Positions 1 through 64,000 of a DNA stretch of 64,000 nucleotides are shown piece by piece. The translations under genes and the position numbers were made by a program. Where the stretch lies: NCBI RefSeq assembly GCF_056746865.1, contig NZ_CM163382.1. The stretch is one strand, 5' to 3'. Below the pieces are notes generated by a model. That model had not been told where the DNA came from. It saw nothing but the letters and a program-made list of their open reading frames with translations, and did not search any database. Numbering within the stretch: the stretch's first letter is position 1; each line of letters opens with the position of its first letter.

Positions 1-176
1 ATAACCCGGTTCAGTGGACGAAGTCTGTTGAATACATGGCAGCGCAAGGCGTAGAACATCTCTATGAAGTCGGCCCGGGCAAAGTGCTTACTGGCCTGAC
101 GAAACGCATTGTCGACACCCTGACCGCCTCGGCGCTGAACGAACCTTCAGCGATGGCAGCGGCGCTCGAGCTTTAA
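1..176 (+). CDS. fabD: malonyl-CoA:ACP transacylase, 3' end (partial, runs off window start)
   Basis: Open frame from window edge ending ...NEPSAMAAALEL with stop at 174-176; sits upstream of fabG-acpP-fabF in the conserved fab cluster order. Confidence 0.8.
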   Translation, partial: NPVQWTKSVEYMAAQGVEHLYEVGPGKVLTGLTKRIVDTLTASALNEPSAMAAALEL

Positions 177-188
177 AAGAGGAAAATC

Positions 189-923
189 ATGAATTTTGAA
201 GGAAAAATCGCACTGGTAACCGGTGCAAGCCGCGGAATTGGCCGCGCAATTGCTGAAACGCTCGCAGCCCGTGGCGCGAAAGTTATCGGCACTGCGACCA
301 GTGAAAATGGCGCTCAGGCGATCAGTGATTATTTAGGTGCCAACGGCAAAGGTCTGATGTTGAATGTGACCGACCCGGCATCTATCGAATCTGTTCTGGA
401 AAAAATTCGCGCAGAATTTGGTGAAGTGGATATCCTGGTCAATAATGCCGGTATCACTCGTGATAACCTGTTAATGCGAATGAAAGATGAAGAGTGGAAC
501 GATATTATCGAAACCAACCTTTCATCTGTTTTCCGTCTGTCAAAAGCGGTAATGCGCGCTATGATGAAAAAGCGTCATGGTCGTATTATCACTATCGGTT
601 CTGTGGTTGGTACCATGGGAAATGGCGGTCAGGCCAACTACGCTGCGGCGAAAGCGGGCTTGATCGGCTTCAGTAAATCACTGGCGCGCGAAGTTGCGTC
701 ACGCGGTATTACTGTAAACGTTGTTGCTCCGGGCTTTATTGAAACGGACATGACACGTGCGCTGAGCGATGACCAGCGTGCGGGTATCCTGGCGCAGGTT
801 CCTGCGGGTCGCCTCGGCGGCGCACAGGAAATCGCCAACGCGGTTGCATTCCTGGCATCCGACGAAGCAGCTTACATCACGGGTGAAACTTTGCATGTGA
901 ACGGCGGGATGTACATGGTCTGA
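189..923 (+). CDS. fabG: 3-oxoacyl-ACP reductase
   Basis: 244-aa ORF with SDR Rossmann motif TGASRGIG and catalytic region NYAAAKAG; conserved position in fab cluster. Confidence 0.96.
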   Translation: MNFEGKIALVTGASRGIGRAIAETLAARGAKVIGTATSENGAQAISDYLGANGKGLMLNVTDPASIESVLEKIRAEFGEVDILVNNAGITRDNLLMRMKDEEWNDIIETNLSSVFRLSKAVMRAMMKKRHGRIITIGSVVGTMGNGGQANYAAAKAGLIGFSKSLAREVASRGITVNVVAPGFIETDMTRALSDDQRAGILAQVPAGRLGGAQEIANAVAFLASDEAAYITGETLHVNGGMYMV

Positions 924-1133
924 CCGCGATTTGCACAAAATGCTCATGTTGCGCGCAGTCTGCGTGGTTATGAGTAATAATTAGTGCAAAATGATTTGCG
1001 TTATTGGGGGGTAAGGCCTCAAAATAACGTAAAATCGTGGTAAGACCTGCCGGGATTTAGTTGCAAATTTTTCAACATTTTATACACTACGAAAACCATC
1101 GCGAAAGCGAGTTTTGATAGGAAATTTAAGAGT

Positions 1134-1370
1134 ATGAGCACTATCGAAGAACGCGTTAAGAAAATTATCGGCGAACAGCTGGGCGTTAAGCAGGAAGAAG
1201 TTACCAACAATGCTTCTTTCGTTGAAGACCTGGGCGCGGATTCTCTTGACACCGTTGAGCTGGTAATGGCTCTGGAAGAAGAGTTTGATACTGAGATTCC
1301 GGACGAAGAAGCTGAGAAAATCACCACCGTTCAGGCTGCCATTGATTACATCAACGGCCACCAGGCGTAA
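1134..1370 (+). CDS. acpP: acyl carrier protein
   Basis: 78-aa ORF with phosphopantetheine attachment motif [13 protein letters not shown]. Confidence 0.97.
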
Positions 1371-1427
1371 GTGAACATCTCCAGGCGGTCGTTCGACCGC
1401 CTGAGTTTTATCTTTTTGTCCCACTAG

Positions 1428-2699
<1,272 letters not shown>

Positions 2700-2724
2700 A
2701 TTGTCATTTTCCACCCTTATAAAA

Positions 2725-2747
2725 GGTCCGCTTGCGGGCCTTTTTTC
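2725..2747 (+). terminator. candidate rho-independent terminator after fabF
   Basis: Imperfect GC hairpin ggtccgc-ttgc-gggcc followed by a T6 run; approximate coordinates. Confidence 0.45.
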
Positions 2748-2750
2748 TTG

Positions 2751-3465
2751 TGCACAGAAAACCCCCAGCTAGGCTGGGGGTTCCGGAAAGCTTTCAGCTT
2801 TGAGCCAGTTATTAAAACCCCTTTTGATTTGTTAAAACACCTTGCGGTCTGGCAACTGCAAGTGTCAAACAAGAAATCAAAAGGGGGTCCCAATGGGGAA
2901 CGAAAAGAGCTTAGCGCACACCCGATGGAACTGTAAATATCACATAGTTTTTGCGCCAAAATACCGAAGACAGGTGTTCTACAGAGAGAAGCGTAGAGCA
3001 ATAGGCAGTATTTTGAGAAAGCTGTGTGAGTGGAAAAGCGTACGGATTCTGGAAGCTGAATGCTGTGCAGATCATATCCATATGCTTGTGGAGATCCCGC
3101 CTAAAATGAGCGTATCCGGGTTTATGGGATATCTGAAAGGGAAAAGCAGTCTGATGCTTTACGAGCAGTTTGGTGATTTGAAATTCAAATACAGGAACAG
3201 GGAGTTCTGGTGCAGAGGGTACTACGTCGATACAGTGGGTAAGAACACGGCGAAGATACAGGATTACATAAAGCACCAGCTTGAAGAGGATAAAATGGGA
3301 GAGCAGTTATCGATTCCCTATCCGGGCAGCCCGTTTACGGGCCGTAAGTAACGAAGTTGGATGCAAATGTCAGATCGTGTGCGCCTGTTAGGGCGCGGCT
3401 GGTAAGAGAGCCTTATAGGCGCATTTGAAAAACCTCCGGCTATGCCGGAGGATATTTATTTAGTT
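2751..3465 (+). mobile_element. IS200-type element (IS200/IS605 family); ends approximate
   Basis: About 710 bp extra DNA between fabF and pabC; perfect 8-bp/3-nt-loop hairpins near both ends (2762-2780 and 3433-3451); RBS-sequestering stem-loop (2818-2886) just before the tnpA start. Confidence 0.7.
2893..3351 (+). CDS. tnpA: IS200 transposase TnpA (Y1 HUH type, 152 aa)
   Basis: Product MGNEKSLAHTRWNCKYHIVFAPKYRR...HIHMLVEIPP... matches the recalled IS200 TnpA sequence; HUH motif (HIH) present. Confidence 0.9.
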   Translation: MGNEKSLAHTRWNCKYHIVFAPKYRRQVFYREKRRAIGSILRKLCEWKSVRILEAECCADHIHMLVEIPPKMSVSGFMGYLKGKSSLMLYEQFGDLKFKYRNREFWCRGYYVDTVGKNTAKIQDYIKHQLEEDKMGEQLSIPYPGSPFTGRK

Positions 3466-3530
3466 TTTATTCCGACTTGTTCCGTAGTGAACATGCTGCC
3501 ACACTAACAATTCTCTGATAAGGAGCCGGT

Positions 3531-4340
3531 ATGTTCTTAATTAACGGTCATAAGCAGGAATCGCTGGCAGTAAGCGATCGGGCAACGCAGTTTGGTGATG
3601 GTTGTTTTACCACCGCCAGAGTTATCGACGGTAAAGTCAGTTTGTTATCGGCGCATATCCAGCGACTACAGGATGCTTGTCAGCGGTTGATGATTTCCTG
3701 TGACTTCTGGCCTCAGCTTGAACAAGAGATGAAAACGCTGGCAGCAGAACAGCAAAATGGTGTACTGAAAGTCGTGATCAGTCGCGGTAGTGGCGGGCGA
3801 GGGTACAGCACATTGAACAGTGGACCGGCAACGCGGATTCTCTCCGTTACGGCTTATCCTGCACATTACGACCGTTTGCGTAACGAAGGGATGACGTTGG
3901 CGCTAAGCCCGGTGCGGCTGGGGCGCAATCCTCATCTTGCAGGTATTAAACATCTTAATCGGCTTGAGCAAGTATTGATCCGCTCTCATCTTGAGCAGAC
4001 AAACGCTGATGAGGCGCTGGTCCTTGACAGCGAAGGGTGGGTTACGGAATGCTGTGCGGCTAATTTGTTCTGGCGGAAGGGCAACGTAGTTTATACGCCG
4101 CGACTGGATCAGGCAGGTGTTAACGGCATTATGCGACAATTCTGTATCCGTTTGCTGGCACAATCCTCTTATCAGCTTGTCGAAGTGCAAGCCTCTCTGG
4201 AAGAGGCGTTGCAGGCAGATGAGATGGTTATTTGTAATGCGTTAATGCCAGTGATGCCCGTACGTGCCTGTGGCGATGTCTCCTTTTCGTCAGCAACGTT
4301 ATATGAATATTTAGCCCCACTTTGTGAGCGCCCGAATTAG
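3531..4340 (+). CDS. pabC: aminodeoxychorismate lyase
   Basis: 269-aa ORF in the conserved fabF-pabC-mltG position; class IV aminotransferase-like product. Confidence 0.9.
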
Positions 4341-4342
4341 TC

Positions 4343-5365
4343 ATGAAAAAAGTGTTATTGATAATCTTGTTATTGCTGGTGGTACTGGGTATCGCCGCTG
4401 GTGTGGGCGTCTGGAAGGTTCGCCATCTTGCCGACAGCAAATTGCTTATCAAAGAAGAGACGATATTTACTCTGAAGCCAGGGACCGGACGTCTGGCGCT
4501 CGGTGAACAGCTTTATGCCGATAAGATCATCAATCGCCCACGGGTTTTTCAATGGTTGCTGCGTATCGAACCGGATCTTTCTCACTTTAAAGCCGGGACT
4601 TACCGCTTTACACCGCAGATGACCGTGCGCGAGATGCTGAAATTGTTGGAAAGCGGTAAAGAAGCACAGTTCCCGCTGCGACTGGTAGAAGGGATGCGTC
4701 TGAGCGACTACCTCAAGCAATTGCGTGAGGCTCCGTATATCAAGCACACGCTGAGCGACGATAAGTACGCCACCGTAGCGCAGGCACTTGAACTGGAAAA
4801 CCCGGAGTGGATTGAAGGTTGGTTCTGGCCAGACACCTGGATGTATACCGCCAATACCACCGATGTCGCGTTACTCAAGCGAGCGCACAAGAAAATGGTG
4901 AAAGCGGTCGATAGCGCCTGGGAAGGGCGTGCGGACGGTCTGCCTTATAAAGATAAAAACCAGTTGGTGACGATGGCATCAATTATCGAAAAAGAAACCG
5001 CCGTTGCCAGTGAACGCGATCAGGTTGCCTCAGTATTTATCAACCGTTTACGCATTGGTATGCGCCTGCAGACCGACCCGACCGTGATTTACGGGATGGG
5101 AGAGCGTTATAATGGCAAACTTTCTCGTGCAGACCTGGAAACGCCGACAGCGTATAACACCTATACCATTACCGGTCTGCCGCCAGGTGCGATAGCGACG
5201 CCGGGGGCGGATTCGCTGAAGGCTGCTGCGCATCCGGCAAAAACGCCGTATCTCTATTTTGTGGCCGATGGTAAAGGTGGTCACACGTTTAATACCAATC
5301 TTGCCAGTCATAACAAGTCTGTGCAGGATTATCTGAAAGTGCTTAAGGAAAAAAATGCGCAGTAA
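4343..5365 (+). CDS. mltG: endolytic murein transglycosylase (YceG)
   Basis: 340-aa ORF with N-terminal membrane anchor and YceG-like domain; conserved synteny. Confidence 0.92.
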
Positions 5366-5996
5366 GTATATCGTCATTGAGGGGCTGGAAGGCGCAGGCA
5401 AAACTACCGCGCGTAACGTGGTGGTTGAGACGCTCGAGCAACTGGGTATCCGCGACATGGTTTTCACTCGGGAACCTGGCGGTACGCAACTTGCCGAAAA
5501 GTTAAGAAGCCTGGTGCTGGATATCAAATCGGTAGGCGATGAAGTCATTACCGATAAAGCCGAAGTTCTGATGTTTTATGCCGCGCGCGTTCAACTGGTA
5601 GAAACGGTCATCAAACCTGCGCTGGCTAACGGCACCTGGGTGATTGGCGATCGCCACGATCTCTCCACTCAAGCCTATCAGGGTGGAGGACGTGGTATTG
5701 ACCAACATATGCTGGCAACACTGCGTGATGCTGTTCTCGGGGATTTTCGCCCCGACTTAACGCTCTATCTCGATGTTACCCCGGAGGTTGGCTTAAAACG
5801 CGCGCGTGCGCGCGGCGAGCTGGATCGTATTGAGCAAGAGTCTTTCGATTTCTTTAATCGCACCCGCGCCCGCTATCTGGAACTGGCAGCACAAGATAAA
5901 AGCATTCATACCATTGATGCCACCCAGCCGCTGGAGGCCGTGATGGATGCAATCCGCACTACCGTGACCAACTGGGTGAAGGAGTTGGACGCATGA
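5355..5996 (+). CDS. tmk: thymidylate kinase
   Basis: 213-aa ORF with P-loop [10 protein letters not shown]; start overlaps mltG end. Confidence 0.95.
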
Positions 5997-6997
5997 GATG
6001 GTATCCATGGTTACGACCTGATTTCGAAAAACTGGTAGCCAGCTATCAGGCCGGAAGAGGTCACCATGCGCTACTCATTCAGGCGTTACCGGGCATGGGC
6101 GATGATGCTTTAATCTACGCCCTGAGCCGTTATTTACTCTGCCAACAACCGCAGGGCCACAAAAGTTGCGGTCACTGTCGTGGATGTCAGTTGATGCAGG
6201 CTGGCACGCATCCCGATTATTACACCCTGGCTCCCGAAAAAGGGAAAAATGCGCTGGGCATTGATGCGGTACGTGAAGTCACCGAAAAGTTAAATGAGCA
6301 CGCACGCTTAGGTGGTGCGAAAGTTGTCTGGGTAACCGATGCTGCCTTACTGACCGACGCCGCGGCTAACGCATTGCTGAAAACGCTTGAAGAGCCACCA
6401 GCAGAAACCTGGTTTTTCCTGGCTACCCGCGAGCCTGAACGTTTACTGGCAACATTACGTAGTCGTTGTCGGTTACATTACCTTGCGCCGCCGCCGGAAC
6501 AGTACGCCGTGACCTGGCTTTCACGCGAAGTGACAATGTCACAGGATGCACTACTTGCCGCATTGCGCTTAAGCGCCGGTTCGCCTGGGGCGGCACTGGC
6601 GTTGTTTCAGGGAGATAACTGGCAGGCTCGTGAAACATTGTGTCAGGCGCTGGCATATAGCGTGCAATCGGGCGACTGGTATTCGCTGCTAGCGGCCCTT
6701 AATCATGAACAAGCTCCGGCGCGTTTACACTGGCTGGCAACGTTGCTGATGGATGCGCTAAAACGCCATCATGGCGCTGCGCAGGTGACCAATGTTGATG
6801 TGCCGGGCCTGGTCGTCGAACTGGCAAACCATCTTTCTCCCTCGCGCCTGCAGGCTATACTGGGGGATGTTTGCCACATTCGTGAACAGTTAATGTCTGT
6901 CACAGGTATTAACCGCGAGCTTCTCATCACCGATCTTTTACTGCGTATTGAGCATTACCTGCAACCGGGCGTTGTGCTACCGGTTCCTCATCTTTAA
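5993..6997 (+). CDS. holB: DNA polymerase III delta-prime subunit
   Basis: 334-aa ORF with zinc module CGHCRGCQ; overlaps tmk stop. Confidence 0.93.
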
Positions 6998-7007
6998 GAG
7001 AGACATC

Positions 7008-7805
7008 ATGTTTTTAGTCGACTCACACTGCCATCTCGATGGTCTGGATTATGAATCTTTGCATAAGGATGTGGATGACGTTCTGGCGAAAGCCGCCGCA
7101 CGCGATGTGAAATTTTGTCTGGCAGTCGCCACAACATTACCGGGTTATTTACACATGCGGGATCTGGTAGGCGAACGTGACAACGTCGTATTTTCTTGTG
7201 GCGTGCATCCACTCAACCAGAATGATCCCTACGATGTAGAAGATTTACGCCGTCTGGCGGCAGAAGAGGGCGTTGTTGCGCTGGGTGAAACCGGGCTGGA
7301 TTATTATTACACGCCGGAAACTAAAGTACGGCAGCAAGAGTCCTTCATCCATCATATCCAGATTGGTCGTGAACTGAACAAGCCGGTTATCGTCCATACC
7401 CGTGACGCCCGCGCCGATACGCTGGCAATTCTGCGCGAAGAAAAAGTGACGGATTGCGGTGGCGTACTACACTGTTTTACAGAGGACAGAGAAACGGCGG
7501 GTAAATTACTGGATCTCGGATTTTACATCTCCTTTTCCGGCATTGTGACCTTCCGTAATGCGGAGCAACTGCGCGATGCTGCGCGTTATGTCCCCCTGGA
7601 TCGGTTACTGGTAGAAACTGACTCACCTTACCTTGCACCGGTTCCGCATCGAGGAAAAGAGAATCAACCTGCGATGGTTCGTGACGTTGCAGAATACATG
7701 GCCGTGTTGAAAGGTGTTGCCGTTGAAGAACTGGCGCAGGTAACCACCGATAACTTCGCCCGTCTGTTTCACATCGACGCTTCCCGCCTTCAATCCATCC
7801 GTTGA
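7008..7805 (+). CDS. ycfH: TatD-family metal-dependent hydrolase
   Basis: Product begins [11 protein letters not shown] (TatD signature); track ORF 6948-7805 trimmed to this internal ATG. Confidence 0.88.
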
Positions 7806-8099
7806 ATGAGTTTTTTTAAAGCTCGTAATTAATGGCTAAAACGAGTAAAGTTCACCGCCGAAAATTGGGCGGTGAATAACCACGTTTGAAATATTGTGAC
7901 ATATGTTTTGTCAAAATGTGCAACTTCTCCAATGATCTGAAGTTGAAACGTGATAGCCGTCAAACAAATTGGCACTGAATTATTTTACTCTGTGTAATAA
8001 ATAAAGGGCGCTTAGATGCCCTGTACACGGCGAGGCTCTCCCCCCTTGCCACGCGTGAGAACGTAAAAAAAGCACCCATACTCAGGAGCACTCTCAATT

Positions 8100-9533
8100 A
8101 TGTTTAAGAATGCATTTGCTAACCTGCAAAAGGTCGGTAAATCGCTGATGCTGCCGGTATCCGTACTGCCTATCGCAGGTATTCTGCTGGGCGTCGGTTC
8201 CGCGAATTTCAGCTGGCTGCCCGCCGTTGTATCGCATGTTATGGCAGAAGCAGGCGGTTCCGTCTTTGCAAACATGCCACTGATTTTTGCGATCGGTGTC
8301 GCCCTCGGCTTTACCAATAACGATGGCGTATCCGCGCTGGCCGCAGTTGTTGCCTATGGCATCATGGTTAAAACCATGGCCGTGGTTGCGCCACTGGTAC
8401 TGCATTTACCTGCTGAAGAAATCGCCTCTAAACACCTGGCGGATACTGGCGTACTCGGAGGGATTATCTCCGGTGCGATTGCAGCGTATATGTTTAAGCG
8501 TTTCTACCGTATTAAGCTGCCTGAGTATCTTGGCTTCTTTGCCGGTAAACGCTTTGTGCCGATCATTTCTGGCCTGGCTGCCATCTTTACTGGCGTTGTG
8601 CTGTCCTTCATTTGGCCGCCGATTGGTTCTGCAATCCAGACCTTCTCTCAATGGGCTGCTTACCAGAACCCGGTAGTTGCGTTTGGCATTTACGGTTTCA
8701 TCGAACGTTGCCTGGTACCGTTTGGTCTGCACCACATCTGGAACGTACCTTTCCAGATGCAAATTGGTGAATACACCAACGCAGCAGGTCAGGTTTTCCA
8801 CGGCGACATTCCGCGTTATATGGCGGGTGACCCGACTGCGGGTAAACTGTCTGGTGGCTTCCTGTTCAAAATGTACGGTCTGCCAGCTGCCGCAATTGCT
8901 ATCTGGCACTCTGCTAAACCAGAAAACCGCGCGAAAGTGGGCGGTATTATGATCTCCGCGGCGCTGACCTCGTTCCTGACCGGTATCACCGAGCCGATCG
9001 AGTTCTCCTTCATGTTCGTTGCGCCGATCCTGTACATCATCCACGCGATTCTGGCAGGCCTGGCATTCCCAATCTGTATTCTTTTGGGGATGCGTGACGG
9101 TACGTCGTTCTCGCACGGTCTGATCGACTTCATCGTTCTGTCTGGTAACAGCAGCAAACTGTGGCTGTTCCCGATCGTCGGTATCGGTTATGCGATTGTT
9201 TACTACACCATCTTCCGCGTGCTGATTAAAGCACTGGATCTGAAAACGCCGGGTCGTGAAGATGCGACTGAAGATGCAAAAGCGACAGGTACCAGCGAAA
9301 TGGCACCGGCTCTGGTTGCTGCATTTGGTGGTAAAGAAAACATTACTAACCTCGACGCATGTATTACCCGTCTGCGCGTCAGCGTTGCTGATGTGTCTAA
9401 AGTGGATCAGGCTGGCCTGAAGAAACTGGGCGCAGCGGGCGTAGTGGTTGCTGGTTCTGGTGTTCAGGCGATTTTCGGTACTAAATCCGATAACCTGAAA
9501 ACCGAGATGGATGAGTACATCCGTAACCACTAA
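8100..9533 (+). CDS. ptsG: PTS glucose-specific EIICB component
   Basis: 477-aa polytopic membrane protein with C-terminal EIIB domain motif [10 protein letters not shown]. Confidence 0.96.
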
Positions 9534-9556
9534 TCCGTAAGACGTTGGGGAGACTA

Positions 9557-9582
9557 AGGCAGCCGGATGGCTGCCTTTTTTA
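9557..9582. terminator. bidirectional intrinsic terminator between ptsG and fhuE
   Basis: Hairpin aggcagcc-ggat-ggctgcct followed by T-run, between convergent genes. Confidence 0.6.
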
Positions 9583-9592
9583 CAGGTGTTAT

Positions 9593-11782
9593 TCAGAATT
9601 GATACGTGCCGGTAATGCTGAAATTACGCGGTGCGCCGTAGACGATAGAACCTTCCACGTTGGTATCGTAGGTTTTGTCGAACAGGTTATTGACGTTCCC
9701 CTGTAACGAGAAGTTTTTCGTCACCTGGTAGCGGGTGAAGAGATCCACCAGCGCGTAGCTACCTTGCTCGGCGCGGAAGGTGCCATACGGTGTCACGGTG
9801 TCGGTATACACGCGATTTTGCCAGTTAACACCACCGCCGACCGTCAACTCTGGCATGACAGGCAACCGGTAGCTGGTGAACATTTTAACCGTGGTGCGTG
9901 GCAGATTAGGATTAACGGCGTTTCCTTCGTTATCCTCTGCAATATAGCGCGTTGCGCCAAACGTCAGCTGCCAGTTGTCGGTAATTGCGCCGTTGAGTTC
10001 AAATTCCACACCTTTACTGACTGTCCCATCCACCGCTTTATAGGCGGTTTCGCCGTTGCTGCCGGGGATAGGTGTACCGGTGGACTGAGCGACATTATCC
10101 TGCTCAATACGGAAGATGGCTAACGTGGTGGTCAGACGGCTATTCATCCAGTCCGATTTCAGACCCAGCTCGTAGTTGTTACCGGTGATTGGAGCCAGAT
10201 ATTTGCCTGAACTGTCACGATCATTTTGCGGCTGGAAAATAGAGGTATAGCTGGCGTAGGTCGACCAGTTGTCATTGATGTCAAACACCAGACCAGCGTA
10301 AGGCGTGGTGTGGTTTTTCTCCATGCTGTAAGTCAGCGTATCAACCCGCCAGTTGGTATAACGTGCGCCGAGGATCAGATGCAGCGGATCGGCAAGGGTG
10401 ACACGAGTGGCAGCATATAACGATTTCATATGTGTGGTATCGTCCTGCGCCAGGCTCTGTGGTGACCAGTCGGTTTGTGGGAAATTGCCATTAAAGTTGT
10501 AGAAACTGCCAATTTCATCCGGGAAGATGTTGGCCCATGAACTGAAGTAACGATTGTTTTGTTTGCTGTAACTGCCACCAAACATTAGATTGTGCTGACG
10601 ACCAAACAATTCATAACTACCGTCAGCAAACAAATCCAGCGCATCAACTTTACGTTTGCCGCTGTTCCAACCGGTACCGCCGACATAATCAAAGCCAGGT
10701 CCATAATTACTGTATGGCCCAACCAGCATACCATCCGCTTTGTTTACATAGGCATCGACATACATCATTTTGCTGTCAAATTCGACTTCGGAGTGGGTGG
10801 CATTCAGTGTCGCTTGCCAGGTATCAGCAAACCGCTGCTTCAGGGTCATAAAGACCTTGTTGATCTCTTTATCGTTGTACGCCCAGTCAGGTGCGGTACT
10901 GCGTGCGCGATCGTAACTGTTGCTGCTGCCATCAGTATTCCAGCGCGGTAAACCGCCCCACGTTGGGCTATTAACATCAATGCGCTGATATTCGTAACCG
11001 GCTGAAAGCGTCGTAAGATCGCCTAAATCAGCATCAACAATGCCGGAGAAGAAGGTCTTTTCACTGTTGTAGCGGTCCAGCCATGAGTCGTTATTCTGGT
11101 AGCCGCCGACAATTCGCGCGCGGATTTTACCATCTTCGGTGAGTGGACTTTGTAAATCCGCCACATACCGTTCTTTGTTCCAGCTACCGTATTCCGCCGA
11201 GACATCGCCTTTAAATTCACGACTGGTCGCGTGTTTTCGAACCATATTAATTGCCGCAGATGGATTACCCGTCCCGGTCATGAGTCCTGTCGCGCCACGC
11301 ACTACTTCTACGCGTTCAAACAGTGCCATATCAGAAAGTGCGTCGCCCAGATTCCAGCGCGATTCAAAATAGGTGGGGATACCATCAACCATATAGTTAT
11401 CAATCTGGAATCCGCGGGAATAATAAAGAGCACGATCGGAATCCGCCTGACTTTTGCTGATCCCCAGCGTGTTTTCCATCACTTCGCCCAGCGTTTGTAA
11501 CTGCTGATCTTCCATCCGCTGCTGGCTAACAATAGTGACCGACTGAGGAATATCACGTTGAGTCATCTGCATTTTGGTACCCGCAGAGGTAGACGTTACG
11601 CTGTAATCATTTTCGCCATCATCTGGAGCTGTGGCTGAACCCTCAACAATAACCGTTTCTTCAGTGGCTGGTGCAGCAAAAGCGGCGGAAGGTAAGAGTG
11701 CCAGTGCTATGCAGGCGGCAAGCAGTGACGGTTTGGAGGTGGTTTGATGTTGATTATCCCTGTTAAATTGTGTTGAAAGCAT
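9593..11782 (-). CDS. fhuE: TonB-dependent outer-membrane ferric-siderophore receptor
   Basis: 729-aa ORF with signal peptide, TonB box region and C-terminal beta-barrel ending ...ITGTYQF. Confidence 0.93.
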   Translation of the reverse strand: MLSTQFNRDNQHQTTSKPSLLAACIALALLPSAAFAAPATEETVIVEGSATAPDDGENDYSVTSTSAGTKMQMTQRDIPQSVTIVSQQRMEDQQLQTLGEVMENTLGISKSQADSDRALYYSRGFQIDNYMVDGIPTYFESRWNLGDALSDMALFERVEVVRGATGLMTGTGNPSAAINMVRKHATSREFKGDVSAEYGSWNKERYVADLQSPLTEDGKIRARIVGGYQNNDSWLDRYNSEKTFFSGIVDADLGDLTTLSAGYEYQRIDVNSPTWGGLPRWNTDGSSNSYDRARSTAPDWAYNDKEINKVFMTLKQRFADTWQATLNATHSEVEFDSKMMYVDAYVNKADGMLVGPYSNYGPGFDYVGGTGWNSGKRKVDALDLFADGSYELFGRQHNLMFGGSYSKQNNRYFSSWANIFPDEIGSFYNFNGNFPQTDWSPQSLAQDDTTHMKSLYAATRVTLADPLHLILGARYTNWRVDTLTYSMEKNHTTPYAGLVFDINDNWSTYASYTSIFQPQNDRDSSGKYLAPITGNNYELGLKSDWMNSRLTTTLAIFRIEQDNVAQSTGTPIPGSNGETAYKAVDGTVSKGVEFELNGAITDNWQLTFGATRYIAEDNEGNAVNPNLPRTTVKMFTSYRLPVMPELTVGGGVNWQNRVYTDTVTPYGTFRAEQGSYALVDLFTRYQVTKNFSLQGNVNNLFDKTYDTNVEGSIVYGAPRNFSITGTYQF

Positions 11783-12115
11783 CTGAAATCTCTTGGTTTA
11801 TGTTGTCGTCAGGCTCATGCCGGAGCAGGGTGATGAGCGGTTATATTTAGTGTGCGAATAATTTTGCATGTAAATGCAAATGAGAAATATAAGTATTCAT
11901 ATTTGACGTGTAAACCAAACAGAGAATGTCTTTTCAGCGCATTCGCAGGCAGAAATGGGAATAATGGCGATATATACGGCAGCAAAACGATTTTTTGCTT
12001 AAGAAATCGTGAGTTAAGGTTGAAAGAGCAGGTTTAACTCGACCATACTCTATACTCGCAGTGTGGCGCGGCGTAGCATGGCGCAACGCATGGCTATTTG
12101 AAAAAGGAAAATGTC

Positions 12116-12475
12116 GTGGCAGAAGAAACTATATTCAGCAAAATTATTCGTCGTGAGATCCCCTCCGATATCGTTTACCAGGATGATCTGGTAACGGCGT
12201 TTCGCGATATTTCGCCGCAAGCGCCAACGCATATTCTGATCATTCCAAATATCCTCATTCCAACTGTGAACGACGTGTCTGCTGAGCATGAGCAGGCGCT
12301 GGGACGCATGATCACCGTAGCGGCAAAAATTGCTGAGCAAGAAGGTATTGCCGAAGATGGCTATCGTCTGATCATGAACACCAACCGCCACGGCGGACAA
12401 GAGGTTTACCACATCCATATGCACTTGTTGGGTGGCCGTCCGCTGGGACCAATGCTGGCGCATAAAGGTCTGTAA
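12116..12475 (+). CDS. hinT: purine nucleoside phosphoramidase (HIT family)
   Basis: Product [16 protein letters not shown]... with histidine-triad motif [10 protein letters not shown] start inferred inside track ORF 12098-12475. Confidence 0.88.
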
Positions 12476-12477
12476 CG

Positions 12478-12855
12478 ATGAGAAAAGGATGCTATGGGCT
12501 GGTGTCTCTGGCGTTGTTACTGCTGGTGGGCTGTCGTTCACATCCGGAAATTCCGGTGAATGATGAGCAATCGCTGGTGATGGAGTCATCTTTATTGGCT
12601 GCGGGCATCAGTGCAGAAAAGCCCGTCCTTTCGACGTCTGATATTCAACCTTCAGCATCCTCAACGCTTTATAACGAAAGGCAAGAACCCGTTACCGTTC
12701 ATTATCGTTTTTACTGGTATGACGCCAGAGGGCTGGAGATGCATCCTCTGGAAAGGCCACGCAGCGTTACCATTCCCGCACATTCGGCGGTAACGCTGTA
12801 CGGCAGCGCCAATTTTCTGGGGGCGCACAAAGTCAGACTTTATCTATATTTGTAA
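12478..12855 (+). CDS. ycfL: lipoprotein YcfL
   Basis: 125-aa ORF with lipobox LLLVGC; conserved synteny. Confidence 0.88.
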   Translation: MRKGCYGLVSLALLLLVGCRSHPEIPVNDEQSLVMESSLLAAGISAEKPVLSTSDIQPSASSTLYNERQEPVTVHYRFYWYDARGLEMHPLERPRSVTIPAHSAVTLYGSANFLGAHKVRLYLYL

Positions 12856-12865
12856 GGGGTGAATC

Positions 12866-13490
12866 TTGATGACAAAAATGAGTCGCTACGCCTTGATTAC
12901 CGCGCTGGCGATGTTTCTCGCCGGGTGTGTGGGGCAACGTGAACCTGCACCGGTAGAAGAAGTGAAACCAGCGCCGGAACAACCAGCCGAGCCGCAACAG
13001 CCTGTCCCCACAGTGCCCTCGGTGCCGACAATCCCGCAGCAGCCAGGCCCAATTGAGCACGAAGATCAAACTGCACCGCCTGCGCCGCATATTCGCCATT
13101 ATGACTGGAATGGCGCAATGCAGCCGATGGTCAGTAAGATGCTTGGGGCTGACGGGGTGACTGCGGGTAGCGTCCTTCTGGTTGATAGCGTTAACAACCG
13201 TACTAACGGTTCGCTGAATGCCGCAGAAGCGACCGAAACGCTGCGAAATGCGCTGGCTAATAACGGTAAATTTACCCTGGTTTCCGCCCAGCAGCTGTCG
13301 ATGGCAAAGCAACAGTTAGGTTTGTCGCCGCAGGACAGTTTAGGCACCCGTAGTAAAGCCATAGGTATTGCCCGCAATGTCGGCGCTCATTACGTGCTGT
13401 ACTCCAGCGCCTCTGGCAACGTTAACGCTCCGACCCTACAAATGCAGCTGATGCTGGTGCAGACGGGTGAAATTATCTGGTCAGGTAAAG

Positions 13491-13510
<20 letters not shown>
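12866..13510 (+). CDS. lpoB: penicillin-binding protein activator LpoB (lipoprotein)
   Basis: 214-aa ORF with lipobox FLAGC and proline-rich linker; conserved synteny. Confidence 0.9.
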
Positions 13511-15351
<1,841 letters not shown>

Positions 15352-15373
15352 CCCTGGCTTATGTGAGGAAGCG

Positions 15374-15916
15374 ATGATTATCTATTTACACGGTTTTGAC
15401 TCTAACAGTCCGGGTAACCACGAGAAAGTCTTACAATTGCAGTTTATTGACCCGGATGTACGCTTGATAAGCTACAGTACGCGGCATCCGAAACATGATA
15501 TGCAGCATCTGCTCAAAGAAGTGGACAAAATGTTGCAACTGAACGTTGACGAGCGTCCGCTAATTTGCGGCGTTGGTCTGGGCGGATACTGGGCGGAACG
15601 GATTGGTTTTCTTTGCGATATCCGCCAGGTGATCTTCAACCCTAATTTGTTCCCTTATGAGAACATGGAAGGCAAGATTGATCGCCCGGAAGAGTATGCC
15701 GATATTGCCACTAAGTGTGTGACCAACTTCCGCGAAAAGAATCGCGATCGTTGCCTGGTGATTTTGTCGCGTAATGATGAAGCGCTTAACAGCCAACGGA
15801 CATCTGAAGAGTTGCATCATTATTACGAGATTGTCTGGGACGAAGAGCAGACGCACAAATTCAAGAATATCTCCCCGCATTTGCAGCGCATTAAAGCGTT
15901 CAAAACCCTCGGGTAA
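15374..15916 (+). CDS. ycfP: UPF0227 esterase-like protein
   Basis: Product [18 protein letters not shown]...; internal ATG of track ORF 15317-15916. Confidence 0.88.
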
Positions 15917-15919
15917 ATG

Positions 15920-16060
<141 letters not shown>

Positions 16061-16315
16061 ACACCTCACTCTATATCACTCTCACAAATTCGCTCAAATA
16101 ATAAACAACAAACTCTGTTTTTTGATCTCACCCGGTAAAGTCGCCTATCTTTTCAGCAACAAAACTTGATTAACATCAATTTTGGTATGACCAATGCACC
16201 ATTCATGTTATTCTCAATAGCGAAGAACATTTTCATTGCTGTAACCTGTTGTTAATTAAGAGCTATATTAATAACTATTAATTAACAATTGGTTAATAAA
16301 TTTAAGGGGGTCACG

Positions 16316-17620
16316 TTGACTACGCCATTGAAAAAAATTGTGATTGTCGGCGGCGGTGCTGGTGGGCTGGAAATGGCAACACAGCTGGGGCATAAGCTGG
16401 GACGCAAGAAAAAAGCCAAAATTACGCTGGTCGATCGTAACCACAGCCACCTGTGGAAACCGCTGCTGCACGAAGTGGCGACTGGCTCGCTTGATGAAGG
16501 CGTCGATGCGTTGAGCTATCTGGCCCATGCGCGCAATCATGGTTTCCAGTTCCAGCTGGGTTCCGTCATTGATATTGATCGTGAAGCGAAAACAATCACT
16601 ATTGCAGAACTGCGCGATGAGAAAGGTGAACTGCTGGTTCCGGAACGTAAAATCGCCTATGACACCCTGGTAATGGCGCTGGGTAGCACCTCTAACGATT
16701 TCAATACGCCAGGTGTCAAAGAGAACTGCATTTTCCTCGATAACCCGCACCAGGCGCGTCGCTTCCACCAGGAGATGCTGAATCTGTTCCTGAAATACTC
16801 CGCCAACCTGGGCGCGAATGGCAAAGTGAACATTGCGATTGTCGGTGGCGGCGCGACGGGTGTAGAACTCTCCGCTGAATTGCACAACGCGGTCAAGCAA
16901 CTGCACAGCTACGGCTATAAAGGTCTGACCAACGAAGCCCTGAACGTAACGCTGGTAGAAGCGGGCGAACGTATTTTGCCTGCATTACCGCCACGTATCT
17001 CTGCTGCGGCCCATAATGAGTTAACGAAACTTGGCGTTCGCGTGCTGACGCAAACCATGGTCACCAGTGCTGATGAAGGCGGCCTGCATACTAAAGATGG
17101 CGAATATATTGAGGCTGATCTGATGGTGTGGGCAGCCGGGATCAAAGCGCCAGACTTCCTGAAAGATATCGGTGGTCTTGAAACCAACCGTATCAACCAG
17201 CTGGTGGTGGAACCGACGCTGCAAACCACTCGCGATCCAGACATTTACGCTATTGGCGATTGCGCGTCATGCCCGCGTCCGGAAGGGGGCTTTGTTCCGC
17301 CGCGCGCTCAGGCTGCACACCAGATGGCAACTTGCGCAATGAACAACATTCTGGCGCAGATGAATGGTAAGCCGCTGAAAAATTATCAGTATAAAGATCA
17401 CGGTTCTCTGGTATCGCTGTCGAACTTCTCCACCGTCGGTAGCCTGATGGGTAACCTGACGCGCGGCTCAATGATGATTGAAGGACGAATTGCGCGCTTT
17501 GTATACATCTCGCTATACCGAATGCATCAGATTGCGCTGCATGGTTACTTTAAAACCGGATTAATGATGCTGGTGGGGAGTATTAACCGCGTTATCCGTC
17601 CACGTTTGAAGTTGCATTAA
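16316..17620 (+). CDS. ndh: NADH dehydrogenase II
   Basis: Product [19 protein letters not shown]... (FAD-binding GGGAGG); TTG start inside track ORF 16289-17620. Confidence 0.94.
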
Positions 17621-17624
17621 TCGG

Positions 17625-17730
<106 letters not shown>

Positions 17731-17846
17731 CTCCTCCGAATCCTTAAGTATTTCCAGCCATTCCCGCGCTTTTCATCTTCTGTCTGATAGCTGCTTTTCT
17801 CCTTCGATTGCATGATTGGCATAACTGCAAAGAAGGAGGTGTTCCC

Positions 17847-18386
17847 GTGAATAAATCAATGTTGGCGGGTATCGGGATTGGTGTCGCAGCTGCGCTGGGC
17901 GTAGCGGCAGTGGCCAGTCTGAACGTGTTTGAACGGGGCCCGCAATACGCTCAGGTTGTTTCTGCAACCCCAATCAAGGAAACGGTTAAAACACCGCGTC
18001 AGGAGTGTCGCAACGTCACAGTGACCCATCGTCGACCGGTGCAGGATGAAAATCGCATTACCGGGTCGGTGCTCGGCGCTGTTGCTGGCGGCGTGATAGG
18101 GCATCAGTTTGGCGGTGGTCGCGGTAAAGATGTCGCCACTGTTGTGGGGGCGCTGGGAGGTGGCTATGCCGGTAACCAGATCCAGGGCTCTCTCCAGGAA
18201 AGCGATACTTACACGACTACGCAACAGCGTTGTAAAACGGTGTATGACAAGTCAGAAAAAATGCTCGGTTATGATGTGACCTATAAGATTGGCGATCAGC
18301 AGGGCAAAATCCGCATGGACCGCGATCCGGGTACGCAGATCCCGCTAGATAGCAACGGGCAACTGATTTTGAATAACAAAGTATAA
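17847..18386 (+). CDS. ycfJ: glycine-zipper membrane protein YcfJ
   Basis: Product MNKSMLAGIGIGVAAALGVAAV...; GTG start 8 nt after AGGAGG; track ORF 17808-18386. Confidence 0.85.
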   Translation: MNKSMLAGIGIGVAAALGVAAVASLNVFERGPQYAQVVSATPIKETVKTPRQECRNVTVTHRRPVQDENRITGSVLGAVAGGVIGHQFGGGRGKDVATVVGALGGGYAGNQIQGSLQESDTYTTTQQRCKTVYDKSEKMLGYDVTYKIGDQQGKIRMDRDPGTQIPLDSNGQLILNNKV

Positions 18387-18408
18387 CAAGGCTGTACTCT
18401 GCAATTTA

Positions 18409-18440
18409 GCCCCTCATTCGCTCAGGCTGAGGGGCTTTTT
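18409..18440. terminator. bidirectional terminator between ycfJ and comR
   Basis: Hairpin agcccctcattcgctcaggctgaggggct followed by T7; approximate. Confidence 0.55.
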
Positions 18441-18447
18441 TTGCGCC

Positions 18448-19080
18448 TTATTTCACCAGTTCGGGCCATAAACGCAAAGTCGTTCGGACAATCTGCATCA
18501 GTTTTTCCAGCGATGCACCTTCGCGTGCGCTGATCGACATCCCCTGAATAATACAATTAAGGAATTCAGCCAGATGCGTCACGTCACAGTGGGTCGGGAT
18601 TTCACCGCGCGCTTGTCGTTGACATAAAAACTGCTGCAAAGTGCGCTCTTGCATCGCATGGCGTGATTTCAGCGTATTGCCGATATCTCCGGAATCTGGG
18701 GAGAGGGTGGTGCAGTTGTTGATCATGAAGCAGCCTGCCGGGGTGTCTTTGCTGGTAAAGCAGTTGGCGATGGCAGCAAAATAGTCAGCCAGCGCAGACT
18801 CCACGCTTTTCTCTTCACAAAACAGCTGTGCTTCATGCTTAGCGGCAAAACGATCGATATAGCGGTCGAGAACGGCGCGAAATAACCCCTCTTTGTTGGT
18901 AAATTCCGCGTATAGCGTGGGCGCTTTGGCTCCGGTCGCTTCGACGAGGTCCGCAAGAGAAGTCGCTTCATAACCGTGTTGCCAGAACAATTTCATGGCC
19001 TTATCAAGCGCTGCATCCCTGTCGAACACTTTTGGGCGGCCACGGCTTTTTTTTACACATTGTGTTGAGTCAGTTGCCAT
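18448..19080 (-). CDS. comR: TetR-family repressor ComR (YcfQ)
   Basis: Product MATDSTQCVKKSRGRPKVFDRDAALD... with TetR HTH; internal start of track ORF 18448-19158. Confidence 0.85.
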   Translation of the reverse strand: MATDSTQCVKKSRGRPKVFDRDAALDKAMKLFWQHGYEATSLADLVEATGAKAPTLYAEFTNKEGLFRAVLDRYIDRFAAKHEAQLFCEEKSVESALADYFAAIANCFTSKDTPAGCFMINNCTTLSPDSGDIGNTLKSRHAMQERTLQQFLCQRQARGEIPTHCDVTHLAEFLNCIIQGMSISAREGASLEKLMQIVRTTLRLWPELVK

Positions 19081-19320
19081 GATGCCGTTGTACCTGGTGA
19101 CTGTGAATGAAAGGTTATTATAAAAATAATCACCTCCGTTCACCAGTCCAGATCCCATAAAAATAATTGCTTTCTATTTAACTGAAATTTAAAGATTTTT
19201 AAATTAATTAATGATTGTTATAAAAAATATCTTGTATGTGATCCAGATCACATCTATCATTTAGTTATCGATCGTTAAGTAATTGCTTGCGACGTCATTC
19301 ATCTGCATAAGGCCACTATT

Positions 19321-19578
19321 ATGAAAAACGTAAAAACCCTCATCGCTGCGGCGATTTTAAGCTCCATGTCATTTGCCAGCTTTGCTGCTGTCGAAGTTCA
19401 GTCAACGCCAGAAGGCCAACAAAAAGTCGGTACTATCAGTGCTAACGCGGGGACAAATCTGGGATCGCTGGAAGAGCAGCTGGCGCAAAAAGCGGATGAG
19501 ATGGGCGCAAAATCATTCCGTATTACTTCTGTAACCGGTCCAAATACCCTCCATGGAACAGCAGTAATTTATAAATAA
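19321..19578 (+). CDS. bhsA: multiple stress resistance protein BhsA (YcfR)
   Basis: 85-aa secreted protein with signal peptide, YdgH/BhsA family. Confidence 0.9.
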   Translation: MKNVKTLIAAAILSSMSFASFAAVEVQSTPEGQQKVGTISANAGTNLGSLEEQLAQKADEMGAKSFRITSVTGPNTLHGTAVIYK

Positions 19579-19617
19579 GCATTAACCCTCATTAATGCCT
19601 GCTACTGCTGATTTTTT

Positions 19618-19651
19618 CCCCGCGACATGCCGTGTCGCGGGGATTTTTTTT
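19618..19651. terminator. bidirectional terminator between bhsA and ldtC
   Basis: Hairpin ccccgcgaca-tgccg-tgtcgcgggg flanked by T6 upstream and T8 downstream. Confidence 0.6.
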
Positions 19652-19660
19652 ATCCAGGAT

Positions 19661-20623
19661 TTACAGAGTTTGTGGGCTCACTTGATGACGGCGGACATCC
19701 ACCGGCATCCCGGAACGGACATCCATCACATGTTGCATCACTTCAGCGTCAGTTTGTGCTGCATCTTTAAATGATTGCATTGCGCTATTCAGCGTAATTG
19801 GCAGCAGCTGCGGATCGTCATCAATCTTCTCTGACAGCGGCTGATGTACTTCAACCAGACGCGCACCGTTTGGTTCGGCAGAGACTTTTATCGGAGTGTT
19901 GATGATATTCACTTTGGTGCCTGGGGTGACCTGGCTAAAGAGTGTTTTGATATCGTCATCACGCAGACGAATACAGCCAGAACTTACCCGCATGCCAATG
20001 CCGAAATCGGCGTTCGTACCATGAAGCAAATAAACGCCGCCATAGGCCGCCAGACGAATCGCATGATGGCCCATTGGATTATCCGGTCCAGCCGGCACTA
20101 CCGCAGGCAACTCAATTCCCTGTGCTTTATAACGGGCGCGGATGTTTGCCGTTGGCGTCCAGGTTGGGTTTGCTCGTTTGTCTGAAACGGTGGTCACCAT
20201 TGTCGGTGTCAGCGTGTCACCACCCAACTGACCAATACCTATTGGATACACGGTTACCGAATTTTTACCCGGCGGGTAGTAATAGAGACGCAGCTCCGCA
20301 ATATTGATCACAATGCCTTCGCGCGGCGCATCTGGAAGTAGGGTTTGCAACGGGATCGTTAACACGCTGCCCGCGCGCGGTACGTAAGGATCAACGCCGG
20401 GGTTAGCCTGTAACAGAGCGAGAAAGCCGACGTTATATTTTTTGGCGATGGCTTCCAGAGAACCACCGTCATTTTCCACCACATGAAATTTGTTTTCGCC
20501 AACCAGACGACTGCCCGCTGGCGGCAGCGGCCAGGTGTTGGCTTTTGCCGGTAGCGCCAGCGCCACGGCAGCGGCGAACGTAAAAAACGTTAGCCAGCGA
20601 GAAAAACGCGTTTTGATCATCAC
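19661..20623 (-). CDS. ldtC: L,D-transpeptidase (YcfS)
   Basis: Signal peptide, LysM-like N-terminus and YkuD catalytic domain with HGT...SSGCIRL. Confidence 0.9.
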   Translation of the reverse strand: MMIKTRFSRWLTFFTFAAAVALALPAKANTWPLPPAGSRLVGENKFHVVENDGGSLEAIAKKYNVGFLALLQANPGVDPYVPRAGSVLTIPLQTLLPDAPREGIVINIAELRLYYYPPGKNSVTVYPIGIGQLGGDTLTPTMVTTVSDKRANPTWTPTANIRARYKAQGIELPAVVPAGPDNPMGHHAIRLAAYGGVYLLHGTNADFGIGMRVSSGCIRLRDDDIKTLFSQVTPGTKVNIINTPIKVSAEPNGARLVEVHQPLSEKIDDDPQLLPITLNSAMQSFKDAAQTDAEVMQHVMDVRSGMPVDVRRHQVSPQTL

Positions 20624-20767
20624 CAAAAATCCATAATAAATATAAGGTTATTGTAATAAACAGATAAGCCTGAATTATGGATGGTGACAGTGTCGGATAG
20701 TGCAGGGAAGTGCAAAGAATTTGTAAATGTTGCAGATGGGGGCGCAGAAACGCCCCCAATCTAACCA

Positions 20768-23700
20768 TCAAGCGATGGCGTTCTCTTCCAGTTCACGCAT
20801 AAACTGGCGTACCCATTCGATACGCGTTTTCCGCTCACTCAAATCCTGAATAAACTTCAGGCGCGTCGGACCATCAAGGCGGTAATGCTGCGGCTGTTTT
20901 TGCAGCAAACCAATCAGCCATGCCGGATTAACGTGATTCTTCTCGGCAAATTCGATCACGCCGCCTTTCTCATTACCTTCCAGCTTCCTGATCCCCAGTT
21001 TCTGCGCTTGCTGGCGCAGACGGGCAATATCCAGCAGGGTACGCGCCGGATCCGGCAGCAGGCCGAAGCGATCGATAAGCTCAACTTTGATCTCTTCCAG
21101 TTCGTTTTCCGTTTTGGCGCTGGCAATACGTTTATAGAACGACAAACGCGTATTCACGTCAGGAATGAAATCATCCGGCAACAGCGACGGCATCCGCAGC
21201 TCGACTTCAGTTTGCTGACTGGTGAGATCTTCCAGCGACGGCTCGCGTCCGGCTTTCAGCGCATCGACGGCGTTTTCCAGCAACTCCATATACAGCGAGA
21301 AACCGATAGTTTCCATTGAGCCACTTTGTTCTTCGCCAAGCAGTTCACCCGCGCCGCGAATCTCCAGATCGTGCGTTGCCAGCGCAAAACCTGCCCCGAG
21401 ATCTTCCAGCGAGGCAATCGCTTCAAGACGTTTTTGCGCATCGGTAGTCATCGCTTTTGGATGCGGCGTCAGCAGCCATGCATATGCCTGATGATGCGAA
21501 CGTCCGACGCGACCGCGCAACTGGTGCAGCTGCGCCAGACCGAAGTGATCCGCGCGTTCAATGATAATGGTGTTGGCTGTCGGGATGTCGATCCCGGTTT
21601 CGATAATGGTGGTACAAACCAGCACGTTGAAACGTTGATGATGGAAATCATTCATCACCCGTTCCAGTTCGCGCTCACGCATCTGCCCGTGACCGATGGC
21701 AATCCGCGCTTCTGGCACCAGTTCCGCCAGCCGTTCGGCGGCTTTCTGGATGTTTTCCACATCATTGTAAAGATAATAAGCCTGCCCCCCGCGCAAAATT
21801 TCACGCAGGATCGCCTCCCTGACCACCAGACTGTCATACTCGCGGACAAACGTTTTGACCGCCAGACGACGGGCGGGCGGCGTGGCAATAATCGACAGAT
21901 CGCGCATTCCGCTCATCGCCATATTCAGCGTACGTGGGATCGGCGTAGCGGTAAGCGTCAGAATATCCACGTTCGCGCGCATCGCTTTAATGCGCTCTTT
22001 ATGACGCACCCCGAAGCGGTGTTCTTCATCGACAATCAGCAGGCCTAAATCTTTAAACTTGACGTCACTTTGCAGCAGTTTGTGCGTACCGATCAGAATA
22101 TCGATTTTCCCTTCCGCCACTTCCGCAAGGATTTGCGTCTGCTCTTTGGCGCTGCGGAAACGGGAGATCATTTCGATACGTACCGGCCAGTTGGCGAAAC
22201 GGTCGCGGAAGTTGTCGTAATGCTGCTGCGCGAGAAGGGTGGTAGGCACCAGCACCGCCACCTGCTTGTGGTTATCTACTGCCAGGAAAGCGGCGCGCAT
22301 CGCCACTTCTGTTTTACCAAAGCCAACATCGCCGCACACCAGACGATCCATTGCCAGCGGCTGACACATGTCGCTAAGTACCGCATTAATGGCCTGTGCC
22401 TGATCCGGCGTGGTTTCAAACGGGAAGCTGTCGCAGAACAACTGATACTGCTCACGATCGTGTTTAAACGCGTAGCCCTCTTTGGCGGCGCGTTGCGCGT
22501 AGATATCCAGCAATTCTGCCGCCACATCACGCACTTTTTCCGCCGCTTTCTGCCGCGCGCGTGACCACGCATCGCCGCCAAGTTTATGCAGCGGGGCGTT
22601 TTCTTCCGCGCCACCGGCGTAACGGCTAATCAGATGCAGTGACGACACCGGAACATACAGTTTGGCGTCGTTGGCATAGGTGAGCATCAAATACTCGCCA
22701 GTAATGCCGCCCGCTTCCAGCGTGGTCATTCCGGCATAGCGACCGACGCCGTGCTCCAGATGGACCACCGGCTGGCCAATATGCAGCTCCGCGAGGTTGC
22801 GGATCAGTGTATCGGGGTTGATGGTGCGGCGAGAATCCTGACGACGGCGGGCAACACGTTCACCGAGCAGATCGCTTTCGCAAATCAGCGCCAGGTTACG
22901 CACCTTATCGACAAAACCATGTTCGGCAGCGCCAATCATCAGATAACGCCCACGGTCGCTGGCTTCATCAAGACGCATAATGCGTTGCGGAGCAATTTTA
23001 ATTCGTGCGAGCAGTTCACCCAGCGCTTCACGGCGACCTTCACTTTCTACCGAGAACACCACCGGACCGTCGAAAGTCTCGAGGAACTTACGTAGCGCAT
23101 CCAGCGGCGCTTTTTGTTGTGCCTGAACGGCCAGGTCTGGCAGTTTCTGGAAACCTAAATTGGCATTCGCGGCTTTTGTCGGTAAATGTTCAGTTTTTAG
23201 CTGCACACGCGGCCAGTTTTTCAGCTCTGAAAAGAGCTCGTCTACCCGCAGCCAGAGCGATTGTGGTGGCAACAGTGGACGCATCGGATCGACGCCGCGA
23301 TTCTCAAAACGCGCCAGCGTGTCAGCCTGGAAACGTTCGGCACTGTTTTCCAGATCGCCAGTATTCACCAGCAAGGTATTGGCAGGGAAATAACTGAACA
23401 GCGGCGGCAGTGGTTCGCTGAAGAACAATGGCTGCCAGTACTCGATCCCGGCAGGTAATGTGCCTTTACTCACTTGCTGATAAATATGTTCCGGGTCGCG
23501 CTTCACTTCGAAGGTATCACGCCACTGGCTGCGGAACAGTTCAATTGCCGCTTTATCGGTCGGAAATTCGTGCGCGGGCAGCAGATTGATCTCTTCTACT
23601 TCCTCCAGCGTGCGCTGGCTATCGACGTCAAACACCCGCAGGCTGTCGATTTCATCATCAAAGAAATCAAGACGATAAGGCAGCTCACTCCCCATCGGGA

Positions 23701-24214
23701 AGAGATCCAGCAACGCGCCGCGCGTGGCGTATTCGCCGTGCTCCATCACCTGGTCAACATGGCGATAACCGGCGCTGTCCAGTTGGGTTCGTAATGCATC
23801 TCGTGACAGGCGCTGACCTTTTTTCATCACCAGCGCATGACCGTGGAGAAAACTGTGCGGGCAAACGCGCTGCATAAGCGTATTCACCGGAACAATCAGT
23901 ACGCCACGCTGCATCGTCGGTAGCTGGTAAAGGGTGGAAAGGCGCGAGGAGATAATGTCCTGATGAGGCGAAAAACTGTCGTAGGGAAGAGTTTCCCAGT
24001 CCGCCAGATTCATCACCATTTGATCGGTAAACTGGCTGATTTCATCATGCAAACGCAGAGCATTTTGCATATCTGGTGCAATGAGTACCACCGGACCGGC
24101 GTGACGTTCGGCAATTTCCGCTACCAGCGTCGCGCAGGCAGCGCCGGTTAACTCGCCCAGCAGACGCTGCTCACCCGCTTTGACGGGCAGCGTATAACGA
24201 TATTGTTCAGGCAT
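20768..24214 (-). CDS. mfd: transcription-repair coupling factor
   Basis: Product begins MPEQYRYTLPVKAGEQ...; superfamily-2 helicase motifs (GDVGFGKTEVA, DEEH); internal start of track ORF ending 24277. Confidence 0.94.
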   Translation of the reverse strand: MPEQYRYTLPVKAGEQRLLGELTGAACATLVAEIAERHAGPVVLIAPDMQNALRLHDEISQFTDQMVMNLADWETLPYDSFSPHQDIISSRLSTLYQLPTMQRGVLIVPVNTLMQRVCPHSFLHGHALVMKKGQRLSRDALRTQLDSAGYRHVDQVMEHGEYATRGALLDLFPMGSELPYRLDFFDDEIDSLRVFDVDSQRTLEEVEEINLLPAHEFPTDKAAIELFRSQWRDTFEVKRDPEHIYQQVSKGTLPAGIEYWQPLFFSEPLPPLFSYFPANTLLVNTGDLENSAERFQADTLARFENRGVDPMRPLLPPQSLWLRVDELFSELKNWPRVQLKTEHLPTKAANANLGFQKLPDLAVQAQQKAPLDALRKFLETFDGPVVFSVESEGRREALGELLARIKIAPQRIMRLDEASDRGRYLMIGAAEHGFVDKVRNLALICESDLLGERVARRRQDSRRTINPDTLIRNLAELHIGQPVVHLEHGVGRYAGMTTLEAGGITGEYLMLTYANDAKLYVPVSSLHLISRYAGGAEENAPLHKLGGDAWSRARQKAAEKVRDVAAELLDIYAQRAAKEGYAFKHDREQYQLFCDSFPFETTPDQAQAINAVLSDMCQPLAMDRLVCGDVGFGKTEVAMRAAFLAVDNHKQVAVLVPTTLLAQQHYDNFRDRFANWPVRIEMISRFRSAKEQTQILAEVAEGKIDILIGTHKLLQSDVKFKDLGLLIVDEEHRFGVRHKERIKAMRANVDILTLTATPIPRTLNMAMSGMRDLSIIATPPARRLAVKTFVREYDSLVVREAILREILRGGQAYYLYNDVENIQKAAERLAELVPEARIAIGHGQMRERELERVMNDFHHQRFNVLVCTTIIETGIDIPTANTIIIERADHFGLAQLHQLRGRVGRSHHQAYAWLLTPHPKAMTTDAQKRLEAIASLEDLGAGFALATHDLEIRGAGELLGEEQSGSMETIGFSLYMELLENAVDALKAGREPSLEDLTSQQTEVELRMPSLLPDDFIPDVNTRLSFYKRIASAKTENELEEIKVELIDRFGLLPDPARTLLDIARLRQQAQKLGIRKLEGNEKGGVIEFAEKNHVNPAWLIGLLQKQPQHYRLDGPTRLKFIQDLSERKTRIEWVRQFMRELEENAIA

Positions 24215-24341
24215 AACGGTTGTCAGATTCTCGTTAGGATATGCCTCAACATATGGGGGCATATCTCTGATAAGCAATGCTGTTCATTATCCGTAATCGA
24301 CATGGTTTAGCAAATTGAATCGCCCCGGCTGGGGCGATGGC

Positions 24342-25415
24342 TTAGCGGGAGTAACTGACGGCAGCGGGCAGTGAAGGCGGGGAGAACAACAGATCGCTGA
24401 ATGCACGCTGTGAAAGTTTTCTTACCAGCAAGCCCGCAACAGTACAGATGAACAAACTGACAAAGGGGTAAACCATCAGGAGTGTCAGTTCGACTTGCGG
24501 CGACCAGCGTGCCGCGTTCATTGGCGCAAGCAGAGTTAAGCTGAATATCTCTACCAGAATGCGATGGGTGGTGTAGATAGCAATGGTGTTGGTGCCAATC
24601 ACATTCAGCAGGCTGGTGGAGCGCATACCGAAACGTTGCTCGTATTGATAAAACAGCTTCATGATCACCACAATCGATACCAGCGACAACAGCAGCGAGA
24701 TAGTAAACAACCAGGCACCGACCGCCAGAACGGTCAGCAAAGAAGCCATCAGCAGATGGCGGCGCAACGGCACCTCTTTAACGTAGGTCATTAATGTTGC
24801 GCCAAACCATGCGCCAAGGCTGTAATAAGGCAAATTGCGGATCACACTGTTCATGCCCCACCACGGCGTGGGAACGAAATTAACCGCCACACTCAGCAGT
24901 ACAAACAAGGCGAATAGTGGCAGCGCCAGACGGCTAAAAATTTTACATACCACGAAATAGACAATTAACGCATACAGATACCACAAGCTGGTGCTGGCGG
25001 TGATCATCCCGCGCAGGAACTCACCGGTGGAATCGGCATACGCGGCATTGGAGGCATTGCTTAAATCGCGCTCAGGTGCCAGCCACTGGTTCAGCGCACT
25101 TAACGCCAGCCACTGCACCACGCCCCAAAGCGCCAGCACCCAGAAGATGTTCCAGATGCGTTTATCGAGACAATTTCCCCACGGTACGCTGTCGATATAG
25201 CGGCGAATCAAATAGCCGGATATAAAGAAAAAAACCGGCATACGAAAGGGTGCAAGGTAAAGATTGAAATAGATCCAGCATTTGCTCAGGACTTCCGATA
25301 ACGGATGCTGAAAAGTGCTCAGATGCGGATAAAAGGTAATCACCGAGTGATAAATCACTACCAGACAAATACATAACCCTTTGATCTGGTTAATCCATAG
25401 CTCTTTTTGTTTCAT
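24342..25415 (-). CDS. ycfT: inner-membrane acyltransferase-family protein YcfT
   Basis: 357-aa polytopic membrane protein; conserved synteny between mfd and lolC. Confidence 0.85.
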   Translation of the reverse strand: MKQKELWINQIKGLCICLVVIYHSVITFYPHLSTFQHPLSEVLSKCWIYFNLYLAPFRMPVFFFISGYLIRRYIDSVPWGNCLDKRIWNIFWVLALWGVVQWLALSALNQWLAPERDLSNASNAAYADSTGEFLRGMITASTSLWYLYALIVYFVVCKIFSRLALPLFALFVLLSVAVNFVPTPWWGMNSVIRNLPYYSLGAWFGATLMTYVKEVPLRRHLLMASLLTVLAVGAWLFTISLLLSLVSIVVIMKLFYQYEQRFGMRSTSLLNVIGTNTIAIYTTHRILVEIFSLTLLAPMNAARWSPQVELTLLMVYPFVSLFICTVAGLLVRKLSQRAFSDLLFSPPSLPAAVSYSR

Positions 25416-25564
25416 CAGGACAACACGCTCTTTTTATTTAACATGCTGTTGATCCTGAGGGGCCAGTCGCGTGGTGTAATGCGTATCTGTCTGTATTTGG
25501 TTATTTTTCAGATAAAGATCAGGCCACAAGGCCAATGAGAAAATGAGGCCCTTTAGTCGATTGA

Positions 25565-28813
<3,249 letters not shown>

Positions 28814-28841
28814 AGGCAGTACATTAAAACAAGGAGCGGCA

Positions 28842-29753
28842 ATGTATTACGGGTTTGATATTGGTGGAACAAAAATTGCGCTTGGCGTGTTTGATAGCGG
28901 TCGGCAGTTGCAGTGGGAAAAGCGGGTGCCGACACCGCGTGACAGCTATGACGCATTTTTAGATGCAGTGTGTGAGCTGGTAGCTGAAGCTGACCAACGT
29001 TTTGGCTGTAAAGGCTCTGTCGGCATCGGTATTCCGGGAATGCCGGAAACAGAAGATGGTACGCTGTATGCCGCCAATGTCCCCGCTGCCAGCGGTAAAC
29101 CGCTGCGTGCCGACCTGAGCGCACGTCTTGATCGCGATGTACGCCTTGATAACGATGCCAACTGTTTTGCCCTTTCAGAAGCCTGGGATGATGAATTTAC
29201 TCAATATCCACTGGTGATGGGGTTGATTCTCGGCACCGGCGTTGGCGGCGGGCTGATTTTCAACGGTAAACCAATTACCGGTAAAAGCTATATTACCGGC
29301 GAGTTTGGCCATATGCGTCTGCCGGTTGATGCGTTAACCATGATGGGGCTGGATTTCCCGTTACGCCGCTGCGGCTGTGGTCAGCATGGCTGCATTGAAA
29401 ATTATCTGTCTGGTCGCGGTTTTGCGTGGCTGTATCAACACTATTATCATCAACCGTTGCAGGCTCCCGAAATTATTGCGCTTTATGATCAAGGCGATGA
29501 GCAGGCAAGGGCGCACGTTGAGCGTTATCTGGATTTATTAGCGGTTTGTCTGGGAAATATCCTGACCATTGTTGACCCTGACCTGGTCGTCATTGGTGGT
29601 GGCTTATCGAATTTCCCGGCAATCACAACGCAACTGGCGGACAGGCTGCCTCGTCATCTCTTACCTGTAGCTCGTGTTCCGCGCATTGAACGCGCGCGCC
29701 ACGGTGATGCGGGAGGAATGCGTGGTGCGGCCTTCCTACATCTAACCGATTAA
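28842..29753 (+). CDS. nagK: N-acetyl-D-glucosamine kinase
   Basis: Product [18 protein letters not shown]... (ROK family); internal start of track ORF 28782-29753. Confidence 0.92.
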
Positions 29754-29768
29754 ACAACAGAGGTTGCT

Positions 29769-30590
29769 ATGCTGTCGCGTCGGGGTCATCGGTTAAGTCG
29801 TTTTCGTAAAAATAAACGCCGTCTGCGCGAGCGTTTGCGTCAGCGTGTTTTTTTCAGAGATAAAGTGGTGCCGGAAGCAATGGAAAAACCAAGAGTACTC
29901 GTACTGACAGGGGCAGGTATTTCTGCGGAATCAGGTATTCGTACCTTTCGCGCCGCAGATGGCCTGTGGGAAGAACATCGGGTTGAAGATGTGGCAACGC
30001 CGGAAGGTTTCGATCGCGATCCTGAACTGGTGCAAGCGTTTTATAACGCCCGTCGTCGACAGCTACAGCAGCCAGAAATTCAGCCTAACGCCGCGCATCT
30101 TGCGCTGGCTAAACTGCAAGACGCCCTCGGCGATCGCTTTTTGCTGGTGACGCAGAATATCGACAACCTGCATGAACGCGCAGGTAATACCAATGTCATT
30201 CATATGCATGGGGAACTGCTGAAAGTTCGCTGTTCGCAAAGTGGTCAGGTTCTCGACTGGACCGGAGACGTTACGCCAGAAGATAAATGCCATTGTTGCC
30301 AGTTCCCGGCACCCTTGCGCCCGCACGTCGTTTGGTTTGGCGAAATGCCACTCGGCATGGATGAAATTTATATGGCGTTGTCGATGGCCGATATTTTCAT
30401 TGCCATTGGTACTTCCGGGCATGTTTATCCGGCAGCTGGGTTTGTTCACGAAGCGAAACTGCATGGCGCGCACACCGTGGAGCTGAATCTTGAACCAAGC
30501 CAGGTCGGTAATGAATTTGCCGAGAAATATTACGGCCCGGCAAGCCAGGTGGTGCCAGAGTTTGTTGAAAAGTTGCTGAAGGGCTTATAA
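29769..30590 (+). CDS. cobB: NAD-dependent protein deacylase (sirtuin), long isoform
   Basis: 273-aa ORF with sirtuin motifs [10 protein letters not shown] and zinc ribbon Cys pairs. Confidence 0.92.
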
Positions 30591-30599
30591 AGCAGGAAG

Positions 30600-30700
30600 C
30601 ATTGCCTGATGTGCTACGCTTATCAGGCCTACAAGGGGACGCAATTAATTGAATTTGCGGGTTTTGTGGGCCAGATAAGGCGTTCGCGCCGCATCCGGCA
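30600..30700. repeat. REP elements downstream of cobB
   Basis: tgcctgatgtgctacgcttatcaggcc and ccagataaggcgttcgcgccgcatccgg palindromes. Confidence 0.5.
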
Positions 30701-30727
30701 TAATAAACGCACACTTTACTGCCTCTT

Positions 30728-31513
30728 TTACCGTTTACTCGTCAATAACAACGCGGCAATAAACGTACAGACACCAATCAGCCCTGCCCAGAGCGGCGAT
30801 ATTCTGGTAATCGCAAAGCTATTATCGATGTACAAACATAAAGCCTGATAACCCATATTGGCAACAGTCATCGCCACTGCAAACTTTAATGCATAATTAA
30901 GGCGCGTTGTGTAGTTAAAAAATGTAGTCAAGACGATGAATGCAACTGCCCAGGCAAAAAGACCTAATATCGTGGTACTGCCGGGAGGATCATTCTCCTG
31001 CTGTTGTCCGGGATGCGGATAATATGTCAGTGGCGGCGTCGGTTGTTTTAATATCTGTGCTTGTAAAACAGCCAATGCATTATTGATTCCCTGATACCAG
31101 AGGTCCGCATGTAAATAAGCATGAGTGTGATTTTCTACCAGAAGGCCGAGATGTTTATCGTCCAGACCGCTTTCAACCTGGTCGTTGGTTATCATAATTA
31201 ACCGTGGCTCGCGGGTGGTAAAAAGTAACAGGACGCTGCCTTTTACATCACTCAATGAAGATGACGCATGCGCCAGCATCGCTTTGCCATTTTGCCTGAA
31301 GCTTGCTTCATTAACGTCAGGTACAACCACGATAAACGGCGCAATCCCGGTTTGTTGACGAAAAAGCTCCGCTTTCCGCGCAATCTCCTCAGCATCCGGT
31401 ACAGTACCTGTAACATCCGTAAAAAGTGTCTTCATTATTGGGATTAAGGGCTTACTGGTTGCTGTCAGAGGCAGCAGTATCAGTAAACTGAGCAGTATTA
31501 TGATTTTTTTCAT
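30728..31513 (-). CDS. ycfZ: inner membrane protein YcfZ
   Basis: 261-aa ORF with signal/TM segments; conserved synteny. Confidence 0.85.
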
Positions 31514-31971
31514 GGACGGGACTTCCGTTTCCTGCGTGACTTTTTAGAGGAGGGCATACTGATTAATAAACCGACGGCGATAAAAATAACGCCCATAATG
31601 CCGATAAACCCCCATTTAAAAAAATTAACCCACGGGTTATTTATCTCAGCCTTTTCAGGATGCCCTGGAGAATAATAAACATTAACTTTATCGCCTTCGC
31701 TGTCTTCATAAAAATCGCTGCCGATACTCGAATTGAAAATTAGCGTGTAATCAGGCGTCGGTCGAAAGGCAACGACGGGATACCACGAACCATTTTTACC
31801 CGTGCGATGAGAATGACTGGAGTGCCAGACGGTATCAACAATGACGCCTTCAGTATGAATCGCGTCTTTGCTATAGGTGAACTGGTTATAAAAGATAACA
31901 ACAGAAATGAGGATCAGTACCAGACCGATACCGAGGAATATACGAAAGAAAACTTTACTGTCCTGACTCAT
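31510..31971 (-). CDS. ymfA: inner membrane protein YmfA
   Basis: Track ORF 31510-32013; start trimmed to MSQDSKVFF... to match the expected ~153-aa length; start uncertain. Confidence 0.75.
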
Positions 31972-32028
31972 TAGCCACATCCTTGCTAAATAAAAAACGG
32001 GCGGTAATACCACCGCCCGCTTGCTGAA

Positions 32029-33075
32029 TTAACGTCCTGCTTTCAGCTTCTGATAATACTCTTCATAAATGCTGCTGGCTGCGCCAACGTCATTCTGCCA
32101 TTCACCATTTTTAATGGTTTCAGCATCCGGGTAGAGCGTTTTATCGTTCGCCACTTCCGGACTTAACAGCTTACGCGCCGCAAGGTTTGGCGTTGGATAA
32201 CCGATAGTTTCAGCAACCTGTTTTGCCACATCCGGGCGCAGCAGGAAGTTGATCAATTTCAGCGCGCCTTCTTTGTTTTTGGCATTTGCTGGGATCGCCA
32301 GGCTGTCCATCCAGAAAATGCCGCCTTCTTTCGGCCACACCACATCAATTGGCGTACCCGCCTGGCGTGCAACGAAAGCAGAACCGTTCCAGATCATGCC
32401 GAGGTTAACTTCGCCTTCCATATACGGGTTCGCCGGGTTATCGGAGTTAAACGCCGCGACGTTTGGCATCAGTTTTTTCAGCTCGTTGTATGCAGCTTCA
32501 ATCTCTTTCGGATCGGTGGTGTTACCGGAGTAGCCCAGCTTACGCAGCGCCATCTGGAACACTTCACGGGCATCGTCGGTCAGCAGCAGGCTGCCTTTGT
32601 ACTCAGGCTTCCACAGATCGGCCCAGCTGGTAACGGATTTGGGATCCACCGCATCACCATTAACACCAATCGCCGTCGCACCCCAGATATACGGAATGGA
32701 GTAGTCGTTATTCGGGTCAAACGGCTTATTGAGCATGTCTGGATCGAGGTTGCTGAAATTGCTTAACTTCGACTTGTCGATCTTCTGGATCATCCCTTGT
32801 TTACGCATTTTATCGACGTAATAGGTTGAAGGAACCACCAGGTCATAGGCACCGTCTTTGTACGTTTTCAGCTTGGCATACATGGTTTCGTTCGACTCGT
32901 AAGTCGAATAGATAACCTTAATACCGGTTTCTTTGGTGAACTGTTCAAGCAGTCCTGGTGGCACGTACTCGGTCCAGTTGTAAAAATACAGCGTGTTGTT
33001 GTCATCGGCGTGAGCGGCGCTCATGCCCAGTGCCAGAGCACCCGCCGCGAGCAGGTGGCGTGACCATTTTTTCAT
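32029..33075 (-). CDS. potD: spermidine/putrescine ABC transporter periplasmic binding protein
   Basis: 348-aa ORF with signal peptide; conserved potABCD family member. Confidence 0.95.
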   Translation of the reverse strand: MKKWSRHLLAAGALALGMSAAHADDNNTLYFYNWTEYVPPGLLEQFTKETGIKVIYSTYESNETMYAKLKTYKDGAYDLVVPSTYYVDKMRKQGMIQKIDKSKLSNFSNLDPDMLNKPFDPNNDYSIPYIWGATAIGVNGDAVDPKSVTSWADLWKPEYKGSLLLTDDAREVFQMALRKLGYSGNTTDPKEIEAAYNELKKLMPNVAAFNSDNPANPYMEGEVNLGMIWNGSAFVARQAGTPIDVVWPKEGGIFWMDSLAIPANAKNKEGALKLINFLLRPDVAKQVAETIGYPTPNLAARKLLSPEVANDKTLYPDAETIKNGEWQNDVGAASSIYEEYYQKLKAGR

Positions 33076-33866
33076 TTAACGTCCCCTGTGTTACCTTTCG
33101 TTTTATCACGAGCAATAAGCTGGCTGGCAATTACCATCACCAGCGACAGCACCAGTAATATGGTTGCCAGCGCGTTAACTTCCGGCGATACGCCGACTTT
33201 GACCATCGAATAAATTTTTAACGGCAGAATTTCATAGCTTGGTCCGGTGACGAACGAAGAAACTACTACATCGTCCATCGACAGGGTAAAGCTTAACACC
33301 CAGCCCGCCGCTACCGCTGGCATTGCCAGTGGCAGAATGATTTTTCGCAGAATGGTAAATTCGCTGGCACCGAGATCTTTCGCCGCTTCCAGCATTCGCA
33401 CGTCAAAACCTTTCAGGCGCGAATACACTGTCACCACCACAAATGGCAGGCAGAAGGTGATATGCGAGAACAGCAGCGACCAGAAGCCAAGCTGAATACC
33501 CAGCAGCATAAACAGCACCAGCAGAGAAATCGCCATCACAATATCTGGCGACATCATCACCACAAACAGCATTCCGCTAACGAATGGCTTACCGCGAAAG
33601 CGATAACGGTACAGCGCAACTGCAGTCAGTGAACCGATAAGCGTAGCAAACGTCGCTGAAAACACCGCCATCGTCAATGAATGCTGAGCTGCCTGCAACA
33701 GACTGTCGTTGTTCATCAGCAGGCTATACCATTTAGTGGTAAAACCCTGCCAGTTGATGCCAAAGCGCGAGCTGTTAAAGGAGTTCACAATCAAAATAAT
33801 GATTGGGATATACAGGTACGCGTAGATAGCGGTCATAAAACCGCCGCGAAGCAGTCGACCGATCAT
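33072..33866 (-). CDS. potC: spermidine/putrescine ABC transporter permease
   Basis: 264-aa ORF MIGRLLRGGFMTAIYAYLYIPIIIL...; appears full length; overlaps potD start. Confidence 0.95.
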   Translation of the reverse strand: MIGRLLRGGFMTAIYAYLYIPIIILIVNSFNSSRFGINWQGFTTKWYSLLMNNDSLLQAAQHSLTMAVFSATFATLIGSLTAVALYRYRFRGKPFVSGMLFVVMMSPDIVMAISLLVLFMLLGIQLGFWSLLFSHITFCLPFVVVTVYSRLKGFDVRMLEAAKDLGASEFTILRKIILPLAMPAVAAGWVLSFTLSMDDVVVSSFVTGPSYEILPLKIYSMVKVGVSPEVNALATILLVLSLVMVIASQLIARDKTKGNTGDVK

Positions 33867-33901
33867 TCGAGTTCCACCTTCTTATTCATAAGGCGGGACA
33901 C
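33863..33901 (-). pseudogene. potB: potB 3'-terminal remnant (about the last 12 codons ...SRLMNKKVELE) abutting prophage DNA
   Basis: Reading frame ending in stop overlapping the potC ATG (ATGA) encodes a PotB-like tail; upstream frame becomes non-permease-like (..AWPSFGETFWRDFGEREKL..) and no potB body or potA follows. Confidence 0.55.
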
Positions 33902-34032
33902 TTTCAGGATTTTGAATTTATTCAATTTTTCCCTTTCTCCAAAATCTCTCCAAAACGTTTCCCCAAAACTAGGCCACGCATTTTACAACACTTTTTTCCT
34001 GAGATGGTGACGGATATTCCATATGGTGTTTG

Positions 34033-35151
34033 TCAAATAACCAACTTAACCCATTCCTGACCTCGAGTATCGTTATAGCGATCGGTGGTTGCCTGGACTT
34101 TATGTCCTAGTAATGTTTTTGTATCGATACCCTGTGCACGGTACAGCCGTTCTGATAGAGAGCGTTGTTCATGAAATGTTGGCGGAGTTTTTCCTGCTGG
34201 TGGAATTATCCCAGCCAGATCCCGTGCTTTGGCAAAGTAGTCGCTCAGGTTGTCTTTACTCATCGGCTTCGGTTGTTTCTGGTGCCGACTATGGATTAGA
34301 TATGGACTTAATATTCTGTCTCGGCACCCATCAATAACTTCTTTTAACGTTATCCCAATGGCATCACAGCGTAGTGTAAGCGGTAACGCCAGACGCATTC
34401 CGGTTTTTCCCTGGGTGATATGCAAGTGTTCGTTCCACACATCTGAAAAACGCATGTGGCAAATGTCATCACGGCGCTGACCAGTAACAATCGCAAGAAG
34501 CATTGCGTTACGGATAAAGTGTTTTTCAGGCGTTGCATTGTAAATTTTTTGCCAGTCTTCCATGGTGAGCCTGGCTCTGGTTACTTTAGGGATCGGTTTA
34601 CGGGTAGCCTCCGGAGGATTCCATCCAGGAGGAACTTCCCCTGCATGCTGTGCTTCTTTATAAATATCAACCCATAATCCACGATTTACTCTCGCTGTGC
34701 TGACCATGTCTTTATCCAGCCACTCATCCAGTATTAATGCAAAGTCTCTTACTTCCAGTTCTTTCAATGGGTGGTTTCCCAGACGGGAAACCAGGTATGC
34801 AGCCATTCGAGTTTTTTCTTTGTGAGTTGTAGCTGCAATATCTCCATTTTTCAGTCGCGTGTTCTGTATTTTCAGATATCGATCAACCCATGCCTTTAAT
34901 CTGATACCCCGACGTTTTGTTGCTGACGGACTTTCATCAATTTTGCGCATGAAATATTCAGCTTCTGCTGCAGCTATTCGCTGATTGGCTGTGGAAGCGA
35001 TTTTTTCTGCCTTACCTTTGTCTGTTCCGAGTCCGTGAAATTTTCCAGTCACAGGATTTTTATACTGGTAGTAAACTCTGCCAGTTCTGCGATCAAACTT
35101 TTCGTAAAGACCGGCTACGTCAGTGCTGTTTTTTCGTGGCCTCGGTGACAT
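34033..35151 (-). CDS. int: tyrosine-type site-specific integrase (lambda Int family)
   Basis: 372-aa ORF; C-terminal catalytic region ...HEQRSLSERLYRAQGIDTKTLLGHKVQATTDRY... resembles lambda Int R-H-R-Y signature. Confidence 0.9.
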   Translation of the reverse strand: MSPRPRKNSTDVAGLYEKFDRRTGRVYYQYKNPVTGKFHGLGTDKGKAEKIASTANQRIAAAEAEYFMRKIDESPSATKRRGIRLKAWVDRYLKIQNTRLKNGDIAATTHKEKTRMAAYLVSRLGNHPLKELEVRDFALILDEWLDKDMVSTARVNRGLWVDIYKEAQHAGEVPPGWNPPEATRKPIPKVTRARLTMEDWQKIYNATPEKHFIRNAMLLAIVTGQRRDDICHMRFSDVWNEHLHITQGKTGMRLALPLTLRCDAIGITLKEVIDGCRDRILSPYLIHSRHQKQPKPMSKDNLSDYFAKARDLAGIIPPAGKTPPTFHEQRSLSERLYRAQGIDTKTLLGHKVQATTDRYNDTRGQEWVKLVI

Positions 35152-35389
35152 GAGTTAAAATCTCCTTCAGTGCATCATCATCGCCAGTATGAATTTCCGG
35201 CGCAATTCCCGTTTCACCAGGCCCAACAAATACTGCTCGGCGATCTATCAGCCAACGCCCACGAATTTTTTGTGGTCTTGGAACGATGTATCCTAGTTTT
35301 CCGTATTTCACCAGGGTAGTGTTTGTTATTGGGAGACTGAACCGTTTTGGTTTCCACTCGTCGAGCGTTATCAGGTACTGTTCGCTCAT
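35120..35389 (-). CDS. xis: putative excisionase
   Basis: Small basic ORF immediately upstream of and overlapping int; start at MSEQYLITLDEW... chosen from track ORF 35120-35398. Confidence 0.55.
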   Translation of the reverse strand: MSEQYLITLDEWKPKRFSLPITNTTLVKYGKLGYIVPRPQKIRGRWLIDRRAVFVGPGETGIAPEIHTGDDDALKEILTHVTEATKKQH

Positions 35390-35450
35390 GGCTATCACTC
35401 CGGAACGCGCCAGTTGCAGAATATCAACGACAACTGGCGACGGTTGAACA

Positions 35451-37889
35451 TTAAAAATCAGCCTGACTCGGGATCAGTTTTTGCCAGATAACTGAAACGT
35501 ATTTTGCCTGGTAACGGGCGTCATCAAGTGCATTATGGCGCTCACCTTCGAATGGAATAGCCGTTCTGGCATCGAAGTCTATGGCTTTCCCCAGCTCAAC
35601 GATTGTGCGTACATCTCGATCGTTGTAGTAACGCCACGGGCAGGGGATCCCCTGCCGTTCGTATGAACGGCGCAAAATCGTGTTGTCGAAGTTGGCTCCA
35701 TTTCCCCAGACCTGAACAAAAAATTCACCGGAGTTTTCGTCGATAAATTCCCGCAATTGTAACAGTGCATCATCTAACGGGATTTCATCGGTCATAATGG
35801 CAGATTGCGCTTCGCGTGATTGCTTAAGCCACCATTTAATGGTGTCCCGATCAATGACCCCGCCAGCAGTTTCCAGATCGATAGTCTTACTAAATTCCGG
35901 TCCCATATCTCCGGTTTGCGGATCGAAAAATATTGCACCTATTGAGATGATCGGGGCATCAGGATTTTTTCCCATGGTTTCAAGGTCGATCATTAGATGG
36001 TCACACGTCCTGCTGGTGGATGTGATAACGTGATGACCGTTCACCGTAATTAAGGGATCTGCCGTCTCGCCAGTTTCACTATCGCTGGCGTGATCCTGAG
36101 CGCTGCCAGCATTCTCCTTGTGTGGATGTTCAGCGCCTTCCATTTCCTTCGGATCATTTTCCTGAACTTCAACCTGATTCTCTTCATCGAATGTTTCCTG
36201 GTATGTTGCGTCGCCCATCACCGCGCCACAATCAGGGCAGTTGCCGCCGCCGGTCTGACCGCAGGCGGTGCAGATCTTTTCCGGTTCCTGTTGCACTACT
36301 GGTTCAGGTTGTTTCGTTTCTGGCTCGTTTTGTAACGCATTTGGGCTGTTTTGTTCCGCTTTCTGGTCGTTCTGTTCCGATTCTTGCTGGTTCTGGTTTA
36401 CAGAATCGCGGGTTTCAATCCCCTTTACCCATTTCGGATCATTCGGGTCGCTAATCCCTGCAACAAATTCTCCGCGAGAGGCAGCAAGCAACTTATCGGC
36501 GTCAGGCTGGCTGATATTGGCTGCCTGCATAATTTTGTTTACTTCGTCAGCGGTAACTTTTACCTGTGACTTGTCATCCAGCGGCTGCGGGTCCTGATGA
36601 TGTTCAACTGTATCCGCTGCCATTGTTTCAGCCGTTGCCTGTTCATCTGCCATTGCGCCAGATGGTTGCGGGTTATCTTCATCATTTTTTTCTTCTTCTG
36701 TTTTGCACTCAGCAGCCAGTCCGCCGTTAATTTCTTCCAGGATATCTTTTTCCGGTGTATGCCGGGCAGCCATGAGCGTTTCAGCTGTGGGATTCTCGTG
36801 ATCAGTTTCTGTCAGGTTGGCATTGATATACCCCTGAAGGCGCCCCGGGTAGTGATAAAACTCAGGGTGGGCGCTTCGGATAAGTGCAAAAATAGCTGCG
36901 CGGGAATAGTCCAGGATACCAGGGGTTGCGCGAAGTGCTGCGGACCATTCCCTGAACGGACTTTCTTTTTTCAGGACGATTTCTTTTGCGCGACGATAAA
37001 CGCTGCCCGGAATTTCATAAATATTAAAATCCATCGGAAGTGTGGCTGCTGCAATCTCCACATCCAGCGCATCGAAGGTGTGTACTAAATTCGGATTGCG
37101 ATCGGTTTTGTTCCCGCCACCGGCATTTGCACCGGAAGCCGTACGGGTGATACGCGAAACACGATTTCCTTTCATCCACTCTTTTGTCAGCAGACCCCGA
37201 TCAGTGTAATCAGCGTCCAGGTATGCCTCGAAAAAAGCAGTTATCAGTCCCAGGTCTGAATTACCGGGATTAGGGAAAACTTTGTCAGTGTCGCGTACCA
37301 GTTTGTGAAGGTCGCGAATCTCCAGCGGGTCGAGCAGCTTTGTTTTGTGAGAAATGGCCAGGGCAGTAACAGCCGGCAGTTCTTCCGCCCGTGCTATATG
37401 TAATGCCTGAAGTTCTTCCCGTGCAACGTGCGTTACTGGTTTTTCGCTGCTGTGTTGCGCAAGCCAGCGAATGGGCAGCTCCTGACCAGAAACCGGCAGG
37501 AGCATATTCTCCTCAATCTCCGTCATGTCTTCGCCGTTGACGTTGGTATTGTCAGTACTGGCTGGTTTCTCCTGCACGGAGGGAGAGGGCGCGATAAATA
37601 CCATTGTAATGCCATCTTCCCCGCCTTTTTCGTATCGGTTGCAGAATTCGGTATCAAACACGCCTTCAGGTGGAAGGTCATTCACAACGGGTAAATGGAC
37701 GCGAACGGGTTTTTTAAAGTCGTCTTCATCATAATCGTTGTCATCCATTGCGGTAATGCAGCGGGAGATGGCAACAGATAATTTTTTTGCTGTAGTCCAG
37801 TAAAAACCACCTTTAATTCCCAGACGTTTTCTGACTTTGTCATTTTTTGCTTCGCAATATAGCGCAAATTCTTCTTTATCAGTGCTCAT
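35451..37889 (-). CDS. large phage protein with C-terminal DnaQ-like (DEDDh) 3'-5' exonuclease domain
   Basis: 812 aa; C-terminal Exo I (MIDLETMG), Exo II (WGNGANFD) and Exo III (HNALDDARY) motifs; central acidic linker with Cys4 cluster [16 protein letters not shown]. Confidence 0.8.
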
Positions 37890-37981
37890 TGATAAACCTC
37901 ATTACAGATTTAAGGGTGAACAAATCCCTGCCATTGCTGGCATTTTTAATCCGTTGGTATGGTGTTAATATGGCTGGAGGG

Positions 37982-38170
37982 TTATCCAGCCGGTGTTTCG
38001 TTATTCAGGTACAGCGATACTTTTTTTACCGGGAGGCATTCACCAGAAATTTTTTGCTCGTCTCTTGCCTGGAGGCAGGATTCTTTACTGGCATAAATTC
38101 CGGTAATCACATTCTGTGATTCACCCGTTATAAGAAAAACCGTCATCATCAGTGCAAATGCTGAAGTCAT
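37982..38170 (-). CDS. hypothetical small protein with hydrophobic N-terminus
   Basis: 62-aa ORF whose start overlaps the stop of the upstream 62-aa ORF (ATGA). Confidence 0.35.
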   Translation of the reverse strand: MTSAFALMMTVFLITGESQNVITGIYASKESCLQARDEQKISGECLPVKKVSLYLNNETPAG

Positions 38171-38355
38171 TGACGCTCTCCGAAAATACCAAGTTCAAGA
38201 AGAGCAATTCGGGAAAGTATGGAATTATCATTGAGCAGATAAGGCTCATATTTCCTCATATTAATGGCATCTTCAGTAAACTCCCGGTTACTGAGCAGAA
38301 CACCAATATCAAAACAACCTTCAGACGTATTAACGTTTGGTAATAACGTTTCCAT
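38167..38355 (-). CDS. hypothetical small protein
   Basis: 62-aa ORF with GAGGA 7 nt upstream of ATG; first gene of a coupled pair. Confidence 0.35.
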   Translation of the reverse strand: METLLPNVNTSEGCFDIGVLLSNREFTEDAINMRKYEPYLLNDNSILSRIALLELGIFGERQ

Positions 38356-38895
38356 TATCGCGTCCTCAACAATGAATTTTGTGATGCAGTGCCTGGTGCC
38401 TCCAGGTGACGTTAACCAGTTAACAATTAACGCCGGGTTAGTTGATGCTCGTTACGCCAGTAAAAGACCGCCTTACTGCTTTAACTGTTCCGCGTGCGCA
38501 TAGCCGCATTCACCGCATCACAAAATTCACTTTAAAAAGGGCGGCAGAGCAGTCACGGAGTAAAACTGATACCGCCAAACGTCACCAGAAAATTGATAAC
38601 AGAGGGCGTTGCAGCGGGGTTGTCACTTAAGCGTATGGTCAACCTGACAACCCGGTGTCCTCAACGGGGAAGGAATAACCCCGTCATACTTACCGCCGCG
38701 CCATTTCGCGGAGTGTCACAACCGGAAGCGCACGGTCGACGAAAATTTAACGACAGGCTATCTATGAACCAGCTACCTCGCCGTGCGCTTTCGCGTTATG
38801 GTCTGACTTTTCATGGAAATATCCTTTCAGTAAACTGTCAGTGCCGGATTCTTATCCGTGTCCGGCGCACGCACTCTACCTCACCTGTGAATAAA

Positions 38896-39270
38896 TTAAT
38901 GATTAATTGATATTTTGTTGTTTGATTCAACTTTCCCATCGGATGTGTGATGCTTTAAATCACAGGAATTAATACTGCTTGCTGTAAAATGATTTTCAAG
39001 GGGAGCTATTCGAATCCCTTTCTTTTTCATTAACAAGCCAAATCCTTTATTAATGATGTCCATTAATTCCAGAAAGTATTTTTCATGTAAATCCTGGTTA
39101 TCAGAGAGCTGCTTCTCTTCGTACAGCCCGATAAAGGCTCGGCGTACGTTACCGGATATATTGTCGATGGTTTCTTTTTCTACGGTACTCAGGTCAAGAG
39201 TCGCCAGTTGAGAGCGAACCACATTCGCTGCCATTTCCTGGAATGGCATTGGTAAATCTTTAAATTCCAT
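38896..39270 (-). CDS. hypothetical early-left protein (AT-rich gene)
   Basis: 124-aa ORF in a leftward gene string downstream of the OL region. Confidence 0.45.
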   Translation of the reverse strand: MEFKDLPMPFQEMAANVVRSQLATLDLSTVEKETIDNISGNVRRAFIGLYEEKQLSDNQDLHEKYFLELMDIINKGFGLLMKKKGIRIAPLENHFTASSINSCDLKHHTSDGKVESNNKISINH

Positions 39271-39292
39271 TATTAGCCTCGTTGGTTAGCTA

Positions 39293-39511
39293 TTAACGCG
39301 GGTATGTAATCATTCTGGCAATGCTTAATGCCGCTGCTTTTTCCAGCCTGGTGATATCCTGCTCCAGAGCGGACAGATTTTCAGCCTGCTTAGCCCTGGC
39401 TTCATTGGCCCATTTCAGGTCCTGCGCAGCCTTAATTTTCTGGTGTATCCACTCATAAAGTTCATCATCGGTATAGTCTGGCGCGATGATGACGGGTTCT
39501 CGTTTCTGCAT
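39293..39511 (-). CDS. hypothetical coiled-coil small protein
   Basis: 72-aa ORF, leftward early region. Confidence 0.45.
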   Translation of the reverse strand: MQKREPVIIAPDYTDDELYEWIHQKIKAAQDLKWANEARAKQAENLSALEQDITRLEKAAALSIARMITYPR

Positions 39512-39540
39512 ACTGATTCCTCGCGGTGCTGTTTCGCTTA

Positions 39541-39669
39541 TCAGCCGTTAGATTTTGCCGAACTGGAAAGCGCCTGTTTAAACTCACTGAAGCTGAGGGC
39601 TTCTTCGCCTTCGGCAAGGCCTTCGAAGTATTCTTCGTAAGCCTTTTCCATGATTGTGTTGAAATCCAT
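39541..39669 (-). CDS. hypothetical 42-aa acidic protein
   Basis: ORF MDFNTIMEKAYEEYFEGLAEGEEALSFSEFKQALSSSAKSNG found by manual translation; below the track's 60-aa cutoff. Confidence 0.3.
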   Translation of the reverse strand: MDFNTIMEKAYEEYFEGLAEGEEALSFSEFKQALSSSAKSNG

Positions 39670-39670
39670 A

Positions 39671-39907
39671 TCACTCACCTGAGTTTCTTTCCAGCCAGCG
39701 ACGGGCACCATTTTCGGTTTTAAACGTTTTGCTTTTGGTATACGTCATCGCGGTGAACGTACCGTCCTGGTTGGGGAACACGCCACATACCAGAGATTCG
39801 CTGTTGCCAAGATCGATAGTATCCATGCTGACCTCATTTCCCCTTAACGCCGGGGTAGCGGAACAAAAACCTGCTGCATAGTTATTAAAGTTGAACCCTG
39901 CCGTCAT
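39671..39907 (-). CDS. hypothetical early-left protein
   Basis: 78-aa ORF; true start may be the internal Met (MDTIDLG...). Confidence 0.4.
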   Translation of the reverse strand: MTAGFNFNNYAAGFCSATPALRGNEVSMDTIDLGNSESLVCGVFPNQDGTFTAMTYTKSKTFKTENGARRWLERNSGE

Positions 39908-40010
39908 GTTCTTACGCCTCGGGCTGGCTACTTAACCCCTGACCACTGCCGGGTAACTCGAAGTATTTCCCTGCGTTCTGTGGGGCGGGGTGGGTTGGTA
40001 TGTTGTTAAT

Positions 40011-40024
40011 GTAACAAGAGTTAC
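40011..40024. promoter_or_regulatory. candidate left operator (OL) site
   Basis: GTAACAAGAGTTAC matches the GTAAC-N4-GTTAC dyad also found twice in the cI-cro intergenic region. Confidence 0.5.
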
Positions 40025-40062
40025 CTTTCGAGTCAATACAATGTTGCAAAAGGTACATTTGA

Positions 40063-40093
40063 GGGCATAAAAAACCCGCAATGAATGCGGGTT
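40063..40093 (-). terminator. intrinsic terminator immediately downstream of cI
   Basis: Hairpin aacccgca-atgaa-tgcgggtt with U-run on the minus-strand transcript, 5 nt after the cI stop. Confidence 0.6.
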
Positions 40094-40098
40094 CTGAC

Positions 40099-40773
40099 TC
40101 AGTCTAAGTATTGATGTATTTGTGAAACTTTACCTTTAATGGTGTAACCACCATTCAGTTCGATGGGTTTGTAAAGCGGATTCAGTGACAACAAATAGAT
40201 GTTTGGTCCGTCAATCGCAACTTTTTTTAGTGTTACGTTTGGCGTTCCTTCCAATTGGATTAAGATTATTTTTCCCACCAGTTCTCTAATGTTACTTGAG
40301 CATGGTGTGATCAGCACGGTAGATCCGTCGGGGATGGTTGGGAGGCCGTTAGAGTTTGTCATCGCATCTCCCTCAACATGCAATAAAAAAGAGTTTTCAG
40401 CGGTTTTTGTCATGACATCAACCCAGTTATTAATACCAGGAATCTTGGTTACTGGACAACTCATATCCCAATAACCAGCCTGTTCCCACGTTAAAACGGG
40501 CAACCGGGCGATGTTGTCACTAATGTAAGGGTACTGATTCAGACGCAGATCATCGGTTTTATCGTGACAGTCCTTTCCATAAAGAATCCATTCAGGAGAT
40601 TTGGAAAGCAATTTTGACAGTAGATACAAATTCTCACCGTCAGGTTTTGAAGAGCCATTTTCCCATTTTGTTACGGATACACGAGATATGCCGATTGCTT
40701 TCGCAACCTGCTGTTGGGTTAATCCAACGTCTTTTCGACGATTCCGAATACGTTCGCTGATAGTGTTTTTCAT
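40099..40773 (-). CDS. cI: CI-type prophage repressor (N-terminal HTH plus C-terminal S24 LexA-like peptidase)
   Basis: HTH LTQQQVAKAIGISRVSVTKWENG; S24 domain with catalytic GDAM serine context and a downstream Lys; start trimmed to MKNTISER... leaving a 91-bp operator region before cro. Confidence 0.85.
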   Translation of the reverse strand: MKNTISERIRNRRKDVGLTQQQVAKAIGISRVSVTKWENGSSKPDGENLYLLSKLLSKSPEWILYGKDCHDKTDDLRLNQYPYISDNIARLPVLTWEQAGYWDMSCPVTKIPGINNWVDVMTKTAENSFLLHVEGDAMTNSNGLPTIPDGSTVLITPCSSNIRELVGKIILIQLEGTPNVTLKKVAIDGPNIYLLSLNPLYKPIELNGGYTIKGKVSQIHQYLD

Positions 40774-40835
40774 GTAACCAATGTTACTACCAAGTGATGT
40801 TGCTATGGTTGACATTGTTATGTAACTATTGTTAC
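40774..40835. promoter_or_regulatory. right operator region (OR) with two dyad sites between cI and cro
   Basis: GTAACCAATGTTAC (40774-40787) and GTAACTATTGTTAC (40822-40835); consensus -35 TTGACA at 40809-40814. Confidence 0.55.
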
Positions 40836-40864
40836 CCTTCTGCTCGAAATAACAGGAGAGTTTT

Positions 40865-41080
40865 ATGTTCAAAGATGATGTTCTGCGCTATTTCAAAAAA
40901 AAGCGACTAGTAGCTGAGGCTCTTGGAATTTCACATGTGGCTGTTGTGCGGTGGAAAGCAGTTATTCCCAAACTTCGCGCAATGGAACTGGATGAAATTA
41001 CTAACGGTGAATTGAAATACAACCCAGAACTTTACAAGAAGCAGGATAGCACCTCGAACGAAGGAAAGAATGATTCATGA
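40865..41080 (+). CDS. cro: Cro-like HTH regulator
   Basis: 71-aa ORF divergent from cI across the operator region; HTH AEALGISHVAVVRW. Confidence 0.7.
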   Translation: MFKDDVLRYFKKKRLVAEALGISHVAVVRWKAVIPKLRAMELDEITNGELKYNPELYKKQDSTSNEGKNDS

Positions 41081-41502
41081 AAATCAAGCATGAACACATC
41101 CGCATGGCGATGAATGTCTGGGCGCATCCGGACGGCGAAAAAGTACCGGCTGCGAAAATTACCAAAGCGTATTTCGAGCTGGGAATGACGTTCCCGGAAC
41201 TGTATGACGACAGCCATCCGGAAGCCCTGGCCCGTAATACCCAGAAAATTTTCCGTTGGCTGGATAAAGACACCCCTGATGCTGTTGAAAAAATGCAGGC
41301 TCTGTTACCGGCGATCGAAAAGGCGATGCCGCCTTTGCTGGTGGCCCGTATGCGCAGCCACAGTTCTGAATATTACCGTGAGATCGTCGAACGGAGGGAT
41401 CGGCTGGTGAAGGATGTCGATGATTTTGTTGCGTCAGCGGTTGTTTTGTATGACCAGATGAATCGCGGCGGCCCGGCAGGGAATGCTGTGGTGATGCACT
41501 AA
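41077..41502 (+). CDS. CII/YdaT-like early regulatory protein
   Basis: 141-aa ORF directly after cro (ATGA overlap), in the position of Rac ydaT / lambda cII; sequence similarity not verified. Confidence 0.45.
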   Translation: MKIKHEHIRMAMNVWAHPDGEKVPAAKITKAYFELGMTFPELYDDSHPEALARNTQKIFRWLDKDTPDAVEKMQALLPAIEKAMPPLLVARMRSHSSEYYREIVERRDRLVKDVDDFVASAVVLYDQMNRGGPAGNAVVMH

Positions 41503-41524
41503 AAGCACGGTGTTCGGGGGTTTT

Positions 41525-42487
41525 ATGAGCAGCAAGCTTCATGGTCTTGTCTGGGAAGGGTGCGCCTTCACCGGCATGATCTTATCCAGGGTGGCGGTTA
41601 TGGCCCGTCTTGCAGACTACAGCAATGACGAGGGCGTGTCATGGCCTGCCATTGAAACTATCCGGCGTCAGATCGGTGCAAGAAGTGAATCCACAGTGAA
41701 ATCGGCTATTGCAGAACTGGCGAAAGAGGGCTGGCTGACGAAGGAAGAGCGTAAGGTCGGTGGGCGTAATGTAAGCAATATCTATCGGCTTAATGTGGAA
41801 AAACTCGAAGCAGCTGCGGCGGCGGCGCGTGAGTCATATAAACCGAAAAGAAAAATTAGCCCGGCAAAAAATGACCCGTTAACAGTTGACCCGTCAAATA
41901 TTGACCCCTCAACGGTTGACCCGTCAAATTTTGATGGATCAACTGTTGATAAAAAACTGCCGATTAGGGGGGCGATGATTGACCCCGATCCGTCAGTATT
42001 AAAACCTGATCCGTCAGATAAAAGATCTTCTTGTCCGGACGCTTCGCAACCGGACCCGCAGACGGCTGAACAGGATTTTTTAACCCGACACCCTGACGCG
42101 GTTGTGTTCAGTGCGAAAAAACGCCAGTGGGGAAGTCAGGAAGATTTGGTGTGCGCACAGTGGATCTGGGGACGAATCGTGAGTCTTTACGAGCAGGCGG
42201 CCAGCGATGATGGCGAGATCACTAGACCGAAAGAACCCAACTGGACAGCATGGGCCAATGACGTTCGCACAATGCGGATGCTGGATGGCAGAACTCACAG
42301 ACAAATTTGTGAAATGTTTGGGCGTCTCCAGCGGGATTCGTTCTGGGTAAAAAACATCATGAGTCCGGCAAAACTCCGGGAAAAATGGGATGAACTGGTT
42401 ATCCGCCTGGGGCGTTCGCCTGCGCAGCGTTGCGTGAATCACATTTCTGAACCGGACACTGAAATACCGCCGGGATTCAGGGGGTGA
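41525..42487 (+). CDS. replication initiation protein (O-like / YdaU-like)
   Basis: N-terminal winged-helix region; internal tandem DP(S/L)xV repeats encoded by iterons; followed by a DnaC-like loader; ATG at 41525 preferred over GTG at 41510. Confidence 0.7.
   Translation: MSSKLHGLVWEGCAFTGMILSRVAVMARLADYSNDEGVSWPAIETIRRQIGARSESTVKSAIAELAKEGWLTKEERKVGGRNVSNIYRLNVEKLEAAAAAARESYKPKRKISPAKNDPLTVDPSNIDPSTVDPSNFDGSTVDKKLPIRGAMIDPDPSVLKPDPSDKRSSCPDASQPDPQTAEQDFLTRHPDAVVFSAKKRQWGSQEDLVCAQWIWGRIVSLYEQAASDDGEITRPKEPNWTAWANDVRTMRMLDGRTHRQICEMFGRLQRDSFWVKNIMSPAKLREKWDELVIRLGRSPAQRCVNHISEPDTEIPPGFRG
41870..41944. repeat. origin-type iterons: five tandem 15-bp repeats, each an internal TTGAC..GTCAA dyad
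   Basis: atgacccgttaacag / ttgacccgtcaaata / ttgacccctcaacgg / ttgacccgtcaaatt / ttgatggatcaactg at 15-bp phase inside the initiator gene. Confidence 0.65.
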
Positions 42488-42493
42488 CGTGTC

Positions 42494-43240
42494 ATGAAAA
42501 ACATTGCGGCAGTTGGGGTTCTTGAACGTATTCGCAGACTTGCACCACAGGGGTCGGTTCCACCGTACCGGACGGTGGAGGAGTGGCGGGAATGGCAACT
42601 TGCTGAAGGACGAAAACGCAGCGAGGAGATTAACCGCCAGAATCGCCAGTTGCGGGTGGAAAAAATCCTGAATCGTTCGGGCATCCAGCCTCTGCACAGC
42701 AAATGCTCGTTTGCAAATTATCAGGTGCAGAACGACGGGCAAAAATACGCGCTGAGCCAGGCCAAATCCATAGCTGACGAACTGATGACCGGGTGCACGA
42801 ATTTTGTGTTCAGCGGTAAAACCGGCACCGGGAAAAATCACCTTGCAGCGGCGATGGGCAACCGGCTGATGGTGAAGGGGCGCAGCGTGATTATCGTCAC
42901 CGTGTCTGACGTCATGAGCGTGTTGCATGACAGCTACGACAACGGCAAATCCGGGGAAAAATTTTTACAGGAGCTTTGCGGGGTTGATTTGCTGGTCCTG
43001 GATGAAATAGGCGTTCAGCGGGAGACGAAAAACGAGCAGGTGGTATTGCACCAGATAATTGATCGCCGGACAGCATCACTGTGCAGTGTCGGGATGTTAA
43101 CAAACCTGAATCATGCCGCAATGAGTACGCTTCTTGGTGAGAGGATTATGGACCGCATGACCATGAACGGTGGTCGATGGGTGACGTTTAACTGGGATAG
43201 CTGGCGTCCAAATGTCAGCAATATGAGGGTTGTGAAGTAA
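42494..43240 (+). CDS. DnaC-like helicase loader (IstB-type AAA+ ATPase)
   Basis: Walker A GKTGTGKNHLAAA and Walker B LLVLDEIG. Confidence 0.85.
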   Translation: MKNIAAVGVLERIRRLAPQGSVPPYRTVEEWREWQLAEGRKRSEEINRQNRQLRVEKILNRSGIQPLHSKCSFANYQVQNDGQKYALSQAKSIADELMTGCTNFVFSGKTGTGKNHLAAAMGNRLMVKGRSVIIVTVSDVMSVLHDSYDNGKSGEKFLQELCGVDLLVLDEIGVQRETKNEQVVLHQIIDRRTASLCSVGMLTNLNHAAMSTLLGERIMDRMTMNGGRWVTFNWDSWRPNVSNMRVVK

Positions 43241-43261
43241 TTTTGTCCGGAGGAAATTTTA

Positions 43262-44032
43262 ATGGAAACCGTATCTGACGCACTGAAAGCACTGAAAAAA
43301 GCCTCTTCACATGTGGTGGCAGCTCGCCTTGGAATCAGTCGTGAAGAGGCTGTCAACGAGCTGTGGGAACTCAAAAGAAATGGCGTCGTTGATAAAACTG
43401 GTCACACCTGGTTTCTGGCTGGCGAAGGTGAATCCCGGGTAACCGAAGAGCGGCCAGTAAAATCTGAAGCACAGGATATGCTGACCGGGGAGGTCGAACA
43501 AAAAGTTACCGCAGACATGATGATTGAGTTTATCGGTCAGGATGGGGCTAAAACGTGTGAGGAACTGGCGGGTAAGTTCGGTGTCAGTACTCGCAAGGTT
43601 GCTTCCACGCTGGCGGTGGTAACCGCAACGGGGCGGCTGGCACGCGTTAATCAGAACGGTAAATTTCGTTACTGCATGCCGGGCGATAATTTACCAGCAG
43701 AGCCGAAAGCCGCGCTGGTAACGGAAAGTGATGGTAAGGCCTTTCCTCAGCCAGCAGGTGCTGCGTTACCAGGCCGGGAAGCCGCAACACAGGAAGAAAT
43801 TAAAACAGAAACTGTGGCGGACATTGTGCAGTCGTTGCCATCGTTTACCGAAACGCAAGCAGATGAGCTGATTTTTCCGTCCCTGCGCAGGGCAAACCTG
43901 GCGCTGCGCAGGGCGAAAAGTGATGTTCAGAAGTGGGAGCGAGTCTGCGCCGCGCTGCGGGAGCTGAACAAGCACCGGGATATTGTTCGACAGATTACTG
44001 ATTCTTCCCGCCGTGTTGTATCGGAAAAGTGA
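43262..44032 (+). CDS. hypothetical phage protein
   Basis: 256-aa ORF with AGGAGG-like RBS; N-terminal region may be winged-helix. Confidence 0.55.
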   Translation: METVSDALKALKKASSHVVAARLGISREEAVNELWELKRNGVVDKTGHTWFLAGEGESRVTEERPVKSEAQDMLTGEVEQKVTADMMIEFIGQDGAKTCEELAGKFGVSTRKVASTLAVVTATGRLARVNQNGKFRYCMPGDNLPAEPKAALVTESDGKAFPQPAGAALPGREAATQEEIKTETVADIVQSLPSFTETQADELIFPSLRRANLALRRAKSDVQKWERVCAALRELNKHRDIVRQITDSSRRVVSEK

Positions 44033-44047
44033 TTGCCGGAGGCGCTT

Positions 44048-44470
44048 ATGGCAAAAGTATTTACACAAGAAGAGCGGGAAAAAATTAAAGGGCAGGTTGT
44101 TGAACTTGTACGTCTGAGCGGTCGCGAGACGTTGCGGCAACTGGAAGCCAAGACAGGTGCGACAAGATATCTGATGAGTGTTCTCGCCAGAGAGCTGGTT
44201 GCCAGTGGCGATGTATACAACTCTGGTTACGGGTTATTCCCGTCTGAACAGGCGCGTAAGGACTGGCAAAACGCCCGCAAAAAACTCTCAAGGGCAAATC
44301 TGAAGAAACCATCTGTGGTTGATCCTGACCTTATCTGGCCATTACCAGACGGCGAAATACGCCGCTACGACAGGCGTCAAAACATAATCTGTAGCGAGTG
44401 CCGGAAGAGCGAAGCTATGCAGCGTGTACTGGCTTTCTATCAGGGTAATTTTCAGAAGGTGCTGTTGTGA
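44048..44470 (+). CDS. hypothetical phage protein
   Basis: ATG 7 nt after GGAGG; track ORF 44033-44470 begins at an upstream TTG. Confidence 0.5.
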   Translation: MAKVFTQEEREKIKGQVVELVRLSGRETLRQLEAKTGATRYLMSVLARELVASGDVYNSGYGLFPSEQARKDWQNARKKLSRANLKKPSVVDPDLIWPLPDGEIRRYDRRQNIICSECRKSEAMQRVLAFYQGNFQKVLL

Positions 44471-44575
44471 GCCAAATTAACAATCGGAACTTCGTGAAGA
44501 GAAAGCATAATCCAAATCTGAATAATTAAGTTCAGCACTGTAAATAAAATTTAATCCTTAACTGGAGGTATATCT

Positions 44576-44689
44576 ATGTCAAATACACAGAAAATTATTA
44601 ACACTGAAAAATATAACGAGTGGGTGAAAAATTCTCTGAGCAGATTTTTAAAATTACTGGCGACGAGAATGTGGCAAAAAATGAATTAG
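44576..44689 (+). CDS. hypothetical 37-aa ORF
   Basis: ATG 8 nt after GGAGG at the end of repeat motif copy A; an overlapping alternative frame exists. Confidence 0.25.
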   Translation: MSNTQKIINTEKYNEWVKNSLSRFLKLLATRMWQKMN

Positions 44690-44819
44690 AACCGTGGACA
44701 CCTGAAGGAAACGCACCAAATTATTGCTGGTGGGAGGTTGATCCGGTTGATGCTGCAAATGAAGCCATGAGTTACCACAACGATTAATGTCGGGAGGCCG
44801 CCCGAAAGGGCGGTAAGAA

Positions 44820-45038
44820 ATGACTACATTATTCAGAAAAGAATATCCGCAAAAAAGTAGGGCGACAGAATTTTTGTTTCTCATTCTGTTTATCGTATTG
44901 ATGATACCGATATCCCCTCTAATTTTTGTCTGGGCAATCGGGAAAATAATTGAGCCAGTTTCTGAATTGTATAACGACGTGGTGTGGGCGTCATTCAACA
45001 CACTGCACAATAAAATTAATCCGTATAAGGAAAACTGA
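44820..45038 (+). CDS. small hydrophobic protein
   Basis: 72-aa ORF preceded by SD-hairpin element copy 1; one predicted TM segment. Confidence 0.5.
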   Translation: MTTLFRKEYPQKSRATEFLFLILFIVLMIPISPLIFVWAIGKIIEPVSELYNDVVWASFNTLHNKINPYKEN

Positions 45039-45039
45039 T

Positions 45040-45243
45040 ATGGCAACTTTGACAAAAAAAGAACGGGCATGGTTGAACGAATTACAGGAAGTTCTTGATC
45101 GCTGTCCATCACCGAAAAAATTGGCTTTTACACCATTGGCGATAAAAGCATTTACCTGTATGACCTACGCCGCATGGATGAAATCATGGAGGCTCTTGAT
45201 AATCGTTCGTCGATGGATTGGTGTGTTGCTGTTCATGATATGA
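45040..45243 (+). CDS. hypothetical protein, possibly frameshifted
   Basis: MATLTKKERAWLNELQEVLDRCPSPKK...; a protein-like continuation exists in another frame to 45302. Confidence 0.3.
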   Translation: MATLTKKERAWLNELQEVLDRCPSPKKLAFTPLAIKAFTCMTYAAWMKSWRLLIIVRRWIGVLLFMI

Positions 45244-45433
45244 ATGCAGGGTTTGATGAAAAGATTTTGTTCCCCTCATCAGTTGAAAGCACTGCGGGTT
45301 AAGGAGTAACACATGACCACTATTACCAAAGAACGTATTGAATTGTTCATTAAATTTTCAGGAGGCGGTACTGTGAGTGAAATTAGCTATCAGGCTTCAA
45401 TTACCGCTGGCATTCGCATCAAAGGAGAGGAGC

Positions 45434-45790
45434 ATGGAAATAAAACCAGAGGATGAGTTAAGCAATATCGTTTTATTTCCGGTAAAAGAGGATGACCCTC
45501 GTAATCAGGTTAATTTTCTTTATGAGCCATCGGAAAGACCATATTGTCATCACGCCTCTGTCCGGGTTGACGAAAAAGAGCGTCAGGTCCGCTGTAAAAT
45601 CTGCGGTGCAGTTGTGGAACCATTTGACTGGATGCTCTCTGTGGCGAAAAGAGAAACCAGACTGGCAGATGATGTAAGGCTCTTGCGTCAGGAGGAGCGG
45701 GAAAGGCGAAAAAATATAGAAAAGCTAATTCAGATTGAGCGTAACGCGAAAGCGCGGATACGCAGGGCGACAAAATCCAGAACTGAATAA
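45434..45790 (+). CDS. hypothetical Cys/His-containing protein
   Basis: ATG after AAGGAGAGGAG; product has CHH...C..C cluster (putative zinc site). Confidence 0.5.
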   Translation: MEIKPEDELSNIVLFPVKEDDPRNQVNFLYEPSERPYCHHASVRVDEKERQVRCKICGAVVEPFDWMLSVAKRETRLADDVRLLRQEERERRKNIEKLIQIERNAKARIRRATKSRTE

Positions 45791-45883
45791 TTAAATTTAG
45801 CTCTGTTAAAAATTTAATCCTTAACCGGAGGGATTTCTGCACCCTCAGAACATCAGGAGGCCGCCCGAAAGGGCGGTAGTTAA

Positions 45884-46066
45884 ATGCGAAAGTTTAAAAT
45901 AATTATTGAAACGGGAATAGCCGGTGGAGATTTCGAGGATGAATTCGAAGTGGATGATGATGCGACGCCTGATGAAATACATGACGAAGCAAAAGATATT
46001 TTCTTTAACTACTGCAATTACTCATATCACGAAATAAAAGACGAAGAGGAAGAACAAAATGGCTGA
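45884..46066 (+). CDS. small acidic protein
   Basis: 60-aa ORF preceded by SD-hairpin element copy 2. Confidence 0.5.
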   Translation: MRKFKIIIETGIAGGDFEDEFEVDDDATPDEIHDEAKDIFFNYCNYSYHEIKDEEEEQNG

Positions 46067-46235
46067 TTTTGGTTCAACTAAATACAACGTCGGTTTTGAA
46101 GAATGGCATGAACTGTTAATGGACTATGCAGAGTTACGTGGTGGCAGTGCTGCTGATGCTGAAGCATGGCGTGATGATTATGAAGCAGGAAAAACTCCGG
46201 TCGAAGCATATTGTGATGAGTGGGGCGATGAATGA
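46059..46235 (+). CDS. hypothetical 58-aa protein
   Basis: Manual translation MADFGSTKYNVGFEEWHELLMDYAELRGGSAADAEAWRDDYEAGKTPVEAYCDEWGDE; start overlaps the preceding stop. Confidence 0.3.
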   Translation: MADFGSTKYNVGFEEWHELLMDYAELRGGSAADAEAWRDDYEAGKTPVEAYCDEWGDE

Positions 46236-46717
46236 GCGAGGTTAATTATCAGGAAGGGCATGAAACGGCGGGGCAAGCAAAAACAGTGGCATGGCGATAT
46301 CGCTACGTGAAAAAAAGGCGTTACGGACTTTCAGGGGAAGTAGTGGTCTGGTGACTGGAAATATGTACCGAAAAAAGAGGATTGTAACGACAGGCCGAAC
46401 TATGAAATTCAGGCCTTATTCACTGCCCCGCCAGTCCCGGTTACATCAGAAGAACTGGTTAAAGCTGTGCACTTTTATGAACAACTAAAATGCGAAAATC
46501 CACCAGCATCCGGAAACCTGATTACAGATTCCCAGATAAGGCAATGAGCTACCTGGCGCAGAACGGGCTGATAAGTATGGGGAATGTTTTACGATGAATA
46601 TTTAGACTAAAGAGTTTGTAACGCTATGTAAGTGATTTTTTCTGGTTTAGATATTTATATGTCCGGCTAAATTGAGGTGTGTTTAAATGTTATTGCACAT
46701 TGATTGTAGGGGGAATA

Positions 46718-46897
46718 ATGAAAAACGCATTGCAGTTTTTGTTTGTTGCGTTCTGGTTGTTCGCATCATGTATGCCCATCATCTTCACAGCAAGGTATAT
46801 GGAAAAAGTTGATGTTTTGATATTAATGTTTGGACATATAAATGCCCTTTTTTTAGGGGTGTTCATGGCGGTCATGTGCATTGAATACTGGCGGTAA
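46718..46897 (+). CDS. small membrane protein (AT-rich gene)
   Basis: ATG after AGGGGGAATA; product MKNALQFLFVAFWLFASCMPIIF... with two hydrophobic segments. Confidence 0.4.
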   Translation: MKNALQFLFVAFWLFASCMPIIFTARYMEKVDVLILMFGHINALFLGVFMAVMCIEYWR

Positions 46898-47155
46898 ATA
46901 CAGCGAACGCCATTGGTTTAGTTGGATATTTACTGTGCCGGACAAAAACGGTTTGCGGGGAAATCTTAGTTAAGTAGAATGACTGCGGGTGCTTGAGGCT
47001 ATCTGTCTCAGGCATGAACACCAAAAGGCAGATAGAGAAAAGCCCCAGTTAACATTACGCGTCCTGCAAGACGCTTAACATTAATCTGAGGCCATATCTA
47101 TGCGACACATAGAGATTAGCCTCTTACGGACCGAAAGGTCAAGGAGAAGCAGGCT

Positions 47156-47311
47156 ATGAAGCAGCAAAAGGCGATGTTAATCGCCCTGATCGTCATCTGT
47201 TTAACCGTCATAGTGACGGCACTGGTAACGAGGAAAGACCTCTGCGAGGTACGAATCCGAACCGGCCAGACGGAGGTCGCTGTCTTCACAGCTTACGAAC
47301 CTGAGGAGTAA
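47156..47311 (+). CDS. hok: Hok/Gef-family type I toxin (51 aa)
   Basis: MKQQKAMLIALIVICLTVIVTALVTRKDLCEVRIRTGQTEVAVFTAYEPEE matches the recalled HokD/RelF sequence; short overlapping upstream ORF 47100-47159 (mok-like); 3' stem-loop 47319-47340. Confidence 0.8.
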   Translation: MKQQKAMLIALIVICLTVIVTALVTRKDLCEVRIRTGQTEVAVFTAYEPEE

Positions 47312-47478
47312 GAGACCAGGCGAGGGGGAAATCCCTCGCCACCTCTGATGAGTCAGGCATCCTCAACGCACCCGCACTTAACCCGCTTCGGCGGGTTTTG
47401 TTTTTTCCTGGCATTCTGGTTTACAATTCGCACGTCAGCCTGAACACCTGACACCTGCTGCGCCAGTAGAGAAAACAG

Positions 47479-47751
47479 ATGGCGCACAAAACCAAATTTC
47501 ACAATTCTGATACCGACCTTGCCATCCGGCATGGGCGGCGTTCACACGCATTTAAAACCGACTGGTACCAACACCCACCATGTACTGAAGAACAGGCCGA
47601 ATGGCTAATTCATAACTACCGCAGACGCGGATACGAGATTAAGAAAGCCCTCAGCCTCGATTATCGTCACTGGATAATCTATGTCAGGCTCCCTTATTCC
47701 GAACGCTCACCGCGCCCATCCCGCACATTCCAGCAACGCATCTGGAGGTAA
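47479..47751 (+). CDS. hypothetical protein (Rem-position)
   Basis: 90-aa ORF between hok and the DUF968 gene, the position of rem in the Qin hokD-rem-ydfU arrangement. Confidence 0.45.
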   Translation: MAHKTKFHNSDTDLAIRHGRRSHAFKTDWYQHPPCTEEQAEWLIHNYRRRGYEIKKALSLDYRHWIIYVRLPYSERSPRPSRTFQQRIWR

Positions 47752-47752
47752 C

Positions 47753-48802
47753 GTGCGGATATTACTTCGACCTGTTCTGGTACCGGAACTCGGGCTGGTG
47801 GTCCTTAGGCCGGGCCGTGAATCCATGCCGGTATTCCACAATACCCGGGTACTGGTGGAGCCTGAACCGAAAAGCATGCACGGTCTGCCGTCCGGAGTCG
47901 TCCCTGCCGTTCGCCAGCCGCTGGCGGAGGATAAATCATTTCTGCCATTTTTCAGCGATGAGCGGGTGATTCGTGCTGCTGGCGGCGCTGGGGCACTGTC
48001 TGACTGGCTGTTGCGTCATGTCAAATCCTGCCAGTGGCCTCATGGTGACTATCATCACAGTGAAATCGTCATACATCGTTACGGTACCGGCGCGATGGTG
48101 TTGTGCTGGCACTGCGACAACCAGTTGCGCGACCAGACCTCCGAATCACTCGGGCAACTTGCTCATCAAAACCTGTCAGCATGGATGATTGACGTCATAC
48201 GCCATGCAATGAATGGCACGCAGGAGCGGGAATTGTCGCTGGCTGAATTATCCTGGTGGGCGGTCCGCAATCAGGTGGCGGACGCGCTACCGGAAGTGGT
48301 ATTACGTCGTTCGCTGGGGTTGCGTGCGGAAAAAATCCGCTCAATGTACCGTGAAAGCGACATCGTACCGGGAGAGCAGACCGCCACCAGCATACTGAAA
48401 CAGCGCACAAAAAATATTGCGCCGCTGCCTCACGCCCACCAGCAACAGAACCCACCACAGGAAAAGACGGTGGTCAGCATTGCCGTTGATCCTGAGTCTC
48501 CGGAATCTTTCATGAAACGACCTAAACGTCGCCGCTGGGTTAACGAGAAATACAAACGCTGGGTGAAGACACAGCCGTGTGCGTGTTGTGGTAAGCCAGC
48601 CGACGATCCCCATCACCTGATTGGTCATGGTCAGGGCGGAATGGGGACAAAATCTCACGATATTTTCACGCTACCGCTGTGTCGGGAGCATCACAACGAG
48701 CTTCATGCGGATCCTCTGGCGTTCGAACAAAAGCATGGTTCTCAGGTTGATTTAATTTTTCGTTTTCTTGATCACGCCTTTGCAACTGGCGTGCTTGGGT
48801 AA
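47753..48802 (+). CDS. DUF968-family (YdfU-like) protein with C-terminal Cys/His motif
   Basis: GTG start 3 nt after GGAGGTA; C-terminal ...CACCGKPADDPHHLIGHGQGGMGTKSHDIFTLPLCREHHNELH; track ORF 47681-48802 is an upstream extension. Confidence 0.7.
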   Translation: MRILLRPVLVPELGLVVLRPGRESMPVFHNTRVLVEPEPKSMHGLPSGVVPAVRQPLAEDKSFLPFFSDERVIRAAGGAGALSDWLLRHVKSCQWPHGDYHHSEIVIHRYGTGAMVLCWHCDNQLRDQTSESLGQLAHQNLSAWMIDVIRHAMNGTQERELSLAELSWWAVRNQVADALPEVVLRRSLGLRAEKIRSMYRESDIVPGEQTATSILKQRTKNIAPLPHAHQQQNPPQEKTVVSIAVDPESPESFMKRPKRRRWVNEKYKRWVKTQPCACCGKPADDPHHLIGHGQGGMGTKSHDIFTLPLCREHHNELHADPLAFEQKHGSQVDLIFRFLDHAFATGVLG

Positions 48803-48814
48803 AAGAGGTGACTG

Positions 48815-49174
48815 ATGCTCATAGATTTGGTTTTACCTTACCCGCCGACGGTGAACACTTACTGGCGACGCCGTGGCAGCACATATTTTATTTCGGAGGA
48901 GGGAAAGCGTTATCGCCGGGCTGTGGCGCTTATTGTTCGCCAGCAGCGGCTGAAATTAAGCCTGTCCGGAAGGCTGGCGATAAAGGTGATTGCAGAGCCA
49001 CCGGATAAGCGTCGTCGCGACCTGGACAATATCCTGAAAGCACCGCTGGATGCGCTGACGCATGCGGGAGTGTTAATGGACGATGAGCAGTTTGATGAAA
49101 TCAATATTGTACGTGGTCAGCCAGTATCTGGTGGACGGCTGGGTGTGAAGATTTACAAAATTGAGAGTGAGTGA
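48815..49174 (+). CDS. rusA: RusA Holliday-junction resolvase
   Basis: 119-aa ORF with RusA signature ...DKRRRDLDNILKAPLDALTHAGVLMDDEQ... Confidence 0.85.
   Translation: MLIDLVLPYPPTVNTYWRRRGSTYFISEEGKRYRRAVALIVRQQRLKLSLSGRLAIKVIAEPPDKRRRDLDNILKAPLDALTHAGVLMDDEQFDEINIVRGQPVSGGRLGVKIYKIESE

Positions 49175-64000: not shown

What the first reader, a model, noticed from the sequence alone, without database searches (positions are those of the whole stretch)
44792..45886. Duplicated SD-hairpin-AUG element preceding two small nin-region genes
The 24-nt element AGGAGG-CCGCCC-GAAA-GGGCGG-T occurs twice (44792-44815 and 45855-45878), each 5-6 nt before an ATG (44820 and 45884). The SD is about 24 nt from the start codon in linear sequence, too far for canonical initiation, but a 7-bp GC stem with a GNRA tetraloop between them would bring them into proper spacing. 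This resembles the structured-spacer arrangement described for phage T4 gene 38 and implies RNA-structure-dependent translation of both ORFs.
Basis: partly seen in the sequence, partly recalled or inferred. Interest (0 to 1): 0.5.

Follow-up and report, generated by a model that had tools for sequence, protein, structure and literature searches.

The report
Portable split ribosome-binding site in prophages
A 23-base unit, a ribosome-binding sequence followed directly by a very stable RNA hairpin, sits just before two small prophage genes; it looks built like the rare "split" ribosome-binding site of phage T4 gene 38, it is reused in front of many unrelated small genes in E. coli prophages, and it marks the points where those genes have been swapped.

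Summary
GGAGG-CCGCCC-GAAA-GGGCGG-T occurs at 44793-44814 and 45856-45877. The copies are exact over 23 nt, and no shuffle of the window contains the element. Each ends 5-6 nt before the ATG of a real coding gene (DUF4014, 44820; DUF7167, 45884).

It is not a local duplication. The window holds two members of a dispersed family found in 2393 of 5426 complete E. coli genomes, up to 7 places per genome. In lambdoid prophages it precedes at least 7 unrelated small-gene families, always 6-11 nt from the start codon.

The hairpin is predicted to form with probability about 1 (dG -12 to -14 kcal/mol). The Shine-Dalgarno (SD) sequence lies 22-23 nt from the AUG in linear sequence and 5-6 nt when folded. 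This matches the T4 gene 38 site, which I fetched and folded for comparison.

In a gene-anchored sample the 21-nt core has per-site diversity 0.003-0.009, against 0.34-0.48 in the flanks. Stem transitions are all C-to-U (G.U-compatible); there are no double compensatory changes. Synteny breakpoints against phage ArgO145 fall exactly on the two copies.

Best reading (confidence about 0.55): a portable split ribosome-binding site that also serves as a recombination junction. Translation dependence on the stem is inferred, not shown. It is a new variant of a known kind, of moderate interest.

The parts
44792..44797 (+). Shine-Dalgarno sequence of copy 1 (GGGAGG); its last G can pair with U44814
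   Evidence: Sequence read. The GGAGG core is almost invariant in 129 gene-anchored loci (diversity 0.009), while the base just 5' of it varies among A, G, C and T.
44798..44814 (+). Hairpin of copy 1: CCGCCC-GAAA-GGGCGG plus U44814, which closes a G.U pair
   Evidence: Pair probabilities are 0.97-1.0 for the G-C pairs and 0.83 for the G.U pair. dG is -12.4 to -14.4 kcal/mol. The local fold has z = -3.5 to -4.2.
44815..44819 (+). A-rich spacer AAGAA between the hairpin and the start codon; contains no SD
44820..45038 (+). DUF4014 (PF13198, phrog_1832) gene, 72 aa, membrane-like; served by copy 1
   Evidence: Variable sites by codon position are 26/21/47 across 23 alleles.
45855..45860 (+). Shine-Dalgarno sequence of copy 2 (AGGAGG)
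45861..45877 (+). Hairpin of copy 2: CCGCCC-GAAA-GGGCGG plus U45877
   Evidence: Pair probabilities are 0.99-1.0, and 0.86 for the G.U pair.
45878..45883 (+). Spacer AGTTAA; its TAA is an in-frame stop directly abutting the ATG
45884..46066 (+). DUF7167 (phrog_1997) gene, 60 aa, acidic; served by copy 2
   Evidence: Variable sites by codon position are 8/6/19 across 17 alleles.
45791..45854 (+). Conserved intergenic leader joined to copy 2 (AATCCTTAACCGGAGGGATTTCTGCACCCTCAGAACATCA). It contains an orphan SD (GGAGGG, 45827-45832) with no start codon behind it.
   Evidence: Conserved across loci. The 115-nt leader plus hairpin is found in 2393 of 5426 complete E. coli genomes.
44521..44575 (+). 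Second copy of the first half of that leader. Here its GGAGG (44564-44568) serves ATG 44576 directly, at 7-nt spacing.
   Evidence: window 44518-44575 matches L001 4658-4708.
44576..44787 (+). Upstream 70-aa gene, frameshifted in this window. Its end (...HND*, GATTAATGTC) is the alternative upstream context of the element.
   Evidence: An intact homologue is in L049. Contexts are tabulated.
45434..45790 (+). Upstream 118-aa zinc-ribbon-like gene (phrog_1621) that precedes the leader and copy 2

Best explanation
Each copy is a split (noncontiguous) translation-initiation region. On the early polycistronic mRNA, a strong Shine-Dalgarno sequence (GGAGG) is followed directly by a very stable 6-7 bp G-C hairpin capped by a GAAA tetraloop. 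An A/U-rich spacer of 5-6 nt and then the AUG follow. When the hairpin folds, the SD, which is 22-23 nt away in linear sequence, comes within about 5-6 nt plus one helix end of the AUG. A 30S subunit could then use it without melting the stem, as described for T4 genes 38 and 25.

The unit is portable. The same 21-26 nt module precedes at least 7 unrelated small accessory-gene families in E. coli lambdoid prophages. Because it is the only sequence shared between otherwise unrelated cassettes, it is also where homologous recombination swaps the downstream genes. Each incoming gene therefore arrives behind a ready-made ribosome-binding site.

- **Shown:** sequence, predicted fold, geometry, distribution, extreme conservation and breakpoint coincidence.
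- **Inferred:** that ribosomes actually use the upstream SD, and that the stem is required.
For: - **Not chance.** The element is real and not expected by chance.
- **Stable hairpin.** It is predicted with probability about 1 and dG of -12.4 to -14.4 kcal/mol.
- **Geometry.** Both ATGs are the only possible starts and have no SD in the spacer. The architecture is the same as the T4 gene 38 site fetched and folded here. The literature figures are 22 to 5 nt and 27 to 11 nt (PMC3014915; PMC7297116).
- **Reuse across genes.** In 88 distinct contexts the module precedes MRKFK, MTTLF/MKHYL, MTELT, MEITK, MQEIK, MLTLK and other gene starts. Spacers are 6-11 nt, and only one spacer type has its own SD.
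- **Contrast with hairpin-free homologues.** DUF4014 genes without the hairpin have AAAGGAGAGTGAT-[AG]TG or GGGAGTGAT-ATG, an ordinary SD at ordinary spacing.
- **Conservation.** In 129 gene-anchored loci, per-site diversity is 0.009 (SD) and 0.003 (hairpin). It is 0.34-0.45 in the flanks and 0.48 at third codon positions.
- **RNA-level substitution pattern.** All stem transitions seen are C-to-U, which gives G.U pairs: four positions in the 5' arm and one in the 3' arm. No G-to-A was seen. One loop change keeps the GNRA form (GGAA).
- **Orphan SD is less constrained.** The orphan SD in the leader tolerates GGATGG, while the SD next to the hairpin rarely changes.
- **Real genes.** The downstream genes show an excess of third-position variation.
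- **Recombination junction.** Homology blocks between the window and ArgO145 end or start at 44815/44790 and 45878/45853. The downstream cassettes are swapped between the two phages.
Against: - **No experimental evidence.** No reporter, toeprint or ribosome profiling data were found, and the exact hairpin string is absent from the searchable literature.
- **No true covariation.** There are 0 double compensatory changes, and the shuffle control is uninformative. The family is young and narrow, confined to E. coli-type lambdoid prophages.
- **Adjacency may be inherited.** The SD and hairpin travel together as one recombining block, so their constant adjacency could reflect descent rather than selection.
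- **Conservation has another explanation.** Near-identity could partly reflect recent spread or gene conversion.
- **One disruptive variant.** A 3'-arm G-to-T change exists in 1 locus.
- **Predicted competing pairing.** In the leader context the SD's AGGA is predicted to pair weakly with an upstream UCCU, which would oppose initiation.
- **Element without a gene.** In four loci the element is followed by no gene on its strand.
- **SD-independent initiation is possible.** A/U-rich spacers can support initiation in E. coli without an SD (general knowledge).
Confidence: 0.55

Rival explanations
1. The hairpin is mainly an mRNA stability or processing element at cassette boundaries, for example a barrier to 3'-to-5' exonucleases protecting the upstream cistron, or a protective 5' structure after endonuclease cleavage. 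The neighbouring GGAGG is incidental. The downstream genes would then be translated by SD-independent, A/U-rich-dependent initiation or by re-initiation.
For: - It is a stable G-C hairpin with a tetraloop placed after stop codons: 10 nt after the stop in one context and about 70 nt in the other.
- It persists where no gene follows on the same strand (L049, L083).
- RNA-level constraint (G.U-only changes) fits this reading equally well.
Against: - The hairpin-to-ATG distance is held at 6-11 nt across at least 7 gene families. A stabiliser for the upstream cistron would not need that.
- GGAGG is as conserved as the stem, whereas the base before it is free.
- Hairpin-free homologues carry a canonical SD, which suggests these genes do need one.
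Confidence: 0.18
2. The element is only a recombination linker (a 'boundary sequence' of the modular lambdoid genome) with no RNA-level role. It stays identical because it is the shared homology through which cassettes are repeatedly exchanged.
For: - Synteny breakpoints coincide with both copies.
- All combinations of upstream context and downstream gene are found.
- A reverse-oriented two-gene insertion abuts the hairpin in L049 and L083.
- The core is a sharp island of identity.
Against: - A neutral linker should drift. The substitutions seen are strand-asymmetric and pairing-compatible (at least 5 C-to-U, 0 G-to-A).
- This reading does not explain why the linker is a perfect SD plus tetraloop hairpin held at a fixed short distance from every start codon.
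Confidence: 0.12
3. Specific to copy 1: a relay through a 9-codon mini-ORF (ATG 44787, MSGGRPKGR, stop 44814-44816). The mini-ORF overlaps the upstream stop codon (TAATG) and ends 3 nt before ATG 44820. Ribosomes would then reach DUF4014 by termination and re-initiation, unwinding the hairpin on the way.
For: The reading frame is visible in the sequence. The 'GATTAATGTC[AG]GGAGG' context recurs in many loci.
Against: The commoner leader context, including copy 2, has no start codon in that frame, yet it carries the same module. The relay cannot be the general mechanism.
Confidence: 0.05
4. The hairpin is an RNA operator for a phage protein: a boxB-like target for an N-type antiterminator, or the binding site of a translational repressor.
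For: It is a GNRA tetraloop on a short G-C stem, like lambda boxB in general shape (my own knowledge). The sequence, not just the pairing, is extremely conserved.
Against: - There is no boxA-like sequence upstream.
- It lies kilobases downstream of the immunity region, in up to 7 places per genome and in either early operon.
- There is no Rfam match.
- No candidate binding protein co-varies with it.
Confidence: 0.05
5. The hairpin is an intrinsic transcription terminator or attenuator.
For: It is a G-C-rich hairpin in an intergenic position.
Against: No U-tract follows it on either strand. The terminator scan does not call it. It sits inside operons directly in front of genes.
Confidence: 0.02

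Closest known systems
Split translation-initiation region of phage T4 gene 38 (Gold 1988; reviewed in PMC3014915)
   Same: An SD is directly followed by a 6-8 bp G-C-rich stem with an extra-stable tetraloop, then a 4-6 nt A/U spacer and the AUG. Linear SD-to-AUG distance is 22 nt, reduced to about 5. The site lies just after the stop codon of the preceding gene. I fetched and folded the T4 site and it gives the same picture.
   Different: The T4 loop is UUCG and the sequences are unrelated. The T4 site serves one gene in one phage group. This module is a dispersed repeat in front of many unrelated genes and is also a recombination joint. The T4 site has mutational proof; this one has none.
Split translation-initiation region of T4 gene 25 (Nivinskas et al. 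1999; Malys and Nivinskas 2009)
   Same: A hairpin between SD and AUG shortens the spacing from 27 to 11 nt. Conservation of the stem among related phages was used as evidence.
   Different: The T4 gene 25 site has a longer intervening structure and serves a single locus. Here conservation is near-identity rather than covariation.
Structured ribosome-binding sites of E. coli thrS and rpmE (PMC7297116, PMC3936740)
   Same: The ribosome accommodates a stable hairpin within the initiation region without melting it.
   Different: In those cases the SD is at normal distance and the hairpin lies upstream, acting as a regulatory operator. They are not portable repeats.
Boundary or linker sequences of lambdoid phage mosaics (Susskind and Botstein modular theory; Clark et al. 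2001, HK620, cited from memory and from reference lists)
   Same: A short sequence is conserved between otherwise unrelated modules at gene boundaries, and homology breakpoints coincide with it.
   Different: I could not read that paper, so identity with any published boundary sequence is untested. HK620 was not among the phage records carrying the hairpin. Those sequences were not described as split ribosome-binding sites.
Lambda nut site boxB hairpin
   Same: A short G-C stem with a GNRA-type loop on an early transcript.
   Different: There is no boxA, the position is wrong, there are many copies per prophage, and it directly abuts an SD and a start codon.

Membership tests
Split (noncontiguous) translation-initiation region, T4 gene 38/25 type | The SD lies too far from the start codon in linear sequence (more than about 15 nt) | tested here: met
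   22 nt (44798-44819) and 23 nt (45861-45883) lie between GGAGG and the ATG.
Split (noncontiguous) translation-initiation region, T4 gene 38/25 type | The intervening sequence forms a stable local hairpin that leaves the SD and AUG outside it | tested here: met
   In silico only. Pair probabilities are 0.97-1.0, dG is -12.4 to -14.4 kcal/mol and z is -3.4 to -4.2.
Split (noncontiguous) translation-initiation region, T4 gene 38/25 type | Folded spacing falls in the functional range, and no competing SD lies at normal distance | tested here: met
   5 and 6 nt remain after the stem in the window. Spacers are 6-11 nt across 88 contexts, and only the TGGAGATAATA type has a local SD.
Split (noncontiguous) translation-initiation region, T4 gene 38/25 type | Same architecture as the reference example when compared directly | tested here: met
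   The T4 gene 38 site (L242 2620-2652) was folded beside both copies.
Split (noncontiguous) translation-initiation region, T4 gene 38/25 type | The stem is maintained in relatives by compensatory change | tested here: inconclusive
   98.9% of cells are paired. 5 of 7 pairs vary on one side only (C-G to U-G). There are 0 double changes, and one disruptive G-to-T in 1 locus.
Split (noncontiguous) translation-initiation region, T4 gene 38/25 type | Stem-disrupting mutations lower translation and compensatory ones restore it | not testable with these tools
   This needs reporter fusions or toeprinting.
Lambda-type nut site (boxA + boxB) | A boxA element a few bases 5' of the hairpin | tested here: not met
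   The upstream sequence is CACCCTCAGAACATCA or ACGATTAATGTC. Neither resembles CGCTCTTTA (boxA consensus from my own knowledge).
Lambda-type nut site (boxA + boxB) | A promoter-proximal position in the pL or pR operon, one per operon | tested here: not met
   The element lies about 4-5 kb beyond the repressor gene, after the replication genes. There are two copies here and up to 7 per genome.
Intrinsic terminator | A G-C hairpin followed by a U-tract | tested here: not met
   The tails are TAAGAAATG and TAGTTAAATG. The reverse strand gives CCTCC.... The scan does not call it.
Any Rfam family | A covariance-model match | tested here: not met
   No hit at either copy at E up to 1 across 40000-50000.
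Lambdoid boundary / linker sequence | A short conserved sequence at a gene boundary that coincides with homology breakpoints between phages | tested here: met
   Blocks 44506-44815 / 44790-45069 and 45783-45878 / 45853-46280 map to swapped places in ArgO145. Diversity profile.
Lambdoid boundary / linker sequence | Identity with one of the published boundary sequences | not testable with these tools
   Clark et al. 2001 is not in the library. It appears only in reference lists.

The most novel reading that the evidence does not exclude
The module is a natural 'plug-and-play' junction. It would be a self-contained ribosome-binding site whose rigid tetraloop hairpin keeps the SD in a constant structural context whatever gene follows. 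Its invariant 21-26 nt would double as the homology used by phage recombinases to swap small accessory genes. Lambdoid prophages would then shuffle cassettes that are expressed immediately on arrival.
Probability: 0.3. Interest if true: 0.65.

Novelty: new variant of a known kind. Interest (0 to 1): 0.45.

Why it matters
Natural split ribosome-binding sites are known from only a handful of single loci, T4 genes 38 and 25 among them. A conserved, portable version would change that picture. This one is present in about 44% of complete E. coli genomes and is reused by many unrelated prophage genes. If it works as proposed, the mechanism is common in temperate phages rather than a T4 curiosity.

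It would also explain how genes annotated without a nearby SD are expressed, and why gene callers sometimes misplace their starts. It gives a concrete molecular candidate for the 'linker' that the modular theory of lambdoid evolution postulated. As a compact, context-insulated translation-initiation part, it may also interest synthetic biologists.

Tried and rejected
- **Rfam scan of 40000-50000:** nothing at the element, only sok and weak unrelated hits.
- **Promoter and terminator scan:** no call at either copy.
- **E. coli K-12 Rac prophage,** hoping to use K-12 data sets: the element is absent.
- **Literature search for the exact hairpin string:** 0 papers. Searches on split ribosome-binding sites and on lambdoid boundary sequences found only the T4, thrS and rpmE cases and reference-list mentions. 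The prophage sRNAs of PMC4104026 lie downstream of PR' and are unrelated.
- **Degenerate scan of species-representative genomes,** intended to find arm variants: 20 hits. 18 are chance matches in unrelated G+C-rich genomes and 2 are E. coli prophage contigs binned into Collinsella metagenome-assembled genomes. It gave no extra variants.
- **MRKFK-anchored retrieval:** it returned only proteins 100% identical to the query, so little divergence.
- **Mini-ORF through the hairpin:** present only in one of the two upstream contexts, so rejected as the general mechanism.
- **Three-frame-stop idea for the leader's CTGAATAATTAA:** 42 of 61 upstream genes use the same frame, so this is not supported.
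- **RNase III site:** rejected because the stem is far shorter than two helical turns (general knowledge).
Full report
**Observation.** The sequence GGAGG-CCGCCC-GAAA-GGGCGG-T is present at 44793-44814 and 45856-45877.
- The two copies are identical over 23 nt (GGAGGCCGCCCGAAAGGGCGGTA). Copy 1 begins GGGAGG rather than AGGAGG.
- No dinucleotide shuffle of the window contains even one copy at up to 3 mismatches.
- Each copy is followed by 5-6 nt (AAGAA; AGTTAA) and then by an ATG, at 44820 and 45884.
- An in-frame stop lies one codon or less upstream of each ATG, so neither gene can start earlier.
- The stem has six G-C pairs plus a flanking G.U pair, not seven G-C pairs. The loop is GAAA.

**Setting.** The window carries a lambdoid prophage, in this gene order:

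| Feature | Coordinates |
|---|---|
| Integrase | 34033-35151 (-) |
| Repressor | 40099-40872 (-) |
| O-like replication gene | 41510-42487 |
| DnaC-like replication gene | 42494-43240 |
| Ren-like gene | 44033-44470 |
| Small genes in question | about 44576-46300 |
| hok/sok (sok at 106.7 bits) | 46987-47311 |
| Q-like antiterminator | 49171-49737 |

- The position is therefore the 'nin' interval of the rightward early operon.
- The two downstream genes are DUF4014 (PF13198, phrog_1832, 72 aa) and DUF7167 (phrog_1997, 60 aa).
- Both show the third-codon-position excess of variable sites expected of real coding genes: 26/21/47 and 8/6/19.
- In Stx phages such as ArgO145 the same genes sit in the leftward ead/Ea22 region.

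**Not a local duplication but a dispersed family.**
- The 115-nt leader plus hairpin occurs in 2393 of 5426 complete E. coli genomes, with a median of 1 and up to 7 places per genome.
- In the phage collection it is confined to E. coli lambdoid phages, plus one record labelled Actinobacillus. It is absent from the K-12 Rac prophage.
- Across 88 distinct contexts the module precedes at least seven unrelated gene starts (MRKFK, MTTLF/MVTLF/MKHYL, MTELT/MAELT, MEITK, MQEIK, MLTLK and others).
- The hairpin-to-start spacers are 6-11 nt. Only one spacer type (TGGAGATAATA) contains its own SD.
- Two upstream contexts occur. One is a conserved leader of about 62 nt. The other is the end of a 70-aa gene. 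Every upstream-downstream combination is found.

**Structure.**
- ViennaRNA gives pair probabilities of 0.97-1.0 for the six G-C pairs and 0.83-0.86 for the G.U pair. dG is -12.4 kcal/mol for the 16-mer and -14.4 for the 18-mer.
- Local folds have z-scores of -3.4 to -4.2.
- The SD-to-AUG distance is 22-23 nt in linear sequence and 5-6 nt beyond the base of the stem.
- I fetched the T4 gene 38 initiation region (UAAGGAG-AGGGGC-UUCG-GCCCUU-CUAAAU-AUG) and folded it beside both copies. The architecture is the same: an SD abutting a short G-C stem with an extra-stable tetraloop, a short A/U spacer, then the AUG.
- The literature describes this arrangement for T4 genes 38 (22 to 5 nt) and 25 (27 to 11 nt). 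There, stem-destabilising mutations reduce translation (PMC3014915). PMC7297116 calls such sites noncontiguous or split.

**Comparative evidence.**
- I retrieved 154 loci by the DUF4014 protein, so the sample is unbiased with respect to the hairpin. Of these, 129 carry the module.
- The other 25 have an ordinary SD at ordinary spacing, embedded in the end of the upstream gene (AAAGGAGAGTGAT-[AG]TG or GGGAGTGAT-ATG).
- Among the 129, per-site nucleotide diversity is 0.009 in GGAGG and 0.003 in the hairpin. Upstream it is 0.34-0.45, inflated by mixing the two contexts. In the adjoining coding sequence it is 0.36-0.43, and 0.48 at third codon positions.
- The base immediately 5' of GGAGG varies among all four nucleotides.
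- Stem variants across all samples are CTGCCC, CCGTCC, CTGTCC, CCGCCT and CTGCTC in the 5' arm and GGGTGG in the 3' arm. All are C-to-U changes that keep a G.U pair. No G-to-A change was seen.
- One G-to-T change in one locus breaks the loop-closing pair. One loop variant, GGAA, remains GNRA; another, GGCA, does not.
- Formal counting gives 98.9% of cells paired, five of seven pairs varying on one side only, and no double compensatory change. The shuffle control is uninformative. RNAalifold gives a covariation term of -0.02.
- Under a simple strand-symmetric model, five pairing-compatible transitions against zero disruptive ones has a probability of about 0.03. This is suggestive of RNA-level constraint on the coding strand but does not prove it.

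**Recombination junction.** Local blastn of 44400-46400 against ArgO145 gives blocks that end or begin inside the two copies:

| Window block | ArgO145 (L001) block |
|---|---|
| 44506-44815 | 3366-3676 |
| 44790-45069 | 4723-4999 |
| 45406-45834 | 3001-3431 |
| 45783-45878 | 4658-4748 |
| 45853-46280 | 3651-4078 |

- In ArgO145 the 70-aa gene plus hairpin is followed by DUF7167, and the leader plus hairpin by DUF4014. That is the reverse of the arrangement in the window.
- In L049/L093 and L083/L098 a reverse-oriented two-gene insertion abuts the 3' side of the hairpin.
- The module is thus a mosaic joint of the kind postulated as linker or boundary sequences in lambdoid phages. I could not read Clark et al. 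2001 to compare sequences.

**Interpretation.**
- The best-supported reading is a portable split ribosome-binding site that is also the homology at which cassettes are exchanged (confidence about 0.55).
- Shown: the sequence, predicted fold, geometry, distribution, conservation and breakpoints.
- Inferred: that ribosomes use the upstream SD, and that the stem is needed.
- Rivals:
  - an mRNA stabiliser or processing hairpin with an incidental SD (0.18);
  - a neutral recombination linker (0.12);
  - a mini-ORF relay, possible only for copy 1 (0.05);
  - a protein-binding operator or boxB-like site (0.05);
  - a terminator (0.02).
- The stabiliser reading does not explain the fixed short distance to every start codon or the conservation of GGAGG.
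- The neutral-linker reading does not explain the asymmetric, pairing-compatible substitutions.
- The nut and terminator readings fail defining features: no boxA, wrong position, and no U-tract.

**Caveats.**
- The family is young and narrow, so covariation cannot be decisive.
- Near-identity may partly reflect recent spread.
- The SD and hairpin travel as one block.
- In the leader context the SD is predicted to pair weakly with an upstream UCCU.
- No experimental data were found.

**Novelty and score.**
- The mechanism is a known kind (the split TIR of T4 genes 38 and 25).
- The new points are that one conserved module is reused by many unrelated genes, is widespread in E. coli prophages, and coincides with recombination joints. 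I file it as a new variant of a known kind, with interest 0.45.

Noticed in passing
window 44576-44787 and 45041-45302: Two small genes are split by frameshifts at A-runs (gtgaaaaattc near 44626; ccgaaaaaaattgg near 45113). Intact homologues exist in other phages: 70 aa in L049 6485-6697 and 87 aa within L083 268-621. This could be either prophage decay or homopolymer sequencing errors.
   Followed up: partly
window 44521-44575 and 45791-45854: A second conserved intergenic unit (CTGAATAATTAA...AATCCTTAACYGGAGG) follows the stop codons of several different upstream genes. At 44564-44568 its SD serves ATG 44576 directly. At 45827-45832 the SD is orphaned and tolerates GGATGG in other loci. RNAalifold predicts UCCU/AGGA and GAGGG/CCCUC helices that would occlude both SDs, but without covariation.
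   Followed up: partly
window 47318-47405: Another hairpin lies directly before a start codon (GGCGAGGGGGAAATCCCTCGCC-ACCTCTGATG) and is followed by an intrinsic terminator (47376-47405). It overlaps a sub-threshold Rfam isrK match (26 bits against a gathering score of 50). In related loci this hairpin shows genuine double compensatory changes, for example GGCGAGGGA/TCCCTCGCC against GGCGGGAGA/TCTCCCGCC.
   Followed up: partly
window 46987-47311: A hok/sok toxin-antitoxin module: sok RNA at 106.7 bits (46987-47158), and a Hok-like 51-aa ORF at 47156-47311.
   Followed up: no
L003 11432-11510; Klebsiella phage ST15-OXA48phi14.1 15678-15701: The same 23-mer (CAGGAGGCCGCCCGAAAGGGCGG) lies inside a coding sequence, reading ...QEAARKGG.... 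The gene is annotated as terminase small subunit in the Klebsiella phage record. This could be the source of the element or a coincidence.
   Followed up: no
L049 6736-8219 and L083 1506-2692 (minus strand): A convergent two-gene insertion (310 aa plus 184 aa; the second gene is truncated to 85 aa in L083) replaces the downstream cassette directly after the hairpin. It looks like a moron, possibly a defence system.
   Followed up: no
window 50619-51524: A transposase ORF (phrog_157) lies shortly downstream of the Q-like antiterminator, suggesting an IS insertion in the late-promoter region of the prophage.
   Followed up: no
L224 and L234 (genome contigs): Two metagenome-assembled genomes labelled Collinsella carry contigs with the E. 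coli prophage leader-hairpin-DUF7167 arrangement. This is most likely binning contamination.
   Followed up: no

What the first reader, a model, noticed from the sequence alone, without database searches (positions are those of the whole stretch)
45040..46488. Possible frameshifts or overlapping coding among small nin-region ORFs
At 45040-45302 and again at 46232-46488 a short ATG-initiated ORF is followed by a longer protein-like frame lacking its own start (for example ...KSIYLYDLRRMDEIMEALDNRSS... and ...DWKYVPKKEDCNDRPNYEIQALF...). The pattern suggests decayed or frameshifted genes in this prophage's nin region, consistent with a partly cryptic element.
Basis: seen in the sequence. Interest (0 to 1): 0.25.

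Follow-up and report, generated by a model that had tools for sequence, protein, structure and literature searches.

The report
Frameshifted pseudogenes in an E. coli prophage
Small accessory genes of unknown function in an E. coli prophage have been broken by one-base slips in short runs of A (one also by a stop codon and deletions), which is ordinary prophage decay that the public annotation already flags.

Summary
The window is E. coli chromosome with a Rac/Qin-like lambdoid prophage beside potC.

- **Gene at 45040-45302:** it has lost one A from an A7 tract, now A6 at 45115-45120. Putting the A back gives an 87-aa protein (WP_000224233.1, phrog_1714) with no nucleotide differences from the intact gene. 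The broken allele is in 3 of 5,426 complete E. coli genomes. The exact intact sequence is in at least 398 records.
- **Gene starting at 46232:** it runs to 46597, not 46488, and is an older wreck. It has an extra A (A7 at 46310-46316, A6 in intact copies), an in-frame TAG at 46341-46343, and two internal deletions. This allele sits in about 1,160 E. coli genomes, with the tract varying A6, A7 and A8, and NCBI's PGAP annotation marked it a pseudogene in all nine RefSeq records inspected.
44576-44787, A5 where intact copies have A6.

Sequencing error is unlikely. Three independent assemblies from Egypt, China and Laos share the alleles, and no other frameshifted gene is annotated across the 64 kb. 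Programmed recoding is unsupported: there is no in-phase slippery heptamer, no stimulatory RNA structure, and the shifted form is not conserved. The finding is ordinary, already annotated, and of low interest.

The parts
45040..45302 (+). Pseudogene of an 87-aa phage protein of unknown function (WP_000224233.1, phrog_1714). The 5' frame 45040-45243 encodes 67 aa, of which the first 27 (MATLTKKERAWLNELQEVLDRCPSPKK) match the intact protein. The authentic C-terminal frame is open over 45099-45302.
   Evidence: PGAP 'frameshifted' in identical RefSeq sequence. Adding one A restores 100% identity to the intact protein with 0 nt differences. Full-length match 1-87/87 to phrog_1714, E = 9.5e-51.
45115..45120 (+). 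A6 tract where the frameshift lies. Intact alleles have A7 (a one-base deletion).
   Evidence: Alignment to FDAARGOS_1059. The A6 allele is exact in 3 genomes and the A7 allele is exact in 398 records.
46232..46597 (+). Multiply damaged pseudogene of a phrog_660-family phage protein. Intact relatives are 119-155 aa, for example WP_001556926.1 (129 aa) in ATCC 25922.
   Evidence: PGAP 'frameshifted; internal stop' in all nine RefSeq records inspected: the four that cover the whole block, one listed only, and the four fetched for gene 3 alone. Alignments. phrog_660 E = 6.8e-45 for the intact form.
46310..46316 (+). A7 tract in gene 3. Intact alleles have A6. Other copies of the decayed allele have A6 or A8.
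46341..46343 (+). In-frame TAG stop in the authentic reading frame of gene 3. The intact ATCC 25922 allele has CCG here.
   Evidence: Present in all seven copies of this allele that were aligned (the window and loci L002, L005, L008-L011).
46490..46517 (+). Deletion junctions inside gene 3. About 90 bp are missing near 46490-46493 relative to ATCC 25922, between the imperfect direct repeats AATCCGCCAG and AATCCACCAG. A further 57 bp are missing at 46510/46511 relative to the E. coli 042 allele (about 61 bp at 46516/46517 relative to ATCC 25922).
46514..46597 (+). Remnant (...RKPDYRFPDKAMSYLAQNGLISMGNVLR*) of a 40-codon ORF that follows gene 3 in ATCC 25922 (L007:3067-3189). That ORF matches the C-terminal end of phrog_660.
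44576..44787 (+). It is a 70-aa phage protein (WP_000072553.1, phrog_4659) with an A5 tract at 44627-44631 where intact copies have A6.
   Evidence: PGAP 'frameshifted'. Alignment. Adding one A gives 100% identity to the intact protein. The allele is exact in 10 records, including O55:H7 DEC5B, where gene 2 is intact.

Best explanation
These are true pseudogenes. They are small accessory genes of unknown function in the early-right (nin-equivalent) region of a Rac/Qin-like lambdoid prophage beside potC, inactivated by ordinary mutation.

- **Gene 2 (45040-45302)** lost one A from an A7 tract. **Gene 1 (44576-44787)** lost one A from an A6 tract. This is the classic product of slipped-strand mispairing at homopolymers during replication. 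The gene 2 event is recent: it has no other difference from the intact allele and is confined to one prophage lineage.
- **Gene 3 (46232-46597)** is an old pseudogene allele. It has gained an A in its tract and carries a TAG nonsense codon and two internal deletions, one between short direct repeats. It has spread vertically and by recombination to roughly a fifth of complete E. coli genomes.

Shown here: the lesions, their positions, their population frequencies, and their presence in independent assemblies. Inferred: the mutational mechanism (replication slippage), relaxed selection on these genes in a lysogen, and the consequence that only truncated products are made (27 native residues plus a 40-residue out-of-frame tail for gene 2, and 28 native residues plus a 12-residue tail for gene 3).
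For: 1. **Intact single-ORF homologues exist.** The window differs from them by one A in an A tract at 44626/27 and at 45114/15. Repaired translations equal WP_000072553.1 and WP_000224233.1 exactly.
2. **The intact forms are full-length members of phage protein families.** phrog_4659 matches 1-70/70, phrog_1714 matches 1-87/87, and phrog_660 also matches. Homologous DNA of gene 2 in isolated phages is one base longer than the window in 6 of 7 listed matches (H46-H54).
3. **The gene 2 broken allele is rare.** It is in 3 of 5,426 genomes, against at least 398 records with the exact intact sequence.
4. **Independent isolates share the lesions.** The same prophage at the same potC site, with all three pseudogenes, is found in isolates from Egypt, China and Laos. 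They differ from the window and from each other by SNPs, small indels and an IS4 insertion.
5. **The genome is not noisy.** PGAP reports no other frameshifted CDS across the 64 kb, including about 32 kb of core genes. The window has 282 A/T runs of 5 to 8 bases (327 homopolymer runs of 5 or more in all).
6. **Gene 3 carries several independent lesions.** These are the tract indel, TAG, and deletions of 57 to about 90 bp. PGAP called it a pseudogene in all nine RefSeq records inspected.
7. **Other decay marks are present in the prophage.** There is an IS3 insertion and a truncated YdfR-family gene.
Against: - All three tract changes lie in homopolymers, which is also where long-read consensus errors fall. 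I could not see read data or the sequencing platforms.
- The functions of the intact genes are unknown: Pfam, NCBIfam and PDB sequence searches found nothing. So loss of function cannot be tied to a phenotype.
- On the A6 tract of gene 2, a -1 slip of the P-site Lys-tRNA, or one extra A added by RNA polymerase, would recreate the exact wild-type protein. A low level of leaky expression therefore cannot be excluded by sequence alone.
Confidence: 0.93

Rival explanations
1. The single-A deletions at 44627-31 and 45115-20 are homopolymer errors of long-read sequencing or assembly, and the genes are really intact in the cell.
For: Both window-specific lesions are one-base deletions in A tracts of 6-7, the typical error type of PacBio and Nanopore consensus. 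The closest genomes are finished long-read-style assemblies.
Against: - The identical alleles occur in three separately deposited assemblies from three countries, plus the window itself. These differ from one another elsewhere.
- The alleles co-segregate with three linked SNPs that distinguish this lineage.
- About 400-660 other genomes with the gene do not show the deletion.
- No other frameshifted CDS is annotated in 64 kb despite 282 A/T runs of 5 to 8 bases.
- The gene 1 allele is also found in unrelated strains such as O55:H7 DEC5B.
- The gene 3 lesions (TAG, deletions) are not homopolymer errors at all.
Confidence: 0.03
2. The A tracts are functional recoding or switching sites. Under this view the downstream frames are expressed, and the arrangement is maintained, by a programmed -1 ribosomal frameshift, by transcriptional slippage, or by phase variation through tract-length change.
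For: - A -1 re-pairing of Lys-tRNA on AAA AAA, or one extra A in the mRNA, would yield exactly the wild-type gene 2 protein (read directly from the sequence).
- Three neighbouring genes all have A-tract indels.
- The gene 3 tract is polymorphic among genomes: A6, A7 and A8.
Against: - The zero-frame context is CCG AAA AAA TTG, so there is no in-phase X XXY YYZ heptamer.
- There is no Shine-Dalgarno-like stimulator upstream (read from sequence).
- The 70 nt downstream fold no better than shuffled controls, with z = -0.33 and +0.52.
- The shifted arrangement of gene 2 is found in 3 of about 665 genomes carrying the gene, so it is not conserved.
- Tracts of 5-7 A are far shorter than those known to give efficient transcriptional slippage or phase variation (background knowledge).
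- For gene 3, no tract length gives an open frame, because TAG 46341-43 and the deletions lie downstream in the authentic frame.
Confidence: 0.03
3. The short ATG-initiated ORFs (67 aa at 45040-45243 and 40 aa at 46232-46354) are the complete genes. The downstream protein-like frames are then either non-coding or separate overlapping genes.
For: Each short ORF has an ATG placed next to the upstream stop codon, as expected for translationally coupled phage genes.
Against: - Homologues encode the N-terminal and C-terminal parts as one continuous ORF.
- The out-of-frame tails (LAFTPLAIKAFTCMTYAAWMKSW... and RRYGLSGEVVVW) do not occur in any intact homologue or repaired translation.
- The downstream frames lack start codons at their 5' ends.
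Confidence: 0.01

Closest known systems
Frameshift and nonsense pseudogenes of defective lambdoid prophages in E. coli (for example the K-12 cryptic prophages Rac and Qin and the O157 prophage pool), as routinely flagged by NCBI PGAP
   Same: - Single-base indels in homopolymers, nonsense codons, short deletions and IS insertions in non-essential prophage genes.
- The same intervals are already labelled 'frameshifted' or 'frameshifted; internal stop' in RefSeq.
- The prophage shares ydfB, ydfC, dicB, hokD, a YdaT-family gene and DUF977 and DUF968 genes with the K-12 Qin and Rac prophages.
   Different: Nothing of substance. Only the particular genes affected (phrog_4659, phrog_1714, phrog_660, all of unknown function) and the particular alleles differ.
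Programmed -1 ribosomal frameshifting (dnaX A AAA AAG; IS3-family transposases; lambda G/GT)
   Same: The break sits in a Lys-codon A run. A true example, the IS3 transposase annotated 'programmed frameshift', lies in the same window at 50296-51524.
   Different: There is no in-phase slippery heptamer, no stimulatory structure and no upstream SD. The shifted arrangement is a rare derived allele rather than the conserved state.
Homopolymer-tract phase variation (contingency loci) and transcriptional-slippage rescue at poly(A) tracts
   Same: The length of the gene 3 A tract varies (A6, A7, A8) among E. coli genomes.
   Different: The tracts are short (5-8). In gene 3, the only tract seen to vary, no tract length restores an open reading frame, because of the downstream TAG and deletions. 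The variation looks like neutral drift in a dead gene.

Membership tests
Frameshift pseudogene of a phage gene | Full-length intact homologues exist as one continuous ORF | tested here: met
   - Gene 2: WP_000224233.1, 87 aa.
- Gene 1: WP_000072553.1, 70 aa.
- Gene 3: WP_001556926.1, 129 aa, plus phage proteins of 119 and 155 aa.
- Full-length PHROG matches for the intact forms of genes 1 and 2; the intact gene 3 form matches the central part of phrog_660.
Frameshift pseudogene of a phage gene | A defined indel or stop relative to the intact form breaks the frame, and reverting it restores the protein | tested here: met
   Adding one A restores genes 1 and 2 to 100% protein identity. For gene 3, removing one A still leaves TAG 46341-43 and the deletions.
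Frameshift pseudogene of a phage gene | The lesion is in the DNA of the organism, not a sequencing artefact | tested here: met
   The same alleles occur in three independent RefSeq assemblies plus the window, which differ elsewhere. No other frameshifted CDS is annotated in 64 kb. Read-level confirmation is not possible with these tools.
Frameshift pseudogene of a phage gene | No full-length product is made | not testable with these tools
   This needs proteomics or reporter fusions. The sequence predicts truncated products only.
Programmed -1 ribosomal frameshift site | Slippery heptamer X XXY YYZ in phase with the zero frame | tested here: not met
   The zero frame reads CCG AAA AAA TTG at 45112-45123. 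Gene 3 needs a +1 or -2 shift and has no such motif.
Programmed -1 ribosomal frameshift site | Stimulatory downstream RNA structure or upstream SD-like element | tested here: not met
   Downstream 70 nt fold with z = -0.33 and +0.52 against shuffles. There is no GGAGG-like element within 20 nt upstream.
Programmed -1 ribosomal frameshift site | The two-frame arrangement is conserved among homologues | tested here: not met
   Gene 2 is shifted in 3 genomes, against at least 398 exact intact copies.
Phase-variable homopolymer (contingency) locus | At least one tract length gives an intact ORF (an ON state), and closely related strains switch between states | tested here: not met
   For gene 3, the A6, A7 and A8 copies of this allele all carry the TAG, and PGAP marked all nine RefSeq records inspected as pseudogenes. 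For gene 2, the OFF state is confined to one lineage, and the tract is only 6-7 nt.

The most novel reading that the evidence does not exclude
The A-tract lesions might not be fully inactivating. On the A6 tract of gene 2, a -1 slip of the P-site Lys-tRNA, or a one-A transcriptional insertion, would regenerate the exact 87-aa wild-type protein. A-rich tracts in these AT-rich prophage accessory genes could then act as leaky attenuators or slow ON/OFF switches of early-operon accessory functions. The recurrence of A-tract indels in three neighbouring genes and the A6/A7/A8 polymorphism of gene 3 across about 1,100 genomes are what keep this reading open.
Probability: 0.03. Interest if true: 0.35.

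Novelty: already known. Interest (0 to 1): 0.06.

Why it matters
It matters little beyond correct annotation. These intervals should be treated as pseudogenes, not as novel overlapping or recoded genes, and the prophage should be scored as partly decayed. Two minor points of use follow. The gene 2 deletion is a clean lineage marker for one potC-integrated prophage found in food and poultry isolates from three countries. The gene 3 allele shows how a dead gene can persist and spread in about a fifth of complete E. coli genomes, and even in phages isolated as virions.

Tried and rejected
- **Sequencing error.** Rejected because the alleles recur in independent assemblies and the 64 kb is otherwise free of frameshifts.
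- **Programmed frameshift or slippage.** Rejected after checking codon phase, RNA folding and conservation.
- **Function of the intact proteins.** Pfam, NCBIfam and PDB sequence searches gave nothing, and PHROGs gave only 'unknown function' families.
- **Sequencing platform of CFSAN061770.** A literature search for the strain found only unrelated papers.
- **Origin of the window.** I first assumed the window was CFSAN061770 itself. A whole-window comparison showed it lacks that strain's IS4 insertion and differs by 3 SNPs, so it is a close relative.
- **Hairpin pattern search.** A degenerate pattern search for the SD-hairpin-ATG motif failed because I set the stem length wrong, and I did not repeat it.
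- **Large searches not run.** I did not run the large protein-database or structure-prediction jobs. The verdict does not depend on them.

Full report
**What the window is.**
The 2-kb stretch around the finding is 100% identical to three complete E. coli chromosomes: CFSAN061770 (raw-milk cheese, Egypt), EC31 (meat duck, China) and EF5-18-41 (chicken, Laos).

Over its whole length the window is not any of them:
- It lacks the IS4 insertion of CFSAN061770 and differs from that strain by 3 SNPs.
- It differs from EC31 by 6 SNPs and an 8-bp gap, and from EF5-18-41 by 1 SNP and a 15-bp gap.

So the window is a fourth close relative.

About half the window is core chromosome, from fabF to potC. The rest is a lambdoid prophage beside potC with Rac/Qin-like genes: integrase, exonuclease, dicB, ydfB and ydfC, a CI/Cro pair, a YdaT-family gene, an HTH replication-region protein (O-like by position), a DnaC-like ATPase, DUF1627, DUF977, a block of small genes, hokD, DUF968, RusA, DUF1133, the lysis genes and the head genes.

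The finding lies in the block of small genes between the replication genes and hokD/RusA. That is the positional equivalent of lambda's nin region.

**Checking the observation.**
Both descriptions are accurate.

At 45040 an ATG opens a frame that reads MATLTKKERAWLNELQEVLDRCPSPKK and then runs on as 40 unrelated residues to TGA 45241-45243. The protein-like frame KIGFYTIGDKSIYLYDLRRMDEIMEALDNRSS... is open only from 45099 and ends at 45302.

At 46232 an ATG opens a 40-codon ORF ending at TGA 46352-46354. The frame WSGDWKYVPKKEDCNDRPNYEIQALF... opens at 46344, right after a TAG, and runs to 46547.

**Gene 2 (45040-45302).**
Genomes 99.7-99.8% identical over the block have two extra bases. Alignment to FDAARGOS_1059 places them as one A at 44626/27 (A5 against A6) and one A at 45114/15 (A6 against A7). 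There are only three SNPs in the block besides.

In FDAARGOS_1059, ATCC 25922 and O55:H7 DEC5B the second gene is an uninterrupted 264-nt CDS, WP_000224233.1. Re-inserting one A into the window sequence gives that protein exactly, with 0 nucleotide differences. The intact protein matches phrog_1714 end to end (1-87/87, E = 9.5e-51). DNA matches to gene 2 in isolated phages are one base longer than the window in six of the seven matches listed (H46-H54).

A 71-nt probe carrying the A6 allele is exact in only 3 of 5,426 complete E. coli genomes. The A7 version is exact in 398 records. This is a recent, lineage-specific, one-base deletion.

The same logic applies. The window has A5 at 44627-44631 where intact copies have A6. 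The repaired translation is identical to WP_000072553.1 (70 aa, phrog_4659 1-70/70).

This allele is exact in 10 records, including unrelated strains such as O55:H7 DEC5B. There PGAP also calls it frameshifted, while gene 2 next to it is intact.

**Gene 3 (46232-46597).**
This one is broken even in the genomes where genes 1 and 2 are intact.

An intact relative is found in ATCC 25922 (WP_001556926.1, 129 aa). Further intact relatives are in phages vB_EcoS-689R5 (119 aa) and mEp460_4F5 (155 aa). The family is phrog_660.

Against these, the window allele has:
- one extra A in the tract (A7 at 46310-46316 against A6);
- TAG at 46341-46343 where the intact gene has CCG;
- about 90 bp missing near 46490-46493, between the imperfect direct repeats AATCCGCCAG and AATCCACCAG;
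- a further 57 bp missing at 46510/11 relative to the E. coli 042 allele, or about 61 bp relative to ATCC 25922.

The last 84 nt are the remnant of a 40-codon ORF that follows the gene in ATCC 25922. That ORF matches the C-terminal end of phrog_660.

An 81-nt probe of this allele matches about 1,160 genomes at 95% identity or better, and 60 exactly. The six copies I fetched all carry the TAG, but their tracts are A6 (042, Res13; MB19 has A6 and has also lost the following G), A7 (FDAARGOS_1059) or A8 (JJ2434, phage vB_EcoS-640R1). PGAP marked the gene 'frameshifted; internal stop' in all nine RefSeq records I inspected.

The intact-type allele is exact in 165 records, and 258 more are within 95-99%. 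Gene 3 is therefore an old, widely distributed pseudogene whose A tract now drifts in length.

**Real mutation or sequencing error?**
Four observations argue for real mutations:
- The alleles are shared by three separately deposited assemblies from three countries and by the window. All of these differ from each other elsewhere: SNPs, 8- and 15-bp indels, an IS4 present in only one of them, and different terminase and lysis protein accessions.
- The indels co-segregate with three SNPs that mark the lineage.
- Hundreds of other assemblies of the same gene show the intact tract.
- PGAP flags no other frameshifted CDS across the 64 kb, although the window has 282 A/T runs of 5 to 8 bases (327 homopolymer runs of 5 or more in all).

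I could not inspect reads.

**Recoding?**
A -1 re-pairing of Lys-tRNA on the AAA AAA of gene 2, or one extra A in the transcript, would recreate the exact wild-type protein, so I tested the idea:
- The zero frame is CCG AAA AAA TTG, which gives no in-phase X XXY YYZ heptamer.
- There is no SD-like element upstream.
- The 70 nt downstream of either tract fold no better than shuffled sequence, with z = -0.33 and +0.52.
- The shifted arrangement is a rare derived state.
- For gene 3 no tract length yields an open frame.

Efficient transcriptional slippage and phase variation are known, from the literature as I recall it, for tracts of about 8-9 or more. The tracts here are 5-7 (up to 8 for gene 3 in other genomes). 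I rate recoding or switching at about 3%.

**Mechanism.**
The best explanation is plain mutational decay. Replication slippage in short A tracts gave ±1 indels. A nonsense change and repeat-mediated deletions followed in the older lesion. All of these fell in accessory early genes that a lysogen does not need.

The prophage has other decay marks: an IS3 between the DUF1133 gene and the lysis cassette (50296-51524), and a truncated YdfR-family gene (55336-55671).

The lesions, their frequencies and their independence from sequencing are shown here. The slippage mechanism and the relaxed selection are inferred from established knowledge. What the intact proteins do remains unknown: Pfam, NCBIfam and PDB sequence searches found nothing, and the PHROG families are of 'unknown function'.

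**Comparison with what is known, and novelty.**
This is the ordinary state of E. coli lambdoid prophages. The exact intervals are already annotated as pseudogenes in RefSeq. De Paepe et al. 2014 (PMC3945230, found; title and abstract only) report that temperate phages acquire DNA from defective prophages by relaxed homologous recombination. That fits the finding that phage isolates such as vB_EcoS-640R1 carry the dead gene 3 allele.

**Seen in passing.**
- A 23-nt element, GGAGG-CCGCCC-GAAA-GGGCGG-TA, occurs twice (44793-44815 and 45856-45878), against none expected by chance. In both copies it places a strong Shine-Dalgarno sequence immediately 5' of a stable GAAA-tetraloop hairpin, and the ATG follows 6-7 nt after the stem (genes at 44820 and 45884). 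This arrangement resembles, from memory, the hairpin-bridged 'split' ribosome-binding sites of T4 genes 38 and 25.
- In phage ArgO145 the same element joins different gene pairs, and one copy has a C-to-T change that keeps the stem as a G-U pair. It therefore also looks like a module junction for mosaic recombination.
- A second repeat of about 70 nt (44506-44575 and 45771-45838, 81-90% identical) includes the 3' end of the 118-aa gene in one copy and a remnant of such an end in the other.

Noticed in passing
The window has an A5 tract at 44627-44631 where intact WP_000072553.1 (70 aa, phrog_4659) has A6. The same allele is present in 10 E. coli records, including O55:H7 DEC5B.
   Followed up: yes
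window 44793-44822 and 45856-45886: The exact 23-nt repeat GGAGGCCGCCCGAAAGGGCGGTA occurs twice. In each copy a Shine-Dalgarno sequence sits directly 5' of a GC hairpin with a GAAA tetraloop, and the ATG of the DUF4014 gene or the DUF7167 gene lies 6-7 nt after the stem. This may be a hairpin-bridged ('split') ribosome-binding site. In phage ArgO145 the same element links different gene pairs, and one copy carries a stem change that preserves pairing as G-U.
   Followed up: partly
window 44506-44575 and 45771-45838: A roughly 70-nt direct repeat, 81-90% identical. It spans the 3' end of the 118-aa zinc-ribbon gene in one copy and a remnant of such an end in the other, plus the following AT-rich spacer and SD. 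It is probably a module-boundary sequence or recombination scar.
   Followed up: partly
L012 (phage ArgO145, NC_049918.1 5478-8076) compared with window 44560-46250: The same small genes (gene 1, DUF7167, the 58-aa ORF, DUF4014) occur in Stx phages next to ead/Ea22-like and HNH genes near the left end of the genome, and in a different order. So this gene block moves between early-left and nin-equivalent regions.
   Followed up: partly
window 37928-37939; 50296-51524; 55336-55671: The window lacks the IS4 insertion that CFSAN061770 has at 37928-37939. So the window comes from a different but nearly identical strain. An IS3 element with an annotated programmed frameshift and a truncated YdfR-family gene lie inside the prophage and are shared by all three close relatives.
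   Followed up: yes
window 46709-46897 (+): A 62-codon hydrophobic ORF (MKNALQFLFVAFWLFASCMPIIF...) with a GGGGGA SD-like sequence lies upstream of hokD. PGAP does not annotate it. It is conserved with one amino-acid change in ATCC 25922, and has no Pfam or PHROG match. It may be an unannotated small membrane protein.
   Followed up: partly
L007:3067-3189 (ATCC 25922); remnant at window 46514-46597: An unannotated 40-codon ORF starts 3 nt after the stop of the intact gene 3. It matches the C-terminal end (154-193/193) of the same family, phrog_660. This suggests that even the 'intact' 129-aa gene derives from a longer ancestor that was split.
   Followed up: partly
L005 (phage vB_EcoS-640R1, ON470612.1) 2380-2637: Phage isolates 640R1 and 813R8 carry the dead gene 3 allele with an A8 tract. 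In 640R1 it is annotated as an 85-aa 'hypothetical protein', which is an out-of-frame artefact. On the opposite strand nearby, a CDS is annotated 'hornerin', which is probably spurious.
   Followed up: partly
window 47156-47311: A hokD (type I toxin) gene lies immediately downstream of the decayed block, followed by DUF968 and RusA genes, as in K-12 Qin.
   Followed up: no

What the first reader, a model, noticed from the sequence alone, without database searches (positions are those of the whole stretch)
47100..47340. hok/mok-type type I toxin module in the nin region
A 51-aa ORF (47156-47311), below the ORF-track cutoff, matches my recollection of HokD/RelF. It has a short overlapping upstream reading frame (47100-47159) ending across the hok start, direct repeats TTAACATTA flanking an inverted repeat just upstream, and a 3' stem-loop (47319-47340). 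No relBE-like genes accompany it, unlike the Qin arrangement. A functional Hok would need an antisense Sok-like RNA from the opposite strand, which is not annotated here.
Basis: partly seen in the sequence, partly recalled or inferred. Interest (0 to 1): 0.4.

Follow-up and report, generated by a model that had tools for sequence, protein, structure and literature searches.

The report
Complete hok/mok/sok toxin–antitoxin locus in prophage
This is an ordinary, apparently intact copy of the well-known hok/sok killer-gene module, the full-length form of E. coli hokD and a close relative of phage 933W hokW-sokW, sitting between the replication genes and the Q-like gene of a lambda-like prophage.

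Summary
ORF 47156-47311 encodes a 51-aa Hok/Gef protein (Pfam 82.9 bits). It carries the same RefSeq protein accession as K-12 HokD. It comprises a hok promoter, a ~415-nt mRNA starting at G46987, a 5'/3' locking helix, a 19-codon mok frame, hok, a 3' protective hairpin and a terminator.

The leader scores 106.7 bits against Rfam RF01794 (threshold 59). It aligns with the annotated sokW of phage 933W, which has been tested experimentally.

K-12 hokD is a 5'-truncated derivative of this kind of locus. Its homology begins only at window position 47142.

The locus is very common: 4954 of 5426 complete E. coli genomes match, and identical DNA is already annotated as hokD.

Two side observations:
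- This copy has a minority mok form whose UGA stop overlaps the hok AUG.
- The predicted Sok 5' tail and its target are hypervariable among otherwise near-identical loci. This may mark specificity classes, but that is untested.

Verdict: already known, low interest.

The parts
46953..46980 (+). Putative hok promoter: -35 TTGCGG (46953-58), 16-nt spacer, -10 TAGAAT (46975-80), six nt before G46987.
   Evidence: Read from the sequence. The -10 and its flank are conserved in 933W and Rac442. The consensus scan did not report it because the -35 matches only 3 of 6. Inferred.
46987..47403 (+). Full-length hok (mok-hok) mRNA, about 415 nt.
   Evidence: The Rfam RF01794 model starts at 46987 and the terminator is at 47380-47397. 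MFE is -171.9 kcal/mol, z = -7.7 against shuffles. 96.8% of pair cells are kept across 66 related loci, against about 40% for slid controls.
46987..46998 (+). tac element (GGGUGCUUGAGG), the 5' end of the mRNA.
   Evidence: It pairs with fbi in the full-length fold and with ucb in the 3'-truncated fold. It is invariant across relatives.
47040..47046 (+). ucb / anti-SD box (AAGCCCC). Its 47042-47046 part (GCCCC) sequesters the mok SD in the full-length fold.
   Evidence: Helix 4 pairs GCCCC with GAGGC (the mok SD). In the truncated RNA, AAGC.CCC pairs with tac instead.
47049..47083 (.). TTAACATTA direct repeats (47049-57, 47075-83) flanking the GCGTC/GACGC inverted repeat. Together they form the apical extension of the leader/Sok hairpin.
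   Evidence: This is an insertion relative to the Rfam consensus and to R1. It is present in 61 of 66 related loci; the other five carry different hairpin sequences here.
47088..47091 (+). mok Shine-Dalgarno sequence, GAGG.
   Evidence: It lies 8 nt upstream of the mok ATG and is invariant in relatives.
47100..47159 (+). mok leader frame: 19 codons (MRHIEISLLRTERSRRSRL), with its UGA overlapping the hok AUG.
   Evidence: It aligns with the annotated mokW of 933W and mok of Rac442. This form was found in 18 of 76 full-leader loci.
47038..47106 (-). sok antisense RNA gene, about 69 nt: a 13-14 nt single-stranded 5' tail, a long hairpin and a UUUUCUCU tail.
   Evidence: The coordinates are transferred from the annotated sokW of AF125520. 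The fold is -29.8 kcal/mol, z = -4.4. It lies inside the Rfam RF01794 match. Transcription is not shown here.
47113..47142 (-). Putative sok promoter: -35 TTGACC (47142->47137), 18-nt spacer, -10 TAATCT (47118->47113), with +1 near G47106.
   Evidence: Read from the sequence. It is positionally homologous to the sokW promoter, whose -10 mutation abolished antitoxin activity (PMC8621323). The consensus scan did not report it because the -10 matches only 3 of 6. K-12 hokD lacks this region.
47141..47146 (+). hok Shine-Dalgarno sequence, AAGGAG.
   Evidence: It is nearly invariant across relatives, including R1.
47156..47311 (+). hok toxin gene: 51 aa, same RefSeq protein accession as K-12 HokD, 47/51 identical to HokW.
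47294..47297 (+). UACG motif at the Tyr47 codon, a candidate TadA A-to-I recoding site (Tyr->Cys).
   Evidence: The TTACGAA sequence is invariant across the window, 933W, Rac442, R1-like and K-12 loci. Editing of hokD at the equivalent position is reported in bioRxiv 10.1101/2025.08.07.668861. Not tested here.
47319..47340 (+). 3' stem-loop (GGCGAGGGG GAAA UCCCUCGCC), the counterpart of the hairpin that ends and protects the processed mRNA in R1.
   Evidence: Its stem varies among relatives while staying paired: A-U, G-U and G-C occur at one pair. The R1 precedent is in PMC9841398.
47361..47373 (+). fbi element (CCUCAACGCACCC). It pairs with tac over 12 bp with one bulged C.
   Evidence: The duplex is -21.5 kcal/mol and lies +49..+63 after the stop codon. 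The same position is used in 933W and hokC, and R1 uses a compensated pairing (GGCGCUU/AAGCGCC). 99.5% of cells are paired in 66 loci.
47380..47406 (+). Intrinsic terminator of the hok mRNA.
   Evidence: It is the only terminator-like site found in 46600-47800 and is conserved in most relatives.

Best explanation
The region 46953-47406 is a complete, self-contained hok/mok/sok type I toxin-antitoxin locus of the hokD/hokW subfamily. It is carried as a moron in the nin region of a lambdoid prophage.

**Proposed mechanism**
1. A weak promoter makes a stable ~415-nt hok mRNA. Its 5' end (tac) pairs with fbi near the 3' end. In this locked form the ucb box sequesters the mok ribosome-binding site, so nothing is translated.
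2. Slow 3' trimming back to the 47319-47340 hairpin removes fbi. tac then pairs with ucb and the mok SD is freed.
3. The ~69-nt Sok RNA is made from the opposite strand inside mok. Its single-stranded 5' tail binds the mok start region. This blocks mok translation, and therefore the coupled hok translation, and marks the duplex for RNase III.
4. If sok transcription stops, the labile Sok decays and ribosomes translate the 19-codon mok. They terminate on the UGA that overlaps the hok AUG, and the membrane-depolarising Hok is made. Triggers could be loss of the prophage, transcription shut-off, or prophage induction.

**Shown versus inferred**
- Shown here: the family membership of the protein and the leader RNA, all sequence elements, and the predicted conformational switch.
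- Inferred from R1 hok/sok and Sp5 hokW-sokW: transcription, RNA processing, toxicity in this context, and the biological role. The candidate roles are prophage addiction, help with lysis on induction, or abortive infection.
For: - **Toxin.** Pfam HOK_GEF scores 82.9 bits and PHROG 251 scores 114.7 bits. The protein has the same RefSeq accession as K-12 HokD.
- **Leader RNA.** Rfam RF01794 scores 106.7 bits against a gathering score of 59, covering the full model and ending at the hok AUG.
- **Closest characterised relative.** The locus is 90.4% identical over 92% of its length to the 933W locus, which is annotated mokW/hokW/sokW.
- **Locked form.** The full-length MFE has the tac-fbi helix and ucb-SDmok pairing, with z = -7.7.
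- **Switch.** Removing the 3' 57 nt switches the MFE to tac-ucb pairing.
- **tac-fbi conservation.** The duplex sits at the same offset in 933W and hokC and is compensated in R1.
- **Structure conservation.** 96.8% of pair cells are kept in 66 distinct loci, against about 40% for slid controls. There are 7 pairs with double-sided changes; none of 500 shuffles reached that number.
- **Sok.** The Sok strand folds as a tail plus hairpin plus U-run, z = -4.4.
- **Experimental precedent.** HokW is toxic. sokW, transcribed from its own promoter, neutralises it. Sok disappears and HokW appears on prophage induction (PMC8621323).
- **mok requirement.** In R1, mok must be translated only up to the hok initiation region (PMC9841398).
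Against: - No expression data exist for this locus.
- Both promoters are weak matches: the sok -10 matches 3 of 6 with an 18-nt spacer, and the hok -35 matches 3 of 6. The consensus scan reported neither.
- The mok frame is the minority short form (18 of 76 loci). Its stop lies exactly at the hok start. In R1, stops upstream of the hok AUG abolish Hok synthesis and stops after it do not, so this boundary case is untested.
- Chromosomal hok loci tested earlier did not mediate post-segregational killing (summarised in bioRxiv 10.1101/2025.08.07.668861).
- The host prophage shows decay, with frameshifted small genes and an IS3 insertion.
- The covariation evidence within the subfamily is thin, because the sequences are 94% identical and the tested structure was derived from the window itself.
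Confidence: 0.85

Rival explanations
1. The locus is a silent relic. Its sequence elements are retained by recent common descent, but it no longer kills or is no longer regulated, like the inactivated chromosomal hok loci of K-12. The cause could be the 2-nt deletion and 1-nt insertion that shorten mok to 19 codons, or weak promoters.
For: - The short mok is a minority form.
- The sok -10 matches only 3 of 6, the spacer is 18 nt, and the scan did not report the promoter.
- The prophage carries frameshifted genes and an IS3 element.
- Truncated hok loci, either relE-fused or cut by a transposase gene, occur in 7 of 83 sampled copies.
- Earlier chromosomal loci failed post-segregational killing tests.
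Against: - Every element defined in R1 is present and pairs as predicted.
- The exact window-type leader recurs at 95% identity or more in about 800 of 5426 complete E. coli genomes and in 18 of 76 IMG/VR loci. That would be unexpected for a dead allele.
- The hok coding sequence is intact and nearly invariant.
- A stop overlapping the hok AUG still lets ribosomes cross the hok SD, which is the requirement found in R1.
Confidence: 0.12
2. Hok here is expressed mainly as a passenger of the phage early-right transcript rather than from its own promoter. Read-through from upstream of the locus would give a 5'-extended RNA. That RNA could not form the tac-fbi lock and would collide with sok transcription. 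Hok would then act as an induction-timed lysis helper, comparable to K-12 where hokD is the third gene of relBEF.
For: - hok lies on the same strand as the cro, O/P-like and Q-like genes.
- No terminator-like site was found between 46600 and the locus.
- In Sp5, sokW vanishes and HokW appears only on RecA-dependent induction and speeds lysis.
- In K-12 the truncated hokD sits directly behind relBE.
Against: - The locus keeps its own promoter-like -10, a conserved 5' end and its own terminator.
- In 933W the homologous locus lies elsewhere in the genome, near the right end and on the record's minus strand. The module therefore works independently of nin-region transcription.
- This reading adds to the main mechanism rather than replacing it.
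Confidence: 0.03

Closest known systems
hokW-mokW-sokW of Stx2 phage 933W / Sakai prophage Sp5 (AF125520; Takada et al. 2021, PMC8621323)
   Same: The DNA is 90.4% identical over 92% of the locus, and Hok is 47/51 identical. The tac, ucb, extended Sok hairpin with TTAACATTA repeats, mok start position, hok SD, 3' hairpin and fbi are all shared. Both score above threshold on RF01794. The 933W/Sp5 locus is an experimentally validated type I TA system.
   Different: - mokW is in frame with hokW (57-nt offset, 70 aa), whereas the window has a 56-nt offset and a 19-codon mok ending on the hok AUG.
- The predicted Sok 5' tail and target sequence differ: cognate duplex -22.6 kcal/mol, against -6.7 (window tail on the 933W target) and -11.6 (933W tail on the window target).
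- The sok promoter has TTGACC/18 nt/TAATCT, against a 17-nt spacer and TAACCT.
- The 933W copy lies near the right end of the phage genome rather than in the nin region, and it lacks the window's terminator hairpin.
hokD (relF) of the E. coli K-12 Qin prophage, third gene of relBEF
   Same: The protein has the same RefSeq accession. The DNA is 97.7% identical from just upstream of the hok SD through the 3' hairpin, fbi and terminator. The downstream neighbourhood is the same (DUF968/ydfU, then a Q-type gene).
   Different: K-12 homology starts only at window 47142. K-12 therefore lacks the hok promoter, tac, ucb, mok, the Sok target and the sok gene and promoter, and it has relB-relE in their place. 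The window holds the complete form.
hok/mok/sok (parB) of plasmid R1, the paradigm of the family
   Same: The architecture and element order are the same. The leader matches the same Rfam model. tac-fbi pairing occurs at a similar distance after the stop codon. The hok SD, the TTACGAA motif and the 3' hairpin are conserved.
   Different: - Hok is about 45% identical.
- R1 mok is 70 codons, out of frame and overlapping hok (58-nt offset).
- R1 has a short Sok hairpin without the 17-nt GC-clamped extension and has a longer first stem-loop.
- R1 is plasmid-borne, with a proven post-segregational killing role.
hokC/mokC (gef) chromosomal locus
   Same: The 5' end is the same (GGGUGCUUGAGGC), fbi lies at the same offset, and it scores 122 bits on RF01794. 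The DNA is about 83-85% identical over the hok region.
   Different: It sits at a fixed chromosomal site next to dnaJ rather than in a prophage, and its leader hairpin sequences differ.

Membership tests
[quoted passage not shown] | A small Hok/Gef-family membrane toxin ORF of about 50 aa. | tested here: met
   PF01848 scores 82.9 bits against a cut-off of 22. The protein has the same RefSeq accession as K-12 HokD.
[quoted passage not shown] | The 5' leader of the hok mRNA matches the family covariance model (RF01794, which covers the Sok-complementary region). | tested here: met
   106.7 bits against a gathering score of 59, model positions 1-157, at 46987-47158 on the + strand.
[quoted passage not shown] | An upstream mok frame with its own SD, whose translation reaches the hok initiation region. 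| tested here: met
   GAGG at 47088-91, ATG at 47100, 19 codons, and a UGA overlapping the hok AUG. It aligns with annotated mokW and mok. This is a length variant; functional coupling was not tested.
[quoted passage not shown] | A cis-encoded antisense Sok RNA gene, with promoter and terminator, complementary to the mok initiation region. | tested here: inconclusive
   Sequence homology to the annotated sokW maps it to 47106->47038. It folds as a tail, hairpin and U-run. A TTGACC/18 nt/TAATCT promoter is readable, but the consensus scan did not report it. There are no transcript data.
[quoted passage not shown] | Long-range tac/fbi pairing between the 5' end and the 3' UTR. | tested here: met
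   The helix is 12 bp with one bulge and appears in the MFE. The duplex is -21.5 kcal/mol at +49..+63 after the stop codon, the same place as in 933W and hokC, and R1 uses a compensated pairing. 99.5% of cells are paired in 66 loci.
[quoted passage not shown] | ucb sequesters the mok SD in the full-length RNA, and tac-ucb pairing forms after 3' truncation. | tested here: met
   This rests on in-silico folds only: the full-length fold and the 46987-47346 fold. The model follows PMC9841398.
[quoted passage not shown] | Hok is toxic, Sok neutralises it, Sok is labile and the hok mRNA is stable. | not testable with these tools
   This is shown only for the homologues HokW/sokW and R1. That K-12 HokD/RelF is toxic on overexpression is from my own knowledge.
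relBEF (relB-relE-hokD) operon arrangement of Qin | relB and relE lie immediately upstream of hokD and replace the hok leader. | tested here: not met
   The upstream 1.2 kb holds only small hypothetical or DUF ORFs. The K-12 locus has relBE and aligns only from window 47142 onward.
isrK Hfq-binding sRNA (RF01394) | A match at or above the Rfam gathering score. | tested here: not met
   26 bits against a gathering score of 50 at 47320-47401. The match consists of the 3' hairpin plus the terminator.

The most novel reading that the evidence does not exclude
The roughly 20-nt patch at 47093-47113 may be a specificity determinant that has diversified. The patch covers the mok start and its upstream spacer, and corresponds to the predicted single-stranded 5' tail of Sok plus the stretch between the sok -10 and +1. 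If so, the several hokD/hokW-type copies carried by different prophages in one cell would not protect each other, making each prophage's addiction or trigger module orthogonal.

Evidence so far:
- Among loci with identical Hok there are at least 12 patch types, including indels, while the hok coding sequence is nearly invariant.
- Cognate tail-target duplexes are -22.6 to -30 kcal/mol, and non-cognate ones are -3.5 to -21.
- E. coli genomes carry a median of 2 and up to 10 copies.
- In 7 same-genome groups, co-resident copies always differed in type, but this is not statistically significant.
- The rest of Sok is almost identical between types, so cross-reaction may still occur.
Probability: 0.3. 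Interest if true: 0.5.

Novelty: already known. Interest (0 to 1): 0.15.

Why it matters
The finding matters little as a discovery. Identical DNA is already annotated as hokD in RefSeq, the family has an Rfam model, a Pfam model and a PHROG, and a 90%-identical phage locus has been characterised experimentally.

Its practical value is for annotation. RefSeq records label only the toxin ORF, while the mok frame, the sok gene and the mRNA boundaries are left unmarked. PGAP also calls a 59-aa ORF on the opposite strand across the hok 3' UTR.

It also shows plainly that K-12 hokD is a 5'-truncated derivative of a locus that is complete in most other E. coli.

The one thread that could repay follow-up is the hypervariable Sok tail and target, which might explain how many hok/sok copies coexist in one genome.

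Tried and rejected
- **Promoter scan.** The consensus promoter scan of 46600-47800 reported neither the hok nor the sok promoter. Both are therefore assigned by position and homology only.
- **isrK.** The sub-threshold isrK hit (26 bits against 50), along with the snoRNA and rsmX hits, was rejected as hairpin-plus-terminator noise.
- **MITE or transposon scar.** I considered whether the TTAACATTA repeats mark a miniature insertion (a target-site duplication around a 17-bp palindrome). The block is an insertion relative to R1 and to the Rfam consensus. It is fixed in the subfamily and forms a GC-clamped extension of the Sok hairpin. Its origin was left open and its function is taken to be structural.
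- **Covariation within the subfamily.** The sequences are 94% identical, so most pairs never vary. The support is preservation of pairing plus a few compensatory pairs, and the tested structure came from the window itself.
- **Co-residence test of patch types.** Only 8 same-genome pairs were available and all were discordant. The expected concordance is only about 0.13, so the result is not significant.
- **Type-specific megablast.** A 60-nt type-specific search could not resolve the places within each genome by type. A second IMG/VR scan used a pattern that selected only the GGTC-spacer types and was capped at 120 rows.
- **Other copies.** No second hok copy exists in the window.
- **Neighbouring ORFs.** Pfam and PHROGs searches of the 72-aa upstream ORF gave nothing.

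Full report
**Observation**

The window contains a 51-aa ORF at 47156-47311 (+), MKQQKAMLIALIVICLTVIVTALVTRKDLCEVRIRTGQTEVAVFTAYEPEE. It scores 82.9 bits on Pfam HOK_GEF, E 1.2e-23, and 114.7 bits on PHROG 251, 'MokW-like host killing', in the moron category.

The window is 100% identical over 18,471 bp (37950-56420) to the chromosome of E. coli CFSAN061770. In that record PGAP annotates this ORF as hokD, with protein accession WP_000813254.1. K-12 HokD carries the same accession.

- The 19-codon upstream frame runs 47100-47159, and its TGA overlaps the hok ATG.
- The TTAACATTA direct repeats lie at 47049-57 and 47075-83, slightly off the implied position. They flank GCGTC/GACGC.
- The 9-bp stem-loop lies at 47319-47340.

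No relBE lies upstream. The gene order is LexA-like repressor, cro, ydaT, O/P-like genes, small ORFs, hokD, DUF968, RusA, DUF1133 Q-like gene, holin, lysozyme. This places the locus in the nin-equivalent region of a lambdoid prophage.

**What the unit really is**

An Rfam search places family RF01794 ('sok') at 46987-47158 on the + strand. It scores 106.7 bits against a gathering score of 59, covers the full model, and ends exactly at the hok AUG. That model describes the hok mRNA leader, including the Sok-complementary part.

The only terminator-like site in 46600-47800 is at 47380-47397, followed by a T-run. This gives a ~415-nt mRNA.

Folding 46987-47403 gives -171.9 kcal/mol, z = -7.7. In this fold:
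- The first 12 nt (GGGUGCUUGAGG, tac) pair with CCUCAACGCACCC at 47361-47373 (fbi).
- The GCCCC box at 47042-46 (ucb) pairs with the mok Shine-Dalgarno GAGG(C) at 47088-92.

Folding the RNA truncated just after the 47319-47340 hairpin changes the MFE. tac now pairs with AAGC.CCC (ucb), and the mok SD is released from it. This is the conformational switch described for R1 hok mRNA, involving tac/fbi, ucb and 3' processing (PMC9841398).

The tac-fbi duplex is -21.5 kcal/mol and lies +49..+63 after the stop codon. It sits at the same offset in 933W hokW and in chromosomal hokC. In an R1-like plasmid locus it is GGCGCUU/AAGCGCC, a compensated version.

**The sok gene is present**

Phage 933W (AF125520) annotates mokW, hokW and a 71-nt sokW antisense RNA. 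The window is 90.4% identical to that locus over 92% of its length. Transferring the coordinates through the alignment puts sok at 47106->47038 on the minus strand, and the mok and hok starts at exactly 47100 and 47156.

Upstream of that start on the minus strand I read:
- -35 TTGACC (47142->47137)
- an 18-nt spacer
- -10 TAATCT (47118->47113)
- +1 near G47106

The consensus scan did not report this pair, because the -10 matches only 3 of 6.

The predicted Sok RNA has a 13-14 nt unpaired 5' tail, a long hairpin and a UUUUCUCU tail (-29.8 kcal/mol, z = -4.4).

For the Sp5/933W homologue, Takada et al. showed the following (PMC8621323):
- HokW is toxic.
- sokW, expressed from its own promoter, neutralises it.
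- Mutating the sokW -10 abolishes protection.
- Prophage induction removes sokW, and HokW then accumulates in the inner membrane.
- Deleting the locus delays growth arrest and halves phage release.

**Relation to K-12 hokD**

A megablast search of complete E. coli genomes finds matches in 4954 of 5426 genomes, and 3905 have at least 80% coverage. The median is 2 places per genome and the maximum is 10.

K-12 matches only from query position 193, which is window 47142, just upstream of the hok SD. Upstream of that point K-12 has relB-relE. K-12 hokD therefore lacks the hok promoter, tac, ucb, mok, the Sok target and the sok gene. It keeps hok, the 3' hairpin, fbi and the terminator.

The missing relBE is thus the normal state, and Qin is the rearranged one. 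Of 83 sampled copies encoding this Hok or HokW, 76 have the full leader. Five have the relE junction, and two are cut at almost the same point with a transposase gene upstream.

**Variation among relatives**

Sixty-six distinct full-length loci are 94% identical on average. The window's predicted structure is preserved in them: 96.8% of pair cells are standard pairs, against 35-43% for slid controls. Seven pairs show double-sided changes, and none of 500 shuffles reached that number. The structure was derived from the window itself, and most pairs never vary.

Two features stand out.

1. *The mok frame comes in three forms*:
   - 54 of 76 loci are in frame with hok (57-nt offset, 70 aa, as annotated for mokW).
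   - 4 of 76 are out of frame and overlapping, as in R1 (58-nt offset, 68 aa).
   - 18 of 76, including the window, are a 19-codon frame whose UGA overlaps the hok AUG (56-nt offset).

   This fits the R1 result that only translation up to the hok initiation region matters. The window's boundary case has not been tested.

2. *Variability peaks sharply at 47093-47113*. This stretch is the mok start plus the predicted Sok 5' tail and the sok -10-to-+1 spacer. It occurs in at least 12 sequence types, including indels, while the hok coding sequence is almost invariant. Assuming +1 lies 7 nt after the -10, 11 of 12 types start with G. Cognate tail-target duplexes are -22.6 to -30 kcal/mol, and non-cognate ones are -3.5 to -21.

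Because the Sok 5' tail initiates recognition in R1 (my own knowledge of Thisted et al. 1994), these types may be specificity classes. In 7 same-genome groups, co-resident copies always differed in type, but the expected concordance is only about 0.13, so this is not a test. I could not run a proper co-residence analysis. I found no paper addressing this question. A recent survey of Hok diversity states that Mok and Sok were not analysed.

**Mechanism and role**

The best reading is a standard hok/mok/sok circuit:
1. A stable, locked hok mRNA is made.
2. Slow 3' trimming activates it.
3. A labile Sok blocks mok-coupled hok translation.
4. Hok is produced when sok transcription ceases.

The steps shown here are family membership, all sequence elements, and the predicted switch. 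Transcription, processing, toxicity in this context and the biological role are inferred.

The candidate roles are prophage addiction, help with lysis on induction (the HokW precedent), or abortive infection (the R1/T4 precedent).

The main rival is that this allele is a silent relic. In its favour are the weak promoter matches, the short mok and a decaying prophage. Against it are the completeness of the elements and the wide recurrence of exactly this allele, which is found at 95% identity or more over the type-specific 60 nt in about 800 complete genomes.

**Verdict**

The element is already known and already annotated, so interest is low. The only non-trivial lead is the hypervariable Sok tail and target.

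Noticed in passing
window 47093-47113, and loci L003-L085: A hypervariable patch covers the mok start and the predicted Sok 5' tail. It occurs in at least 12 sequence types, including indels, among loci whose Hok protein is identical. These may be Sok specificity classes.
   Followed up: partly
window 47100-47159, and 76 related loci: Three mok configurations coexist in one subfamily. In 54 loci mok is in frame with hok, in 18 it is a 19-codon frame ending on the hok AUG (the window's form), and in 4 it is out of frame and overlapping as in R1.
   Followed up: yes
window 47294-47297: A UACG motif sits at the Tyr47 codon within an invariant TTACGAA. This is the reported TadA A-to-I recoding site (Tyr->Cys) of hok family mRNAs. 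It is conserved in the window, 933W, Rac442, R1-like and K-12 loci.
   Followed up: no
window 47353-47532 (-): PGAP annotates a 59-aa 'hypothetical protein' on the strand opposite the hok 3' UTR, fbi and terminator. It matches PHROG 2947 (151 bits, unknown function). It may be an over-call that is propagated because the hok 3' UTR is conserved.
   Followed up: partly
L013 and L057 (IMG/VR), about 1430-1500: Two hok copies are truncated just upstream of the hok SD, within a few nt of the K-12 relE junction. Upstream of the breakpoint lies a 362-aa gene on the opposite strand (L013 341-1429) whose sequence I read as a transposase; I did not confirm this with a family search, and I checked the ORFs in L013 only.
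   Followed up: partly
window 38539-38590 (-) and 38167-38355 (-): A DicF antisense RNA (Rfam, 76.7 bits) lies next to dicB, so the prophage has a Qin/Rac-type dicB-dicF region.
   Followed up: no
window 51650-51854 (+) and 50296-51524: An STnc100 sRNA match (133.5 bits) lies just downstream of an IS3-family transposase insertion and upstream of iraM, between the Q-like gene and the lysis genes.
   Followed up: no
window 2760-2883 (+): An STnc490 Hfq-binding sRNA match (146.4 bits) lies far from the prophage region. Its context was not examined.
   Followed up: no
window 46679-46897 (+): An unannotated 72-aa hydrophobic ORF sits in an AT-rich stretch just upstream of the hok promoter. It has no Pfam or PHROG match.
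   Followed up: partly
window 44576-46597: Several small genes upstream of hok are annotated as frameshifted or carrying an internal stop in the identical RefSeq record. This suggests the prophage is partly decayed.
   Followed up: no

What the first reader, a model, noticed from the sequence alone, without database searches (positions are those of the whole stretch)
47479..48802. Rem-like ORF plus DUF968-type protein with an HNH-like Cys/His tail downstream of hok
The hok, 90-aa ORF, ~349-aa protein order mirrors hokD-rem-ydfU of the Qin prophage as I recall it. The large protein ends in a CxxC...HH...H...C...HH cluster reminiscent of HNH/zinc-binding nuclease folds, and its GTG start sits 3 nt after a GGAGGTA box, abutting the stop of the 90-aa ORF. 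Function of this family is unknown.
Basis: partly seen in the sequence, partly recalled or inferred. Interest (0 to 1): 0.3.

Follow-up and report, generated by a model that had tools for sequence, protein, structure and literature searches.

The report
Prophage YdfU nuclease and partner gene
This stretch of an E. coli prophage encodes a well-known but untested predicted DNA-cutting enzyme (YdfU/DUF968, HNH type) preceded by a small gene that is not Rem, so the finding is largely ordinary and already in the literature.

Summary

K-12 carries rem as an extra segment, plus an unannotated 92-aa homologue of this ORF directly upstream of ydfU.

The ORF belongs to an uncurated small-protein family (phrog_1212, no Pfam match). 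In temperate enterobacterial phages it sits directly 5' of the nin-region nuclease, whichever family that is: DUF968, NinG, YbcO, RusA or a DnaQ-like exonuclease. Its last codons usually form the next gene's Shine-Dalgarno.

The uncovered N-terminal 160 residues of YdfU appear to hold a second, probably non-catalytic, HNH-like zinc module.

The most likely role is a zinc-dependent nuclease that processes recombination or replication intermediates. Low interest; already known.

The parts
46987..47158 (+). hok/sok regulatory leader upstream of hokD
   Evidence: Rfam sok RF01794, 106.7 bits against a gathering score of 59, full model length.
47156..47311 (+). hokD, a type I toxin of 51 aa
   Evidence: Pfam HOK_GEF, E 1.2e-23. 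100% identical to K-12 HokD. RefSeq names it hokD.
47320..47406 (+). hok 3' UTR with two hairpins; the second (47380-47397 plus a T run) looks like an intrinsic terminator
   Evidence: Terminator scan. Sub-threshold isrK-like two-hairpin match, 26 bits against 50. Nearly identical in K-12.
47479..47751 (+). 90-aa ORF: a member of an unnamed nin-region small-protein family (phrog_1212), not Rem; the conserved core is residues 25-90
   Evidence: phrog_1212, E 1e-35. No Pfam or NCBIfam match. No similarity to Rem. Against the K-12 92-aa homologue: 78% identity, nucleotide differences of 11/12/28 by codon position, and an in-frame 6-nt indel. Homologues of 32-45% identity occur in phages of 9 or more genera.
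47744..47750 (+). Shine-Dalgarno GGAGGTA for the DUF968 gene, made of the last Trp-Arg codons and the stop of the small ORF (translational coupling)
   Evidence: Read directly from the sequence. Identical in K-12. The same TGG-(A/G)GG-stop arrangement precedes the next gene in 11 of 14 phage loci.
47753..48802 (+). YdfU-type DUF968 protein, 349 aa, GTG start
   Evidence: PF06147, 255.4 bits. phrog_96 'HNH endonuclease', E 2.7e-174 over the full length. 84% identical to K-12 YdfU. AF2 mean pLDDT 86.6.
47753..48232 (+). N-terminal domain (residues 1-160), covered by no Pfam model; contains a second HNH-like beta-beta-alpha zinc module that is probably non-catalytic
48029..48121 (+). N-terminal metal-site motif C93-Q ... 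[C/H]101 ... L-C118-W-H-[H/C]121-D122-N123
   Evidence: Counts over 30 homologues: C93 30/30; position 101 C17/H11; C118 30/30; W119 29/30; position 121 H22/C8; D122 28/30. Predicted strands 105-110 and 113-118, helix 119-125.
48578..48706 (+). C-terminal His-Me finger (HNH) core. Zinc ligands C276, C279, C310, H313. Putative general base H288. Invariant D303. Helix histidines H314 and H318.
48815..49174 (+). RusA Holliday-junction resolvase, the next gene in the operon
   Evidence: Pfam RusA, E 1.8e-17. phrog_34, E 3.2e-55.
49171..49737 (+). Q-like late antiterminator (DUF1133); the RefSeq start corresponds to window 49183
   Evidence: PF06576, E 4.4e-105, and Phage_antitermQ, E 1.3e-7. phrog_753. 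RefSeq CDS.

Best explanation
The region is the distal part of the nin (early-right) region of a Qin-like lambdoid prophage of E. coli. It holds two translationally coupled genes, followed by rusA and the Q antiterminator.

**Gene 1 (90 aa).** This is a member of an unnamed small nin-region protein family (phrog_1212), not Rem. Its final Trp-Arg codons plus its stop codon form the ribosome-binding site of gene 2.

**Gene 2 (349 aa, YdfU/DUF968).** This is a zinc-dependent His-Me finger (HNH) protein.
- Its C-terminal 85 residues form a beta-beta-alpha-metal nuclease module of the P1 Ref / DLP12 YbcO / HNHc_6 lineage.
- A Cys3-His zinc site (C276, C279, C310, H313) braces the fold.
- H288 is the likely general base, and H314/H318 are the likely catalytic-metal ligands.
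- The N-terminal 160 residues carry a second four-ligand (presumably zinc) site on an HNH-like beta-hairpin-helix. This module lacks a conserved catalytic His, so it probably serves DNA or partner binding.

**Inferred, not shown.**
- During lytic growth the protein nicks or cuts branched or RecA-bound recombination and replication intermediates.
- It works in the same pathway as the adjacent RusA resolvase, as lambda NinG/Rap does at the equivalent position.
- It may depend on host RecA, like Ref and PhiNM1 Gp16.
- In the lysogen it is kept silent by terminators upstream.
For: **Shown**
- Family membership: DUF968 at 255 bits, and full-length phrog_96 'HNH endonuclease'.
- 84% identity to K-12 YdfU.
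- Motif residues are conserved in 25-30 of 30 homologues at 26-84% identity. Cys and His interchange at ligand positions 313, 101 and 121, as expected of metal ligands.
- The confident AF2 model has beta-beta-alpha at residues 285-319.
- hhalign to Ref gives E 2.5e-5, aligning PCxxC..HH..LPLCRxHH. hhalign to YbcO gives E 7e-6.
- The PhiNM1 Gp16 motif has the same layout: CxxC, then His 9 residues later, then C-R-E-H-H-x3-H. Gp16 is an experimentally shown RecA-stimulated nickase (PMC12817073).
- In six loci with 35-84% homologues, the gene lies between the replication genes and Q, with RusA next to it or nearby.
- For coupling: the SD lies inside the last codons of gene 1.

**Published**
- YdfU and DUF968 are in His-Me finger group 7 with YbcO, with a proposed recombination role similar to NinG and RecA-dependent nucleases (PMC5714182).
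- A strong Rho-dependent terminator lies upstream of ydfU in Qin (PMC9160355).
Against: - No experiment on any YdfU-type protein was found. Nuclease activity, substrate and RecA dependence are all inferred.
- Foldseek against PDB gave only non-significant HNH hits, E 0.9-5.
- PDB sequence and profile searches found nothing.
- The HNHc_6 Pfam match is below its cut-off, 22.2 against 26.6 bits.
- The NinB/Orf-like domain that accompanies the HNH in Gp16 and in Gram-positive 'DUF968' proteins (PMC4118853) was not detected here.
- Three of 30 homologues (P0213, P0224, P0253) have lost the HH motif, so not all members can be active nucleases.
Confidence: 0.6

Rival explanations
1. One reading: a hokD-rem-ydfU block as in Qin, with the 90-aa ORF a Rem homologue and the pair of unknown function.
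For: hokD and a YdfU orthologue flank the ORF as in Qin. Some phage records label genes in this interval 'rem' or 'toxin to Rem'.
Against: - No alignment between the 90-aa ORF and K-12 Rem at E <= 100.
- K-12 has both rem and a separate 92-aa homologue of the ORF.
- No Rem homologue in the window.
- PPompW phage records annotate rem and, separately, a 'hypothetical protein' under the ORF match.
Confidence: 0.03
2. YdfU is mainly a host-directed effector or toxin. On this view it is a nuclease that damages or condenses host DNA and halts host replication to favour the phage, as shown for PhiNM1 Gp16, or it acts in exclusion of other phages, rather than serving as a recombination or debranching enzyme.
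For: - Same HNH motif layout as Gp16, whose expression alone arrests growth (PMC12817073).
- Qin genes behind the strong Rho terminator upstream of ydfU are described as toxic prophage genes (PMC9160355).
- The gene lies next to a hok/sok killer locus.
Against: - No match to any PADLOC defence model.
- Conserved placement beside RusA and at the NinG position argues for phage DNA metabolism.
- Toxicity of YdfU itself is not documented in the papers found.
- The two roles are not mutually exclusive.
Confidence: 0.2
3. YdfU is a non-catalytic zinc-finger DNA-binding or regulatory protein, a pseudo-nuclease. For example, it could modulate transcription near Q.
For: - One group-7 member is annotated as a phage transcriptional regulator (PMC5714182).
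- The N-terminal HNH-like module lacks a catalytic His.
- Some homologues lost the HH motif.
- Read-through YdfU-Q fusions exist in databases (P0045).
Against: H288, H314, H318 and D303 are conserved in 26-30 of 30 homologues, beyond what zinc binding alone requires. The closest structural neighbours Ref, IscB and Cap5 are shown nucleases (YbcO is only a putative one).
Confidence: 0.1
4. YdfU is a packaging-associated HNH that assists the terminase in cos cleavage, like HK97 gp74.
For: HNH proteins are common terminase partners (cited in PMC12817073). The prophage has lambda-type terminase genes.
Against: - The gene is about 10.6 kb upstream of the terminase genes, in the early-right operon before Q.
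- Homologues keep this nin position in all six loci examined.
- The protein is three times the size of gp74-type proteins and carries extra domains.
Confidence: 0.04
5. The small ORF is a dedicated inhibitor, immunity protein or subunit of the YdfU nuclease, forming a toxin-antitoxin-like pair.
For: - Tight translational coupling.
- Similar divergence of the two genes between the window and L003, 45% against 52% identity.
Against: - The same small protein precedes six unrelated nuclease families, and sometimes non-nucleases. A specific inhibitor is therefore unlikely.
- More distant DUF968 genes lack it.
- No structural or interaction data exist.
Confidence: 0.1

Closest known systems
E. coli K-12 Qin prophage YdfU (b1560), Pfam DUF968 (PF06147)
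   Same: - 84% identical over all 349 residues, with the same GTG start and SD context.
- hokD lies upstream in both.
- Same C-R-x-H-H motif.
   Different: - The window has rusA between the gene and Q, and a different Q type (DUF1133).
- It lacks relBE and rem.
- It keeps an intact hok/sok leader.
DLP12 YbcO (Pfam YbcO/DUF1364, PDB 3g27), His-Me finger group 7 of Jablonska et al. 2017
   Same: - Same position upstream of rusA and Q.
   Different: - YbcO is only 96 aa, the HNH module alone.
- YdfU adds about 260 residues, including the N-terminal zinc module.
- No direct Pfam YbcO hit.
Bacteriophage P1 Ref (PDB 3plw), a RecA-dependent HNH endonuclease
   Same: - Shared PCxxC...HH...LPLCRxHH motif (hhalign E 2.5e-5).
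- Both are phage recombination-associated proteins.
   Different: - Ref is 186 aa with a disordered basic N-terminus and lies elsewhere in the P1 genome under C1 control (PMC4330346).
- RecA dependence of YdfU is untested.
Staphylococcus phage PhiNM1 Gp16 (HNHc_6, PF16784), a RecA-stimulated nickase
   Same: - Identical motif layout: CxxC, His 9 residues later, then C-R-E-H-H-x3-H.
- Both are early phage genes (PMC12817073).
- Many E. coli YdfU variants carry a precomputed HNHc_6 hit.
   Different: - Gp16 has a NinB/Orf-like N-terminal domain. None was detected in YdfU.
- The window protein scores below the HNHc_6 cut-off.
Lambda NinG (Rap), a branch-specific endonuclease (Pfam NinG)
   Same: - Same place in the nin region, just before Q.
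- In Gifsy-2 and GF-2 it is preceded by the same small ORF family.
- It is also a His-Me finger family (PMC5714182).
   Different: No detectable sequence match. It is a positional and probably functional analogue, not a family member.

Membership tests
Pfam DUF968 (PF06147) / YdfU | HMM score above the curated gathering threshold | tested here: met
   255.4 bits against 27.8; residues 160-346 cover profile positions 1-171 of 171. 84% identity to K-12 YdfU.
His-Me finger (HNH, beta-beta-alpha-metal) nucleases | Beta-hairpin followed by an alpha-helix that carries the motif | tested here: met
   [not shown]
His-Me finger (HNH, beta-beta-alpha-metal) nucleases | Conserved His (general base) at the end of strand 1, and His/Asn metal ligand(s) on the helix | tested here: met
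   H288 27/30, H314 26/30, H318 26/30, D303 30/30 in homologues of 26-84% identity.
His-Me finger (HNH, beta-beta-alpha-metal) nucleases | Structural zinc site, CxxC plus CxxC/H, in the zinc-containing subgroups | tested here: met
   C276 30/30, C279 25/30, C310 26/30, position 313 C14/H11. Metal content itself was not measured.
His-Me finger (HNH, beta-beta-alpha-metal) nucleases | Metal-dependent nuclease activity | not testable with these tools
   No experimental paper on YdfU was found.
Rem (K-12 b1561) | Sequence similarity of the 90-aa ORF to Rem | tested here: not met
   BLASTP finds no alignment at E <= 100. tblastn of Rem against the whole window gives best E 1.7.
Hok/Gef type I toxin with sok antisense control | Hok peptide and the upstream mok/sok leader RNA | tested here: met
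   HOK_GEF E 1.2e-23. Rfam sok 106.7 bits against 59.
HNHc_6 (PF16784; Orf/NinB-HNH fusion proteins such as PhiNM1 Gp16) | HMM score above the gathering threshold | tested here: not met
   22.2 bits against 26.6, covering only residues 271-319.
HNHc_6 (PF16784; Orf/NinB-HNH fusion proteins such as PhiNM1 Gp16) | NinB/Orf-like domain N-terminal to the HNH | tested here: not met
   [not shown]
Ref-type RecA-dependent nucleases | Ref-like HNH core | tested here: met
   [not shown]
Ref-type RecA-dependent nucleases | Cleavage only of RecA-bound DNA | not testable with these tools
   Needs biochemistry.
NinG/Rap (PF05766) | HMM match | tested here: not met
   No NinG hit at E <= 0.1. It is only a positional analogue.
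Terminase-associated HNH (HK97 gp74 type) | Gene adjacent to the terminase or portal genes | tested here: not met
   The terminase small subunit starts about 10.6 kb downstream (L001 24481 against 13903). Homologues keep the pre-Q position.
phrog_1212 small nin-region protein (the 90-aa ORF) | Profile match and a conserved 66-aa core | tested here: met
   E 1e-35, residues 25-90 cover profile positions 1-66 of 66. 32-45% identity to proteins of Gifsy-2, mEp237, N15 and L003.

The most novel reading that the evidence does not exclude
Two readings go beyond what is published and are not excluded by the evidence.

**(a) A generic nuclease companion.**
- The 66-aa core protein (phrog_1212; unannotated in K-12 and in N15) may be a functional, translationally coupled companion of whatever nuclease occupies the nin region. 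The nucleases seen are DUF968, NinG, YbcO, RusA, DnaQ-like and Rv2179c-like.
- It could be, for example, a common adaptor to a host factor or to a DNA substrate, rather than a mere syntenic neighbour.

**(b) A tandem HNH architecture.**
- YdfU-type proteins may be tandem HNH proteins in which an N-terminal pseudo-nuclease zinc module directs the C-terminal active module.
Probability: 0.25. Interest if true: 0.45.

Novelty: already known. Interest (0 to 1): 0.18.

Why it matters
- The protein is identical to a RefSeq entry and 84% identical to K-12 YdfU.
- The HNH/His-Me finger nature of DUF968, and its RusA and Q neighbours, were published in 2017.

Some modest value lies elsewhere.
- YdfU-type genes matched in most of the 5426 complete E. 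coli genomes searched, yet they remain untested. The recent Gp16 and Ref work gives a concrete hypothesis to test: a RecA-stimulated nickase.
- The 'Rem' label is corrected. K-12 MG1655 turns out to lack an annotation for a conserved 92-aa gene upstream of ydfU.
- A small protein family sits 5' of six different nuclease families in temperate enterobacterial phages. This is a cheap, testable lead on how nin-region nucleases are expressed or targeted.

Tried and rejected
- **PDB by sequence and by profile.** Only chance C2H2 zinc-finger hits, or none.
- **NCBIfam and PADLOC.** No model matched either protein.
- **NinE, NinF and other Pfam families for the small ORF.**
  - hhalign to K-12 NinE gave probability 0.1%.
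  - There was no Pfam hit for six family members even at E <= 10.
  - NinF co-occurs with the small ORF in Erwinia phage 59, so they are different genes.
- **Internal duplication of YdfU (N module against C module).** Not significant: E 0.022, probability 2%. I therefore claim fold resemblance only.
- **Apparent domain fusions.**
  - Fusions of the YdfU N-terminus to tail-fibre, J, collar and portal domains were rejected as evidence of function.
  - They are single-contig gene calls joining unrelated prophage modules, probably chimeras.
- **The search for related loci with the six-member alignment.** The three-member run returned 80 near-identical Gifsy-type loci (65 of 71 followed by NinG), which adds numbers but not diversity.
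- **Literature search for 'YbcO'.** Swamped by papers on the superconductor.
- **The word-indexed protein search for the small ORF.** Found only Escherichia and Shigella. tblastn later showed the family in at least nine genera, so the first result reflected the search method.
- **isrK-like RNA hit at 47320-47401.** Below threshold and explained by the two hairpins of the hok 3' UTR.
- **Promoter scan.** No more sites than in shuffled sequence.
Full report
**1. What is in the sequence**

The window stretch is 100% identical to the chromosome of E. coli CFSAN061770. It lies in a Qin-like lambdoid prophage.

On the + strand the order is as follows:
- hok/sok leader, 46987-47158 (Rfam sok, 106.7 bits);
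- hokD, 47156-47311;
- hok 3' UTR and terminator hairpin, 47380-47397;
- a 90-aa ORF, 47479-47751;
- a 349-aa ORF, GTG 47753-48802;
- rusA, 48815-49174;
- a Q-like antiterminator, 49171-49737;
- an IS3-family element.

One detail needs correcting. The GGAGGTA box is 47744-47750, so the GTG begins 2 nt after it. The TAA stop of the small ORF (47749-47751) sits inside the box.

The GTG start is supported three ways: by the RefSeq annotation, by K-12 ydfU, and by homologues of 26-52% identity that begin at the same residue.

**2. The large protein**

Family and identity:
- It matches Pfam DUF968 at 255.4 bits (cut-off 27.8) over residues 160-346.
- It matches phrog_96 'HNH endonuclease' over its whole length.
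- It is 84% identical to K-12 YdfU.

Conservation. A search of 1.84 billion cluster representatives gave 3099 relatives. I aligned 29 full-length ones of 26-84% identity. The counts are:
- C276 30/30, C279 25/30;
- H287 26/30, H288 27/30;
- D303 30/30, P308 30/30, C310 26/30;
- position 313 Cys in 14 and His in 11;
- H314 26/30, H318 26/30.

Neither is met.

Structure:
- AlphaFold2 with this alignment gives mean pLDDT 86.6. It predicts strands 285-288 and 306-309 and helix 311-319, the beta-beta-alpha-metal topology.
- Profile comparison links the family to Ref (E 2.5e-5, aligning PCxxC..HH..LPLCRxHH) and to YbcO (E 7e-6 over 75 columns).
- Foldseek and PDB sequence searches were uninformative.

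**3. What was already known**

- Jablonska et al. 2017 (PMC5714182) place DUF968 and DUF1364 in His-Me finger group 7. [quoted passage not shown]
- Curtis et al. 2014 (PMC4118853) described 'DUF968' proteins of Gram-positive phages as Orf/NinB-like domains fused to a zinc-finger HNH.
- Xu et al. 2026 (PMC12817073) showed that PhiNM1 Gp16 is a nickase stimulated by RecA. It arrests host replication and promotes phage growth. Gp16 has a NinB-like domain plus an HNH 'subclass 6' module.
  - The Gp16 motif is C145xxC148, H157, C181-R-E-H184-H185, H189.
  - The window protein has the same spacing: C276xxC279, H288, C310-R-E-H313-H314, H318.
- A strong Rho-dependent terminator upstream of ydfU keeps this part of Qin silent (PMC9160355).
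- No experimental study of YdfU itself was found.

**4. What I add on the large protein**

Residues 1-160 are covered by no Pfam model. They carry a second conserved four-ligand motif:
- C93 30/30;
- position 101 Cys 17 / His 11;
- C118 30/30, W119 29/30;
- position 121 His 22 / Cys 8;
- D122 28/30.

The motif lies on a predicted beta-hairpin (105-110, 113-118) plus helix (119-125).

No NinB/Orf-like domain was detected. The protein therefore differs from Gp16 and from the Gram-positive proteins discussed by Curtis et al.

**5. The 90-aa ORF is not Rem**

- BLASTP against K-12 Rem finds nothing, and the window has no Rem homologue.
- DNA alignment with Qin shows that K-12 has an extra ~385-bp segment holding rem, between the hokD terminator and an intact 92-aa ORF.
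- That 92-aa ORF is the true homologue of the window's ORF. It is not annotated in NC_000913.3.
- Evidence that the ORF is a real gene:
  - 78% amino-acid identity between the two copies;
  - nucleotide differences of 11/12/28 by codon position;
  - a 6-nt in-frame indel.
- It matches phrog_1212 (unknown function) over residues 25-90, and no Pfam or NCBIfam family.

**6. The small ORF family and its neighbours**

A 45%-identical 67-aa homologue overlaps the start of a 52%-identical DUF968 gene in another prophage (TGATG overlap).

tblastn finds the 66-aa core in 61 phage records. They come from Escherichia, Klebsiella, Salmonella, Edwardsiella, Yersinia, Cronobacter, Enterobacter, Hafnia, Citrobacter and Erwinia.

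| Gene directly downstream | Loci |
|---|---|
| DUF968 | window, K-12, L003, Klebsiella ST846-OXA48phi9.1 |
| NinG | Gifsy-2, Edwardsiella GF-2; also 65 of 71 Gifsy-like IMG/VR loci |
| YbcO | mEp237, Cronobacter phiES15, Klebsiella ST13-OXA48phi12.4 |
| RusA, then YdfU | Citrobacter Chris1 |
| RNase_T/DnaQ-type exonuclease with a Lar domain | N15 gp41 |
| Rv2179c-like exonuclease | PhiR46_1 |
| NinX, an unidentified 118-aa ORF, then NinG | Hafnia Meifeng |
| Dcm methylase, then NinF and NinG | Erwinia 59 |
| Unknown ORF | PY54 |

In 12 of 15 distinct contexts a nuclease follows directly, and six nuclease families are represented.

Further points:
- The upstream neighbour is often a DUF1367/NinB-like gene.
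- In 11 of 14 junctions the last codons (TGG-AGG or TGG-GGG plus stop) form a Shine-Dalgarno 5-8 nt before the next start codon.
- More distant DUF968 genes lack the small ORF. They follow an antirepressor, DUF4406 or a lambda-P-like gene.
- The family is not NinE and not NinF, which co-occurs with it.
- Whether the association is functional, or reflects conserved gene order with coupled translation, cannot be decided here.

**7. Mechanism**

Shown:
- family membership;
- conserved catalytic and zinc-binding residues;
- predicted fold;
- conserved nin-region position next to RusA and Q;
- translational coupling signals.

Inferred:
- YdfU is an active zinc-braced His-Me finger nuclease.
- It nicks or cleaves recombination or replication intermediates during lytic growth, in the pathway served by RusA and, in lambda, by NinG/Rap.
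- It may depend on RecA, as Ref and Gp16 do.

My confidence is about 0.95 for the HNH identity, about 0.6 for the overall statement, and about 0.25 for RecA dependence specifically.

Rivals:
- A host-directed toxic nuclease (0.2, not exclusive of the main reading).
- A non-catalytic DNA-binding protein (0.1).
- The small ORF as a specific inhibitor (0.1).
- A terminase helper (0.04). The terminase genes lie about 10.6 kb downstream, which argues against it.
- The Rem reading (refuted).

**8. Verdict**

The element is a known, very common E. coli prophage gene. Its predicted nature is already in the literature, so the novelty class is 'already known' and interest is low (0.18).

The by-products are of modest interest and are stated as such:
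- the unannotated K-12 gene;
- the small protein family that precedes diverse nucleases;
- a possible second HNH-like module.

Noticed in passing
L002 4307-4585 (-), i.e. NC_000913.3 1644306-1644584 minus strand: K-12 MG1655 has an intact 92-aa ORF between rem and ydfU, homologous to the window's 90-aa ORF. The two share 78% identity, and most differences fall at third codon positions. The RefSeq record annotates no CDS there, although PGAP annotates the homologue in other strains.
   Followed up: yes
window 46987-47158: The window keeps a complete hok/sok regulatory leader (Rfam sok, 106.7 bits). In K-12, similarity to the window begins only about 15 nt before the hokD ATG, where relBE lies instead.
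   Followed up: partly
window 51650-51854 (+): Full-length match to the sRNA family STnc100 (RF02076, 133.5 bits against a gathering score of 47), just after the IS3-family element and before the iraM-like gene.
   Followed up: no
window 47353-47532 (-): RefSeq annotates a 59-aa 'hypothetical protein' (WP_001112736.1) antisense to the hok terminator and to the start of the 90-aa ORF. No support for it was seen, and it may be a spurious call.
   Followed up: partly
window 47320-47401 (+): Sub-threshold isrK-like match (26 bits against 50). It consists of two hairpins in the hok 3' UTR, the second being the terminator. It is probably only a generic structural resemblance.
   Followed up: partly
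window 50251-51524 (+) and L001 1669-3015: An IS3-family transposase pair lies just downstream of Q, and an IS4 element lies further upstream. Several frameshifted ORFs occur at window ~46232-46597. Together these suggest a decaying prophage.
   Followed up: no
proteins P0143, P0186, P0189, P0124, P0045, P0050: Database proteins join the YdfU N-terminal part to tail-fibre, J, collar or portal domains; these are likely chimeric gene calls. Separately, read-through YdfU-Q (607 aa) and YdfU-RusA (447 aa) fusions exist.
   Followed up: partly
L011 2489-2713 (phage N15, NC_001901.1 ~35939-36151): The small-ORF homologue in phage N15 is unannotated in the RefSeq genome; an older partial record calls it 'orf QD1'. 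It lies directly upstream of gp41, a DnaQ-like exonuclease with a Lar domain.
   Followed up: partly
L007 6639-6881: A prophage carrying a distant DUF968 homologue (P0159) also encodes a protein with an Acb2/Tad1-hairpin Pfam hit (an anti-CBASS/Thoeris sponge family) after its lysis genes.
   Followed up: no
L006 5168-6699: In the prophage that carries P0132, a Ser/Thr kinase and PP2C phosphatase gene pair lies between Q and the holin genes.
   Followed up: no
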